Source: a virus (taxonomy: Duplodnaviria > Heunggongvirae > Uroviricota > Caudoviricetes). Taken from it: a stretch of 39,099 bases of DNA. Both the position numbers and the translations under genes were made by a program. Each line of letters starts with the position of its first letter. Position 1 is the stretch's first letter. Below are positions 1-39,099 of this stretch, piece by piece. The notes under the pieces are model-generated. The model had not been told where the DNA came from. It was given only the letters and a program-made list of their open reading frames with translations, and did not search any database. The stretch lies in IMG/VR virus record IMGVR_UViG_2537561603_000005. One strand, written 5' to 3'.

Positions 1-267
1 ATGAGGGTATCCAGACAAGCATCGAATAATTTGTTTGTTCGAGAGGGGTGTGACTGGTCTGCTAAAGCGGTATATGCAGCCCTTGAAAACAAAGGCACAG
101 ACCTCCCTGAACTGGAAAGGGAGTTAGGATTAAAAAGCGGATCAATGCGCAACGTGTTTTACCGCCAGTGCCGTAAGTACGAAGCCGCCATCGCCGAAAA
201 AATAGGGGTTGAACCTGCTGTAATCTGGCCCAGCAGATACCAGGTGGACGCCAGAGAAGTGGCCTGA
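1..267 (+). CDS. ner: Ner-like DNA-binding early regulator
   Basis: 88-aa ORF ending ...EPAVIWPSRYQ, matching the conserved C-terminus recalled for Mu Ner; lies immediately upstream of the transposase with ATGA stop/start overlap. Confidence 0.75.
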   Translation: MRVSRQASNNLFVREGCDWSAKAVYAALENKGTDLPELERELGLKSGSMRNVFYRQCRKYEAAIAEKIGVEPAVIWPSRYQVDAREVA

Positions 268-2369
268 TGGAGGGATGTATGTGGGTAACAGCAAAAGAAT
301 GTGTTGGTCTTCCTGATTTACCAATGATGGAACATAACATTCGCCATAGACTCACAAAAGCAGCTGCTGGAAATGCAGCCATGTTACGCAAACGTAAGGG
401 AACAAAAGCCATCGAATTTAATATCGATTGTTTGCCTTATTGTGCACAACAAGTATTACGCGAACGTTACGCCCTTCAACTGATGACGCAAAAAGCCGAC
501 GAATCACCGGCTCCGGTGGTGACAAAAGCCAGACGCTCACCTGCCGTGGTTGATGCGGTGGAAGCATATCGCGGATCACCACAACTGATGGTCGAACGCC
601 TCAATGCCCTGACTGAAAACCAGCGCCAGGTGGCCGATGCACGAATCGCGATCGTCAGCGAAGTGATGAAAGTCGCGCAACAACCCGGCTTTAGTTGCGC
701 TAAGGCTATCCGGTTTATCGTTGACAGCCTGGCACGCTCACAACTGGACGAGCGCATTGTGGCAATGGTTGAGACGGCGAACGCCAAAAAGGGAAACCGC
801 CGCGCGTTGAGTGAAATCACGCTGAAACGCTGGATTGCGGCCTTTAACAAGGCGCAGAACGCCGCTGAACGCCTGCTTTTACTGGCACCGGGTAAACGTC
901 AGGAAATAAAAGCCGAAGATATTAACTGGCTGCCCGAATTTCTGGCGCAGTATCGCCAGTCAAACGGCCGACCAATGACCGAGGCTTACGAGGATTTTGT
1001 CGCCGAATGGCAGCACCGGCACGCTGATGAGCCTTATATGCTCGATATCATGCCCTCTTATGACACCATTCGCCGCGCAATGAAGAAACTGCCGGAAGTG
1101 GTGAAACAAAAAGGCCGGGTGACCGGCAGTGAATACCGTCAGCTTGAGGGATTCACGCGCCGCGACTGGTCAAAAATGCCGGTGAATTATGTCTGGATTG
1201 GTGACGGTCACGGCATGAAGCTGAAATGTGCGCACCCGGTTCACGGGCGGCCATTTGCACCGGAAGTAACCTTTGTTATCGACGGTGGCACGCGCTTTGT
1301 GGTGGGCTGGAGCCTTGATCTGGCTGAAAATGTTTTCGCTGTAGCCGGTGCCATACAGCACGGCATTCGCCATCACGGCAAACCGTTTCTGTATTACTCG
1401 GATAACGGTTCCGGGGAAACCGCCGACGTCCTGGATAAGGAAGTTGTGGGGATCCTGCCACGACTGGGGATTAATCACCCGACCGGGATTGCCGGTAATC
1501 CGCAGGGACGGGGCATTATCGAACGGCTTAACCGCACATTACCGATGCGCATAGCCCGTAAATACCGCACCTATTTCGGGAAAGGTGCAGATCGCGAGAC
1601 GTTACGCAAAACCAACCGCGATTTACGCTCGGCATTCAGTGCCCTGCAACAGGGTAAGTGGCTGAACGCCCGGCAGCAGTCAGCGATGCGTGATTTACCG
1701 TCCTGGTCTGAACTGATTGATGCCATTCGTGACGGTGTTGAGTGGTACAACAACCGGCCGCACGATGAATTACCCATGAAGCCGAACGGTAAACATTACA
1801 GCCCGGCGGAGTTCAGAAAAAAACGCCTGGCGGAAGAGGACACGGAAATTGAATGGCTGTCCGATGTTGAGCTGCGGGATATGTTCCGGCCGATGGTGGA
1901 GCGCCCTGTAAGACGCTGTGAAATACGCTGGCTGAATAATATTTACTACGCGCCCGAGCTGCGTGACGAGCATGGCCGTAAGGTACTTATCAGCTATGAC
2001 ATTCATGATGCCGAACGAATTACCGTGCGCCGCCCGGATGGCAGCGTGATTTGCGAGGCGGTATGGGACGGCAATAAACGCGAAGCCTTCCCGGTCAGCG
2101 CGGAATACTACAAACAGCAGCAGCGCCTTAAAGGCATGCGTAAACGCGCAGAGGAAAAAATCCGTGATGCCGAGGATGAGATTGTCAACGTGCTGGAGCA
2201 CAAGCCACAGGAGCCGTGGCTGGAAAATATATACCGCCCTGTGGGTAATACGGTGACCGTTCAGCAACCGGTCGCTGACGATGAACCTGATGAAGAATAC
2301 GAGCGTAATTTCCAGCGGGGATTGCAGCTGCTCGAAGCGAAATTAAAAGAAAATGATCCGCTGGCCTGA
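267..2369 (+). CDS. A: DDE transposase A (MuA-like)
   Basis: 700-aa ORF; N-terminus MEGCMWVTAKECVGLPDLP resembles recalled MuA N-terminus (MELWVSPKECANLPGLP); central acidic-core region (VWIGDGHGMK); position after ner. Confidence 0.9.
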   Translation: MEGCMWVTAKECVGLPDLPMMEHNIRHRLTKAAAGNAAMLRKRKGTKAIEFNIDCLPYCAQQVLRERYALQLMTQKADESPAPVVTKARRSPAVVDAVEAYRGSPQLMVERLNALTENQRQVADARIAIVSEVMKVAQQPGFSCAKAIRFIVDSLARSQLDERIVAMVETANAKKGNRRALSEITLKRWIAAFNKAQNAAERLLLLAPGKRQEIKAEDINWLPEFLAQYRQSNGRPMTEAYEDFVAEWQHRHADEPYMLDIMPSYDTIRRAMKKLPEVVKQKGRVTGSEYRQLEGFTRRDWSKMPVNYVWIGDGHGMKLKCAHPVHGRPFAPEVTFVIDGGTRFVVGWSLDLAENVFAVAGAIQHGIRHHGKPFLYYSDNGSGETADVLDKEVVGILPRLGINHPTGIAGNPQGRGIIERLNRTLPMRIARKYRTYFGKGADRETLRKTNRDLRSAFSALQQGKWLNARQQSAMRDLPSWSELIDAIRDGVEWYNNRPHDELPMKPNGKHYSPAEFRKKRLAEEDTEIEWLSDVELRDMFRPMVERPVRRCEIRWLNNIYYAPELRDEHGRKVLISYDIHDAERITVRRPDGSVICEAVWDGNKREAFPVSAEYYKQQQRLKGMRKRAEEKIRDAEDEIVNVLEHKPQEPWLENIYRPVGNTVTVQQPVADDEPDEEYERNFQRGLQLLEAKLKENDPLA

Positions 2370-2451
2370 AATAAAAAAATAACCCGAGGGGTGACTCAGG
2401 TTATTTGAAGTTTCAGTCTCGGAGAATGCTGTCTCAAGCGAGGTGAATAAT

Positions 2452-3384
2452 ATGACCGATATTAACGATGTAATCAAGACCATTGATGAGCTGATTGATG
2501 GCGGCATACTGACACAGTATGCCATCGCCAGAGAAGCGGGAATTTCCGACGGCACATTATCGGCTTTCCGTAAGGGAAAATATAAAGGCGATAACGCTGC
2601 TGTGGCTGCTTCCCTGCGTTCCTGGTGTGAGAACTGGAATAAACAAAGCGCACTGCCCGAGCCGCCGCAGTTTGTGGAAACGCAGACAGTCCTGGAGCTG
2701 CGCGCACTGTTTCAGGCGGTTCGCCTGATGGGCTGTATTAACGTCATTGTGGGTGTACCGGGTGTGGGTAAAACGGCCACCGCCCGTAATTACTGTCAGG
2801 AGCAACCGAACACCTGGATGATAACCCTGTCTCCCGCGCATTCCAGCGTCACGGAGTGTCTGCTGGAGCTGGCAGAGGAGCTGGGGATTGATTACACCCG
2901 CGCGAACAAAGGGGCATTATCCCGCGCCATCCGTCGTCGCCTGATGGGAACGCGTGGACTGGTGATTGTTGATGAGGCGGATCATCTTGGTATTGACGGT
3001 CTGGAGCAGCTCCGGGCAATCCAGGACGCCACGGGGATCGGGATGGTGCTTATTGGTAACCCGCGCGGGTTGTTTAAAGGTGGACGCCGCGCCTTTGATG
3101 ATTTATCGCGCCTGTTCAGCCGTCTTGCCCGTACAAAACAACTTCGCAAGGCCAAAAAGGCGGATGTGCTGGCCATTGCCAGGGCGTGGGGTATCAGTGG
3201 TGAGGCCGAGCTGGCCGTCATGCAGGCTATCGCTGAAAAGCCGGGAGCGTTACGCGTTCTGACACATACGCTTAACCAGGCGTGGCTCACCGCCAGCGGT
3301 GAAGGCGCGGCGCTGACAGAAAAACATATTAATGCGGCCTTTAAAGAGGTTTATACCAACCCTGAATTACTCTCACAGGTGTGA
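2452..3384 (+). CDS. B: Transposition ATPase B (MuB-like AAA+ protein)
   Basis: Walker A GVPGVGKT, Walker B-like VIVDEADHLG, ALPEPPQFVETQTV block shared with recalled MuB; ATG at 2452 preceded by GAGGTG (track ORF starts at GTG 2443). Confidence 0.85.
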   Translation: MTDINDVIKTIDELIDGGILTQYAIAREAGISDGTLSAFRKGKYKGDNAAVAASLRSWCENWNKQSALPEPPQFVETQTVLELRALFQAVRLMGCINVIVGVPGVGKTATARNYCQEQPNTWMITLSPAHSSVTECLLELAEELGIDYTRANKGALSRAIRRRLMGTRGLVIVDEADHLGIDGLEQLRAIQDATGIGMVLIGNPRGLFKGGRRAFDDLSRLFSRLARTKQLRKAKKADVLAIARAWGISGEAELAVMQAIAEKPGALRVLTHTLNQAWLTASGEGAALTEKHINAAFKEVYTNPELLSQV

Positions 3385-3386
3385 TT

Positions 3387-3608
3387 ATGGCGGTATTTAA
3401 TATTCCTGATATTTACGGACGCTTTTACCTGGTTAATTTCGATAACGTGAAGGTGATTTCACTGGCCGAAAATAAAGAATGTGGCGATTTACTTTTTGAA
3501 TTTAATGACCGCACACGAATGGTGATATCTGCCGGACTTGATCGCGAAGGTGCGACAGAAGTTTACAGCGGAATATGCCGTTCTGTTGGTGCAAAACAAG
3601 TCAGATAA
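3387..3608 (+). CDS. hypothetical early protein
   Basis: Small ORF tightly packed after B in same orientation; ATG overlaps B stop. Confidence 0.45.
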   Translation: MAVFNIPDIYGRFYLVNFDNVKVISLAENKECGDLLFEFNDRTRMVISAGLDREGATEVYSGICRSVGAKQVR

Positions 3609-3620
3609 ACGAGGTGTTAT

Positions 3621-4040
3621 ATGAATACGCAGATACAGCAGGAAATCAATGTTCTCCACAGTTTTCGTGCGTTTAACAACAATGACTGTGAGGTTCGTGA
3701 TTATATCTTTGAATTGATGAACGGTGACGGTGTGTGTTTTCTGTTTATCGACCTGTATCTATGGTATGCAGACCAGCAGTGTGAATCTGTCCGGCAGCGT
3801 TTTTATGTTGGATACTTTAACCATCATGTCTGGGAAAGCCTGCGCTTTGGTTTTCTGATCCAGGGGGATTATCGCCAGGGGTGGCGACACGGTTACTCCA
3901 TCCTTCGGGCAATCATGCGTGGCGAAACCCGAAAAATTCCGGGGATGGGTAAGGTTAATCGCGGCCTCCTGTCAGAGATGGCAGCAGCGCACATGAATCC
4001 ATTACTGATACAACCGGAGTTCACCTATGAATTTGTTTGA
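3621..4040 (+). CDS. hypothetical early protein
   Basis: 139-aa ORF in early operon, operon-style spacing. Confidence 0.5.
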   Translation: MNTQIQQEINVLHSFRAFNNNDCEVRDYIFELMNGDGVCFLFIDLYLWYADQQCESVRQRFYVGYFNHHVWESLRFGFLIQGDYRQGWRHGYSILRAIMRGETRKIPGMGKVNRGLLSEMAAAHMNPLLIQPEFTYEFV

Positions 4041-4257
4041 TTCACTGAATAACGCCCGTCGCCTGACCGAACTTGCCGGTGCGGTACTGGAGCGCAGCAA
4101 ACGCTACCCGCAACGCTTTGCACTGAAAACCACGCCACCGCTAAGCAAGGTTCATGGGACTGGAGAGGAAATTGAAATCACCGTTAAGACCAATGGCCTG
4201 CGCCGCCGTGTAAAAGCCACCCGCATCAGCGGCTGCACGGTTTACTGGGAAGTATGA
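4027..4257 (+). CDS. hypothetical early protein
   Basis: 76-aa ORF overlapping neighbours by a few nt in early operon. Confidence 0.4.
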   Translation: MNLFDSLNNARRLTELAGAVLERSKRYPQRFALKTTPPLSKVHGTGEEIEITVKTNGLRRRVKATRISGCTVYWEV

Positions 4258-4331
4258 AGTTGCTTCATGGTTCGGCTCTGTCATCAGGTCGGACGCCGGG
4301 TCAGTTATCCGAACAAAACGAGGACCAGAGG

Positions 4332-4604
4332 ATGAGTAAAGTCGTACGCATTATTTTCGAATATAGGGAGGACGTTATCCGTAAAAACGCTGATGGAAGC
4401 GTGCACAAGGGGGTAAGTCTGGATATACGGTCAACCGGAATAAAGAAGAAAGATAATGGACCCGCCATGATTTTTGGGGTGGTTATGCTCGCGGAAAGCA
4501 GAAACTTCGCAGAGCTTGTGGCAATGAAAGCCAGTGCATTCATGAAAGACAGGGGCATGGCTTCCGGGGTTATTAACGGTAATGAATTTAATCAGCAGGG
4601 GTAA
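4332..4604 (+). CDS. hypothetical early protein (paralogue 1, N-terminus MSKVVRIIFEY)
   Basis: ATG preceded by GAGGA; N-terminus nearly identical to the next gene. Confidence 0.5.
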   Translation: MSKVVRIIFEYREDVIRKNADGSVHKGVSLDIRSTGIKKKDNGPAMIFGVVMLAESRNFAELVAMKASAFMKDRGMASGVINGNEFNQQG

Positions 4605-4608
4605 TTCC

Positions 4609-4902
4609 ATGAGCAAAGTACGCGTTATTTTTGAATTTAACCACGTAATGCATGACGAAAAGCTGACAGGCAATGACTGTGTTGAAATGCATGAAAAGAT
4701 TGGTGTGGATGTGAAAACAGAACGTGATACGAATAACAGGCCGACGTCACTCTGTGACGTTTATGCAAGTATTCTCCAGTATCACAGTCCTGAAATTATT
4801 CAGTTTCTCTCAGCGGAATTTCAGGCATCTGCACAGGCTTTTGGAGCGGATGCCATCATTAAACGCCACCGCGTGCATAAAGCATCAGGCACACTGCAAT
4901 AA
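4609..4902 (+). CDS. hypothetical early protein (paralogue 2, N-terminus MSKVRVIFEF)
   Basis: ATG 5 nt after previous stop; shared N-terminal motif with upstream gene. Confidence 0.5.
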   Translation: MSKVRVIFEFNHVMHDEKLTGNDCVEMHEKIGVDVKTERDTNNRPTSLCDVYASILQYHSPEIIQFLSAEFQASAQAFGADAIIKRHRVHKASGTLQ

Positions 4903-4913
4903 GGAAAAACAAA

Positions 4914-5444
4914 ATGGCTAAACGCGTTACAAAATTAAAGGCCGCAGCCGAGGCGGCACCGCAGACCCGGGAAGAAGTCAGCCGTGATATCCGCACCCTG
5001 GGAGATATTCAGCGAGAGGCGCTGCGCCTGGAAACAGCGATGAATGATGAAGTGGCAGAAATCACCGCCCGTTATACGCCGCAGATTGAAAATCTTAAAA
5101 AGCAAATCAAAGTGCTTTTTAAAGGGATTCAGGACTGGTGTAAAACCAACCGTGATGAGCTGACGAACGGCGGCAAAACCAAAACTGCCAATCTGACCAC
5201 CGGAACGGTGTCATGGCGGCTGGGAACGCCATCATGCAGCGTCAGCCGTGATGTGGAAGGTGTGATTGACATGCTGCGCCGTATGGGGCTTGAGCAATTC
5301 ATCCGTACGAAAGAGGAAGTGAACAAGGAAGCCGTCCTGGCGGAGCCGGATGCGGTGAAAGGGATTGCCGGTATTAAGGTGAATAAAGGTGCTGAAAGTT
5401 TTTATGTCGAGCCTTTTGAACAGGACGCTGGACTGAATAAATAA
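4914..5444 (+). CDS. gam: Gam host-nuclease inhibitor (Mu Gam / Ku-like)
   Basis: 176 aa; blocks such as RLETAMNDEVAEITARY, NRDELTNGGKTKTANLTTGTVSWR and FIRTKEEVNKEA match recalled Mu Gam. Confidence 0.85.
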   Translation: MAKRVTKLKAAAEAAPQTREEVSRDIRTLGDIQREALRLETAMNDEVAEITARYTPQIENLKKQIKVLFKGIQDWCKTNRDELTNGGKTKTANLTTGTVSWRLGTPSCSVSRDVEGVIDMLRRMGLEQFIRTKEEVNKEAVLAEPDAVKGIAGIKVNKGAESFYVEPFEQDAGLNK

Positions 5445-5589
5445 CACCGAATTAATCAATTAAATATCACTTCATTTTAATTATGGCGCTCGCGTCAGGG
5501 GACTGCTTGCGCCTGAAAACAGAAAATAAGGGTTAAGAAATATTAAATACGTTTATATCGTCATTAATAATGTGGTGGGGAAATAAATC

Positions 5590-6123
5590 ATGATTGATGC
5601 AAAAGTGCTTGAAGGGGTTAAAAACTGGCTGAGTATTTACGGACGTCTGACCTGCGGCATTCTGGCTGAAAAAATGAATATGCCGCCATCCTCGATGGTC
5701 TATTTTCTGCGTGATGCGGTTGATGCAGGCGTGCTGACGGAATGTAACGGTTTTTATGATATTCCGCGTCCCCGCCCGGTGCAGCCGGTTCGTCGCAAAT
5801 GCAGCCAGGAATGTGCGGCTGATGATGTTCAGTGGTGCAGCTTCAGAAAATCCCTGCCGTGGATTGAGGGGCATGATATTCCGTCGATGGCGTGGGAATT
5901 TGCTCAGGGCGTGCTGACCTGTGAAACCGTTTATGTGGTGGCTGAAGTTGATGAGCAGGCCATGAAAGAAGGTGTACCCCAGTTTGTGATGGCGTATATC
6001 GACATACGCCTGGGTGTCATCATCTGCGGTTTAAGCGGCTGGAATATCACCGCGCGTGTTCTACGTTACCTGATTGTTGACCGGACGGCAGCGCCTGCCG
6101 GGATATCTGCGGAGGTGGCGTAA
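5590..6123 (+). CDS. hypothetical early protein
   Basis: 177-aa ORF following a 145-nt AT-rich intergenic gap after gam. Confidence 0.5.
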   Translation: MIDAKVLEGVKNWLSIYGRLTCGILAEKMNMPPSSMVYFLRDAVDAGVLTECNGFYDIPRPRPVQPVRRKCSQECAADDVQWCSFRKSLPWIEGHDIPSMAWEFAQGVLTCETVYVVAEVDEQAMKEGVPQFVMAYIDIRLGVIICGLSGWNITARVLRYLIVDRTAAPAGISAEVA

Positions 6124-6638
6124 TGTTCTTTAAAACATCAAACCCTTCCGCGCTGGCTGCGTGGCAAAAATACCAGCAGGACTGCCAGAAAGTTAAGGAT
6201 GAGGCAAAACACCTTGAGGCCGTGCTGAATGTTGAGTGCCGGTCGGTATTTGTATCCGGTATCAGTGGCTTTTGTTTTAAGGGGCTGAGTTTTACGGATG
6301 ACAAATATCCTTTTCATCGTGATTTATGGCGAAAACCAACTGCGTCGAATGGCTGGAGCTGCACACCGCGCACGTCACGTATCCCTAAAGCCCTGCGTGT
6401 TGCCTCTGATGAACTGAGCAGTCTGTGGTGTGAATATTCGCCCGTCACGTATGCCAGAACCGATGCCCTGTTGTTCTGGCTGGGCATTGACTTCTCAGCA
6501 ATACTGTTTGGCCCCGTGAACTGGTTCTGCGTTGACGATGTGATTTACCTTCAGTGCGAAGATGATTCCGCAAAACGGAAAATGACCGAAATACTGTCTG
6601 ATGAGTTTTATGCTGCTGAAAAGCGAGTCAGGGGGTGA
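6123..6638 (+). CDS. hypothetical early protein
   Basis: 171-aa ORF, start overlaps previous stop. Confidence 0.5.
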   Translation: MFFKTSNPSALAAWQKYQQDCQKVKDEAKHLEAVLNVECRSVFVSGISGFCFKGLSFTDDKYPFHRDLWRKPTASNGWSCTPRTSRIPKALRVASDELSSLWCEYSPVTYARTDALLFWLGIDFSAILFGPVNWFCVDDVIYLQCEDDSAKRKMTEILSDEFYAAEKRVRG

Positions 6639-6641
6639 TGT

Positions 6642-7193
6642 ATGATGATTTTACAACCCATGGGGCGAAAAGGCCGTGCACCCGCTCATGTTAGCGCATG
6701 GACACCTGAAGAAGATGCGCTGCTGATTGCGCTTTATCCATCCACCCCGGTTAAGGATATTGCTGTCAGAGTAAAAAGAAGTTTCTGGGGTGTACATAAC
6801 CGGATTGTTTTATTACGCGGTACTTACCCGGAGTTGCTCAAATGCAAACACCCCAGATTTAAACCTGATGAAGATAAATTTATCCGAAAAAATGCCAGAA
6901 CGATGACCAGCAGGCAAATGGGGGAGTATCTCGGGCGACATCATGACAGCATCCGCTGCCGGGCACGAGTGACTGGCGTCAGCTTAAAAAAGTGTGGTGA
7001 ATTGTTGCCCTTCACCCGTATACCTGACGATGATGTTCGTCTTATTCGTGAATTACGGGATGCTGAATCGCCACGACGTATTACCTTCCGGGAAATAGGC
7101 GAGAAATTTGAATTATCCGAGAGTACGGTGAATTTTATTTATCACCATCGCCGGACTGCCGGGGACGCTGTATTACGGGAGCTAACGCCATGA
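6642..7193 (+). CDS. hypothetical protein with three HTH-like repeats
   Basis: Three internal repeats of a P-[ED]-[ED]-D ... I-x-x-[LI]-x-R pattern (WTPEEDALLIAL / KPDEDKFIRKN / IPDDDVRLIREL). Confidence 0.5.
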   Translation: MMILQPMGRKGRAPAHVSAWTPEEDALLIALYPSTPVKDIAVRVKRSFWGVHNRIVLLRGTYPELLKCKHPRFKPDEDKFIRKNARTMTSRQMGEYLGRHHDSIRCRARVTGVSLKKCGELLPFTRIPDDDVRLIRELRDAESPRRITFREIGEKFELSESTVNFIYHHRRTAGDAVLRELTP

Positions 7194-7519
7194 TAACGAC
7201 CTTATTTGTTGAATCAGATGAACCTCTTGTGTGTGCTGCCGGAATGCCGGTCTGTGGCGGAAAACTGACCGGCGTTTATTTCGGGGATTTACGCGCTTAT
7301 CCCTGGCATTCACTGAATGATGCTTTCCCGCCTGATATGGAGGCTGTCGTGCTGATTGTTCAGTATGGTCACCGACAGGAGCTGCGTATCGGCCATATGG
7401 GGTATGAAGGCTTTTTTGTTGATGAAGAAACCGGAGCCTGCCTTGAAGATGAGGACGGACAGGTGACGCACTGGTGCCATATTTCGGCTTTACCGGAATT
7501 ACGGGAGGTGAATGCGTGA
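7190..7519 (+). CDS. hypothetical early protein
   Basis: 109-aa ORF, start overlaps previous stop. Confidence 0.5.
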   Translation: MITTLFVESDEPLVCAAGMPVCGGKLTGVYFGDLRAYPWHSLNDAFPPDMEAVVLIVQYGHRQELRIGHMGYEGFFVDEETGACLEDEDGQVTHWCHISALPELREVNA

Positions 7520-7866
7520 GAAGTTATATTGATAATGAAAAGCTGGAGACAATAAGCGACTGCCTTAACTTACTGGCAAAAATCAAAGAAGCTATTGAAG
7601 AGATTAAATTTCAGCTTGAATACGCACCATGTGGCAATGATGCATGGCGTAATGCTGCCAGAAAAGCACTGGCTGTCTTTCAGAAACAACGCCGGACGGT
7701 TGAATACCGCCTTGCTGTATTACGCCAGGAGGAAAAGGAAAGAAATATAAGACGTCATGAACGCGTTAATGATTTTCTTGTTCGTGAATTAAAAGAGCGT
7801 GTGCCGGAATCGGTATTTTTTGAATGTGAGGCTATAGCCCGTAGCAAAGCACTGGAAACAGATTAA
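7516..7866 (+). CDS. hypothetical protein (AT-rich block)
   Basis: GTG start after GGGAGGTGA, overlapping previous stop (track ORF begins 7474); AT-rich, coiled-coil-like. Confidence 0.4.
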   Translation: MRSYIDNEKLETISDCLNLLAKIKEAIEEIKFQLEYAPCGNDAWRNAARKALAVFQKQRRTVEYRLAVLRQEEKERNIRRHERVNDFLVRELKERVPESVFFECEAIARSKALETD

Positions 7867-7881
7867 GCAGGCAGGTGAATA

Positions 7882-8190
7882 ATGAGTATTGAATTAAGAT
7901 CGTCTTATGAATATCGAAAAATCCTTATCGCCGGAGGGATGAAACCGGAAGATGCAGAAAAATTCGTTTCTTTTATGGATAAAGAATGTGACAAGCGGGA
8001 TATGCCAGAAATTATTATGGATGACATGATTCTGGATTCAGTTGTGGCGTTAAGTCCGTTATGGATTGTGCATACTCTTGCGGAAATAGCTAAAAGAAGT
8101 GACAAGCAGGCGGCTGTCGCCGCCCTGCGATTACTGGCTGAATTAAGTTGTTCAGTCAATCCCAATACGTTCTTTGACGAACCTGGTTAA
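7882..8190 (+). CDS. hypothetical protein (AT-rich block)
   Basis: 102-aa ORF preceded by AGGTGA; AT-rich. Confidence 0.45.
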   Translation: MSIELRSSYEYRKILIAGGMKPEDAEKFVSFMDKECDKRDMPEIIMDDMILDSVVALSPLWIVHTLAEIAKRSDKQAAVAALRLLAELSCSVNPNTFFDEPG

Positions 8191-8562
8191 CATTGATTTG
8201 GTAACTTCTTTGATTAGATCAAATGGTGCGTCTGTAAACTCCTTTTTGATTCTTTCAAGGATTGGTTTTTTTCTCAGGGCGTTAGCTAAATCATGCCCCT
8301 GCTGGGTAAGCATAATGGGCGTGTTTCTGAAACCAACGCCCAGAGAATGAAAAAAGAAACCAATATATTTGGGTGTTTCTGACTGCATATCACCATTAAC
8401 AATTGAGCCATTATCAGCGAGAAGCATAAGATGAAAAACTTTTTTATCCTTTTCCTCTCCTTCTGCCTCAGCCATGCCCAGATCCTGTAGTGTAAGGAAA
8501 GGTGTTTCAGTATCCTGAAAAGTTGTGAGAATACTTAATACTTCATCGTAATCTATTTTCAT
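8152..8562 (-). CDS. hypothetical protein, reverse-oriented accessory gene
   Basis: 136-aa ORF on the opposite strand to the whole early operon; markedly AT-rich; 3' end converges on and overlaps the previous + gene. Confidence 0.5.
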   Translation of the reverse strand: MKIDYDEVLSILTTFQDTETPFLTLQDLGMAEAEGEEKDKKVFHLMLLADNGSIVNGDMQSETPKYIGFFFHSLGVGFRNTPIMLTQQGHDLANALRKKPILERIKKEFTDAPFDLIKEVTKSMLTRFVKERIGID

Positions 8563-8626
8563 ACCGATACCTTTAGTTTTATCCGGGCGGCGTTGCCATG
8601 CCGCCTGTTGTTACGGAGACACGATA

Positions 8627-9139
8627 ATGAATCGCGCTTCCCTGATTACCTTAATACATGTCGCAAAACGCGATCTACAGCTTGACCATGAAACCTATAC
8701 ATCCGTGCTGCTGGCAGCCACCGGCAAACCCAGTTGCCGGGATATGTCACCGGATGAGTTATCCCGCGTGCTGGATGTTTTCAAAAAACGCGGTTTTAAA
8801 GTTCGTCAGAAACCGGTTAACCGGGCCTTAAAACCGGGTACGGTGACCGCCAAAATTCGCGCCATCTGGAAAGTGATGCACCGGCAGGGCTTTATCGCTG
8901 ATGGCGGGGAAAACGCCCTTAACTGCTGGGTGAAATCGCAGACGGCCGCGCAGAACGGCGGTGAAGGTGTGGCTAACTGGCAGTGGCTGGAGCAACACCC
9001 CGCACTGGCCTCTGATGTGCTGGAGCGTCTCAAACGCTGGCACCGCCGCAAAATGCTGGATGTGCTGGGGATGTCAGCGCGTACAGTGATAAGTTATGAG
9101 CGCGTTTGCAGGCTGTATAAAAAATCATTCCCCCGTTAA
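8627..9139 (+). CDS. gemA: GemA-like protein (Mu gp16 family)
   Basis: N-terminus MNRASLITLIHVAKRDLQLDHETYTSVLLAATGKPSCRDMS matches the gp16/GemA family pattern as recalled; position before the activator gene. Confidence 0.65.
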   Translation: MNRASLITLIHVAKRDLQLDHETYTSVLLAATGKPSCRDMSPDELSRVLDVFKKRGFKVRQKPVNRALKPGTVTAKIRAIWKVMHRQGFIADGGENALNCWVKSQTAAQNGGEGVANWQWLEQHPALASDVLERLKRWHRRKMLDVLGMSARTVISYERVCRLYKKSFPR

Positions 9140-9143
9140 CTCC

Positions 9144-9176
9144 AAATCCCGCCACAGCGCGGGATTTTTATTTTAA
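9144..9176 (+). terminator. Rho-independent terminator after gemA
   Basis: 9-bp stem AAATCCCGC / GCGGGATTT with 6-nt loop followed by TTTTTATTTT. Confidence 0.7.
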
Positions 9177-9209
9177 ACTTGCCCTGTGTAATGATGACCG
9201 GAGGCGGGT

Positions 9210-17863: not shown

Positions 17864-18988
17864 ATGAAGACGAAAAACACGCCCAAACTTGCTTATGCCA
17901 TTCTGAATGCCATCAGCCTGTCCGCAGACGGGGACGGTGACTGGTGTCAGATCATGCCAGCCGGTCGGGTAAAGGCCCGTGACGGTCGCCCGGAAAAACC
18001 GGCGGAAGGCTGGCTGATTAACCATGCGGCCGTTGAGCGCATGGTATCCGGGGTTGTGGCACTCAATCAGCCGGTGAAGATTGACTATAACCACCAGTCA
18101 CTGATTGAGGGACATGCGGCACCGGCTGCCGGTTTTGTCATGGCCTCGCCGGAGAACTTCCGTTTCAGTGAAGAGCGTGGTTTTGAAGTGCGTCCGAAGT
18201 GGAACCCTCCGGCCATTGAACACCTGCGCAATAACGAATTTCCCTGGTTTTCCCCGGTGATTGGTTATGACGAGAGCACCGGCGAACCTGTCGAACTTCG
18301 GATGCTGGCTATTACCGGTGACCCCGGTCTGACCGGCATGAATCCTGTCGCCGCACTGTCGGCGGATGACCTTTATAACGCCTTAAACCCTCCTTTAAAG
18401 GACACCTCCATGAATGAGCAATTACGCCAGTTGCTGACGGCGCTCGGTCTGACCGTGGCCGACGGTGACGAATTTACACCGGAACTGGGCACGGCGGCGC
18501 TGTCTGCCCTTACCGGGATCAAAACCCGTGCGGATGCGCACGACACCCTGAAAACGCAGGTTGCCAGCCTGTCGGCAGAGCTGGAAACCGCAAAAGGCAC
18601 ACCAACTGGCGGCACTATTGATCTGACGAAATACGTGCCGGTTGAGACGTATAACGCCCTGCGTACCGAATATGCCGCGCTGTCGGCACAACACGGCAGC
18701 ACCACGCTGGAGCAGTTGCTGGATAAGGCCGAGTCCGAAGGACGCATTTTCAAAAGCGAACGCGGATACATGGAAGGACTCGGACAACAGATTGGCGTCG
18801 CGGCACTTTCTGCACAGCTTGACGCCCGCCAGCCGGTTGCGGCTCTGACCACTCTTCAGACCGACACCGTAACCGTGCCGGATAAAAAGACCGCCACCGC
18901 TGTGCTGTCGGCTGAAGATATCGCCGCCGCACGTCTGCTGGGTAAAACCGAAGCCGAGTTCCTGAAAATGAAAGAGGAAATGCAATAA
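17864..18988 (+). CDS. I: head protease / scaffold protein I (Mu gp32-like)
   Basis: 374 aa immediately upstream of the major capsid gene; Ala/Leu-rich helical C-terminal half typical of scaffold. Confidence 0.75.
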   Translation: MKTKNTPKLAYAILNAISLSADGDGDWCQIMPAGRVKARDGRPEKPAEGWLINHAAVERMVSGVVALNQPVKIDYNHQSLIEGHAAPAAGFVMASPENFRFSEERGFEVRPKWNPPAIEHLRNNEFPWFSPVIGYDESTGEPVELRMLAITGDPGLTGMNPVAALSADDLYNALNPPLKDTSMNEQLRQLLTALGLTVADGDEFTPELGTAALSALTGIKTRADAHDTLKTQVASLSAELETAKGTPTGGTIDLTKYVPVETYNALRTEYAALSAQHGSTTLEQLLDKAESEGRIFKSERGYMEGLGQQIGVAALSAQLDARQPVAALTTLQTDTVTVPDKKTATAVLSAEDIAAARLLGKTEAEFLKMKEEMQ

Positions 18989-19935
18989 TGCCTACCCCGA
19001 TTACACCGGCGATGATCACCGCCCTGATGACGGGCTACCGTTCTGATTTTCAGGCCGGGATGTCCATGGCTCCGTCGCAGTACCAGAAAATTGCGATGAC
19101 CGTGCCGTCCACGTCGAAATCCAACACCTACGGCTGGCTGGGGCAGTTCCCGCAGTTCCGTGAGTGGATCGGCTCCCGCGTCATCGAGAAGATGAAAGCC
19201 TATGGCTACGCCATCGTGAACAAAACCTTTGAAGGCACCGTTGCCATTAGCCGCGATGACTTTGAAGACGACAATCTCGGCATCTACTCCCCGTTATTCC
19301 AGGAAATGGGTCGTGCCGCTGCGGCACAACCGGATGAACTGGTCTTTGCTGCACTGCGTGATGGTCTGAATGCGGCCTGCTATGACGGCCAGAACTTCTT
19401 TGATACCGAACACCCTGTTTACCCCAAAGTGGATGGCTCCGGTGATGCACAGATGGTCAGCAATATGTTTGTGGCAAAAACCGGCTCTGTCGGTGCACAG
19501 GCGGATTACAGCGGCCCGGCCTGGTATCTGCTTGACTGCTCCCGCGCGGTAAAACCGCTGATTTATCAGGATCGCCGCAAGGCCGAACTGGTTGCCCAGA
19601 CAAAAGTCGATGAAGGCCGTGCGTTTACTGATAACGAGTTTGTGTTCGGTGCTTCCGCCCGTCGCAATGTGGGCTACGGCTTCTGGCAGATGGCCTACAT
19701 GATGCAGTCACCGCTGACGCTGGATGCGCTGTGGCACGGCTGGTCAGCCATGCGTGACTTTAAGGCTGACGGTGGCCGCAAACTCGGCATCAAACCAACC
19801 CATATTGTTGTCCCCACCTCGCTGGAAAAACAGGCGGTGCAGCTGCTGGAGCGCGAGCTGTTCGCGGACGGTAACACCACCGTCTCTAACGAGATGAAGG
19901 GCAAGCTGGAGCTGGTTGTCGCGGATTATCTGTAA
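18988..19935 (+). CDS. T: major capsid protein T (Mu gp34-like)
   Basis: 315 aa, start ATG overlaps I stop (TAATG); followed by a GC hairpin; gene order. Confidence 0.8.
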   Translation: MPTPITPAMITALMTGYRSDFQAGMSMAPSQYQKIAMTVPSTSKSNTYGWLGQFPQFREWIGSRVIEKMKAYGYAIVNKTFEGTVAISRDDFEDDNLGIYSPLFQEMGRAAAAQPDELVFAALRDGLNAACYDGQNFFDTEHPVYPKVDGSGDAQMVSNMFVAKTGSVGAQADYSGPAWYLLDCSRAVKPLIYQDRRKAELVAQTKVDEGRAFTDNEFVFGASARRNVGYGFWQMAYMMQSPLTLDALWHGWSAMRDFKADGGRKLGIKPTHIVVPTSLEKQAVQLLERELFADGNTTVSNEMKGKLELVVADYL

Positions 19936-19978
19936 ACGGTGAGCCGGGCTTACGGCCCGGCCCCTGCGGAGGGCAAAT

Positions 19979-20368
19979 ATGAATGAACATCACACTGTGG
20001 CAGCAACAGATGATTCAGGTCTTCGGGTCAGTGGTGACAATCCTGTCACGGTACTGGCAGAAGTGCGTTGCAGTCGTATGCAGTTTCGTCGTGCGGGGTT
20101 CCTGTTCATGCGGGGACGCCAGCAGGTTGACGTCACCCCGGAGCAGCTTGCCCGACTGGAAGCGGAGCCATGCCTCACTGTACGAATACTACAGACGCCT
20201 GGTGATGATGCGGGAGCCGTGGCGGGTGTGGTTCATGCAGCGACCGGTACAGATTTAGCCGAAGCCGAAGCCGAAGCCGAAGCCGAAGCCGAAGCCGAAG
20301 CCGGACAGGATGCTCCCCGGAAAAAGACCGGCAATAAAGCCAGACAGGAAAAAAAGGCGCGCGCATGA
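19979..20368 (+). CDS. hypothetical head-region protein with (Ala-Glu)n repeat
   Basis: 129-aa ORF containing AEAEAEAEAEAEAEA encoded by a GCCGAA hexanucleotide array. Confidence 0.5.
   Translation: MNEHHTVAATDDSGLRVSGDNPVTVLAEVRCSRMQFRRAGFLFMRGRQQVDVTPEQLARLEAEPCLTVRILQTPGDDAGAVAGVVHAATGTDLAEAEAEAEAEAEAEAGQDAPRKKTGNKARQEKKARA
20258..20302. repeat. hexanucleotide tandem repeat (GCCGAA)x7 inside a CDS
   Basis: Seven contiguous GCCGAA units plus a partial unit, in frame. Confidence 0.9.
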
Positions 20369-20784
20369 ATTACGCCACCGAAACCGATATGCGGGCACGT
20401 TACCGCGAGGATTTGCTCCGGCCGTTACTGGCTGTGCCCCGTTCGGATGAACCGGACACGCGCAAGCTGAACCGGGCACTGACAGATGCGTCAGCCCTTA
20501 TCGACAGCTACCTGTCTGCCCGTTACACGCTGCCGCTGGCGGTGGTTCCGGCGGTCCTTGTTCAGCACTGCTGCACGATTGCCTTTTATTACCTGTGCGA
20601 TCAGCGGGCATCCGATCAGGCGCGTGACCGTTACCGTGAGGCGCTGACATGGCTGAAAAACGTCATGAACGGCAATGTGCCGGTCGGCGTGGATACCGAC
20701 GGTGCGGCCCCTGAATCCGGGGATTTACCGCAGGTGCAGTCTGATGCGGCGGTGTTCGGGCGCAACCAGAAGGGCTTTATATGA
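20365..20784 (+). CDS. Mu gp36-like head-tail region protein
   Basis: 139 aa, overlapping start/stop with neighbours; position in Mu order. Confidence 0.55.
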   Translation: MNYATETDMRARYREDLLRPLLAVPRSDEPDTRKLNRALTDASALIDSYLSARYTLPLAVVPAVLVQHCCTIAFYYLCDQRASDQARDRYREALTWLKNVMNGNVPVGVDTDGAAPESGDLPQVQSDAAVFGRNQKGFI

Positions 20785-21344
20785 TTACGGAAACCGAACA
20801 GGCATATATCGCCCGCATCCGTGAGTATTTCGGGAATGAACTGGTGTCCGTTGACACACATCCCGGCGACTGGAGCGACAGCGTGCTGCGCACCATGCTG
20901 ATTAACGCCCCGGCTATCTATGTTGCCTGGCTGGGTGCAGGTGAAGGGCGTACCCGTGGGCGTCTGGTCAGTCACTGGGTGTTCTACGTCATCGGCGACA
21001 TGCTCAATGGCCGTGAGGTCAGCCGTCCCGGACTTTATCAGATTGTGGCCCGCCTGATTGCCGTACTGAACGGCTTCAGAACCGAAAAAACCTCACCGCT
21101 TTACTTTGAAAAGGCGGTTAACGGTTACACCGAAACGCAGGCAGACAGCGGAGCCGTGATGTACGCCCTTTATTTCTCATCCGAGGAAATGATTGACCCG
21201 CTGACGGATATCAGCTCACTGGATGATTTCCTGCGCCATTACGAAACCTTTACCGAACCGGAAGGCACACCGGAATTTAAGGCACACATCCGTCTGCCTG
21301 GTGCAACTGCCGCCGGTGAAAACGCCGGACTGTCAGAGGAATAA
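20781..21344 (+). CDS. Mu gp37-like protein
   Basis: 187 aa, ATGA overlap with upstream gene; gene order. Confidence 0.55.
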   Translation: MITETEQAYIARIREYFGNELVSVDTHPGDWSDSVLRTMLINAPAIYVAWLGAGEGRTRGRLVSHWVFYVIGDMLNGREVSRPGLYQIVARLIAVLNGFRTEKTSPLYFEKAVNGYTETQADSGAVMYALYFSSEEMIDPLTDISSLDDFLRHYETFTEPEGTPEFKAHIRLPGATAAGENAGLSEE

Positions 21345-21347
21345 CAG

Positions 21348-21626
21348 ATGACAACCATTTTTATTAAACCTGCGCCGGGATGCCTGATTCGCGATCCCGA
21401 CACGATGACTCCGCTCTCACAGGACGGTGAAGAGAAACCCTTCACTCCGTTCTGGTGCCGCCGTCTTAATGATGGCGACGTCATTGTGGTGGATAAAACG
21501 GCGGAGCCTGCCCCGGCTGCCACAACAGGTAATACCGGCGAGGCTGCAAAACCAGCGGGAGCGGCAGCAGAAAAACCTGCGGCGGCGGCTGAAAAACCCG
21601 CAGCATCAGACAAGGGGACTTCCTGA
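21348..21626 (+). CDS. Mu gp38-like protein with Ala/Pro/Lys-rich C-terminus
   Basis: 92 aa; C-terminal AAAEKPAAAAEKPAA repeat; immediately upstream of the sheath gene. Confidence 0.5.
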   Translation: MTTIFIKPAPGCLIRDPDTMTPLSQDGEEKPFTPFWCRRLNDGDVIVVDKTAEPAPAATTGNTGEAAKPAGAAAEKPAAAAEKPAASDKGTS

Positions 21627-23107
21627 TGATTAACTTTGATAACATCGGCGATAACAATCGTATTCCGCTGGTACAGATTGAAATCAATAACTCAATGGCC
21701 GTGACCGGCACGCCGCCGCAGCGTCAGGCGGTGCTGTTGTTTGGTCAGCGAAACCGTAATGCGTTCGGTGCCGTGGATTCTCCTGTCCGTATCACCCGCG
21801 CGTCTCAGGCAACAGAACTCTGGGGGCGTGGCTCCATGATTGCGCAGATGGTGGCAGCGTTTATTGCCATTAACCCTGATACGGAACTGTACGGCATTGC
21901 TCAGGGGGAAGGCACCGGCACGGCCACGTCCGGCACCATCACGCTTTCCGGTACGGCAACGGAAGACAATGTACTGAATCTCTATGTTGCCGGGCGTCCT
22001 TACCGTCTGGCCGTCAGCAAAGGCAAACCGGGCAATCTCCTGGCGGATGCGCTTGCCGCGATGATTAACGCTGACCAGGACAGTCCGGTGAGTGCGAGTA
22101 CTTCCGTCCCTGCGGATAATCAGGATCAGACCAAAAAAGTGATCACCCTGGCGGCGAAATTTACCGGCGAATGCTCCGTGCATGATATCCGGCTGAATTA
22201 TTATTCCGGTGAAGTGACACCTGCCGGGCTTGTGGTGTCGGTTGCCGGTGGCACCGCGCCGAAAAACCCGGATATTACCAACAGCATCGCTGCCATGGGG
22301 ACGCGCCAGTATAACTATATTGTGATGCCCTATAAGGATGCGGCGAATCTCAAAATTCTGGCGGAAGAACTGCTGAAACGCTGGGGACCGGTAAAAATGT
22401 CAGACGGTATGGTCTGGATGGCGCATACCGGCACCTTCGGCACGGCAACCAGTTTTGGTGAGTCCCGTAATGATTTCCTGTTCACCTGTACCTCCATTCC
22501 GAAGGCACCGGAGCCGGATTATGTCTGGGCGGCCTCCATTTGTGCGGTCTGTGCGCCGTCACTGTCTGCCGATCCTGCCCGCCCGCTCCAGACGCTGGCG
22601 TTGCCTGCACGACTGGCCCCGGCAGAATCAGATCGCCTGACACGGGAGGAGCGAAACAGCCTGCTTTATACCGGCATGTCCACGGTGACCGTCGCGGCGG
22701 CTGATGTGGTGCAGATTGAACGTCAGGTGACGATGTACCGTCAGAATGCATACGGCGAAAGCGATCCCAGCTATCTGGATGTGGAAACCATCTACACCCT
22801 GTCATATCTGCGTTATTCACTGCGCACCTTTATCACGCAGCGTTTCCCGCGCCATAAACTGGCCGATAACGGCACCCCCGTCCGGCCCGGTCAGAATATC
22901 GTGACGCCGGAGATCATGACGCTCCAGCTGATTGCGCTGGGGGAAGAATGGGTGGATCTGGGACTGGTCGAAAATCTGGACACCTTTAAAAAGAATCTGC
23001 TCGTGGAGCGCAACACAAAAGACCGTAACCGTCTGGATGTGATGTGTACACCGGATCTGGTTAACCAGTTCCGCTTCATGGCCGCGCAGATCCGTTTCAT
23101 TTTGTGA
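21626..23107 (+). CDS. L: tail sheath protein L
   Basis: 493 aa, followed directly by a ~120-aa tube gene, as in contractile tails. Confidence 0.8.
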   Translation: MINFDNIGDNNRIPLVQIEINNSMAVTGTPPQRQAVLLFGQRNRNAFGAVDSPVRITRASQATELWGRGSMIAQMVAAFIAINPDTELYGIAQGEGTGTATSGTITLSGTATEDNVLNLYVAGRPYRLAVSKGKPGNLLADALAAMINADQDSPVSASTSVPADNQDQTKKVITLAAKFTGECSVHDIRLNYYSGEVTPAGLVVSVAGGTAPKNPDITNSIAAMGTRQYNYIVMPYKDAANLKILAEELLKRWGPVKMSDGMVWMAHTGTFGTATSFGESRNDFLFTCTSIPKAPEPDYVWAASICAVCAPSLSADPARPLQTLALPARLAPAESDRLTREERNSLLYTGMSTVTVAAADVVQIERQVTMYRQNAYGESDPSYLDVETIYTLSYLRYSLRTFITQRFPRHKLADNGTPVRPGQNIVTPEIMTLQLIALGEEWVDLGLVENLDTFKKNLLVERNTKDRNRLDVMCTPDLVNQFRFMAAQIRFIL

Positions 23108-23115
23108 GGTAAGGC

Positions 23116-23481
23116 ATGAGCGGAAAACAGTATCAGGGCACGGCCACCATCCGTGTGAACGGACAGGAGTACGCCACCCTTGAGGGAGCCACGTTCTCCC
23201 CGTCCGGCTTTGAGCGTGAAGTGGTGAAAGGCGCGAAAGTTTACGGCTATCGCGAGAAACCCCGTGAGGCGACGCTGGACTGTAAATTTCCGGCTGGCGG
23301 AGAAGGTTCACCGGCTACCGATGAAATCAACACCTGGACTGCGGTGACGATTGAGTTTGTGGCCGATACCGGTGAAGTCCACATGATGACGAAGGCCTGG
23401 AGCAGTGAACCGGCCTCGCTTGACGGTGGCGGTGATATCTCCGCGAAGTTCGCCAGCGCCACCAGTACCCGTGTCCAGTAA
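23116..23481 (+). CDS. M: tail tube protein M
   Basis: 121 aa immediately after the sheath gene. Confidence 0.75.
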   Translation: MSGKQYQGTATIRVNGQEYATLEGATFSPSGFEREVVKGAKVYGYREKPREATLDCKFPAGGEGSPATDEINTWTAVTIEFVADTGEVHMMTKAWSSEPASLDGGGDISAKFASATSTRVQ

Positions 23482-23495
23482 TCAGGAAAAATGTA

Positions 23496-23972
23496 ATGAG
23501 CACACGTAAGAAAAAAACGGCGGTTTCTGACGAGGCCGTGATGGCGGCTATCCGGGATGCACTTGAGGACGGCGATCCCCGCACCGCCGGGCTGGCTGAA
23601 CAGCTGGCGAACGGCTATGTGGATCTGCTCGACGGCCTGCCGTTCGGTGAATCCCGTGAATATCGCGTCACCTTCCGCGAACTGACAGCGAAAGACAGCA
23701 TTGATGCGGAGAGTGAGGCCGAGCGTCTTATGGAAACCCGAAACGGTCCGGTTCTGGTGGCCTCACCGGCACTGCGCGGTATTGCGCTGCTGCGCCGTCA
23801 GATTGCCGCTGTCGGTCAGGTTGAGGGGCCATTGTCTCCGCGTCAGATCGGACAGCTCAGCGAGCGCGATCTCTCCCGCCTGATGGCGGCGGTAAGCCTG
23901 CTTGACTCGGCGATGGCCGGAAAGCTGGTCGCTGAACGGGGGCGAACAGATGCAGTGCCGGGATCAGATTGA
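23496..23972 (+). CDS. tail assembly chaperone (gene upstream of tape measure)
   Basis: 158 aa acidic protein directly upstream of tape measure; a second ORF in another frame (23902..24096) overlaps its 3' end. Confidence 0.55.
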   Translation: MSTRKKKTAVSDEAVMAAIRDALEDGDPRTAGLAEQLANGYVDLLDGLPFGESREYRVTFRELTAKDSIDAESEAERLMETRNGPVLVASPALRGIALLRRQIAAVGQVEGPLSPRQIGQLSERDLSRLMAAVSLLDSAMAGKLVAERGRTDAVPGSD

Positions 23973-24099
23973 AGAAGCCGCAATTGTGCTGGGGATGGTG
24001 ACAAAAAGCGGCCCGGAATGGGCGCTTAACCTCCCCTTATCGCAGCTTTACCGGCACTGCCGACAGACCGAAAAAATTCTCAGAACGAAGCAGTAACCC

Positions 24100-26157
24100 A
24101 TGGCAAAAAACCTGAAAGCCTCCCTGATTGTCGATTTACTCGGCAATATTTCCGCCAAATCCCGCCAGTGGTCACAGGAGCTGGGGGCATTCTCCCGTTC
24201 CGGCAGGACAGGCCTGGGTGGTCTTGGAAATGCAGCCCGCCGGGCCGGTCAGGAAACAGAACTTGTCGGTTCCCGTATGCAGCGAACGCTTGCCGGTGTT
24301 CGTGGCAGCATCCGCACGGTAACGTCAGATTTTGACCGCCTGCAGGGCAGCATTACCGGCACCATCGGGCGGATAAGCAACCTTTACGGGATGCTGGCGG
24401 GAGGGGCTGCGGTCTACGGTTTTAATAAAGCCTTTATCCGCCCGGCCGCAGAGATGGAGAACTATATTCTGCGTCTCAACGCCATTAATCATGGCGATAA
24501 GGCAAAAACGGAAGCAGTGAAAGCCTGGGCAGTACAGAACGCCAAAGACACCACCTGGGGGCTGGCGGGGGTTATGCAGGAATACGCCTCCAGTCGCGGG
24601 TTTGGCATGAGTGACAGGGAAGCCCGTCGCTTTATTACCATGCTTCAGGATCAGGGCGGCTATCACGGCTGGTCACTGTCAGATGCACAGGGTGCGTCCC
24701 TGCAACTCAAACAGATGTTTACCCGCCAGAGTATCCAGGCAGCGGACGCCAATATTCTGACCGGATACGGGATTAACATTTACCAGTTACTGGCCGATAA
24801 GCTGGGCGTAAACCAGAAGCTCATCCGTGAGAAAGGCGAAAAAGGAAAACTGGGGCCGGACAGCATTCGCCTGTTATTTCAGGTGATGGCCGAACAGGCA
24901 AAAGGTGCCCAGAAAAACGCCATGAATTCCTGGACGGGAATGACGTCCATGATGGGCGACGTCTGGGATCAGTTTGCCCGTGAAGTGATGGCAAAGGGAC
25001 CGTTTGACAGCCTGAAAAAGAGCCTGAAAGGCTTTCTGGATTATGCTGATGCGGCACAGAAAAGCGGCTTACAGGATAAGCTGGCCACACAGACGGCCTC
25101 AGCCCTGAATCAGGGATTTGAGTATGCCAGAGACGCTGCGACCGGCTTTTACCGGGCCATTCAGAAAGTCAGGGAAACGCTTCAGGCACTGCGTGACGCC
25201 GGTTATGGCGATGCTCTGGATCGCATTGGTCAGGGTGCGCAGACCGCCGCGAAGTACCTGATGTATATGTATCTCGCCTCCCGTGCGCTGAAGGTGCTCA
25301 GGTTTGCGGGGACGGGGGCATTACGTCTCGGTGCAACTCCCTTACGCTATGGTATGGCGATGACCTCTGTGCTGACGTCGCCCTTCCGCAAACCGCAGAC
25401 CACTGTGCCGGGAACGCAGCCCGGACGCGCTGGCCGCTTCCTGAATTTCCTTACCGGGGTAAATCCGGCTGCCGTTCAGCCTGTGCTGGTCACCAACTGG
25501 CCTGCTGGGGGCCTGGCATCAGGTGGCGGGGATGTGGTGGTCAGCGGTGACGGCAAAACCGTGCGCGGCCGTAAAAAACGCGGCCCCGGACGCGGGCGGG
25601 GTGTCACGACCGTCGTGACTGCCGGTGAGCAACTGGCGGAGAGTGCCGGTAAACAGGGCTTCTTCGGTCGTATAATGAGCCGTGCCGGTGGTCTGCTTTC
25701 GGCTGCCGGAAACCGCATGGGGCTGGGGCGTTTTGCCGGGCTGTTCCGTGGTGCCGGTCGGCTGGGTGGGGGTGCCCTGTGGGCCGGTGCCATGGCGGCT
25801 CCTGTACTGCTGGACAGCAGCGCCAGCGCAGCCGATAAAGCCGGTGCCGTGGGTTCTCTTGCCGGAAGTATCGCCGGTGGCGCGCTGGGGGCGGCTGCCG
25901 GTCCGGTCGGGGTTGCCATTGGTTCCACAGTGGGCAGCTATCTCGGTGATTATCTGGGGGGCTGGCTGACGCAGGCCTGGCAGAAACTGCGTGGCGGCAG
26001 TGACGAAAACGGCGGACAGGCCACCGCGAAAACCGCCGCACGGGTGGAGCTTGTGGCCCCTGAAGGCTGGCGGGCACGCAGTATTGATGTGGATGATACC
26101 GCACAGCATGGCCTGGATGTGAACGTCTGGAACGGAGGGAACTATGGCCTCTACTGA
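24100..26157 (+). CDS. tail tape measure protein
   Basis: 685 aa, helical N-terminal two-thirds and Gly/Ala-rich C-terminal third; location after chaperone. Confidence 0.8.
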   Translation: MAKNLKASLIVDLLGNISAKSRQWSQELGAFSRSGRTGLGGLGNAARRAGQETELVGSRMQRTLAGVRGSIRTVTSDFDRLQGSITGTIGRISNLYGMLAGGAAVYGFNKAFIRPAAEMENYILRLNAINHGDKAKTEAVKAWAVQNAKDTTWGLAGVMQEYASSRGFGMSDREARRFITMLQDQGGYHGWSLSDAQGASLQLKQMFTRQSIQAADANILTGYGINIYQLLADKLGVNQKLIREKGEKGKLGPDSIRLLFQVMAEQAKGAQKNAMNSWTGMTSMMGDVWDQFAREVMAKGPFDSLKKSLKGFLDYADAAQKSGLQDKLATQTASALNQGFEYARDAATGFYRAIQKVRETLQALRDAGYGDALDRIGQGAQTAAKYLMYMYLASRALKVLRFAGTGALRLGATPLRYGMAMTSVLTSPFRKPQTTVPGTQPGRAGRFLNFLTGVNPAAVQPVLVTNWPAGGLASGGGDVVVSGDGKTVRGRKKRGPGRGRGVTTVVTAGEQLAESAGKQGFFGRIMSRAGGLLSAAGNRMGLGRFAGLFRGAGRLGGGALWAGAMAAPVLLDSSASAADKAGAVGSLAGSIAGGALGAAAGPVGVAIGSTVGSYLGDYLGGWLTQAWQKLRGGSDENGGQATAKTAARVELVAPEGWRARSIDVDDTAQHGLDVNVWNGGNYGLY

Positions 26158-27502
26158 CACGCCGGGGCGTGGCTCCTTCCGTGGTGTGCCGTTCCTGGTT
26201 TATCAGGAGCAGCGGGAACGGGGCGGACGTAACATTGTGCGCCGTGAATACCCACTGCGTGAAAGCGGCGGTGCGGATGATCTGGGGCCAAAACTCCCGG
26301 AGTTCACATTCACGGTTCTGGTAACCGGAGACGATCTTCAGACACAGCGAAGCCGCCTGCGCGATGCGCTGCGTGCACCCGGTGCCGGTGAACTGATGCA
26401 CCCGGATTACGGCACGTTAAACGTGCTGATAAACAGCTTTGAAAGCCGTTATAACGCCAGCGAGCAGGGAACGGTTGAGTTCACGATCAACGTGATCCCC
26501 GCCAGTGACGATACCGCCCCTTCGGTGGCAGAAGATACGGCAGCTGCGCTGGAGCAGAAAAGCGGTTCAGCAATGAATCAGCTGTTTAACACGCTTTCAG
26601 ACGGCTGGACGGTGATTTCAGACGGTCTGCATGATGTTCAGGCCATGACCGACACCATCAGCGATAAGATTGATGCGCTGGAGAATGCCGTTTCGGGGAT
26701 GGGGATTGTGCAGGATATCAGTGCCTTTACGGCCAGTTTTACTGCCCTGAAAGGCAATGCCACCGCCCTGATTAATGCGCCCCGTCGCATGGCTGAATCG
26801 CTGGCCGGAATGTTTGCCGTGCTGACCGGGCTGCCCGGCGATCCTTCCCTGTCGCTGACCGGAAAAGCCGGAACGCCATCCGGCAGCCTGACCACAAACC
26901 GTGACAGCATGACAGAGCAGGCCATGCCGCAACTGTACCGCACACTTTCCTCCCTGCGTTACACCCTCAGCGAACAGGATGATCCACAGCGCCTGATTGG
27001 CCTGACGCCTGCGGCACAGAACAATATCCGTCTGCTGCGGAGCGTGATGCAGAGTGCAGCCCTGGTGTCGCAGGCGCAGACGGTCGGAAAACTGCTGGAT
27101 CAGGTCATCCGGCAGAATACGACGCACGTTCAGGATACTGACCGTTCGGGCGGACTGGCCTGGCTGGAAAGTTCTGCTGATGTGCAGCGTATCAACCGGG
27201 ATTTGAGCGATGCCATGGAACAACAGGTGCTGGATCTGTCCGCACAGGGCTATACCGGGACTGCCCTTGCATTACGTGATGCAGGGCTTGCGCTGACAGA
27301 AGATTTAACCACGCGGAGTGTTCATCTTCCCGGTGCTTTTCAGGTCATGGTTCGCACCACCGAACCGGCACTGGTCACGCTGTACCGTGCCACCGGCAAC
27401 AGCCGCCGCTGGCAGTATTTTGTCCGCAGAAACAATATCCCCGATCCGGTTTTTGTTCCGGGTGGCCGCAGCGTGGAGGTGATCAGTGAGCAGCAGGATT
27501 GA
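26144..27502 (+). CDS. N: DNA circulation protein N (Mu gp43-like)
   Basis: 452 aa following tape measure with overlapping start. Confidence 0.7.
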   Translation: MASTDTPGRGSFRGVPFLVYQEQRERGGRNIVRREYPLRESGGADDLGPKLPEFTFTVLVTGDDLQTQRSRLRDALRAPGAGELMHPDYGTLNVLINSFESRYNASEQGTVEFTINVIPASDDTAPSVAEDTAAALEQKSGSAMNQLFNTLSDGWTVISDGLHDVQAMTDTISDKIDALENAVSGMGIVQDISAFTASFTALKGNATALINAPRRMAESLAGMFAVLTGLPGDPSLSLTGKAGTPSGSLTTNRDSMTEQAMPQLYRTLSSLRYTLSEQDDPQRLIGLTPAAQNNIRLLRSVMQSAALVSQAQTVGKLLDQVIRQNTTHVQDTDRSGGLAWLESSADVQRINRDLSDAMEQQVLDLSAQGYTGTALALRDAGLALTEDLTTRSVHLPGAFQVMVRTTEPALVTLYRATGNSRRWQYFVRRNNIPDPVFVPGGRSVEVISEQQD

Positions 27503-28613
27503 ACTGTATATCGGTGGCAGTATTTTTTCCGGCTGGCTGACGGTCAGCGTCCGTCGCTCGCTGGAGCATCTGGCCGGGTCGTTTGAACTGGGGCTGATGC
27601 TGCCCGGTGAGCGCATCCCCTCAGCCCTGCGGACCGGTCAGTCCCTGACGCTCAGAATTAACGGGCAGACGGTCATCAGTGGCTGGCTGGATCAGGTCAG
27701 TCAGCGGATCAGTGCAACCCGTCATCAGATCAGCATCAGCGGTCGGGATAAAACCGGCGACCTGGTGGACTGTGCCGCCATCCATCCCGGCAGCCAGTGG
27801 CGCAACCGGACGCTGGCACAGATTGCCGCAGATTTATGTGCGCCCTTCGGGATAGCTGTGCGCTGGCAGGTTAACGACGACACGGCTGCACGCCCTTTCA
27901 GCTCTTTTACGCTGGAAAACTCAGAAACCGTGGCGGATGCGCTGACCCGTGCTGCCCGGCATCGCGGGGTGCTGGTGACCAGTAATGCTGACGGCGATCT
28001 GGTGTTCACCCAGGCAGGAAGCCAGCAGACGGACAGACTGGTGCTGGGAGATAACCTGCTTGATGCCGATTACAACACGGACTGGCGCGGACGATACAGC
28101 GAATACCGTGTCCGGGGACACGGGCGCGGTGGAGGCAAACGGGGAGACAGCGAATCCGCCGCCCGGCTGGCAGCACCTGTGGGCGTCATCAGTGATGAGC
28201 AGATCGGCCGCTACCGGCCGAAAATCATCCTCGCCGATCAACAGACAGATACCCCCGGTGCACGGCAGCGTGCCCTGCGTGAAATGCGCCGTGCGATTGC
28301 CCGTTCAGAACGGTTTTCTGCCACCGTGCGTGGCTGGTTCCGGGATGATGGCCGGTTATGGGATGTCAATCTGCTGACCGGTGTTTCAGCCCTGCGTTTC
28401 GGTATCGAACAGACTGAACTGCTGGTCTGTCAGGTGGAGTTTTTACTGGATGAACAGAACGGGGAAGTCACCCGGCTGGTTCTGGCACCGCGTGACGGCT
28501 TTATCGTTCCGGCAGAGCCGGACAGCAAAGGCCGTGGCGGTGGTTCCGGTGATGATGTTGATGCCTTTATTCGCCAGCAGATGAAAAAACAGGGGATCAG
28601 CTTTGATGAATGA
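27486..28613 (+). CDS. P: tail/baseplate hub protein P (Mu gp44, P2 gpD-like)
   Basis: 375 aa; GTG start after GGAGGTGA; gene order. Confidence 0.7.
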   Translation: MSSRIELYIGGSIFSGWLTVSVRRSLEHLAGSFELGLMLPGERIPSALRTGQSLTLRINGQTVISGWLDQVSQRISATRHQISISGRDKTGDLVDCAAIHPGSQWRNRTLAQIAADLCAPFGIAVRWQVNDDTAARPFSSFTLENSETVADALTRAARHRGVLVTSNADGDLVFTQAGSQQTDRLVLGDNLLDADYNTDWRGRYSEYRVRGHGRGGGKRGDSESAARLAAPVGVISDEQIGRYRPKIILADQQTDTPGARQRALREMRRAIARSERFSATVRGWFRDDGRLWDVNLLTGVSALRFGIEQTELLVCQVEFLLDEQNGEVTRLVLAPRDGFIVPAEPDSKGRGGGSGDDVDAFIRQQMKKQGISFDE

Positions 28614-29217
28614 TGAAGTGTTCAGCCGCCTGATTGCCCCGGTAACGCGCGGTATTCGCCTGCTGTTTGGCCGGGGCGTTCTGACCGGCACACATGACGA
28701 ACTGAAAATGCAGAATGTGCAGCTCACCGGCATGGACGGCGAAACCTTTGATGATGTGGAGCGCCCCCAGCAGTACGGGCAGATCAGCGTTCCCCTGCCG
28801 GGCGCAGAAACCTTTTTTGCCTGTCTGGGCGGACAGCGGGATCAGACTGTGGTGCTTGTGGTGGAAGACCGGCGCAGCCGTCCGACCGGACTCACTGCCG
28901 GAGATACGGGGGTGTATCACCATGAGGGGCACCGGATACGGTTAACAAAGGATGGTCGCATTATTGTGACATGCAAAATGCTGGAGATTTACGCCGACGA
29001 TGGGATGCGGGTGGATACGCCGGAAGCCACCTTTACGGGCAATGTGACGGTGGATAAAAACCTGCATGTTAAGGGGAATTTCGCGCTTGATGGTACGGGG
29101 AAATCTCAGGGACTGTTCACGATGTCAGATGCCGTTATTGCCGGGATACGGTATTCCGGCCATGTGCATCATGATAACGGCGAAGGCAGTAAGACAGGAG
29201 TACCGGAGAATGGCTGA
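28603..29217 (+). CDS. baseplate assembly protein (Mu gp45, P2 gpV-like)
   Basis: 204 aa; gene order in baseplate cluster. Confidence 0.65.
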   Translation: MMNDEVFSRLIAPVTRGIRLLFGRGVLTGTHDELKMQNVQLTGMDGETFDDVERPQQYGQISVPLPGAETFFACLGGQRDQTVVLVVEDRRSRPTGLTAGDTGVYHHEGHRIRLTKDGRIIVTCKMLEIYADDGMRVDTPEATFTGNVTVDKNLHVKGNFALDGTGKSQGLFTMSDAVIAGIRYSGHVHHDNGEGSKTGVPENG

Positions 29218-29647
29218 TATTGCAATTGTATGGGATCAGGGATGCGGCTCGCTGCAACTGAACGGTGCCGACCTGCTGACGGATGACAGTCTGCTGACGG
29301 CCGTTCTGATTTCGCTGTTTACTGACCGCCGGGCGCTGGCATCGGATGAAATCCCTGACGGTACGCGTGACCGCCGGGGATGGTGGGGAGACAGTTTTCG
29401 CCCGCGTCCCATTGGCTCCCGTCTGTGGCTTCTCAGCCGGGAAAAAACGCTGGCCTCCGTGATAAGCCGTGCCCATGCCTATGCGGATGAGGCGCTGGGC
29501 TGGCTCAGTCAGGATGGCGTGGCGTCATCCGTGGTCTGTCATGCAGAACGTGTGGGACACGCGCGGCTGGCGCTTTCGGTGCGCATAACCCTGCCTGATG
29601 GTTCAGTGAGACCCATGATTTTTTATGCTGATTTTAAGGGGGAGTAA
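29210..29647 (+). CDS. baseplate protein (Mu gp46, P2 gpW-like)
   Basis: ATG MADIAIVWDQ overlapping previous stop; ~145 aa (track ORF starts upstream at 29066). Confidence 0.6.
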   Translation: MADIAIVWDQGCGSLQLNGADLLTDDSLLTAVLISLFTDRRALASDEIPDGTRDRRGWWGDSFRPRPIGSRLWLLSREKTLASVISRAHAYADEALGWLSQDGVASSVVCHAERVGHARLALSVRITLPDGSVRPMIFYADFKGE

Positions 29648-30729
29648 TGCCTTATCAGCCTTTACCGCTGGCACAGTTAATCACGCAGACACAGCAGGAT
29701 ATCAGCCAGCGTCTGCCCGGTTCGCAGCCGGGTGTGAATGAAACCACCCTGAATGCCATTGCTTACGCTCAGGCAGGGTTATCTGCTCAGGAGCATGAGC
29801 ATCTGGCCTGGATTGCGCGTCAGATCATCCCGACCGAAGCCGATGAAGCCGAACTGCTGAAACACTGTGCATTCTGGGGCGTCATGCGTAAGCCTGCCTC
29901 TCGGGGGGACGGGCCGGTTCAGCTGATGCTGACCACGGATGCGGGGATCACGGAAGGTGTGCTTCTCCAGCGCAGTGATGGCGTGGTTTACCGCATCACC
30001 ACCTCACTGACCGGTAAGGCCGGTACGCTGAATGTCAGTGTGGAAGCCGAAAGTGCCGGTCGTGCGGGAAATGCTCCGGCAGGGACAAAACTGACATTTA
30101 TCACACCGCAGGCGGGGATCAACCAGACGGCCACGGTGACCGGAACGGGGATCACCGGTGGTGCGGATGTGGAAACCGTGCCGGAGCTGCTTTCCCGTCT
30201 GGTTTTCCGGGTGCAGAATCCGCCGTCCGGCGGCACGCAGTATGATTTCGAACGCTGGGCGCGTGAAGTGCCGGGCGTGACGCGGGCATGGTGCCGCCCG
30301 GAATGGCCGCAGGCGGGCAGCGTGGGGGTAACGTTCGTTCAGGATAATAACCCGGATATTTTCCCCGGTGACGGTGATGTTCAGCGGGTGGCGGATTATA
30401 TCCGCAGTCATGATGATCCAGCGACCGGCCAGCCTGTCGGACAGCCTCTGGGGCCGACGGTGACCGTGTTTAAGCTGACCAATAAGCCGGTGCCCTTCAG
30501 CATCAGGATCATCCCGAAAACACCGGAGAATCAGGCGGCCGTAAAACAGGCGCTGACCGACCTGTTATACAACGAATCCCGGCCCGGCGGTCTGGTTCTG
30601 CCGTCGTCTTTCTGGCGTGCCGTGGCGGGGGTGAAAAATCTGGAGGATTTTGAAGTGCGCAGTCCGCTGACGTCAGTTCAGGCGGGAGACAGTGAGCTGC
30701 TGACGGTAGGAGAAATCACATGGCTGTAA
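29647..30729 (+). CDS. baseplate J-like protein (Mu gp47)
   Basis: 360 aa, overlapping start, in baseplate wedge position. Confidence 0.75.
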   Translation: MPYQPLPLAQLITQTQQDISQRLPGSQPGVNETTLNAIAYAQAGLSAQEHEHLAWIARQIIPTEADEAELLKHCAFWGVMRKPASRGDGPVQLMLTTDAGITEGVLLQRSDGVVYRITTSLTGKAGTLNVSVEAESAGRAGNAPAGTKLTFITPQAGINQTATVTGTGITGGADVETVPELLSRLVFRVQNPPSGGTQYDFERWAREVPGVTRAWCRPEWPQAGSVGVTFVQDNNPDIFPGDGDVQRVADYIRSHDDPATGQPVGQPLGPTVTVFKLTNKPVPFSIRIIPKTPENQAAVKQALTDLLYNESRPGGLVLPSSFWRAVAGVKNLEDFEVRSPLTSVQAGDSELLTVGEITWL

Positions 30730-31280
30730 CCCTGACCCCGCATCAGCGCGCCCTGTTGCAGTTACTGCCTGACGGGCTGGCATGGGACAAGCGTCCGTCA
30801 TCCGTACTGGCATCGTTATGCCTGGGCCTCAGCCATTCGACAGCGCGTGTATCCTGGACGGGTAAACAGCTGCTTGCCGAGCGTTTCCCTGACACGTCTC
30901 GCCTGCTGCTGGAAGACTGGGAGCGTTATCTCGGCCTTCCTGAATGTGATATGGCCGGAGCCACCATAACGGAGCGACAGCGTTATGCCGGAAATAAATA
31001 CCGGATGAAGCCCTCGCTGAACCGTGAATTTTATATCCGGTTTGCGGCGGAGTTTGGTTATCAGATTGACATTCAGCCATCACCGGATTCGCAGTGGGTC
31101 AGTATTGTCACGATTAACAGTGAAACCGGCTACCGGAACATGAATGTGCTGGATGATATTCTCACGCCGCTGCGTATTTATGAAGGCGGTGCGCTGGAAT
31201 GTATTCTGAATCGTTATAAGCCTGCATGGCAGACGTTTATTTACGTGTATGCAAACAGCCACGAAAAGGAGAATATTTAA
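30720..31280 (+). CDS. tail protein (Mu gp48, P2 gpI-like)
   Basis: 186 aa directly upstream of the tail fibre gene with TAATG junction. Confidence 0.65.
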
Positions 31281-32161
31281 TGTTTCATGTTGATAATAAT
31301 TCCGGCGTGGCGAATATGCCTGCGCTGGCACCGGCGCAGAGTAATACCACCACCTGGTTTACCGAAGGTGACGGACAAAAAGGTATCAGCTGGATTGGTC
31401 AGGACTGGCTGAATATTCTCCAGGCCGAACTGCTGAATATTCTGGCTGAAGCCAGTATTCAGCCGGATAAGGCGCAGTTAAACCAGCTTACGCTGTCCAT
31501 TAAAGCCATTATCGCTGCGAATGCCTTTTCCCGGAAAAATAACCTGAAAGAAATTGCTGATGCCGGAACGAAAGCACAACAGCTTGCCCGTGGTTATCTT
31601 GGTCTGGGGGCGCTTGCCACAAAAAACAGTCTTGGTCCCGGTGACGTTAATGCCCTGGCGAAGGATCAGAATCTGGCCGACCTGGAGAATACGGGAACCG
31701 CCCGTAATAATCTGGATGTTTACAGCAAAAGCGAGGGTGATAACCGTTACCTGCGCAGGGAGCAGAACGGCGCAGACATTCCGGATAAAGGGGCTTTTAT
31801 CGATAACGTCGGTTTACGGGAAACGGTAAACAGGGCGGCGAATGCCCTGCCATCGAACGGAACGGCCGTTGCCGCGAACAGGCTGGCAAATGCCCACACA
31901 ATTAATGGTGTTCCCTTTGACGGGACGCAAGATATCACTATCTCATCAGGAACAGTAACCGCCATAACACTGGGGTCGGTGACCGCACATATGCCCGGAA
32001 CATGGGAAAGCTGGGATCTGAATCTGGGGGGCGGCAATGTTCTTACCGGAATTAAAGTACAGGATGTAGGTAAGAATACGGCAGATAACGTCGGCGGCGT
32101 GTATTACCGGCCGTTGCAGTATCTGTTAAATGGAGCATGGGTGACGGCTGCAAGTATATAA
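31280..32161 (+). CDS. S: tail fibre protein (constant N-terminal part plus currently expressed variable C-terminus)
   Basis: ATG after AAGGAG; 3' third enters the invertible segment at about 31810; C-terminal 70 aa differ from the alternative segment on the opposite strand. Confidence 0.75.
31797..31822. other. gix-like recombination site (left)
   Basis: TTATCGATAACGTCGGTTTACGGGAA; reverse complement resembles the recalled gix/hix 26-bp consensus (TTCCTGTAAACCGAGGTTTTGGATAA). Confidence 0.6.
31810..31950. repeat. inverted repeat, left arm (about 70-bp perfect core 31810-31880, then degenerate)
   Basis: Reverse complement matches 33062-33132 exactly and 32990-33062 with mismatches; confirmed by identical peptides in antisense ORFs of the track. 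Confidence 0.8.
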
Positions 32162-32169
32162 TGATATTC

Positions 32170-32194
32170 AGAAGGCCTTCCGGCCTTCTTTATT
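32170..32194 (+). terminator. hairpin terminator between convergent tail-fibre and tfa genes
   Basis: GAAGGCC-TTCC-GGCCTTC then TTTATT. Confidence 0.5.
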
Positions 32195-32715
32195 ACTGTG
32201 GCTGCTCAGGCCATTTAATGGCGTTAAATTCAGCTTCAGTTTTAATGGCGGGTAATACCATTTTTTTCACCTGACTGATGTATGCCATCCATCTGGTAAG
32301 TGTGGCTCTGTCTTCATCACTGATGGTGCCCAGTTGCAGCTCTGTTCTCCAGTCATTAATTTGTTCATATGCCTGATTAAGATATGACTGACGTAGTGCT
32401 TCCGCTTTTTTGTCGTAGTTGACCGGAAGCTGTGAGATGACGACATTATCAAACTTCCAGTTTCATGAAATATCCGTTCCGTTCAGGGAGTTCGTCGGTC
32501 TCAACCACGGAGAACCCTACAGGATACAGCGCCGAGGCATCCTGTGATATTGAGCAGATAATGCCGCTGTCAGGTGTTATACAAAGTTTATATTTTTTGG
32601 TGAATAATGGCAGGGACTCGTAGAAATCCTTACCATCTTCACTCTGAAAATACTGTACATCATTACCATAGGGTTTGTGTTCCGGGTCATATCGCTTAAC
32701 GTTGATTAGTTCCAT
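32193..32715 (-). pseudogene. tfa: tail fibre assembly protein (Tfa), frameshifted
   Basis: N-terminal half is ORF 32449..32715 (SEDGKDFYE...YPVGFSVVETDELPE); Tfa-like C-terminal half (KFDNVVISQLPVNYDKKAEAL...QLGTISDEDRATLTRWMAYISQ...IKWPEQPQ) continues in the +1 frame from about 32459 to a TAA at about 32193. Confidence 0.6.
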
Positions 32716-32801
32716 TTTTCACCTGTATTTTATATAAACCCAACCGATGATATATTTGTTTGTCTGCGGGTATTACTGATATTTCACAGAATACATAATA
32801 C

Positions 32802-33132
32802 TTACCCTGAGATGGTTCTCCATGAGCCTCCAATATAAATCAGAACAGGTTTATATCTTATAAATTCCATTTCATCTCCACCATCCACATGCGTTACAAC
32901 ACATCCTTCAGGGGCTGTCGTCGCGGTCTGTACTGCTGCTCCAAGTTTCATATCCTGTACATATCTACCGTCTGCGGTTGACTGCGTCATCCCTGACGTA
33001 ATGTTGATATCCTGTGTTCCGTCAAAGGGAGTCCCATTAATATTTCTTGGGGTGGCAAGTTTATTCGCGGCAACGGCCGTTCCGTTCGATGGCAGGGCAT
33101 TCGCCGCCCTGTTTACCGTTTCCCGTAAACCG
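32802..33132 (-). CDS. alternative tail-fibre C-terminal segment (silent in this orientation)
   Basis: Minus-strand frame continues from the right inverted repeat ([23 protein letters not shown]...) into MTQSTADGRYVQDM...GGSWRTISG and stops at 32802; in frame with the fibre after inversion. Confidence 0.55.
32990..33132. repeat. inverted repeat, right arm
   Basis: Partner of 31810-31950. Confidence 0.8.
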
Positions 33133-33145
33133 AGGTTTTCAGGAA
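33120..33145. other. gix-like recombination site (right)
   Basis: TTCCCGTAAACCGAGGTTTTCAGGAA with central GA dinucleotide; close to recalled gix consensus. Confidence 0.65.
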
Positions 33146-33210
33146 AGCCAGAATTAACTCTGTTTTATTCATCATGCGACAATTCCGGCTTTTAATAATA
33201 AGGGAATCGT

Positions 33211-33783
33211 ATGCTGATTGGGTATATCAGGGTGTCAACAAATGACCAGAATACGGCGCTACAGAGAAATGCGCTGGAATGTGCAGGATGTGAGCTGTTT
33301 TTCGAAGACAGAATAAGCGGTAAGACAAGGGAACGTCCCGGCCTTAAACGCGCATTAAAGCGACTCCGGCCAGGGGATACCCTGCTGGTCTGGAAACTGG
33401 ATCGTCTTGGACGTAGTATGCAGCACCTTGTCCTTTTAACAGAAGAACTCCGGCAGCGCGGCGTTAACTTCCGCAGCATTACGGACAATATTGATACATC
33501 CACTCCCATGGGACGTTTCTTTTTCCATATAATGGGCGCACTGGCGGAAATGGAGCGGGAACTCATTATTGAACGTACACGCGCGGGTCTTGCTGCTGCC
33601 CGTGCTCAGGGGCGTCATGGCGGCAGACCTCAGAAACTGACAGAGAAAGAACGGGAGCAAATCGCCCGTTTGCTGGCTAATGGCGAGTCCCGTAAACAAA
33701 TTGCACTGATATTTGATATTGGCCTTTCCACCCTTTATCGTTATTTTCCTGTCTCATCGGCTCCGTCACCAAAAGTACCGTGA
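33211..33783 (+). CDS. gin: serine DNA invertase (Gin/Hin/Pin family)
   Basis: N-terminal catalytic motif MLIGYIRVSTNDQNTALQRNAL with active-site Ser; C-terminal HTH; adjacent to the inverted-repeat-bounded segment. Confidence 0.9.
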   Translation: MLIGYIRVSTNDQNTALQRNALECAGCELFFEDRISGKTRERPGLKRALKRLRPGDTLLVWKLDRLGRSMQHLVLLTEELRQRGVNFRSITDNIDTSTPMGRFFFHIMGALAEMERELIIERTRAGLAAARAQGRHGGRPQKLTEKEREQIARLLANGESRKQIALIFDIGLSTLYRYFPVSSAPSPKVP

Positions 33784-33795
33784 CGCTTTTTTGAA

Positions 33796-33838
33796 TTTCC
33801 GCAAAACACATATTTTTCAGCGGTCGCTATTCTGACTC
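33796..33838 (+). promoter_or_regulatory. candidate late-type promoter upstream of esterase-like gene (shared motif copy 3)
   Basis: TTTCCGCAAAACACATATTTTTCAGCGGTCGCTATTCTGACTC shares TTCCGCAAA, a T5 run and CTGACTC with the lys-upstream element. Confidence 0.4.
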
Positions 33839-33868
33839 TGTTTAATTCAGAAACAGGCAGAAAAGACG

Positions 33869-35947
33869 ATGTCAGACTCCCAGTGGAAAATGCTCTCCGC
33901 CATGCCCGGAGAGTTTTCAGTCAAGGTTGCCGGTGGCACGGTGGCATTTATTGAAAGTCCTTTCAGGCCTTCGGGTAATAAAGGGGGGATCACCTTCGCA
34001 GACTGTGTGATCCGCTTCAGCACGAAAGAGCCATTATGGGTAATGCCGGTATCCGGCAATCCCAGCGCAGAAATCACCAGTTCAGGCGTGACCGGCATTA
34101 TTCCGATCACATCTGACGTGGCCGGAACACTCACGCCTTCTGACTGGAATGCACCGGATAACGCCGGACCGTCTGGCGGTACAAATGGCAGCAGTACAGA
34201 GCCGGAGTATTACTATGTGCTTCCACTGGCCGGGCAGTCCAACGGGATGGCCTACGGTGAAGGGCTTCCGCTACCGGCTTCATTCGACCGCCCTGAACCG
34301 CGCATTAAGCAACTGGCACGTCGCAGCACGGTAACGCCAGATGGTACGTCGTGCACATATAACGACATCATTCCCGCAGACCACTGCCTGCATGATGTGC
34401 AGGACATGAGCGGGATAAACCACCCGAAAGCTGATCTGGCAAAAGGCCAGTACGGGACTGTCGGTCAGGGGCTGCATATTGCCAAAAAACTGCTGCCTTA
34501 CATCCCGCAGAATGCCGGGATACTTCTGGTGCCCTGTTGCCGTGGCGGGTCAGCATTCACCACCGGGGATGACGGCTCATTCAGTGAGGCCAGCGGTGCT
34601 TCCGCTGATTCTTCACGCTGGGGTGCCGGTAAACCCCTGTATCAGGACCTGGTAAGCCGCACCAGAGCGGCGCTGGCGAAGAACCCGAAAAACAAACTTC
34701 TGGCCGTGGTATGGATGCAGGGAGAGGCAGACCTTGCATCGGGAAGTCAGCAGCATAATGGTTTATTCACGACCATGGTTCAGCAGTTCAGAACTGACCT
34801 GTCTCCGCTTGCTGCGCAGTGTGTGAGAGGAAATACCACCACGGTGCCGTGGATTTGCGGTGATACCACGTATTACTGGAAAAACCTTGGCACCGATAAA
34901 TATGAGGCAGTATACGGTGGCTACAAAGGCAAGGAAGCACAGAAAATTTTCTTTGTACCGTTCCTGACGGATGAGAATGGACAGAACACGCCAACGAATG
35001 CTCCGGCGGAAGACCCGGATATTGTGGCTGTCGGGTATTACGGTGCGGCATCCCGTACCCAGGGCAGTTTTGTCTCCACACAGCGTGACAGCCATTTCAG
35101 CTCATGGGCACGCAGGGGCATCATTTCTGACCGTCTGGCCTCAGCCATTCTGCTCCATGCGGGACGCACACCTGAAGTGATGCAGGGACCGGTTGTGACA
35201 CAGCCGGATGAAAAACCATCACCTGACACGCCATCAACACCATCGCCGGATACACCCTCCACACCACCGGCTGACACCACGACGATGAGCACCCTGTTTG
35301 CTTACCGGGCATCAGAGTCTGAAGGACAGCTGGCACCACAGGGCTGGACTGCCGGAGGCGGTAAGGCCCAAATCGTGGATGATGCCGGAGCAGGTAGTGG
35401 TAAGGCCATGAAACTGACCAAGGAAACAGGCAAATCCTCCTGGTACCTTGAGCATGATGCCGGTAATGGTGCGGACCTGCTGGGTAAAGGTGGCCTTGTC
35501 AGTTGCCGGTTTAAGGTTGATGGTGCGCTTACGGCTAATCAGTACGCGATGGCGCTGTACTGGCCGGTTTCTGCCCTGCCGCAAGGGGTTACTCTGGAAG
35601 GTAATGCCGGTCATAACCTGCTGGCATCGTTTTACGTTCAGAGCGATGCCACAGACCTTAACGTGATGTACCACAAGGGCAATACGGCGCAAAACACGAA
35701 ACTGGGGTCATTCGGTGCATTTAATAACGAATGGCATACGCTGGGCTTCCGTTTTGCCGGTAACAACAGTATTGAGGTGACGCCGGTCATTGATGGTAAG
35801 GACGGGACACCATTCATGCTGTCGCAGTCTCCGGTCGGCACGTTTACGGCAGACAAGTTGCGCGTGACCGATATCACTAACGGTGCAACATACCCGGTGC
35901 TGATTGACAGCATTGTGGTGGAGGTTAATACCCCGTCAGCGGGATAA
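33869..35947 (+). CDS. SGNH/SASA-type carbohydrate esterase-like protein with Pro/Thr linker and C-terminal lectin-like domain (accessory gene)
   Basis: LPLAGQSNGMAYGE (GQSN esterase motif) about 115 aa from the N-terminus; linker PDEKPSPDTPSTPSPDTPSTPPADTT; beta-rich C-terminal domain. Confidence 0.55.
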   Translation: MSDSQWKMLSAMPGEFSVKVAGGTVAFIESPFRPSGNKGGITFADCVIRFSTKEPLWVMPVSGNPSAEITSSGVTGIIPITSDVAGTLTPSDWNAPDNAGPSGGTNGSSTEPEYYYVLPLAGQSNGMAYGEGLPLPASFDRPEPRIKQLARRSTVTPDGTSCTYNDIIPADHCLHDVQDMSGINHPKADLAKGQYGTVGQGLHIAKKLLPYIPQNAGILLVPCCRGGSAFTTGDDGSFSEASGASADSSRWGAGKPLYQDLVSRTRAALAKNPKNKLLAVVWMQGEADLASGSQQHNGLFTTMVQQFRTDLSPLAAQCVRGNTTTVPWICGDTTYYWKNLGTDKYEAVYGGYKGKEAQKIFFVPFLTDENGQNTPTNAPAEDPDIVAVGYYGAASRTQGSFVSTQRDSHFSSWARRGIISDRLASAILLHAGRTPEVMQGPVVTQPDEKPSPDTPSTPSPDTPSTPPADTTTMSTLFAYRASESEGQLAPQGWTAGGGKAQIVDDAGAGSGKAMKLTKETGKSSWYLEHDAGNGADLLGKGGLVSCRFKVDGALTANQYAMALYWPVSALPQGVTLEGNAGHNLLASFYVQSDATDLNVMYHKGNTAQNTKLGSFGAFNNEWHTLGFRFAGNNSIEVTPVIDGKDGTPFMLSQSPVGTFTADKLRVTDITNGATYPVLIDSIVVEVNTPSAG

Positions 35948-35961
35948 CGGGATAAAAAAAT

Positions 35962-35996
35962 CCCGCCAGTCAAAGAGCTATTTGTTGACTGGCGGG
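35962..35996. terminator. strong hairpin downstream of esterase-like gene
   Basis: Perfect 12-bp stem CCCGCCAGTCAA / TTGACTGGCGGG with 11-nt loop; A7 tract upstream (a U-tract on the minus strand) and no T-run downstream. Confidence 0.5.
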
Positions 35997-36111
35997 GTGA
36001 TATTCCAAACCCATTAAGGAATACAACAACTCAATTAAAGAAGGCCATTATTTACGCAGTTACTTTTTAACCGGGAACTGTTTCTGTAGTCAATATCAAA
36101 GGTAAGGTTAT

Positions 36112-36294
36112 ATGACATTTGTTCATACAATGCTGCTTTATTTCTGCACGGCGGTATGTGCGTTATATCTGGTGAGTGGTGGTTATAAGGCCATCAGAAA
36201 TTATGTTCGCCGCAAAATTGATGATGCAGCAACTGAAAAACTTAGTAAAACAGCGCAGGCCGCCTCACTCCCAAAAGACCCGACCCAGCCCTGA
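36112..36294 (+). CDS. small hypothetical membrane protein
   Basis: 60 aa with N-terminal hydrophobic helix (MLLYFCTAVCALYLVSGGY); SD-like AAGGTAAGG upstream; AT-rich island. Confidence 0.3.
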   Translation: MTFVHTMLLYFCTAVCALYLVSGGYKAIRNYVRRKIDDAATEKLSKTAQAASLPKDPTQP

Positions 36295-36329
36295 TTGCAG
36301 GACTGTATTCCCGCATAAGGAGGATATAC

Positions 36330-36584
36330 ATGCCAGAAATTAAAGGCACCGTCACTGAAGACCTGGTTAAACAGGCTCTGTATTCCGGTGAAGTAAATAA
36401 ATTACTGAAAGCGCAGGTCCGCAAGGATTTTGAGGCACAAATCGACACTTACGTTGATGAGGTGCTGGCAAAACTTATTGGGCCAGCAGCTGCGACCAGT
36501 GATGCTGATAATGAGCCGAAAACCGAAGCACAGCCAGAGCAACCAGAACCGGCTCAGCCCGGAACTGACAGCACCATGATGTAA
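36330..36584 (+). CDS. small hypothetical acidic protein
   Basis: 84 aa; strong SD AAGGAGG 8 nt upstream of ATG; followed by a hairpin. Confidence 0.4.
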   Translation: MPEIKGTVTEDLVKQALYSGEVNKLLKAQVRKDFEAQIDTYVDEVLAKLIGPAAATSDADNEPKTEAQPEQPEPAQPGTDSTMM

Positions 36585-36590
36585 CAATAC

Positions 36591-36620
36591 AAACCGGCAG
36601 TTTCTCCTGCCGGTTTGACA
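36591..36620 (+). terminator. hairpin after small gene
   Basis: Perfect 10-bp stem AAACCGGCAG / CTGCCGGTTT with 6-nt loop. Confidence 0.45.
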
Positions 36621-36751
36621 CCAATGAAAACATCTTTACCGCTATCCAGCTATATGTAATCGCTGGATAGTATTTCGTATTCAGAAATACAGCTGCTTAT
36701 GGAGCAGTCAATCCAGCTTCCCCATCCTGGCAGACAAATGAACCTGTATCA

Positions 36752-39099: not shown

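Follow-up and report, generated by a model that had tools for sequence, protein, structure and literature searches.

A reversed DUF2513-family gene in an exchangeable slot upstream of gemA-mor in a Mu-like prophage

The 39,099-nt stretch of DNA analysed here (the window) is a Mu-like prophage of the Sp18 type, and its early operon harbors a real, intact and conserved accessory gene that is oriented against all of its neighbors. This gene encodes a small acidic protein of the DUF2513/phrog_585 family and is located in a recombination-prone slot just upstream of gemA-mor. It represents an ordinary kind of phage cargo, swappable and already annotated as DUF2513 in RefSeq. Judging from sequence comparison, we tentatively propose that it is expressed independently of the early operon and provides exclusion or defence, a reading that is plausible but falls short of being probable. 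The positions of all features are listed in Table 1.

Table 1. Features of the window that are relevant to the reversed gene and its surroundings.
Feature	Position	Strand	Remarks
Ner	1-267	+	early region
A	267-2369	+	early region
B	2443-3384	+	early region
Conserved early gene, 116 aa, phrog_6158	7516-7866	+	core of the prophage lineage, not cargo
p102, 102 aa, phrog_1988, helical	7882-8190	+	convergent partner of the reversed gene
Exchangeable segment, 527 nt, 40.6% GC	8127-8653		breakpoints 8126/8654
Convergent 3'-3' overlap of p102 and the reversed gene	8152-8190		39 nt
Reversed gene, DUF2513/phrog_585 family, 136 aa	8152-8562	-	acidic, pI 5.2; winged-helix (predicted)
T7 homopolymer in the reversed gene (A7 on the coding strand)	8266-8272		T6 in E. 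coli AF39
Shine-Dalgarno sequence AAGG	8570-8573	-	7 nt upstream of the ATG at 8562
GC-rich hairpin, 10 bp, -17.6 kcal/mol	8584-8607	+	between the divergent starts of the reversed gene and gemA
GemA (gemA), gp16 family	8627-9139	+	54.0% GC
mor, middle operon regulator	9210-9632	+	55.1% GC; context of the slot

About 4% of complete E. coli genomes carry a prophage of this family, and many of these strains produce Shiga toxin. According to the ORF table, the early operon of the window is otherwise a one-way string of plus-strand genes from Ner to Mor, and the reversed gene is its sole credible minus-strand gene, as a preliminary description of this DNA had claimed. The same description noted an AT-rich block at 7516-8600, and the calculated values agree with this: the block has 40.7% GC versus 53.7% for the whole window. 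A sliding-window scan revealed that composition is not uniform and placed the block among the 0.3% of 1085-nt windows with the least GC, practically at the lowest value in the early region; the early region upstream (1-7473) has 50.7% GC. The two plus-strand genes that precede the reversed gene are indeed AT-rich as well (41.3% GC for the 116-aa gene and 41.1% for p102), and the reversed frame itself has 38.4% GC with a GC3 of 34%. The overlap with p102, originally given as about 39 nt, is exactly 39 nt. Equally AT-rich DNA is found elsewhere in the window, in the early genes at 3381-3608 and 4582-4902 and at the right end (32-33 kb and 36-39 kb); low GC is thus not peculiar to the block.

Homology and structure refute the view that the reversed frame is no gene but a chance antisense ORF in AT-rich DNA, to which we assign a probability close to nil. 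An exhaustive HMMER search yielded 249 cluster representatives at E ≤ 1e-3, nearly all of 130-145 aa and all full-length relatives that align end to end, and the protein matched phrog_585 with an E value of 7.4e-18 (residues 1-134 on profile positions 1-126 of 128). The frame is preceded by a conserved Shine-Dalgarno sequence, AAGGA being present 6-7 nt upstream in two divergent relatives (L004 and L006). An identical protein (WP_000687317.1) is encoded in four E. coli strains from three countries, in which the flanking proteins differ, and the AlphaFold model has a pLDDT of 97. What speaks for a chance frame is that a consensus promoter was not found. Whether the frame has homologues, a ribosome binding site and a promoter had been left for checking in the preliminary description; the first two are present, and no consensus promoter was detected.

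The window protein aligned to Pfam PF10711 over profile positions 1-96 of 100 with 23.7 bits (E 6.4e-5), which is under the gathering cut-off of 29.6 bits. Membership is established via intermediates, as PF10711 is matched by 100 of the 130 aligned relatives (best E 9e-15), and many database relatives carry a precomputed PF10711 match. The length class of DUF2513 (PF10711) and PHROG 585 is also that of the window protein. In RefSeq the E. coli protein bears the product name 'DUF2513 domain-containing protein', and relatives recovered by a name-bearing profile search are labelled only 'DUF2513' or 'hypothetical'. Since the DUF2513/PHROG 585 family has no assigned function, membership is silent on mechanism. 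Sequence searches of the PDB and NCBIfam gave no match for the protein, a BFVD fold search gave nothing informative, and a literature search on DUF2513, PF10711, IPR019650 and phrog_585 retrieved nothing relevant. Longer family members (150-240 aa) were considered as domain fusions, but this was dropped because they look like mis-called starts or ends. At residue 84 the window protein has Met, while at least 90% of the family has Arg, and in one of the six E. coli carriers (AF39) the shortened homopolymer causes a frameshift that leaves a 115-aa protein. Met84 together with one frameshifted carrier of six implies that selection on the E. coli allele may be weak.

To model the protein we used AlphaFold2 with a 130-sequence alignment, which gave a pLDDT of 97.1 and replaced a shallow run with 4 sequences (pLDDT 65). 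The model predicts a single domain with a winged-helix core and three C-terminal helices, and it can be superposed on solved wHTH proteins. The closest folds are those of MarR/PadR/TubR regulators, with TM-scores of only about 0.4. With a median pI of 5.3 the family is acidic, and most of the presumed recognition helix is hydrophobic, which weakens a simple DNA-binding reading.

A presence/absence comparison with related prophages, as suggested in the preliminary description, showed that the reversed gene is carried by 6 of 233 related E. coli records and is absent in about 97%. In the records without it, homology to the window stops at 8126 and restarts at 8654. Besides the reversed gene, the exchangeable segment covers the p102 3' end on one side and the spacer plus the initial 27 nt of gemA on the other; in its place most E. 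coli relatives have 584 nt with two small plus-strand genes. At least three alternative fillings of the slot exist, the third (L064) containing a different reversed gene of 79 aa, and an IS5-family insertion was also seen at this site. Our data show that the slot just upstream of gemA-mor is recombination-prone. The earlier view of a later-acquired insertion therefore stands in so far as the gene is variable cargo, but the event was a replacement of 584 nt by 527 nt and not an insertion. The two AT-rich plus-strand genes had been grouped with the insertion, but both belong to the core: every relative sampled retains positions 7516-7866 and 7882-8126 with about 90-92% conservation. In relatives lacking the reversed gene the same two genes are equally AT-rich (42.2% GC), and the alternative filling has 43.8%. 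Because the gene-less relatives are equally AT-rich, AT-richness is a property of this end of the early region and not of a single acquisition. In the variant of the window gemA starts after a 64-nt spacer behind the reversed gene and has no translational coupling upstream; in prophages without the reversed gene gemA is translationally coupled to the upstream gene.

The partner of the reversed gene, p102, is itself divided by the breakpoint: residues 1-81 are core, with about 92% nucleotide identity in relatives, and the last 21 codons are within the exchangeable segment. In 30 of 32 Mu-like loci from several genera the family member is reversed and convergent with a p102 homologue. The overlap measures 39 nt in 20 loci, 30 nt in 6 and 18 nt in 4, with the genes abutting in 4, and PGAP annotated the same 39-nt overlap in four E. 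coli genomes. A recent arrival, as implied earlier, does not fit these data, since the arrangement is old: relatives of 32-54% protein identity occupy this position in the same reversed orientation and with an identical overlap of 39 nt, in Mu-like phages with transposases of only 25-85% identity. In Mu-like phages the reversed gene is always beside gemA or mor, and four loci have the order GemA-p102-[reversed gene]-Mor, so the two partners remain joined even where gemA is placed differently. The pair is also found inside a myovirus baseplate operon (L033-35). On the other side, p102 is present without the reversed gene in about 225 E. coli records and family members also exist without p102, so that the pair is not obligatory. 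For p102 no Pfam, PDB or NCBIfam relation was detected, the only matches being to designed helical repeats, and in the phage collection the sole homologue was in a Mu-like insert in an Stx2c phage. Judged by gene order, the conserved pairing across genera and phage types would be hard to explain without a functional link.

We also searched for expression signals around the reversed gene. A consensus scan detected no sigma-70 promoter above background upstream of it, and a weighted scan of the 160 nt that precede the gene in the window and in 21 relatives, compared to locus background, gave no consistent signal; values above background were restricted to three groups (L031, L033 and L034). Consensus promoter scans may miss weak or activator-dependent promoters. 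As no promoter was found, independent expression of the reversed gene is assumed. No minus-strand terminator was found in 7000-9700, and an Rfam scan of the same region returned sub-threshold chance matches only. The GC-rich hairpin is followed by T6-T8 in relatives (L008, L014 and L064) and therefore looks like an early-strand terminator; in the window the tail reads only TGTTGTT. In several lineages the interval that separates the gene from gemA contains a homologous GC hairpin, with one compensatory change. The locus L064 has the same hairpin beside its different reversed gene, which indicates that the hairpin is not specific to the window protein. The GC palindrome was also considered as a Mor-type activator site and rejected on spacing: its centre is about 34 nt from either start codon, and with a site centred near -43 either transcription start would fall within coding sequence.

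Relatives of the protein occur in other settings as well. In Vibrio, distant relatives are single-gene cassettes flanked by attC/VCR-like repeats, and such cassettes are also present in two other gammaproteobacterial genome assemblies. In L048, for example, repeats at 4366-4413 and 4957-5004 flank the ORF at 4487-4954, a second copy (7178-7684) is repeat-flanked too, and similar arrays exist in L056, L058 and L062; these relatives thus have the form of integron cassettes, with a single ORF between attC-like sites in an array. In a lambdoid prophage (L021) a CI-like repressor gene is followed by the DUF2513 gene, beside the candidate defence pair PDC-M18A/B. A further member (L057) is located between HsdR/YgjP and PDC-S06/PDC-S60 in an island of type I R-M and candidate defence genes; the adjacency to defence genes is based on these two hand-picked loci. 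A Klebsiella lambdoid phage has a family member flanked by its lysis genes and terminase. Of the V. cholerae cassettes of unknown function assayed in one study, about 18% are reported to protect against phages (10.1101/2024.07.02.601686).

How could such a gene act? The reversed gene faces the early promoter and would be transcribed apart from the lytic programme, most likely in the lysogen, where its product may have a protective function, e.g., superinfection exclusion or phage defence. Acting as a dimer, the winged-helix protein could bind nucleic acid or a phage protein. Once the early operon is switched on, polymerases that read through p102 would transcribe the gene in antisense and silence it, and p102 may be a phage-side partner or neutraliser of the reversed-gene product. 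An extended version, rather improbable, is that p102 and the reversed gene form an undescribed two-gene module, in which the winged-helix protein, produced in the lysogen, would block superinfection or limit leaky early expression of the prophage itself; the module would switch itself off in the lytic cycle through head-on transcription over the 39-nt overlap and through p102 as a neutraliser. If this were true, the stand-alone relatives in integrons and the defence island would be a new small single-gene anti-phage family. The 136-aa protein was also compared to Pfam and defence HMM sets, a check proposed earlier, and no defence or anti-defence model matched; PADLOC-DB v2 (5027 models) gave no match at E ≤ 1 for the reversed gene or p102, and neither PADLOC nor NCBIfam gave a meaningful match for p116, p109 or the genes of the alternative fillings.

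The data have to be weighed against other explanations. The protein may be a phage-intrinsic winged-helix DNA-binding regulator, placed head-to-head with gemA-mor, that tunes the early-to-middle switch or lysogeny. It would bind the GC palindrome, and convergent transcription together with the hairpin would attenuate read-through into gemA-mor. The similarity to MarR/PadR/TubR folds, the constant position beside gemA or mor in Mu-like phages and the compensatory change in the hairpin in several lineages are all consistent with this. Against it, the gene is dispensable, being missing from about 97% of closely related E. coli prophages. Its relatives reside in settings free of gemA and mor (integron cassettes, baseplate operon, lambdoid late region, defence island), L064 combines the same hairpin with another reversed gene, and the window protein is acidic with Met in place of a near-invariant wing Arg. 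We therefore regard a regulator as possible but unlikely. Still less likely is that p102 and the reversed gene form an addiction or abortive-infection pair in the manner of toxin-antitoxin systems, balanced via convergent overlapping transcription. The 3' overlap is kept over deep divergence, the pair moved jointly into an unrelated operon, and integron arrays, home of the distant relatives, are rich in such cassettes (10.1101/2024.07.02.601686), but each gene is often present without its partner, the relatives in integrons are cassettes of one gene, and neither protein is similar to a known toxin or antitoxin family.

The preliminary description had suggested an anti-restriction or host-takeover function. 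Many DNA-mimic inhibitors are small, acidic proteins, and the window protein is both. The gene also lies in the semi-essential early region, the home of host-interaction genes in transposable phages, and Mu-like phages of Pseudomonas have anti-CRISPR genes in low-GC plasticity regions (PMC4378225). We nevertheless consider a role in anti-restriction, anti-defence or host takeover improbable. The reversed gene is antisense to the early operon and hence outside the early transcript that an incoming phage makes first. Its relatives are bacterial integron cassettes or part of a bacterial defence island, the predicted winged-helix fold is not a known DNA mimic, and searches of Pfam, PHROGs, NCBIfam, PDB and BFVD revealed no likeness to any known anti-defence protein. 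With no PADLOC, Pfam or NCBIfam match and an orientation antisense to the early transcript, the suggestion is unsupported, and cargo acting apart from the early operon is the reading we tentatively retain.

These results identify the slot upstream of gemA-mor as a recurrent exchange point in this E. coli prophage family. A confidently foldable family is found in three settings of protective genes, namely prophage cargo sites, integron cassettes and a defence island, and the conserved pairing with p102 may be a lead for a prophage-encoded protective function. If the family is protective, the known defence genes would gain a winged-helix effector of very small size, and there would be an example of a prophage gene that is silenced by the lytic transcription of its own phage.

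The protein and its gene resemble several known systems to different extents. With MarR/PadR/HxlR/TubR proteins it shares, in the predicted model, a winged-helix core with flanking helices, and its size fits a one-domain dimeric regulator. It differs from them in having one long helix before the beta-wing instead of the usual three, and no Pfam match to MarR, PadR or HxlR was obtained at E ≤ 0.1. The relative in L021 is directly downstream of a CI-like repressor gene and in the same orientation as that gene, an arrangement also seen for rexAB, and a rexAB-type parallel would imply cargo acting in the lysogen with phage-encoded avoidance of self-harm (cited in PMC4378225); this parallel serves as a working model only, as there is no sequence or fold relation to the window protein. 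Distant DUF2513 relatives in Vibrio and other marine gammaproteobacteria share the single-gene cassette form with the defence cassettes of sedentary chromosomal integrons, although most integron cassettes are not defence genes and the main text of 10.1101/2024.07.02.601686 names no system with a DUF2513 or winged-helix domain. [quoted passage not shown] A classical moron brings along a promoter and a terminator and is inserted without disrupting the genes on either side. Neither element was found for the reversed gene, the segment replaces genes and extends into p102 (3' end) and into gemA (5' end), and the gene stays tail-to-tail with one neighbor over deep divergence. Its GC content (38.4%) is below that of gemA (54%), but the other side has 41% and the alternative fillings 42-44%. 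Like a moron, it is short, occupies a fixed position flanked by conserved genes, and is carried by some relatives but exchanged for other genes in the rest; morons have a GC content below that of their neighbors, and most have no assigned function, with some protecting the phage or the lysogen.

The window is a Mu-like transposable prophage (see the table), with the lysis and morphogenesis genes downstream of mor and before gin. Since the mom gene is followed by a host usher gene, the right prophage end is placed at about 38.2–38.3 kb. The stretch 36000–39099, which holds both of these genes, has a low GC content (35–47%). Between gin and mom, 33869–35947 encodes a protein of 692 aa that combines a SASA carbohydrate-esterase domain with DUF6645, which may be surface-polysaccharide-modifying or tail-associated cargo. 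Among 5,426 complete E. coli genomes, 232 hold the nearest relatives, which are likewise Mu-like prophages; O157, O111, O103 and O26 strains are numerous among these hosts.

Features of the prophage (window positions) and integron-borne members of the protein family (positions in the retrieved loci)
Feature	Position	Strand	Remarks
Ner-type wHTH protein	1–267		
Transposase	267–2369		700 aa
MuB ATPase	2443–3384		
Gam	4914–5444		
GC hairpin between reversed-gene start and gemA	8584–8607		10 bp, −17.6 kcal/mol; z only −1.6 in context
GemA	8627–9139	+	PF06252, E 8e-28
Mor	9210–9632	+	PF08765, E 5e-31
Gin-type invertase	33211–33783		
Mom-family protein	37261–38193		310 aa
Host PapC-type fimbrial usher gene	from 38317	−	
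Integron-cassette family members	L048 4487–4954 and 7178–7684; also L056, L058, L062		attC/VCR-like flanking repeats

The preliminary description had singled out the ORF at 8152–8562 as the only minus-strand gene of the early region, overlapping the preceding gene by about 39 nt. Indeed, every other credible early gene lies on the plus strand, and the overlap with p102, the convergent gene at 7882–8190 (phrog_1988), is exactly 39 nt. That this reversed ORF arose by chance and is no gene was refuted. Its 136-aa product matched phrog_585 end to end (E 7e-18) and scored 23.7 bits against Pfam DUF2513, under the 29.6-bit threshold. An exhaustive HMMER search with a cut-off of E ≤ 1e-3 yielded 249 cluster representatives. 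Nearly all of them measure 130–145 aa, and the alignment spans their whole length, down to the C-terminal helix whose coding sequence overlaps that of the neighbour; PF10711 was matched by 100 of 130 aligned relatives. A Shine-Dalgarno sequence (AAGG) is located 7 nt upstream of the ATG, with AAGGA 6–7 nt upstream in two related loci (L004, L006), so that both the homologues and the ribosome-binding site by which the preliminary description would judge the ORF were found. WP_000687317.1 is identical in four E. coli strains (Japan, Myanmar, Gambia), while the flanking proteins vary. ORF 8152–8562 is a genuine gene. In E. coli AF39 the T7 tract at 8266–8272 (A7 on the coding strand) is shortened to T6 and the product is cut to 115 aa; this one-base loss may reflect genuine inactivation, phase-like variation or a sequencing error in the homopolymer.

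The reversed gene was present in 6 of the 233 E. coli records matching the region. In the non-carriers homology extends to window position 8126, is lost, and returns at 8654, which defines 8127–8653 as the exchangeable unit; the last 21 codons of p102 and the initial 9 of gemA belong to it. Non-carriers hold 584 nt between these breakpoints, with two small plus-strand genes of 65 and 98 aa (3728–4311 in the E. coli loci L001 and L002), the latter translationally coupled to gemA. The preliminary view of a later-acquired insertion thus applies in that the gene is variable cargo; the event is a replacement and not an insertion. One of the two small genes encodes a zinc-ribbon-like CxxC...CxxC pattern. 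A third filling, in strain PO06021 (L064 2302–3016), comprises a different 95-aa plus-strand gene, a different reversed gene of 79 aa, and a small Cys-rich ORF; this reversed gene is unrelated to the DUF2513 gene and again overlaps convergently, by 20 nt. Strain S1-CAM-01-A carries an IS5-family element in the slot (L063 1953–2933), an IS5/ISKpn26 insertion accompanied by a deletion. PADLOC and NCBIfam scans of the alternative fillings gave no match. With these several fillings, the site upstream of gemA is a hotspot.

Calculation bore out the AT-rich block described at 7516–8600: its GC content is 40.7% versus 53.7% for the window, within the lowest 0.3% of equal-size windows and practically as low as the early region gets. 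The reversed ORF has 38.4% GC (GC3 34%), the two plus-strand genes preceding it, also described as AT-rich, 41.3% and 41.1%, and gemA and mor 54–55%. Other small early genes are AT-rich too (3381–3608, GC3 34%; 4582–4902, GC3 41%), so that composition varies from patch to patch over the whole early region. The two plus-strand genes had been grouped with the reversed gene, which is contradicted by their conservation (about 90–92%) in all sampled relatives. Since they are equally AT-rich in relatives without the reversed gene (42.2% GC), and the alternative slot fillings have 41.8–43.8% GC, low GC is a trait of this part of the early region throughout the lineage and does not trace back to one acquisition.

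We collected 59 loci holding relatives of the protein and mapped Mu genes onto them by tblastn and iterated HMM searches. In 30 of 32 Mu-like loci (transposase 25–85% identical to that of the window) the gene runs antisense to the early operon and is convergent with a p102 homologue; the other two were not assessable, one (L019) ending about 300 nt past the gene and one (L045) having a MuA fragment at the locus end as its sole Mu-like signal. Overlaps of 39 nt (20 loci), 30 nt (6 loci) and 18 nt (4 loci) were seen, and in 4 loci the ends abut. Most often p102 is followed by the reversed gene, then GemA and Mor; four loci show GemA, p102, reversed gene, Mor, so that the pair holds together when gemA does not. 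In L033–L035 (e.g., L033 6866–7636) the same pair is embedded in the baseplate operon of a myovirus (hub gp41, Apex-motif spike, Baseplate_J), between the spike and the next baseplate genes. There, too, the DUF2513 gene is the sole reversed gene in a one-way operon. p102 is helical, with a conserved W-I-V...D-K-x-A-A-V-A-A-L motif; relatives of known function were not detectable, and a search of the deposited phage collection found no homologue beyond one Mu-like insert carried by a Stx2c phage. The arrangement is old and conserved.

Relatives also occur outside Mu-like phages. Those of 47% identity (L020–22) lie in lambdoid prophages adjoining tail genes; in L021 (6088–9149) the relative is directly downstream of a CI-like repressor (HTH_3 + Peptidase_S24), in the same orientation, and abuts the PADLOC candidate defence pair PDC-M18A/B. 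A Klebsiella lambdoid phage has its copy between lysis genes and terminase. Relatives of 30–37% identity (Vibrio, Microbulbifer, a Chromatiaceae genome) are single-gene cassettes with attC/VCR-like repeats on each side, and one Vibrio qingdaonensis array holds two different family copies. In Thiopseudomonas (L057 2806–10683) the relative is flanked by a type I HsdR/YgjP pair on one side and by the candidate defence genes PDC-S06 and PDC-S60 on the other. In these hand-picked examples the family keeps company with cargo and defence genes.

By transitive homology the product belongs to DUF2513/phrog_585, and its predicted fold is that of a winged-helix protein (AlphaFold2 with a 130-sequence alignment, pLDDT 97.1). 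MarR or PadR membership was ruled out at the sequence level. The strongest family motif is PIRLTQxGHDFAxAL, besides His44 and Gly68. Within PIRLTQxGHDFA the window protein has Met84 (codon 8311–8313) versus Arg in at least 90% of relatives, and the E. coli/Shigella allele with Met84 may be functionally divergent. Searches of PADLOC, NCBIfam, PDB sequences and BFVD with the product gave no match, and none of the papers covered by our literature search mentioned DUF2513.

Consensus scans revealed no outstanding sigma-70 promoter upstream of the reversed gene in the window and most relatives, so that the promoter also looked for by the preliminary description did not emerge; a minus-strand terminator downstream was not found. 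The GC hairpin before gemA has homologues in L004, L008, L014 and L064, where the early strand continues with T6–T8 immediately ahead of the gemA Shine-Dalgarno sequence, giving the look of an intrinsic terminator in front of gemA-mor. Compared to these, the window hairpin has C-G in place of one U-A pair, a compensatory change, and its T tract is degraded. The hairpin is missing in L001, where gemA is translationally coupled, and in the 30-nt-spacer group (L006, L011, L024), and it also accompanies the different reversed gene of L064. This places a terminator-like element on the strand that has to be read to reach mor. A strong terminator-like hairpin between gemA and mor (9144–9167; 9 bp then TTTTTATTTT; −13.5 kcal/mol, z = −4.1, 0 of 200 shuffles as stable) sits inside what should be a single early transcript.

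Our data show an intact, conserved and exchangeable cargo gene for a predicted winged-helix protein, tail-to-tail with p102. We tentatively propose that it has transcription of its own, independent of the early operon and probably in the lysogen, and that its product would give exclusion or defence. Early-operon transcription through p102 would run antisense over the gene and silence it during the phage's own lytic growth, and p102 might be a partner or neutraliser of the product.

With the terminator-like hairpin and gemA-mor next to the gene, the product could also be a phage-intrinsic regulator of the gemA-mor switch. The protein is acidic (pI 5.2, family median 5.3), its helix at the recognition position carries mainly hydrophobic residues, and the relatives in non-Mu settings indicate that it can work without p102, gemA or Mu; we consider such a regulator unlikely. 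The same independence of p102 bears on a toxin-antitoxin-like pair, which the conserved convergent arrangement might suggest and which seems improbable. Equally doubtful is the anti-defence protein of the preliminary description: the product has candidate defence genes beside some of its relatives and fits no known defence or anti-defence family. Overall, that description stood in every descriptive point and only in part in its interpretation.

One non-trivial lead is that p102 and the DUF2513 gene form a conserved convergent pair and that the family is also present in integron arrays and near defence genes. Morons and accessory genes in a "region of genomic plasticity" are on record from lambdoid phages and from Mu-like phages of Pseudomonas (PMC4378225). 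The reversed gene behaves as such accessory cargo and is phage cargo of an already-known kind in a plasticity slot. It differs from a classical moron in that neither the characteristic promoter nor the terminator was found, and in that its segment replaces another one instead of being inserted.

Follow-up and report, generated by a model that had tools for sequence, protein, structure and literature searches.

A length-variable hexanucleotide array in the gp35/HI1506-type gene of a Mu-like prophage

In this study, we examined a run of perfect GCCGAA units in a head-region gene of a Mu-like prophage and found that the number of units differs widely among related prophages of Escherichia coli, even where the surrounding DNA is identical. 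We propose that (GCCGAA)n, situated in a predicted disordered spacer of an Sp18-like Mu-like prophage, is a coding microsatellite (VNTR) prone to slippage and that its variation is near-neutral, a reading to which we assign a probability of roughly 0.8. The length-variable site is genuine but is an ordinary kind of hypervariable site, and its value is mainly that of a typing marker.

The array and the gene that carries it

The DNA analysed here, hereafter the window, is a stretch of 39,099 nucleotides (IMG/VR record IMGVR_UViG_2537561603_000005) and contains a complete Mu-like prophage, with the gene for transposase A at 267-2369; likeness to other prophages stops at about 38.3 kb and ordinary E. 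coli-like chromosome follows thereafter. A direct read of the sequence gives seven perfect GCCGAA units at 20258-20299 on the plus strand, and Tandem Repeats Finder reports 20257-20303 with a period of 6, 7.8 copies, 100% matches and a score of 94; the in-frame (Ala-Glu)7 hexamer repeat claimed in the preliminary description of this DNA is borne out by both. Chance does not account for the array: across 200 dinucleotide-preserving shuffles the longest period-6 self-match averaged 13.6 nt and never exceeded 17, whereas it reaches 47 nt in the window. In the reading frame of the gene the array corresponds to A94-E107, that is (AE)7, and is followed by A108-G109. The latter two residues come from a terminal variant unit, GCCGGA (20300-20305, plus strand), which is one base off the repeat unit and ends the array in all loci examined. 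The span previously given for the repeat, 20258-20302, thus has the correct start, whereas its end takes in the GCC of this variant eighth unit. The terminal Ala-Gly unit is itself expanded to (AG)2-4 in some relatives (P0043, P0046, P0050, P0053 and P0055).

The carrier gene (19979-20368, plus strand) encodes a gp35/HI1506-type protein of 129 aa, an assignment based on the list of open reading frames, the FluMu_N domain, PHROG 3622 and synteny with Mup35 of phage Mu. Pfam FluMu_N matches aa 36-72 with 36.0 bits against a cut-off (gathering score) of 25.8, PHROG 3622 matches the protein over its full length with an E value of 8e-77, and relatives are annotated in RefSeq, in the identical frame, as 'HI1506-related protein'. 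Because of these three lines of evidence we take this frame to be the real one. Minus-strand open reading frames across the repeat (20175-20366, RLRL...; 20255-20479, GFGF...) are without such support and were dismissed as by-products of the repeat, as were those in other frames. As had been noted before, the gene stands after the major capsid gene, here gpT at 18988-19935 on the plus strand (Pfam Mu-like_gpT, E 3.5e-119; PHROG 371, major head protein). On its other side, the stop codon TGA (20366-20368) shares an ATGA overlap at 20365-20368 with the start codon ATG (20365-20367) of the gp36 adaptor gene, which occupies 20365-20784 on the same strand (Pfam Phage_Mu_Gp36, E 1.6e-35). This 4-nt overlap with gp36 is annotated in every fetched relative regardless of array length. 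The repeat is located 60 nt before the gp36 start, which is translationally coupled.

Further genes of the module are MuF (15762-17087), a gpG-like gene (17144-17686) and the gpI protease/scaffold gene (17864-18988) on the upstream side, and gp37 (20781-21344), the DUF2635 (gp38) gene (21348-21626) and the sheath gene (21626-23107) on the downstream side. Several other sites in the window deserve mention in their own right. In many related prophages (L001, L002 and others, at 116-195) RefSeq annotates an 80-nt minus-strand 'tRNA-OTHER' between MuF and gpG, and at this position the MuF-gpG intergenic stretch of the window (17088-17143) holds the T-arm-like sequence GGTGGGGGTCGAACCCAC. ARAGORN found no tRNA in the window and Rfam returned nothing; the intergenic element may be what remains of a degenerate tRNA-like sequence. 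A non-coding gap of 177 nt (17687-17863) separates the gpG-like gene from gpI, at the place where the phage Mu record has a 'gyrase cut site' (G-I), and by analogy this gap could be the counterpart of the Mu gyrase cut site. The DUF2635/gp38 gene has an Ala/Pro/Lys-rich tail (21500-21626) with the near-repeat AAEKPAAAAEKPAA; in relatives its length is 231, 246 or 279 nt and the tails differ, so that it represents a second variable low-complexity tail of the module. Finally, an imperfect 24-nt tandem repeat with 2.2 copies and a 78% match is present at 35215-35266, within a 692-aa open reading frame (33869-35947) in the tail-fibre region.

Array length among related prophages

Among 5,426 complete E. 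coli genomes searched by megablast, 228 carry the gene, at 319 places and with up to 4 copies per genome. When match spans were converted to units, a conversion that was verified on two sequenced loci (L013 and L014), 16 allele sizes between 1 and 17 units were obtained from 69 E. coli complete-genome records, and the differences in span between alleles were always exact multiples of 6 nt. The preliminary description had predicted a length-variable site and suggested a comparison of copy number among related prophages; the prediction holds, and the counts are clearly far from identical everywhere. In 17 fetched E. coli loci that were read directly, arrays of 1, 10, 11, 12, 13, 14, 16 and 17 pure GCCGAA units were present, and one further array has 17 units, two of which are GTCGAA. 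In IMG/VR, a scan by protein pattern was swamped by AEAEAEAE and confirmed only 6 loci; a DNA anchor in the right flank was used instead, and with it 17 IMG/VR and 15 metagenome stretches were recovered, in which the array, read directly in about 30 loci, has 1-14 units. All sequenced alleles translate to a full-length protein.

The long arrays consist of pure GCCGAA, and long pure arrays are a signature of recent unit turnover. Expansions are seen in at least three sub-lineages that are distinguished by their left flanks (...CCTGTACAGATTTA, ...CCGGTACAGATTTA and ...CCGGTGCAGATTTA), while one-unit alleles dominate a whole sub-lineage. Variant units have been duplicated as well, as seen for GCCGAA-GTCGAA, which occurs twice in L003, and for (AG)n in several proteins. 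The closest comparison is provided by four O157-type loci, those of 20R2R, 117, 119 and 143 (L011, L055, L054 and L013), which have 10, 13, 14 and 16 units, respectively, and show 0 differences over 6,079 bp of flank; the genomes of 117, 119 and 143 have the accessions CP028668, CP028662 and CP028607. Likewise, the loci of FORC_028, JNEC-KY174, CFIAFB20190167 and JNEC-KY202 (L005-L008) have 16, 11, 12 and 13 units with at most 2 differences over 6,179 bp of flank. Since the flanks are equal and the counts are different, the array must turn over much faster than point substitutions accumulate; this rate argument is confined to sets of flanks of the same length, as an ungapped comparison across sub-lineages inflates the differences through indels. 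The rate of turnover is not extreme. The strains 380-94 and RV06, the latter a 'culture mutant', both have 12 units with 0 flank differences, and PA20 and 20R2R both have 10; as these two parent/derivative-looking pairs are unchanged, the site is not unstable over a few laboratory passages.

It could be argued that divergent Mu-like prophages swap segments by homologous recombination and that the array itself is not mutating. This would be in line with the presence of up to 4 gene copies in some genomes and with the mosaicism of flanks between sub-lineages, an example being L056 and L054, which differ in the left flank only. However, the four different counts on four loci without a single flank difference over 6 kb would demand a donor that matches everywhere but in the array, and this merely shifts the question to how the array of the donor had changed. 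We consider an origin of the alleles by recombination very unlikely.

Many database entries for the protein are labelled 'partial' and stop within the repeat or at its edge (P0058, P0062, P0065, P0069, P0070 and others). Short-read contigs evidently break at the array, and copy numbers from draft assemblies are biased to short alleles; the array thus explains the breaks and truncations of short-read assemblies and gene calls at this gene. The same entries that end inside the repeat, together with the fact that tandem repeats can be miscounted by long-read assemblies, could be taken to mean that the counts differ because a low-complexity region was wrongly sequenced or assembled. Against this, the differences are exact multiples of 6 with perfect units and without ragged indels, and the same counts recur in independent records: 2 units in 14 records, 12 units in 380-94 and RV06, and 10 units in PA20 and 20R2R. 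Moreover, the size ladder is repeated in three independent collections, and ordinary reads span arrays of up to 108 nt. It is highly improbable that the variation is an artefact of this kind.

Two unusual entries were encountered in this survey. In P0073, an E. coli protein of 119 aa, the repeat region is read in another frame (…TKPKPKPDEGY…) and is followed by the normal tail, the cause being a frameshift that is compensated further on or an error of sequencing. In P0086/L052, the end of the protein with (AE)n and the basic tail is joined to an unrelated upstream sequence with a precomputed Pfam match to PF00563, and this entry may be a chimera or a misassembly.

Phase variation of the on/off type through frameshifting was considered and is ruled out, as the unit is 6 nt long, no allele is out of frame, and the tail and the overlap with gp36 do not change from allele to allele. 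A different proposal would be that the repeat has its role at the level of DNA or RNA, perhaps by binding proteins as an array or by folding into a structure that regulates gp36 translation, and that the coding of Ala-Glu is incidental. The proximity of the repeat, 60 nt upstream of a translationally coupled start, is what would speak for such an element. However, an Rfam scan of the whole window was negative, arrays of 1 to 17 units occur with an unchanged downstream overlap, and the variant units GTCGAA, GCTGAA and GCCGGA are tolerated; we give hardly any credence to a function at the nucleic acid level.

The gp35-type protein and the variation of its tract

The protein has a folded N-terminal core and a C-terminal half that is predicted to be disordered. 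An AlphaFold2 model, built on a shallow alignment of 11 sequences and with a mean pLDDT of 63.5, has a core with pLDDT 87-90 over aa 21-70 that consists of four strands, a helix and a fifth strand. The core as a whole extends over aa ~21-75 (20039-20203, plus strand), contains the FluMu_N domain at 20084-20194 and is also delineated by Foldseek, phmmer and BLASTP. The model has no secondary structure past aa 72, a pLDDT below 50 at aa 77-111 and block means of 39-50 over aa 81-129, which include the AE tract and the tail. The core is followed by a Gly/Ala/Val-rich linker (aa 76-93, DDAGAVAGVVHAATGTDL; 20204-20257, plus strand), which is predicted to be disordered and whose sequence is kept in close relatives; in the two-domain relatives P0084 and P0087 the homologous stretch stands before their C-terminal domain. 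Beyond the linker, the order in the window protein is '...GVVHAATGTDL', (AE)7, AG and the Lys/Arg-rich C-terminal tail QDAPRKKTGNKARQEKKARA (aa 110-129; 20306-20365, plus strand), likewise predicted to be disordered. This basic tail is conserved after the array in relatives, among which a shorter ...NKAEQARA variant also occurs. The poly(Ala-Glu) stretch is disordered in the model and might be helical in context.

The closest structural relative is HI1506 of the Haemophilus prophage FluMu, for which an NMR structure is available (2OUT). In a Foldseek search against the PDB it was the sole significant match (E 8.6e-4, probability 1.00), with a TM score of just 0.35 across the whole chain, a low value because the tail is disordered, and phmmer aligns it over aa 33-90 with an E value of 3.4e-4. 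Mup35 of phage Mu is a protein of 136 aa encoded at the equivalent position, and BLASTP finds 46% identity between it and the window protein over aa 23-63 only, the alignment ending at aa 63. The N-terminal FluMu_N domain (PF17891) and its fold are common to Mu gp35, HI1506 and the window protein, and in Mu the gp35 gene is flanked by the major head gene T and the adaptor gene gp36, just as in the window. However, Mu gp35, the Edwardsiella homologue and the majority of the distant relatives have a folded C-terminal domain of ~50 aa with the motif ...RIRDAVAxLDKDNPxHFT..GKPxV.AV..LG..V..QIDAAL, and this is missing from the window protein, which has (AE)n and the basic tail instead. Its place in the family is thus indicated by the N-domain score, the N-domain fold and the gpT-gp36 synteny, but not by the C-terminal domain. 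Pfam has no model for the C-terminal domain of Mu gp35, and NCBIfam has none for either the window protein or Mu gp35.

The AE-type protein has a narrow distribution. An exhaustive HMMER search of 1.84 billion representatives gave 14 matches, among which the AE-type forms one 50%-identity cluster only, and the named sources of AE-type proteins are nearly all E. coli, with one Shigella sonnei in addition. No AE-type homologue is present in the GTDB species-representative genomes, in which the alignment-based scan found only the two-domain gene of Edwardsiella anguillarum. The C-terminal part is evidently modular in this family, and the N-domain works with different tails, the tail of P0095, for instance, being coiled-coil-like and Lys-rich. 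Two-domain relatives end in '...IEAALKQDA', and the sequence of the one-unit allele ('...DLAEAGQDA...') is similar to this extreme C-terminus; the comparison covered Mu gp35 (L010:3123-3533), P0084 and P0087. From sequence comparison, this suggests that the AE-type arose when the C-domain was deleted in an ancestor and a GCCGAA/GCCGGA seed was later expanded.

The way in which the array may vary can be outlined as follows, the mechanism and rate of slippage being deduced by comparing strains. Slipped-strand mispairing in the perfect array, during replication of the chromosomal prophage or of the phage, would add or remove 6-nt units, and each step would lead to the gain or loss of one Ala-Glu dipeptide. 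As the tract is located between the FluMu_N domain and the Lys/Arg-rich tail, a change in length would alter only the length of the spacer and its negative charge. The frame is maintained throughout, as are the basic tail and the ATGA overlap with gp36. Array variation would be tolerated because all three are preserved, and with the basic tail and the overlap in every allele translational coupling to gp36 should be unaffected. From what is established on late regulation in Mu, a Mu-type prophage should not express its late genes in the lysogen, and therefore weak selection on tract length is expected during chromosomal replication; the variation is probably near-neutral. Work by Vogler et al. 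in 2006 is said to have found that the mutation rates of O157 VNTRs rise with copy number. A copy-number-dependent rate would fit our observation that arrays of at least 10 units differ on flanks with zero SNPs, as opposed to the sub-lineage dominated by one-unit alleles.

The persistence of the tract and its independent expansion in several sub-lineages could also be compatible with selection. According to this alternative, selection acts on how long the acidic (AE)n spacer is, a property that can be adjusted rapidly. The array would then be a contingency locus of a length type, with no on/off switch, and spacer length, by way of the reach of the basic tail relative to the N-domain or of charge balance, might have consequences for the completion of heads, for DNA retention or for recognition by host defence or immunity systems. 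The wide allele range (1-17), the independent expansions in several flank sub-lineages and the retention of the tract and the conserved basic tail throughout the E. coli group would all agree with such tuning, and since the acidic tract adjoins the basic tail an intramolecular interplay of charges is conceivable. On the other hand, one-unit alleles are common in prophages that otherwise look intact, the gene, part of the late operon, is presumably not expressed in lysogens, where most replication happens, and the allele spectrum resembles an ordinary VNTR ladder. Nor does the virion offer a structural point of reference, as gp35 was not resolved in the cryo-EM study of the Mu virion, in which gp34 was modelled as the sole capsid-shell protein (PMC11915804). 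We regard adaptive tuning as unlikely, and it is equally doubtful that (AE)n is a selected adjustable spacer that has replaced the folded C-domain in a truncated gp35 and forms a length-type contingency locus within a structural module. Were this so, tract length would set the reach or strength of the basic tail, with packaged DNA or the portal/adaptor region as conceivable targets, and prophage populations would carry a ladder of virion-assembly variants.

Whether or not selection plays a part, the alleles demonstrate that a gp35-family protein can accommodate C-terminal halves that differ by as many as 32 residues and 16 charges. It is an argument for placing the conserved activity in the FluMu_N domain and perhaps in the basic tail, and the alleles provide natural length variants with which the role of Mu gp35 can be studied.

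Comparison with known repeat systems

The array can be compared with two groups of bacterial repeats; in a literature search for hexamer repeats, O157 MLVA, VNTRs of Mu-like or Sp18 prophages and HI1506, no paper on this particular locus was found. The tetranucleotide contingency loci of Haemophilus and Neisseria are, like the array described here, perfect short tandem repeats in coding sequence for which slipped-strand mispairing is the presumed mechanism. In contrast to these, however, the unit here is a multiple of three, so that no frameshift and no on/off switching result, and the observed alleles keep the full open reading frame.

A much closer likeness is found to the hexamer VNTRs used for MLVA of EHEC and E. 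coli O157:H7 (PulseNet O157-3, -9, -17, -19, -25 and -37; the EH* and EHC-* loci of Izumiya 2010). These also have a 6-bp unit in frame within an open reading frame, range from ~1 to ~17 copies and vary among near-identical isolates, and the locus is missing where the mobile element is missing, as reflected here by the presence of the gene in 228 of 5,426 complete genomes. The present array is distinct in that its carrier is a Mu-like prophage of variable presence and in that one genome may hold several copies of it. One of the named loci, EHC-5, is lacking from the majority of O157 strains, and its quartile values reach 2, 7 and 10 repeats in those that have it (PMC10062581); this pattern is suggestive of, and compatible with, a prophage-borne locus like the array described here, the likeness being one of presence and copy-number pattern. 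As a highly discriminating prophage-borne marker, the array splits O157-type E. coli isolates whose surrounding 6 kb are identical. It involves no new mechanism and is, functionally, a repeat of the same kind as the hexanucleotide VNTRs of EHEC MLVA.

What the first reader, a model, noticed from the sequence alone, without database searches (positions are those of the whole stretch)
23496..24096. Possible programmed frameshift in the tail assembly chaperone
A second ORF in the +1 frame overlaps the last ~70 nt of the chaperone gene and extends ~125 nt further, ending just before tape measure. This is the arrangement expected for a chaperone made in short and frameshift-extended forms (lambda G/GT paradigm). 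I did not find a canonical -1 slippery heptamer; a stop-proximal +1 event or a G-run (CGGGGGC near 23936) are candidates.
Basis: partly seen in the sequence, partly recalled or inferred. Interest (0 to 1): 0.4.

Follow-up and report, generated by a model that had tools for sequence, protein, structure and literature searches.

The report
Mu-type tail chaperone frameshift site
The overlap is real: it is this Mu-like E. coli prophage's copy of the programmed frameshift described for phage Mu, which makes a short and an extended tail-assembly chaperone, so it is genuine but ordinary and merely unannotated.

Summary
Confirmed, and already explained by known biology. The window is a complete Mu-like prophage. 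Its gp41-type tail assembly chaperone gene (23496-23972) is overlapped by a +1-frame ORF (23902-24096; frame open from 23896). That ORF ends 3 nt before the tape measure ATG (24100).

The in-frame 12-mer GAA CGG GGG CGA (23934-23945) is identical in Mu, D108 and SfMu, whose gp41 is only 47-49% identical to this one.

[quoted passage not shown] The 51-aa extension is a conserved protein: 25/51 identical to Mu, phrog_12783 E 9e-37, with substitutions concentrated at +1-frame third positions. Frame boundaries in relatives confine the shift to about 17 nt around the G-run.

There is no canonical -1 heptamer, no conserved start codon for the extension, and no significant downstream RNA structure in the window or in Mu.

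Most likely mechanism, as reported for Mu: peptidyl-tRNA-Gly slips back 2 nt on the G-run, giving a 200-aa fusion next to the 158-aa chaperone. A -2 shift cannot be told from +1 by sequence. Low interest; RefSeq simply leaves a 127-nt gap here.

The parts
23116..23481 (+). Tail tube protein gene (context: the chaperone pair sits between tube and tape measure).
   Evidence: PF10618 Tail_tube, E 4.9e-30.
23496..23972 (+). Frame-0 gene for the short product, a 158-aa gp41-type tail assembly chaperone (16.9 kDa).
   Evidence: PF23746 Gp41_Mu E 6.3e-32. phrog_508 tail assembly chaperone E 3.4e-44. 47-49% identical to D108/SfMu gp41. Mass.
23934..23945 (+). Conserved shift cassette GAA CGG GGG CGA in frame 0. 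The G-run is 23938-23942, the proposed P-site codon GGG is 23940-23942, and the proposed A-site codon CGA is 23943-23945.
   Evidence: Identical 12-mer, in the same frame, in Mu, D108 and SfMu. [CGG/AAG/GAG] GGG CG[A/T] is present in 80 of 82 loci. Frame boundaries in relatives confine the shift to -8..+8 nt around G 23940.
23941..24096 (+). Extension read after a -2 shift: GGC GAA CAG ... TAA, 51 codons plus stop. It gives a 200-aa fusion of 21.9 kDa; a +1 shift would start at 23944 and give 199 aa.
   Evidence: Translations. phrog_12783 E 9e-37 over the full profile. 25/51 identical to Mu/D108 and 35/51 to the Citrobacter/Salmonella type. Third-position excess of substitutions in the +1 frame.
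23896..24096 (+).
24100..26157 (+). Tape measure protein gene, starting 3 nt after the extension's stop codon.
   Evidence: PF20155 TMP_3 E 1.4e-17.

Best explanation
This is a programmed ribosomal frameshift of the phage Mu type. Most ribosomes translate 23496-23972 and release the 158-aa chaperone. A minority shift at the G-run. With peptidyl-tRNA-Gly on GGG (23940-23942) and the rarely used Arg codon CGA (23943-23945) in the A site, the tRNA slips back 2 nt onto the identical GGG at 23938-23940. Decoding then resumes at GGC (23941) in the +1 frame and runs to TAA at 24094-24096. The product is a 200-aa fusion, ...LVAERG-GEQMQCRDQIEE...RTKQ. By analogy with lambda gpG/gpGT, the shared N-terminal part would coat the tape measure protein, and the 51-aa C-terminal extension would recruit the tail tube subunit. 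Neither form would stay in the virion. Shown here: the ORF geometry, homology of both parts to Mu, identity of the shift cassette, and comparative localisation of the shift. Taken from the literature on Mu: that a shift happens, that it is -2, and that it runs at roughly 2% in vivo. Inferred: that the same holds for this prophage, and the roles of the two domains.
For: Gene order sheath-tube-gp41-TMP-N-P and Pfam assignments. The +1 ORF ends 3 nt before the TMP start. GAA CGG GGG CGA is identical and in the same frame in Mu, D108 and SfMu, although the only stretch of the 1.3-kb region with detectable DNA similarity to Muvirus is window 23898-24074, the overlap plus extension. 80 of 82 loci with gp41 identity of 36-98% keep the site and the +1 extension. 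The extension is conserved as protein and matches phrog_12783 at E 9e-37. Differences from close relatives fall on +1-frame third positions: 13/19, 10/15 and 9/14, binomial p = 0.002-0.017. The +1 frame opens as late as 8 nt before, and frame 0 stops as early as 9 nt after, the first G of GGG. The nucleotide before GGG is G in every locus although that codon changes between Arg, Lys and Glu (CGG, AAG, GAG). This is a third codon position that matters for -2 re-pairing but not for +1. Codon use in this phage: CGG is 16% of Arg codons, AAG 32% of Lys, GAG 39% of Glu, CGA 4.7% of Arg. Literature: -2 frameshifting in Mu (PMC5009743), the 'only known natural case' at the time with efficiency about 2.2% (PMC3498833), and a Mu 10-mer alone giving 14% shifting into the -2/+1 frame in a purified system (bioRxiv 10.1101/2025.10.02.679949). 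That last result fits the lack of a significant downstream structure here.
Against: No protein data exist for this prophage, so direction and efficiency are borrowed from Mu. I could not read the primary paper (Xu, Hendrix and Duda 2004, not held), so the exact Mu shift codon is my inference from the sequence, not a quotation. In 21 of the 80 loci with the motif the run is only 4 G (AAG GGG or GAG GGG), so a -2 slip would land on AGG with a first-position mismatch. The family-wide invariant is GGG CGA rather than G5. Conservation of CGA is confounded by dual coding, because its G and A are the first two bases of a conserved Asp/Glu codon in the +1 frame. No stimulatory structure or upstream element was identified in the window.
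Confidence: 0.72

Rival explanations
1. Same site and same biological purpose, but the ribosome shifts +1. Peptidyl-tRNA-Gly moves from GGG to GGC while the A site waits on the slowly decoded CGA. The next codon read is GAA (23944) and the fusion is 199 aa, with one Gly fewer.
For: The invariant across all clades is GGG CGA, not five Gs. The 21 loci with AAG GGG or GAG GGG cannot re-pair perfectly at -2. CGA is only 4.7% of Arg codons in this phage. The reporter assay on the Mu 10-mer could not separate -2 from +1, as its authors state. The -2 and +1 products are indistinguishable by sequence analysis.
Against: The literature gives -2 for Mu (PMC5009743; PMC3498833), and the window's cassette is identical to Mu's. 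The base before GGG is always G and the one before that always a purine, although the encoded residue varies; a +1 slip gives no reason for this. GGG to GGC leaves a C:C or U:C wobble mismatch.
Confidence: 0.17
2. The downstream ORF is a separate small gene, as D108 annotates '41.5'. It would start at ATG 23950 with the G-run 7 nt upstream acting as a Shine-Dalgarno sequence, and no frameshift would be needed.
For: ATG 23950 is in the +1 frame, 7 nt after GGGGG. The homologous codon is ATG, CTG or TTG in 14 of 21 distinct sequence contexts. D108 annotates a separate CDS starting at that CTG.
Against: In 7 of 21 contexts, including the common E. coli O157-type and Salmonella/Citrobacter prophages, that codon is GCG, GAG or AAC. 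The first canonical start in the +1 ORF ranges from -80 to +91 nt or is absent. The +1 frame is open through the G-run in all 80 loci with the motif. A fusion protein is reported for Mu (PMC3498833).
Confidence: 0.05
3. RNA polymerase slips on the G-run, dropping one G or adding two, so a fraction of mRNAs encode the fusion in one frame.
For: The site is a homopolymer. A two-G insertion would give the same extra Gly as a -2 ribosomal shift. DNA-level G4 variants that fuse the frames exist in databases (P0002, P0100, P0101).
Against: From general knowledge, known bacterial transcriptional slippage uses longer runs, mostly A/T of 7-9 or more; here the run is 5 G, and 4 G in many relatives. In a related locus the same extension is reached from a classical ribosomal heptamer, G GGA AAG (L065). 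The G4 database variants are DNA-level variants of the run, and the P0002 contig has several broken genes, which suggests homopolymer sequencing errors.
Confidence: 0.04
4. The +1 ORF is a chance open frame, or the remnant of a frameshift mutation in a once longer gene.
For: An open +1 stretch of this length has P of about 0.06 by itself. The motif alone is not rare.
Against: The same two-frame arrangement, site and extension protein are conserved in 80 of 82 loci down to 36% gp41 identity.
Confidence: 0.01

Closest known systems
Phage Mu gp41 and its frameshift-extended form (Xu, Hendrix and Duda 2004, Mol Cell 16:11, as cited in PMC5009743, PMC3498833 and PMC2628397)
   Same: Homologous chaperone (PF23746; 47% identity to the D108 protein, which belongs to the species Muvirus mu). 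Homologous 51-aa extension (25/51). Identical cassette GAA CGG GGG CGA in the same frame. Extension in the +1/-2 frame ending just before the tape measure gene. Same place in the tail module.
   Different: It is a different phage lineage, an E. coli Mu-like prophage that some sources label 'FluMu gp41'. Frame 0 runs 30 nt past GGG instead of 24. The gap to the TMP start is 3 nt instead of 14. There is no experimental evidence for this lineage.
Lambda gpG/gpGT
   Same: A short and a frameshift-extended chaperone encoded just upstream of the tape measure gene. The expected division of labour is that the common part binds the tape measure protein and the extension binds the tube or major tail protein.
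   Different: Lambda uses a tandem -1 slip on G GGA AAG. No sequence similarity was detected. The tail here is contractile.
E. coli prfB (RF2) +1 frameshift
   Same: Access to the +1 frame by slippage of a single P-site tRNA next to a G-rich, Shine-Dalgarno-like sequence while the A site is slow to be filled.
   Different: RF2 needs a stop codon in the A site and an SD 3 nt upstream of the slip codon. Here the A-site codon is a sense codon (CGA), the frame-0 stop is 24 nt beyond it, and the G-run is itself the slip codon.
Arterivirus nsp2TF -2 frameshift
   Same: A -2 shift giving access to the +1 frame.
   Different: It is eukaryotic, uses G_GUU_UUU, is trans-activated by a viral protein bound downstream, and runs at about 20% (PMC5009743). 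It is unrelated in sequence and function.

Membership tests
Mu-type tail assembly chaperone frameshift (gp41 / gp41-extended) | Located between the tail tube gene and the tape measure gene of a tailed phage. | tested here: met
   Tube 23116-23481, chaperone 23496-23972, TMP 24100-26157.
Mu-type tail assembly chaperone frameshift (gp41 / gp41-extended) | The upstream ORF is homologous to Mu gp41. | tested here: met
   PF23746 Gp41_Mu E 6.3e-32. 47-49% identity to D108/SfMu gp41.
Mu-type tail assembly chaperone frameshift (gp41 / gp41-extended) | An overlapping ORF in the +1 (= -2) frame runs to just before the tape measure start. | tested here: met
   23896/23902-24096, TMP ATG at 24100. Same geometry in Mu, D108 and SfMu.
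Mu-type tail assembly chaperone frameshift (gp41 / gp41-extended) | The extension peptide is homologous to the Mu extension. | tested here: met
   25/51 identical to Mu/D108. phrog_12783 E 9e-37.
Mu-type tail assembly chaperone frameshift (gp41 / gp41-extended) | Same shift cassette as Mu, in the same frame. | tested here: met
   GAA CGG GGG CGA at 23934-23945, identical in L081 (Mu), L001 (D108) and L002 (SfMu).
Mu-type tail assembly chaperone frameshift (gp41 / gp41-extended) | Two proteins are made from one mRNA, the longer one by a -2 shift at low frequency. | not testable with these tools
   Needs expression and mass spectrometry. Reported for Mu only (PMC3498833).
Lambda-type canonical -1 G/GT frameshift | An X_XXY_YYZ heptamer in frame near the 3' end, with the extension in the -1 frame. 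| tested here: not met
   No in-frame heptamer in 23496-23972. The -1 frame stops 29 nt past the gene end. A distant relative, L065, does meet this with G GGA AAG.
RF2-type stop-codon-dependent +1 frameshift | The slip codon is immediately followed by the frame-0 stop codon, with an SD about 3 nt upstream. | tested here: not met
   The frame-0 stop codon begins 30 nt after the first G of the GGG codon (24 nt after CGA). The distance from GGG to the stop varies from 6 to 30 nt among relatives.
Frameshift sites with a 3' stimulatory RNA structure | A stable or covarying stem-loop or pseudoknot 5-9 nt downstream of the slip site. | tested here: not met
   Window z = -0.06 (60 nt) and -1.16 (90 nt); Mu z = +0.43. 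The family consensus fold is only -8.6 kcal/mol. A 5-bp helix (alignment columns 47-51 with 69-73) is 84% paired but confounded by coding. Only the clade L063-L076 has a strong hairpin (z = -4.1).
Transcriptional slippage sites | A long homopolymer run, typically 7-9 or more A/T (general knowledge). | tested here: not met
   The run is G5 here, and G4 in 21 of the 80 loci with the motif.

The most novel reading that the evidence does not exclude
Across the gp41 family the invariant is GGG CGA preceded by a purine and a G, not a run of five Gs. Two clades (AAG GGG CGA, GAG GGG CGA) cannot re-pair perfectly after a -2 slip, and one of them adds a stop codon and a 13-bp hairpin directly after CGA. 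So the family, possibly including this prophage, might reach the +1 frame by a +1 P-site slip at GGG_C driven by the slow CGA codon, or by a mixture of -2 and +1. In that case the textbook '-2' label for the Mu site would not describe the family-wide mechanism.
Probability: 0.18. Interest if true: 0.4.

Novelty: new member of a known kind. Interest (0 to 1): 0.15.

Why it matters
It matters mainly for annotation. [quoted passage not shown] The region occurs in 229 of 5426 complete E. coli genomes. A 200-aa product that is probably essential for tail assembly is therefore missing from protein catalogues. The comparative set assembled here also pins the Mu-type shift to about 17 nt. It shows natural variants of the site (G5, G4 with Lys or Glu codons, a lambda-type heptamer, a stop-adjacent hairpin). 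These would be ready-made material for anyone dissecting how bacterial ribosomes perform a -2 shift. It does not open a new question.

Tried and rejected
1. Canonical -1 frameshift: rejected. There is no heptamer and the -1 frame is closed.
2. Stop-proximal +1 event: rejected. The stop position is not conserved relative to the site.
3. Downstream stimulatory RNA structure. Single-sequence folds of the window and of Mu are no better than shuffles. The alignment fold is weak. A candidate 5-bp helix beat the shuffled and slid controls but lies in dual or single coding sequence, with only one pair changing on both sides. It is not claimed.
4. The genome-contig scan with the gp41 alignment returned a single locus, because the peptide patterns were too specific. 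The viral-contig scan gave 73 loci.
5. The primary papers are not held: Xu et al. 2004 and Baranov et al. 2006. Text searches for the motif in the literature found nothing relevant. The 10-mer used for Mu in the 2025 preprint is not in the held text or supplement.
6. There is no NCBIfam model and no solved structure by sequence for the fusion.
7. Structure prediction of the fusion was not attempted. It would not bear on whether or where the shift occurs.
8. The natural in-frame fusion proteins P0002, P0100 and P0101 were considered as evidence for a fused gene. They are G4 variants of the run, and the P0002 contig is riddled with broken genes, so they are treated as probable homopolymer errors or defective prophages.

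Full report
OBSERVATION. The window holds an ORF at 23496-23972 (158 aa) and a second ORF at 23902-24096. The second ORF is offset by 406 nt, which puts it in the +1 frame. It overlaps the first by 71 nt and runs 124 nt past it. It ends with TAA at 24094-24096, 3 nt before the ATG of the next long gene at 24100. The +1 frame is stop-free from 23896. The -1 frame closes 29 nt after the first gene's stop. No in-frame X_XXY_YYZ heptamer exists in the gene, and the only run of 5 identical bases near its end is GGGGG at 23938-23942. Taken alone it is weak evidence. A 67-codon open +1 stretch has P of about 0.06 in this phage's genes, and RGGGGCGA occurs once against 3.4 expected.

CONTEXT. The window is a complete Mu-like prophage. 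It carries MuA transposase (267-2369), MuB (2443-3384), Mu portal, MuF, the gpT major head protein and Mom (37261-38193). A host fimbrial usher gene lies at the right edge. Around the finding the order is tail sheath (21626-23107), tail tube (23116-23481), Gp41_Mu chaperone (PF23746, E 6e-32), tape measure protein (24100-26157), DNA circularisation protein N, and baseplate gpP. The exact chaperone protein is catalogued from E. coli as 'Mu-like prophage FluMu protein gp41' or 'phage tail assembly protein'. The region is present at 80% identity or more in 229 of 5426 complete E. coli genomes.

COMPARISON WITH MU. A sensitive DNA search of 23100-24400 against phage genomes matched Muvirus members (D108, SfMu and the Yersinia Mu-like phages) only over window 23898-24074, which is the overlap plus the extension. 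In Mu, D108 and SfMu the end of gene 41 reads ...CAA GAA CGG GGG CGA GTG GCT GCG GTG CCG GAA TGA. The window reads ...GCT GAA CGG GGG CGA ACA GAT GCA GTG CCG GGA TCA GAT TGA. The 12-mer GAA CGG GGG CGA is therefore identical and in the same frame, although the chaperones are only 47-49% identical. Downstream, in the +1 frame, D108 annotates a separate 'gene 41.5'. Its product aligns with the window's extension as follows.
- Mu/D108: GEWLRCRNDIEKAATAIGVILKSGPEWALSLPLSRFFRHCQQAKTLSQYHR
- Window: GEQMQCRDQIEEAAIVLGMVTKSGPEWALNLPLSQLYRHCRQTEKILRTKQ
These share 25 of 51 residues. The extension matches phrog_12783 (function unknown) end to end at E 9e-37, whereas Pfam and NCBIfam have no model for it.

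WIDER COMPARISON. I assembled 81 related loci: Mu, D108, SfMu, four E. coli prophages, one Citrobacter locus and 73 IMG/VR contigs. Their gp41 identity to the window ranges from 36% to 98%. With the window that makes 82 loci.
- Site: 80 of 82 have, in frame near the 3' end of gp41, [CGG | AAG | GAG] GGG CGA (CGT in one). It is followed by a +1-frame ORF extending 118-136 nt beyond the frame-0 stop and, in most, ending 0-14 nt before the tape measure start.
- Extension: it is conserved as protein throughout the enterobacterial clades. Against close relatives the differences fall on third positions of the +1 frame: 13 of 19, 10 of 15 and 9 of 14, binomial p = 0.002, 0.009 and 0.017.
- Localisation: in one clade the +1 frame only opens 8 nt before the first G of the GGG codon. 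In another, frame 0 stops immediately after CGA. If the site is homologous across the family, the shift must happen within about 17 nt centred on the G-run and CGA.
- Start codons: the first canonical start in the +1 ORF lies anywhere from -80 to +91 nt, or is missing. The codon homologous to the window's ATG 23950 is ATG, CTG or TTG in some clades but GCG, GAG or AAC in others. Independent initiation therefore cannot be the general way the extension is expressed.
- Exceptions: the two exceptions are informative. L065 has the lambda heptamer G GGA AAG at the end of gp41, and its extension, homologous to that of L077, is in the -1 frame. L062 has a six-G run and a -1-frame extension.

LITERATURE. 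Programmed -2 frameshifting in the tail assembly genes of phage Mu was reported by Xu, Hendrix and Duda (2004). I could not read that paper. Three papers I could read cite it.
- Atkins et al. [quoted passage not shown]
- Firth et al. [quoted passage not shown]
- The KS10 genome paper also cites it (PMC2628397).
In addition, a 2025 preprint measured 14% shifting into the -2/+1 frame for a Mu 10-mer alone in a purified translation system. Its authors note that the assay cannot separate -2 from +1 (10.1101/2025.10.02.679949).

MECHANISM. The best-supported reading has peptidyl-tRNA-Gly on GGG (23940-23942) while the A site holds CGA, which is 4.7% of Arg codons in this phage. The tRNA slips back 2 nt to the identical GGG at 23938-23940. 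GGC (23941-23943) is then read, followed by GAA CAG ATG ... to TAA. This gives a 200-aa, 21.9-kDa fusion beside the 158-aa, 16.9-kDa chaperone.

One comparative argument favours -2 over +1. The base just before GGG is G in every locus, and the base before that is always a purine. Yet the codon they belong to changes between Arg (CGG), Lys (AAG) and Glu (GAG), none of which is the preferred synonym in this phage. Those positions matter for -2 re-pairing and not for +1.

Three points count against certainty. The clades with four Gs would re-pair on AGG with a mismatch. CGA conservation is confounded by the overlapping Asp/Glu codon of the +1 frame. Sequence alone cannot distinguish the two directions.

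I found no significant downstream structure in the window or in Mu: z = -0.06, -1.16 and +0.43, with a weak consensus fold. This fits the finding that the short site alone is active in vitro. The functional roles (common part on the tape measure protein, extension recruiting the tube protein, neither in the virion) are inferred from the lambda gpG/gpGT work summarised in PMC5009743 and are not tested here.

RIVALS. A +1 slip at the same site remains possible (about 0.17). The others are unlikely for the reasons given in their entries: separate initiation at ATG 23950 using the G-run as SD (about 0.05), transcriptional slippage on G5 (about 0.04), and chance or pseudogene (about 0.01).

VERDICT. 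It is a further member of a kind known since 2004, with a cassette identical to the prototype. What is new is only that it is unannotated. RefSeq leaves a 127-nt gap here, in the relatives inspected and in Mu itself. Interest is low.

Noticed in passing
L063-L076 (e.g. L066 1834-1875): In one clade of gp41 relatives (39-44% identity) the site is GAG GGG CGA (AAG in L076) followed at once by the frame-0 stop TAG. Six nt later there is a 13-bp hairpin, GCAGTGCGTTCGG/TCGAGCGCACTGC (MFE -27.6 kcal/mol, z = -4.1, 1 of 200 shuffles as good). This variant of the Mu-type site, with only four Gs, an adjacent stop and a strong structure, might differ in direction or efficiency.
   Followed up: partly
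L065 1795-1960; L062 1830-1990: Two gp41 homologues reach their extension through the -1 frame. L065 uses the lambda heptamer G GGA AAG, and its extension (…FRLATWTHWS…) is homologous to the +1-frame extension of L077. L062 uses a six-G run. The type of frameshift has therefore switched within one protein family.
   Followed up: partly
L082 1905-1915; L083 1818-1828 (proteins P0100, P0101, P0002): Database proteins that fuse gp41 and the extension in one frame come from contigs with GGGG instead of GGGGG. The P0002 contig (GCA_900449035.1) also has split sheath, gp41 and tape measure genes, suggesting homopolymer errors. The Mu-type L082 contig (Logan ERR1010218) has intact neighbours and could be a real one-G deletion.
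   Followed up: partly
window 1-39099: The window is a whole Mu-like prophage: MuA 267-2369, MuB 2443-3384, portal 14180-15778, MuF 15762-17087, major head gpT 18988-19935, Mom-family protein 37261-38193. A host fimbrial usher gene (PapC_N/Usher) is cut by the right edge at 38317-39099 on the minus strand. The right prophage end should therefore lie between about 38200 and 38320.
   Followed up: partly
window 33869-35947 (+): A 692-aa ORF between the tail fibre region and mom carries a SASA sialate/carbohydrate O-acetylesterase domain (E 7e-13) and DUF6645 (E 2.5e-68). It could be a receptor-modifying or tail-associated esterase. It has no counterpart that I know of in Mu.
   Followed up: no
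window 23973-24099; L003-L006; L081: RefSeq/PGAP annotation of four E. coli genomes, and of Mu itself, leaves the 127-145 nt between gp41 and the tape measure gene without any feature. D108 calls it a separate CDS '41.5' with a CTG start. The frameshift product is absent from the records examined.
   Followed up: yes
window 23898-24074: Within the 1.3-kb tube-chaperone-TMP junction, this is the only stretch with blastn-detectable similarity to Muvirus genomes (69-71% identity). Nucleotide conservation peaks at the shift site, the dual-coding overlap and the extension.
   Followed up: yes

Follow-up and report, generated by a model that had tools for sequence, protein, structure and literature searches.

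An apparent one-base interruption of the sole tail-fibre assembly gene in the invertible segment of a Mu-like prophage of Escherichia coli AA86, and the single-chaperone layout of its relatives

The DNA analysed here, referred to below as the window, is a stretch of 39,099 nucleotides that holds a complete Mu-like prophage. Transposase genes lie on the left, followed by Mor and by lysis, head, sheath, tube and baseplate genes, and Mom comes last. The tail-fibre region of this E. coli AA86 prophage is a G-type (Gin/gix-type) invertible segment, and its features are collected in Table 1. They follow each other in the order constant fibre part Sc, gix site, tip Sv, hairpin, tfa (in reverse), alternative tip Sv' (also in reverse), second gix site and gin.

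Table 1. Features of the invertible tail-fibre segment and of its surroundings, in window positions
Feature	Position	Strand	Remarks
Tail-fibre gene (Sc + variable tip Sv), currently joined	31280..32161	+	293 aa
Left gix-like 26-bp crossover site	31797..31822		TTATCGATAACGTCGGTTTACGGGAA
Left arm, 86-nt inverted repeat	31802..31887		93% complementary to 33055-33140
GC-rich hairpin	32170..32189		AGAAGGCC-TTCC-GGCCTTCT; 8-bp stem, between convergent fibre and tfa genes
tfa (Mu U-type tail-fibre assembly), sole Tfa gene, interrupted	32193..32715	-	523 nt
C-terminal Tfa part	32193..32462	-	NWKFDN...KWPEQPQ-stop, +1 frame; stop 32195-32193; PF02413 55.3 bits
Stretch bounded by the uncalled bases 32443 and 32465	32443..32465	-	Record versus window versus homologues
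N-terminal ORF	32449..32715	-	88 aa; ATG at 32715, stop codon 32451-32449
Extra base	32481		G on + strand, C on gene strand; CTGAAGGAACGG (intact) to CTGAACGGAACGG (window)
Alternative fibre tip Sv'	32802..33119	-	Promoterless; holds uncalled base 32902
Right arm, 86-nt inverted repeat	33055..33140		93% complementary to left arm
Right gix-like crossover site	33120..33145		TTCCCGTAAACCGAGGTTTTCAGGAA; compare SfMu right boundary ...TTTCCTGTAAACCGAGGTTTTAGATAA
Gin/Hin-type serine DNA invertase, intact	33211..33783	+	190 aa; Resolvase 174.6 bits, HTH_7 53.8 bits
Mom	37261-38193		End gene of the prophage in the window

The true start of the tail-fibre gene is the ATG at 31280, and the ATG found upstream at 31226 is not a start; a gene of the same length, 882 nt, is likewise annotated in relatives. 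Only one public contig, AFET01000001.1 (GCA_000211395.2), encodes the exact 293-aa fibre protein. The two crossover sites, in inverted orientation, are found where the 86-nt inverted repeats meet the outside of the segment. The left site closely resembles the SfMu G-segment boundary TTATCCAAAACGTCGGTTTACAGGAA, and both sites are close to the SfMu boundaries as well as to the invertase crossover sites tabulated in PMC4134206. The invertase gene is annotated as "recombinase family protein" in relatives. When the segment was inverted in silico, Sc was joined in frame to Sv', which gave a fibre of 286 aa, and the start of tfa came to lie 86 nt downstream on the same strand. An adjacent serine invertase, 26-bp gix-type sites and an in-frame exchange of tips, all expected of a Gin/Cin/Pin-type segment, are present. 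Both orientations were seen among the relatives. The convergent fibre and tfa genes are separated by a gap of 31 nt between the end of the fibre gene and the tfa stop; the original prediction had correctly seen a hairpin in this gap, to which it attributed a length of 38 nt. The hairpin is likely a bidirectional terminator.

To the right of the invertase, positions 33869-35947 encode a 692-aa SASA (sialate O-acetylesterase-like) and DUF6645 protein, followed by DUF1378 and DUF826 genes. This stretch extends between the invertase and Mom, and its arrangement is kept in E. coli relatives; in SfMu, by contrast, com comes directly after the invertase. At the right end of the window, the ORF at 38317-39099 (minus strand) corresponds in the source record to a gene of 260 aa with PapC_N/Usher domains, beyond which lie PapD-type chaperone and fimbrial subunit genes. 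A length of 260 aa is short for a fimbrial usher. The arrangement suggests that the Mu-like prophage, whose end is near 38200, transposed into a fimbrial usher gene.

The segment has much in common with the G segment of Mu (S/U, S'/U', Gin) and with that of SfMu. In all of them a serine invertase adjoins the segment, inverted 26-bp gix-like sites lie inside the fibre gene, the segment encloses two alternative C-terminal tips and leaves out the constant N-terminal part of the fibre, and the chaperone is Mu U or a homologue of it. The fibre is shorter here (293 aa, compared to 488 aa in SfMu), and the spacer ahead of tfa, which is 1-2 nt in SfMu, ranges from 51 to 121 nt in the family to which the window belongs. 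Mu and SfMu have two chaperone genes, one per tip, as shown by the gene content of Mu, in which each orientation has its chaperone (PMC11915804), and by the annotation of SfMu; the original prediction was right on this point. The window departs from that rule, with one chaperone gene behind Sv' only and a hairpin in the place of the second. The Phi1, Phi2 and Phi4 segments of EC958 have very similar 26-bp crossover sites, the one of Phi4 being TTATCGAATACCTCGGTTTACAGGAA (PMC4134206). Both orientations of the EC958 segments co-exist in culture, and these segments are built as mirror-image pairs, each with a major fibre gene and its cognate downstream minor gene (PMC4134206), whereas the single-tfa family is asymmetric.

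As printed in the window, the sole chaperone gene is moreover interrupted. As first noticed from the window, the Tfa-like gene of the minus strand is split, with an N-terminal ORF that stops at 32449 and a C-terminal domain that continues in the +1 frame. Residues 1-78 of the 88-aa ORF match Tfa homologues, its last 10 residues (RNGYFMKLEV) are out-of-frame sequence, and taken alone it gives zero Pfam matches. The C-terminal part, for its own expression, has no usable start codon ahead of an internal Met at 32288. Relative to Mu U (5YVQ chain B), the tfa frame printed in the window is broken after residue 78, and no full-length product is encoded. A tblastn search with the repaired protein described below and with both SfMu Tfa proteins returned this one locus and no second Tfa-family locus in all 39,099 bases, which bears out the earlier claim that the gene is single.

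Once G32481 was removed and positions 32443 and 32465 were read as in the homologues, tfa encoded a Caudo_TAP protein of 173 aa, a typical length among 150 homologues. The repaired product scored 67.1 bits with PF02413, for a curated cut-off of 22.1. It is colinear with Mu U (5yvq_B), residues 3-151 aligning with 4-162 (E = 5.4e-16), and this alignment spans the lesion and crosses the conserved motif SGNWKF/SGKWMF, which the shifted frame destroys. The PF02413 score, the colinearity with a solved member of the family and the place of the gene directly behind a same-strand fibre tip all agree with a Caudo_TAP gene. The uninterrupted ORF of about 170-180 aa that such a gene should have is absent from the window, where 523 nt are found with a frame change at 32481; this discrepancy may be an artefact, given the uncalled bases in the source record. 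From its sequence, the split gene is classified as a predicted Mu-U-type Tfa.

To locate the interruption, the gene was aligned to intact tfa homologues, which are 522 nt long and encode 173 aa; three of them were aligned base by base. The alignment revealed one base too many in the window, and placed it unambiguously at 32481; in the direction of the gene, it precedes by 16-36 nt the interval 32445-32465 in which an indel had been suspected. The breaking of the tblastn match at 32482/32480 agrees with this position. A close homologue of tfa, annotated as tail fiber assembly protein, was found in 37 of 5,426 complete E. coli genomes. Among the E. coli matches listed, 29 of 30 are one base shorter than the window across the aligned span, and the 30th offsets the missing base by a gap of 32 nt, instead of 31 nt, after the tfa stop. 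The STEC299 allele equals the window over some 220 nt around the lesion, save for the extra base and two uncalled positions. Elsewhere in tfa there are no further stops or indels, and protein identity to intact relatives is 93-94%. None of the homologues ends naturally at residue 88, the few short ones being contig-edge fragments or genes frameshifted elsewhere.

On the gene strand the extra C falls between an A and a G, and is therefore not a change in the length of a homopolymer. Homopolymer-length errors are the commonest errors of 454 sequencing. The extra base also creates the 11-mer GAACGGAACGG at 32474-32484, the only other copies of which are found at 31855-31865 and 33077-33087, one in each arm of the inverted repeat; this makes 3 matches in the window, for 0.02 expected by chance. 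The match to the arms could be a coincidence, a templated mutation or a correction artefact.

The window was then set against its source record, AFET01000001.1 (GCA_000211395.2), the 2011 draft genome of E. coli AA86. Three overlapping pieces of the record were compared, which cover window positions 2522-39099 and 6.8 kb beyond, 43.4 kb in total. They differ from the window at 32443, 32465 and 32902 only, where the record has N and the window has A, A and C. These three are the only non-ACGT positions in the 43.4 kb, and the 1.3-kb invertible segment contains all of them. The extra base at 32481 is 16 nt from the uncalled 32465 and 38 nt from the uncalled 32443; by our own estimate, two out of three uncalled bases would land no farther than about 40 nt from any one chosen site in 43 kb with a probability of around 1e-5. 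Every homologue has a C on the plus strand at 32465 and at 32443 (GGA and GGC, both Gly), whereas the window has an A at both. The downstream frame is closed by a TGA at 32463-32465, whose T is position 32465. As 32465 is uncalled in the source, this TGA is not a called codon there, and the in-frame stop arose when the ambiguous base received a definite letter. More generally, ambiguity codes in source records can silently become definite bases and yield stop codons that were never called. For the third position, 32902, no close relative of the Sv' tip that could serve for comparison was found in the 5,426 complete E. coli genomes. A diversity-generating retroelement, which might have produced the ambiguous positions, was discarded as an explanation, since the gene lists of the prophage suggest no reverse transcriptase.

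On balance we lean towards the view that the split of tfa is a consensus or sequencing error, and that the real gene would be an intact tfa of 173 aa. The extra G32481 would have been introduced within a short stretch where the consensus of the 2011 draft was unreliable. The AA86 segment may have been hard to assemble because its reads came from both orientations, as in EC958; it would then have been poorly covered, mixed orientations breaking assemblies and closure being made with few reads. In EC958, the invertible prophage segments showed clustered substitutions and indels when a 454 draft was compared to PacBio, and these were traced to reads from both orientations (PMC4134206). Invertible fibre segments are thus known trouble spots for consensus quality. 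An artefact is favoured because the uncalled bases cluster at the lesion, because tfa is devoid of other decay, and because of the EC958 precedent. Two points count against it: the extra base does not alter the length of a homopolymer, and real lesions of the module are common in relatives. Of the 1-nt sequencing error proposed at the outset, the supernumerary base is confirmed by the comparison with the 522-nt homologues, and the error itself is favoured, not proven. No independent assembly of AA86 was found in the collections searched.

Alternatively, the extra base may be a real, recent and strain-specific mutation that makes tfa a pseudogene in AA86, which we regard as somewhat improbable though far from negligible. 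The prior for a true pseudogene is not small, because real lesions are common in the same module of other members of the family. Several short-read assemblies hold close homologues that are frameshifted at other sites (P0051, P0115), the extra base is unlike a typical homopolymer error, and the 11-mer that it shares with both repeat arms makes a templated mutation conceivable. Against a pseudogene, two of the three uncalled bases are no more than 38 nt away from the lesion, a proximity not easily accounted for if the lesion had nothing to do with consensus quality. No sign of relaxed selection is seen in tfa beyond the extra base and the uncalled positions, its protein identity to intact relatives being as high as reported above. 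In addition, the lesion allele was found nowhere else: the product of the 88-aa ORF had no exact match in a collection of 15 billion proteins, and scans of metagenome and viral contigs did not return the allele. A scan of genome contigs with a conserved 20-mer gave a sole match, a chance one in Pedobacter. In the control made with the intact allele, there was none in viral contigs, and the one metagenome match had no similarity to the window beyond the 24-mer. Should the mutation be real, the flipped Sc-Sv' fibre would be without chaperone, the phage would be defective in the flipped orientation, and the switch would be decaying in AA86 only.

We consider it improbable that the extra base and the three uncalled bases reflect a mixed template, that is two tfa alleles or a collapsed paralogue, in which case the printed sequence would be chimeric. 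In other E. coli, as many as 4 places in a genome match tfa, and collapsed repeats together with mixed orientations produced such clustered discrepancies in EC958 (PMC4134206). However, the uncalled base 32902 sits in an Sv' tip that has no close relative among the complete E. coli genomes, which makes a paralogue covering it unlikely, and the window contains no second copy of tfa.

Finally, the original prediction offered the option that Tfa is made by a frameshift. Synthesis of a full-length Tfa by programmed +1 ribosomal frameshifting, which would take place where the two frames overlap by 12 nt (AAACTGGAAGTT), perhaps at GUU UGA as in prfB, is a reading that we hold to be hardly credible. 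It is formally conceivable, since the zero-frame stop UGA is preceded by GUU_U and a +1 slip there reaches the Tfa frame. Yet the homologues examined share the nucleotides of the overlap and encode one continuous ORF (172-174 aa, with greater lengths where the start had been called farther upstream), so the two-frame layout is not conserved, and the frame change originates 16-30 nt upstream, at the extra base that is absent from every relative. The shifted product also exchanges the conserved GTDISGNWKF, shared with Mu U, for RNGYFMKLEV. The overlap contains no X XXY YYZ slippery heptamer, the RNA that follows it does not exceed its shuffles in stability (z = -0.71) and thus offers no stimulatory structure, and there were zero Rfam matches. 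Programmed frameshifting was rejected on the comparison of homologues, the RNA fold and Rfam.

The presence of a single chaperone gene had been taken as abnormal, and as the possible mark of a decaying switch. We read 11 related loci, 10 from E. coli chromosomes and 1 from a Stx-phage record, the latter being a diverged Mu-like element (65% Tfa identity). All 11 show the layout of the window, with fibre, hairpin, convergent tfa, second tip and invertase, and each has exactly one tfa, intact and encoding 173-174 aa. A single chaperone behind Sv' is therefore the normal layout of this phage family, and not decay. The hairpin between tfa and the convergent tip is present in all relatives, in two different sequence versions. 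Seven of the 11 loci are oriented as in the window and 4 are flipped. NCCP15648 and FORC_043 have common protein accessions for Tfa, the recombinase, YmfQ and baseplate J, and their segments are in opposite orientations; because these two differ in orientation, we consider the switch to be active in the single-tfa phage family.

The Sv and Sv' tips are paralogues, both ending in a YYRPxQ...NGxW.T.S-like motif. The Sv tip is 45% identical to the tip of SfMu gp52, which is followed after 2 nt by a chaperone gene of its own, whereas the homologous Sv tip here has none that is co-transcribed. Scans for sigma-70-like promoters in the window and in three relatives gave no more matches than shuffled sequences, and hence no sign of an independent tfa promoter; nor was a conserved sigma-70-like site found upstream of tfa in these four sequences. 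STEC299 and the Mu-like element of the Stx-phage record have similar tips; measured against the repaired window protein, Tfa identity is 94% for the former and 65% for the latter. Tfa would thus not appear to track tip type closely, as judged on 11 loci, which are too few for a test. How one Tfa goes with two alternate paralogous tips could be explained in two ways, Sv being independent of the chaperone, or tfa being used in both orientations by way of an unrecognised promoter, and we put these forward as tentative and rather unlikely proposals.

Some members of the family have lost the switch. One and the same deletion, with a common junction in M3, M1, M18 and another genome, removed most of gin and Sv' (L001 2697-3000, L016 2697-3000). 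This deletion locks the fibre in its Sv form, and the convergent tfa is still intact. The tfa genes of the locked derivatives differ at 7 synonymous and 9 non-synonymous codons. The intact state of tfa in these derivatives is a weak hint, read from sequences, that tfa might matter in the convergent orientation too.

A number of variations were noted along the way. The Sv' tip of the window (32716-33010, with the spacer) is shorter than every other tip in the comparison, and has a C-terminal motif, IRYKPVL...GGSWRTISG, that differs from the YYRPxQ pattern of the family. In FORC_043 the silent Sv tip is frameshifted (L008). The recombinase of STEC2017-197 is annotated as frameshifted, and the fibre gene of SCU-171 is broken (lesion loci L013 1455-1945, L012 3054-3655). 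Four relatives (L012-L015) carry a different Sv' tip, behind which some 35 nt correspond to the 3' end of a STEC299-type tip (compare L005 3225-3310); this remnant of about 35 nt looks like the scar of a tip replacement by recombination. All this concerns the 120-121 nt ahead of tfa in these four; past the remnant, the spacer shows conservation along 86 nt and includes a palindrome, CTGAAATA-N4-5-TATTTCAG.

We conclude that the frameshift in the window is either an error of the draft assembly or an ordinary pseudogene confined to one strain, and that it is evidence neither for recoding nor for a decaying switch. No description of the single-chaperone layout was found in the literature searched, which is thin evidence for its novelty. 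The asymmetric layout with a single chaperone is genuine and conserved, a variant within a known type of segment, and this conserved combination of one chaperone with two tips constitutes a natural test of the dependence of fibre tips on Tfa.

Follow-up and report, generated by a model that had tools for sequence, protein, structure and literature searches.

The window (the whole stretch of 39,099 nucleotides that was analysed) contains a cassette of 3.4 kb between the genes gin and com-mom of what is apparently a complete Mu-like prophage of E. coli. This cassette consists of a late promoter, an esterase gene, the genes of a DUF1378 and a DUF826 protein, and a variable slot. Judged from its sequence, the product of the esterase gene is a NanS-p-type sialate 9-O-acetylesterase, but DUF1737 (PF08410), the defining N-terminal domain of NanS-p, is missing and an unrelated beta domain of ~80 amino acids is found instead. 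The enzyme itself is ordinary; the domain swap at its N-terminus looks undescribed. According to the explanation that we consider probable for the cassette as a whole, the esterase would be expressed late and released at lysis; that its N-terminal domain may serve as a virion tether is a more tentative part of it.

The esterase ORF (33869-35947, + strand) is intact, starts with ATG, ends with a stop codon at 35945-35947, and encodes 692 amino acids, in agreement with the extent assigned to it in an earlier sequence-only reading of this DNA. Five segments can be distinguished, all on the + strand: an all-beta N-terminal domain that belongs to no known family and is specific to Mu-like prophages (aa 1-82; 33869-34114), an acidic, Gly/Ser/Pro/Asn-rich linker 1 that is predicted to be disordered (aa 83-110; 34115-34198), a SASA/SGNH catalytic domain (aa 111-433; 34199-35167), a Pro/Thr/Ser-rich linker 2 (aa 434-473; 35168-35287), and a C-terminal lectin-like carbohydrate-binding module (DUF6645; aa 474-692; 35288-35944). 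The GQSN block, the Pro/Thr-rich linker, and the beta-rich C-terminal domain on which the sequence-only reading had based its assignment to the SGNH/SASA O-acetylesterases and its comparison with NanS-p were all located in this protein: the block LPLAGQSNGMAYGE spans aa 118-131, with GQSNG at 122-126, the linker QPDEKPSPDTPSTPSPDTPSTPPADTTT lies inside aa ~434-473, and the C-terminal domain corresponds to the lectin-like jelly-roll of NanS-p.

The assignment itself was borne out by profile searches, which that reading had proposed as a check, and by comparison with proteins of known structure. The Pfam SASA model (PF03629) matched with 49.2 bits (gathering cut-off 24.8; E 6.8e-13) and DUF6645 (PF20350) matched the C-terminal module with an E value of 2.5e-68, whereas no match was obtained in NCBIfam. 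As the SASA model covers only aa 191-312, the full catalytic domain was confirmed through E. coli NanS (PDB 3PT5), to which aa 109-428 matched in phmmer over 320 aligned residues (E 1.7e-118); aa 474-688 matched the NanS-p lectin-like module (PDB 6YP6; E 1.7e-99). Catalytic residues were assigned from the 3PT5 alignment and the literature, in which the conserved blocks of 3PT5 are given as GQSNA, RGGSAF, MQGEFD, and R-x-SHFS (PMC10792757). Ser124 of block I (GQSNG) aligns to the nucleophile position Ser19 of NanS, block II is RGGSAF (aa 225-230), block III, with the (H/M)QGE motif of SASA/CE6 enzymes, is MQGEAD (aa 283-288), and His409 of block V (RDSHFS; aa 406-411) aligns to His301. The chromosomal NanS (YjhS) and the prophage esterase thus share the GQSN, RGGSAF, MQGE, and R-x-SHFS blocks and the Ser/His pair, and both lack the block V Asp. 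NanS differs in being a single-domain protein of the nan regulon, whereas the esterase described here is phage-encoded and has in addition the N-terminal domain, two linkers, and the lectin-like module. In the latter, all four sugar-binding aromatic residues are retained (Tyr559, Tyr564, Tyr589, and Phe659, matching Y510, Y515, Y540, and F611 of vb_24B_21; PMC10462455). The dN/dS ratio of the esterase was 0.11-0.18. Residues 211-312 also gave a weak match to a PHROG of tail proteins (E 1.9e-6).

The NanS-p-type architecture that had been proposed for the protein thus holds for the SASA domain and the DUF6645 module but not for the N-terminus. Residues 1-113 had no match in Pfam even at an E value of 10, the N-terminal domain had none in PHROGs, and the esterase N-terminus shows no alignable similarity to that of lambdoid NanS-p. 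In precomputed Pfam annotations, PF08410 was assigned to the lambdoid proteins of ~647 amino acids and to none of the proteins of ~680-692 amino acids. An AlphaFold2 model of the N-terminal domain comprises six strands at aa 7-79 (pLDDT ~64-83), followed from aa 83 on by a region with pLDDT below 50, consistent with a disordered linker. An exhaustive phmmer search of 1.84 billion representative sequences with this domain retrieved only fragments of its own family and P0126; that nothing more was added is probably due to the full-length Mu-type proteins being subsumed under lambdoid representatives in clusters of 50% identity. A word-indexed homologue search with the domain alone as query yielded fragments only, a scan of the GTDB species representatives found nothing, and an HMM of the domain detected no paralogue in the rest of the prophage. 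The domain was thus encountered only in fusion with the esterase and only in Mu-like context (all 34 IMG/VR loci and L005); DUF1737-type alleles were lambdoid in 79 of 80 loci.

From codon 111 to the stop codon, the gene is 89% identical at the nucleotide level to nanS-p of lambdoid and Stx phages (L0105/z1466 of 933W; vb_24B_21, which is gp84, of phi24B). Compared with lambdoid alleles, the protein is about 90% identical in its esterase and lectin parts (up to 89.8% amino acid identity for SASA and 92.1% for the DUF6645 module), which are joined by the same Pro/Thr linker, whereas the N-terminal 110 residues are unrelated, with the six-strand beta domain standing in place of the capsid-binding DUF1737. 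Both types are prophage-borne, lie behind a late-gene control signal, and are followed by a DUF1378 gene and a gene for a small acidic protein. They differ in the host phage, which is of the transposable Mu-like myovirus type here and lambdoid for NanS-p, in location (between gin and com-mom versus between Q/stx and holin S), and in control (a box of a C-type activator versus Q antitermination). DNA homology to the lambdoid locus L007 begins at position 34199, which places the recombination joint with the lambdoid alleles at the 3' end of linker 1. Downstream of this joint the esterase and lectin parts recombine freely with lambdoid alleles, and hybrid loci show crossovers within the shared esterase-lectin core.

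About 4% of complete E. coli genomes, O157:H7 included, carry the Mu-type esterase with this N-terminal domain, and the gene is fixed between gin and com in two diverged E. coli Mu-like lineages. One of these is the Sp18 type, represented by prophage Sp18 of E. coli O157:H7 Sakai and its relatives (e.g., Mu_JNE082796 in LC727881), with the gene order gin, esterase with the same three domains, DUF1378, DUF826, com; in LC727881 a 350-amino-acid ORF resembling a C5 DNA methyltransferase occupies the place of mom. Sp18 is reported to be intact, spontaneously induced, and packaged (PMC2669165), and the JNE phages have been described as Sp18-like (PMC10132054). The Sp18-type allele has diverged from that of the window, with identities of 58.5% in the N-terminal domain, 69.6% in SASA, and 74.2% in the carbohydrate-binding module. 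Between the two alleles the N-terminal domain has a dN of 0.30 and appears to be under purifying selection, although its dN/dS ratio cannot be computed because dS is saturated.

In phage phi24B, DUF1737 is a capsid-binding domain of about 55 amino acids that consists of one helix and three strands (bioRxiv 10.64898/2026.04.10.717836). By analogy, we tentatively suggest that the N-terminal beta domain may be the counterpart of DUF1737 in the Mu lineage, that is, a virion docking module tethered by a flexible linker. If so, it would represent a new family of virion-anchoring domains. A search for a virion protein that co-diverged with the domain between the two Mu-like lineages singled out none, the most diverged virion proteins being Protease I (74% identity), sheath L (75%), and fibre S (78%). 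A further step, which we regard as speculative and rather doubtful, is that two unrelated morphotypes display the same esterase on their particles by means of interchangeable, phage-specific anchors (DUF1737 for phi24B-type capsids, the beta domain for the capsid or tail of Mu-like particles) and that virion display, not the nutrition of the lysogen, is the selected function.

It is also conceivable, if somewhat unlikely, that the N-terminal domain is unconnected with the virion and serves as an additional carbohydrate-binding or oligomerisation module of a soluble enzyme freed at lysis. The association of N-terminal domains with phage type would in that case merely reflect the inability of recombination in the core to transfer them; crossovers in the core cannot move the 5' segment without a homologous flank, so that the link between N-terminal domain and phage type has a neutral explanation as well. 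Against this, the protein already possesses a lectin-like module dedicated to this purpose, a disordered linker of 30 residues tethers the domain, and lambdoid alleles carry a proven capsid anchor at the same position. Moreover, the absence of any other fusion or context among the 1.84 billion representatives, GTDB, and IMG/VR would be unusual for a general sugar-binding module.

The region upstream of the esterase gene contains a 19-bp putative late-promoter activator box, TTTTGAATTTCCGCAAAAC, with an imperfect dyad of the form TTTTG-N9-CAAAA (33789-33807, + strand), and a -10-like hexamer TATTCT (33828-33833, + strand) that starts 20 nt after the box and has no accompanying -35 hexamer. Assuming a transcription start 6-7 nt after the -10 element, the box covers about -51 to -33, a geometry in agreement with that of the C site of Mu, which has its centre at -43.5 (PMC2582627). 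The same box occurs upstream of lys (9627-9645) and of gene I (17812-17830), in each case followed after 21 nt by a -10 element (TACGCT and TATGCT, respectively). With a pattern derived from the lys and I sites alone, the esterase site was the sole further match in the window at three or fewer mismatches; the three matches in total compare with 0.01-0.05 expected by chance. The claim of the sequence-only reading that the gene shares an upstream element with the lysis and head genes is thus well founded, the box being found before lys, I, and the esterase gene only. Conservation of the box extends to the diverged lineage of the Sp18 type, where the full phage shows the same three-site pattern and the esterase promoter has TATGAT at the same spacing from the box although the spacer sequence differs. 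At up to three mismatches no box was found upstream of P, the fourth late promoter type of Mu, so the box is not universal among the late promoters of the prophage, and none was found upstream of com-mom. A weak look-alike in the variable slot, with about six mismatches and not conserved, was rejected.

The presumed reader of the box is a C-type late activator of the Mor/C family (9210-9632, + strand; Pfam Mor, E 4.9e-31), whose gene lies directly upstream of lys, as in Mu. This protein is an orthologue of Mu C, with which it shares 40% of 136 aligned residues and the length of 140 amino acids; its identity to Mor is 27%. The esterase promoter resembles the C-dependent late promoters of Mu (Plys, PI, PP, and Pmom) in having a -10 element without a -35 hexamer and an imperfect dyad that overlaps the -35 region and is centred at about -42/-43; its location directly after gin is the position of Pmom in Mu. 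On the other hand, the box (TTYTGAwnTYCCGCAAAwC) was not found in Mu, its activator is only 40% identical to Mu C, and the gene that the promoter would drive, an accessory esterase, does not exist in Mu. These observations support grouping the esterase promoter with the late promoters of lys and I, a class for which C-dependence is predicted. The idea that the cassette was inserted behind an ancestral Pmom and hijacked it was considered and found unsupported, since the Dam-site element of Mu Pmom stays with com in the window, 3.4 kb downstream, and the esterase box resembles the phage's own lys and I boxes.

On its left, the inserted segment is bounded by a gin-type DNA invertase (33211-33783, + strand; Pfam Resolvase and HTH_7; 69% nucleotide identity to Mu gin) and on its right by the element ATCGATCG-N8-GATCGATT upstream of com (37235-37258, + strand), which in Mu directly follows gin. 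The com gene (37302-37502, + strand) was identified by Pfam Zn_ribbon_Com and by homologue annotation in L001 and L006, and the overlapping mom gene (+ strand; Pfam Mom), with a start near 37456 taken from homologue annotation, extends to 38193. In Mu, gin (ending at 35673) and com (starting at 35768) are separated by 94 bp, compared with 3,473 bp in the window (gin ending at 33783, com starting at ~37302, or at 37257 for the longest ORF). Only gin and mom are matched by Mu DNA in this region. Mu thus has no gene at this position, as had been stated before. The accompanying view of the gene as an insertion stands relative to Mu, but the insertion is no one-off event, given its fixation in two diverged lineages.

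Within the cassette, a strong hairpin with a stem of 12-14 bp follows just after the stop codon of the esterase gene (35962-35996). For the surrounding 71-nt stretch (35940-36010), the + strand has a folding energy of -30.7 kcal/mol (z -6.9). A U-run is present on the minus strand only, where AUUUUUUUAU comes after the hairpin. Further downstream lie the genes of a small DUF1378 membrane protein of 60 amino acids (36112-36294, + strand; PF07125, E 8e-35) and a small acidic DUF826 protein of 84 amino acids (36330-36584, + strand; PF05696, E 2.2e-15). DUF1378 travels with the esterase gene: it follows nanS-p at the same place in lambdoid phages and is likewise there in every complete Mu-type locus. 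DUF826, too, accompanies the esterase gene. The variable cargo slot (36585-37206) is delimited by breaks of homology to L006 and L002 at 36583/36613, with homology resuming at 37207. Its content varies between loci; in the window it comprises a minus-strand ORF of 100 amino acids (36752-37054), accompanied by a terminator-like hairpin at 36617-36590. PADLOC gave no match for this ORF, DUF1378, or DUF826.

Late expression followed by release, as favoured here, would proceed as follows. The C-type activator would switch on the esterase gene late in lytic growth. As a signal peptide is not evident in the protein, we infer that it leaves the cell at lysis. The released enzyme would then strip 9-O-acetyl groups from free and mucin-bound sialic acids and so may open them to sialidases and to the sialic-acid catabolism of E. 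coli, and, more tentatively, the N-terminal beta domain may hold the enzyme on the virion of its phage in the way that DUF1737 does on the capsid of phi24B. The earlier suggestion of a virion-associated or lysis-released protein is plausible. NanS-p enzymes act as deacetylases on Neu5,9Ac2 as well as on mucin glycans and make growth on Neu5,9Ac2 possible (PMC8065619), and the substrates of the closest characterised relatives are free and mucin-bound Neu5,9Ac2 (PMC8065619, PMC8319020).

Alternatively, the esterase could be a lysogen fitness gene that is expressed from the repressed prophage for host nutrition, with the late-type promoter being irrelevant or leaky. The nanS-p alleles indeed enable EHEC lysogens to use Neu5,9Ac2 as their only carbon source for growth (PMC8065619), and the gene is located at the prophage end among accessory genes (mom, the variable slot). 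We nevertheless consider this explanation improbable. A scan for consensus sigma-70 promoters in 33784-33868 found none, leaving the conserved late box as the only recognisable signal, and the nanS-p genes of Stx phages are late genes that are strongly induced (PMC8065619, PMC10462455). Lacking a signal peptide, the enzyme would stay in the cytoplasm of an intact lysogen and have no access to mucin. A benefit gained through a lysing subpopulation fits late expression and lysis release and is not a rival to it.

Very improbable, finally, is the receptor-modifying role put forward in the sequence-only reading. Spelled out, the enzyme would deacetylate a bacterial surface glycan, such as O-antigen or O-acetylated K1 polysialic acid, and so ease adsorption or keep progeny from adsorbing again. 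SGNH esterase domains are indeed present in some tail proteins of phages, phage G7C has a tailspike (gp63.1) that deacetylates O-antigen, and the weak PHROG tail match points the same way, but the catalytic domain is highly similar to NanS and shares about 90% of its residues with lambdoid NanS-p, the lectin module has kept its sugar-binding residues, nothing here ties the protein to the tail, and most E. coli are not known to carry surface sialic acid. Although receptor modification has been raised in a review for NanS-p in general (PMC8065619), the demonstrated substrates of its relatives are Neu5,9Ac2 and O-acetylated sialic acids of mucin, which is a glycan of the host rather than a receptor for phages (PMC8065619, PMC8319020), and the claim is unsupported.

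NanS-p is seen as a cargo of Shiga-toxin phages that is linked to fitness or virulence, and the question whether it serves the lysogen, by way of mucin sialic acids, or the phage particle has been sharpened by the 2026 finding on DUF1737 and the phi24B capsid. The Mu-type allele amounts to a natural domain-swap experiment, in which the same enzyme and lectin module are combined, under late control, with another N-terminal module in another particle. Should the N-terminal domain attach to the virion, a phage-centred role in mucus adherence or penetration would be much better supported and a new family of anchor domains would be added; if it does not, the interpretation in terms of lysogen nutrition would gain. 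Counts of nanS-p copies that rely on DUF1737 or on a lambdoid context could miss Mu-type alleles, and the shared esterase-lectin core constitutes a recombination bridge between Mu-like and lambdoid prophages.

The ORF at 33869–35947 on the plus strand starts with ATG and codes for a protein of 692 amino acids, in which the GQSN block, the Pro/Thr-rich linker, and the beta-rich C-terminal domain described in the sequence-only reading were all found. It is flanked on the left by a gin-type invertase gene (33211–33783; Pfam Resolvase and HTH_7) and on the right by com and mom (Pfam Zn_ribbon_Com and Mom). That Mu has no gene here was confirmed: the Mu gap between gin (end at 35673) and com (start at 35768) measures 94 bp vs. 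~3.5 kb in the window, and Mu DNA aligned to the gin-to-mom region of the window only at gin (69%) and mom (71%). An apparently complete Mu-like prophage is contained in the window, as judged from the presence of A, B, gemA, lys, a C-type activator, and the head and tail genes. Since the sequence from ~38321 onward is 100% identical to an E. coli chromosomal fimbrial usher gene, the prophage host is E. coli.

The suspected SASA/SGNH esterase was borne out by profile search (Pfam SASA, PF03629; 49 bits at a cut-off of 24.8) and by the match of residues 109–428 to E. coli NanS/YjhS (PDB 3PT5; E = 1.7e-118). DUF6645 was also detected (E = 2.5e-68), and residues 474–688 matched the crystallised C-terminal module of phi24B NanS-p (6YP6; E = 1.7e-99). 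The conserved blocks GQSNA, RGGSAF, MQGEFD, and R-x-SHFS of 3PT5, with Ser19 and His301 (PMC10792757), have their counterparts in GQSNG (residues 122–126, with Ser124), RGGSAF (225–230), MQGEAD (283–288), and RDSHFS (406–411, with His409). Likewise, the aromatic residues Y510, Y515, Y540, and F611 proposed as sugar binders in phi24B (PMC10462455) are conserved as Tyr559, Tyr564, Tyr589, and Phe659. The dN/dS ratios were 0.11–0.18 for the SASA and C-terminal domains alike. By all sequence criteria, the protein qualifies as an intact NanS/NanS-p-like sialate 9-O-acetylesterase. This core finding is ordinary, as enzymes of this family are familiar and “sialate O-acetylesterase” is already the RefSeq name of some close relatives.

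The likeness to NanS-p holds for the SASA domain and the C-terminal module, but not for the N terminus. Published NanS-p proteins consist of DUF1737, SASA, and the C-terminal module (PMC10462455); in phi24B, cryo-EM showed DUF1737 hexamers seated on the central hexons of the T = 9 capsid, and cleavage releasing the esterase and lectin parts was proposed (bioRxiv 10.64898/2026.04.10.717836). DUF1737 (PF08410) was not found in the window protein, and residues 1–113 matched no Pfam family up to E = 10 and gave no meaningful PHROGs hit. Relatives in a large protein database were split cleanly by this domain: those lacking PF08410 (678–692 amino acids) aligned end to end with 83–96% identity, whereas those bearing it (~647 amino acids) aligned only over the C-terminal 84–86%, with up to 91% identity. 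DNA homology to a lambdoid locus (89.3%) correspondingly runs from codon 111 (EPEYY; nt 34199) to the stop codon. An exhaustive phmmer search with residues 1–105 against 1.84 billion cluster representatives retrieved no more than two fragments of this family plus a single protein with 30% identity, P0126. The latter is the start of another esterase at a contig end, with an N-domain, a Pro/Thr linker, and EYYFVIPVAGQSN; in a more distant Mu-like prophage, its gene is separated by two small genes from a gin-like invertase upstream. AlphaFold2 predicted an all-beta fold of six strands (residues 7–79) followed by a disordered linker to residue ~112, at moderate model confidence judging from block-mean pLDDT values of ~64–83. 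DUF1737, in contrast, consists of a helix and three strands (bioRxiv 10.64898/2026.04.10.717836). Between the Mu-like lineages, N-domain dN was 0.30 with saturated dS, and the domain is evidently under purifying selection. No paralogue of it was found elsewhere in the prophage.

The N-domain was absent from all GTDB species-representative genomes and present in 34 IMG/VR viral contigs, which form two identity groups (97–100% and 56–59%). All 34 have it fused to SASA, and those contigs that extend far enough also show the fusion to the C-terminal module. To each contig's extent, the gene order is constant: gp48, S, invertible segment, gin, esterase, DUF1378, DUF826, variable slot, com, and mom. 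Of 5,426 complete E. coli genomes, 28 carry the window-type N-domain and 205 the second type, O157:H7 strains included, with “DUF6645 domain-containing protein” as the sole annotation. The second type is found in Mu-like phages described as resembling Sp18 of O157:H7 Sakai (PMC10132054), reportedly an intact prophage that is induced spontaneously and packaged efficiently (PMC2669165). Of the best 80 DUF1737-type loci in IMG/VR, 79 were lambdoid, with the order Q, methylase or stx, then nanS-p, DUF1378, holin, and lysozyme.

The individual domains differ in their affiliation. Compared with a lambdoid homolog (P0035), SASA and the C-terminal module are 89.8 and 92.1% identical and the N termini share no similarity; the Sp18-type allele is 69.6, 74.2, and 58.5% identical in SASA, C-terminal module, and N-domain, respectively, and another homolog (P0027) 82.0, 80.6, and 94.9%. 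These identities indicate that the enzyme and lectin parts are swapped with the lambdoid pool, whereas the N-domain stays with the Mu-like backbone. Such a partition is expected even without functional coupling, because crossovers in the core cannot move a 5' segment lacking homologous flanks. In locus L049 (IMGVR_UViG_2617270962_000007), a lambdoid left side (methylase, DUF1737) is joined through the esterase core to Mu-like DUF826, com, and mom; L016 (IMGVR_UViG_2617270962_000005), from the same source genome as L049, and L011 carry the Mu-type N-domain followed by lambdoid-type DUF1378 (52% identity). These candidate hybrid junctions, among which assembly artefacts are possible, suggest reciprocal recombination of Mu-like and lambdoid prophages through the esterase gene, probably by chromosomal inversion.

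The late-type promoter postulated upstream of the gene, with an element common to the lysis and head genes, is well supported by sequence. A 19-bp box, TTTTGAATTTCCGCAAAAC, lies at 33789–33807 in the 85-bp gap after gin, with a -10-like TATTCT (33828–33833) 20 nt past it. Near-identical boxes precede lys (9627–9645) and the head gene I (17812–17830), each with TACGCT or TATGCT 21 nt further on. With a pattern derived from the lys and I sites only, the esterase site was the sole other match on both strands at ≤3 mismatches (chance expectation 0.05). The Sp18-type lineage retains the box (CTGAATTAACGCAAAA), a -10 hexamer (TATGAT), and their spacing, while the spacer sequence has diverged. A complete Sp18-type phage contains three copies of the box and no more, again 5' of lys, I, and the esterase gene. 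In Mu, the late promoters lack a -35 but possess a -10 hexamer, and the site for C is an imperfect dyad of 16 bp centred at -43.5, with -52 to -34 as the required region (PMC2582627). Taking TATTCT as the -10, the box with its imperfect dyad TTTTG-N9-CAAAA spans about -51 to -33, a Mu-like geometry, and no sigma-70 consensus promoter was detected at the box region. The gene at 9210–9632, directly 5' of lys, is by sequence comparison the C orthologue: its product is 40% identical to Mu C, equal in length, and 27% identical to Mor. Mu lacks the box, consistent with divergence of the activator/site pair. Together these features argue for the promoter, whose activator dependence and transcription start we infer.

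The region upstream of the baseplate gene P (27380–27500) resembles the P promoter region of Mu (TTTTGTCCGCAGAAAC... vs. GGCCCGCAGGAAC...) and contains no match to the box at ≤3 mismatches; the late promoters of the phage thus comprise at least two sequence classes. In the window, gemA (8627–9139) is directly followed by the activator gene (9210–9632) and then lys, whereas in Mu gemA and C are separated by mor and three small genes. The window ORFs scanned included no separate Mor homologue, and the regulatory cascade from middle to late genes may therefore be arranged differently. A third, distant Mu-like lineage (GCA_037428405.1; L005, 9353–10000) has two small genes between invertase and esterase, and TTATTCCGTGCCACACTC, found upstream of its esterase gene, recalls the C-site region of Mu Pmom (TTATGCCCCAATAACCACACTC).

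The element ATCGATCG-N8-GATCGATT, located directly after gin in Mu, is found just 5' of com in the window (37235–37258), closer to com than in Mu. This com-mom upstream region (37235–37258; 37169–37172) also retains Dam GATC sites, and no copy of the late box was found there at ≤3 mismatches. The element and the resumption of sister-locus conservation at 37207 delimit the extra segment to ~33784–37206, comprising the promoter, esterase gene, a hairpin, DUF1378 (36112–36294), DUF826 (36330–36584), and a variable slot (36585–37206) between DUF826 and com. The strong hairpin (35962–35996; -30.7 kcal/mol and z = -6.9 for the 71 nt at 35940–36010) immediately follows the esterase stop codon. With a U-run on the minus strand only, it has the look of a terminator for transcription to the left; since the reverse ORF is served by a terminator of its own, no obvious leftward gene is close by. 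DUF1378 and a small acidic protein likewise follow nanS-p in lambdoid phages, and the esterase gene with its small companions thus is a unit common to two phage types. The slot contains a minus-strand ORF (36752–37054; 100 amino acids, no family match) with a promoter-like site (37008–36980) and a terminator-like hairpin (36617–36590). At this position, the closest relative (L006, 3392–4526) has two reverse genes, one HEPN-like (PADLOC HEPN_IX, E = 8.4e-7), and the Sp18-type phage L002 (~9550–10020) other small ORFs. This hypervariable slot of reverse-strand cargo looks like a hotspot of defence or accessory genes at the right end of Mu. In L002 (LC727881), a phage inserted in Stx phages, a 350-aa ORF (10286–11338) replaces mom downstream of com; its product looks like a putative C5 DNA methyltransferase, which would place a different DNA-modification gene under the same com leader.

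In the literature searched, the Mu-type architecture with a new N-terminal domain, the control of a NanS-p-type gene by a C-type late promoter, and the esterase gene as a recombination bridge between Mu-like and lambdoid prophages appear undescribed. The single most likely role of the N-domain, still tentative, would be that of a virion tether, by analogy with DUF1737, the proven capsid anchor whose position it occupies, and considering the disordered linker, phage-type specificity, and purifying selection. Nearly as likely is a role apart from the virion, in extra sugar binding or oligomerisation. The receptor-modifying enzyme proposed earlier is the weakest reading, as the similarity is to enzymes with demonstrated sialate specificity. 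No signal peptide is evident at the N terminus, so release must come with lysis. Judging from characterised relatives (PMC8065619, PMC8319020, PMC10462455), the esterase would be synthesised late, as is nanS-p in Stx phages, and would act on Neu5,9Ac2 and O-acetylated mucin sialic acids and support growth on them.
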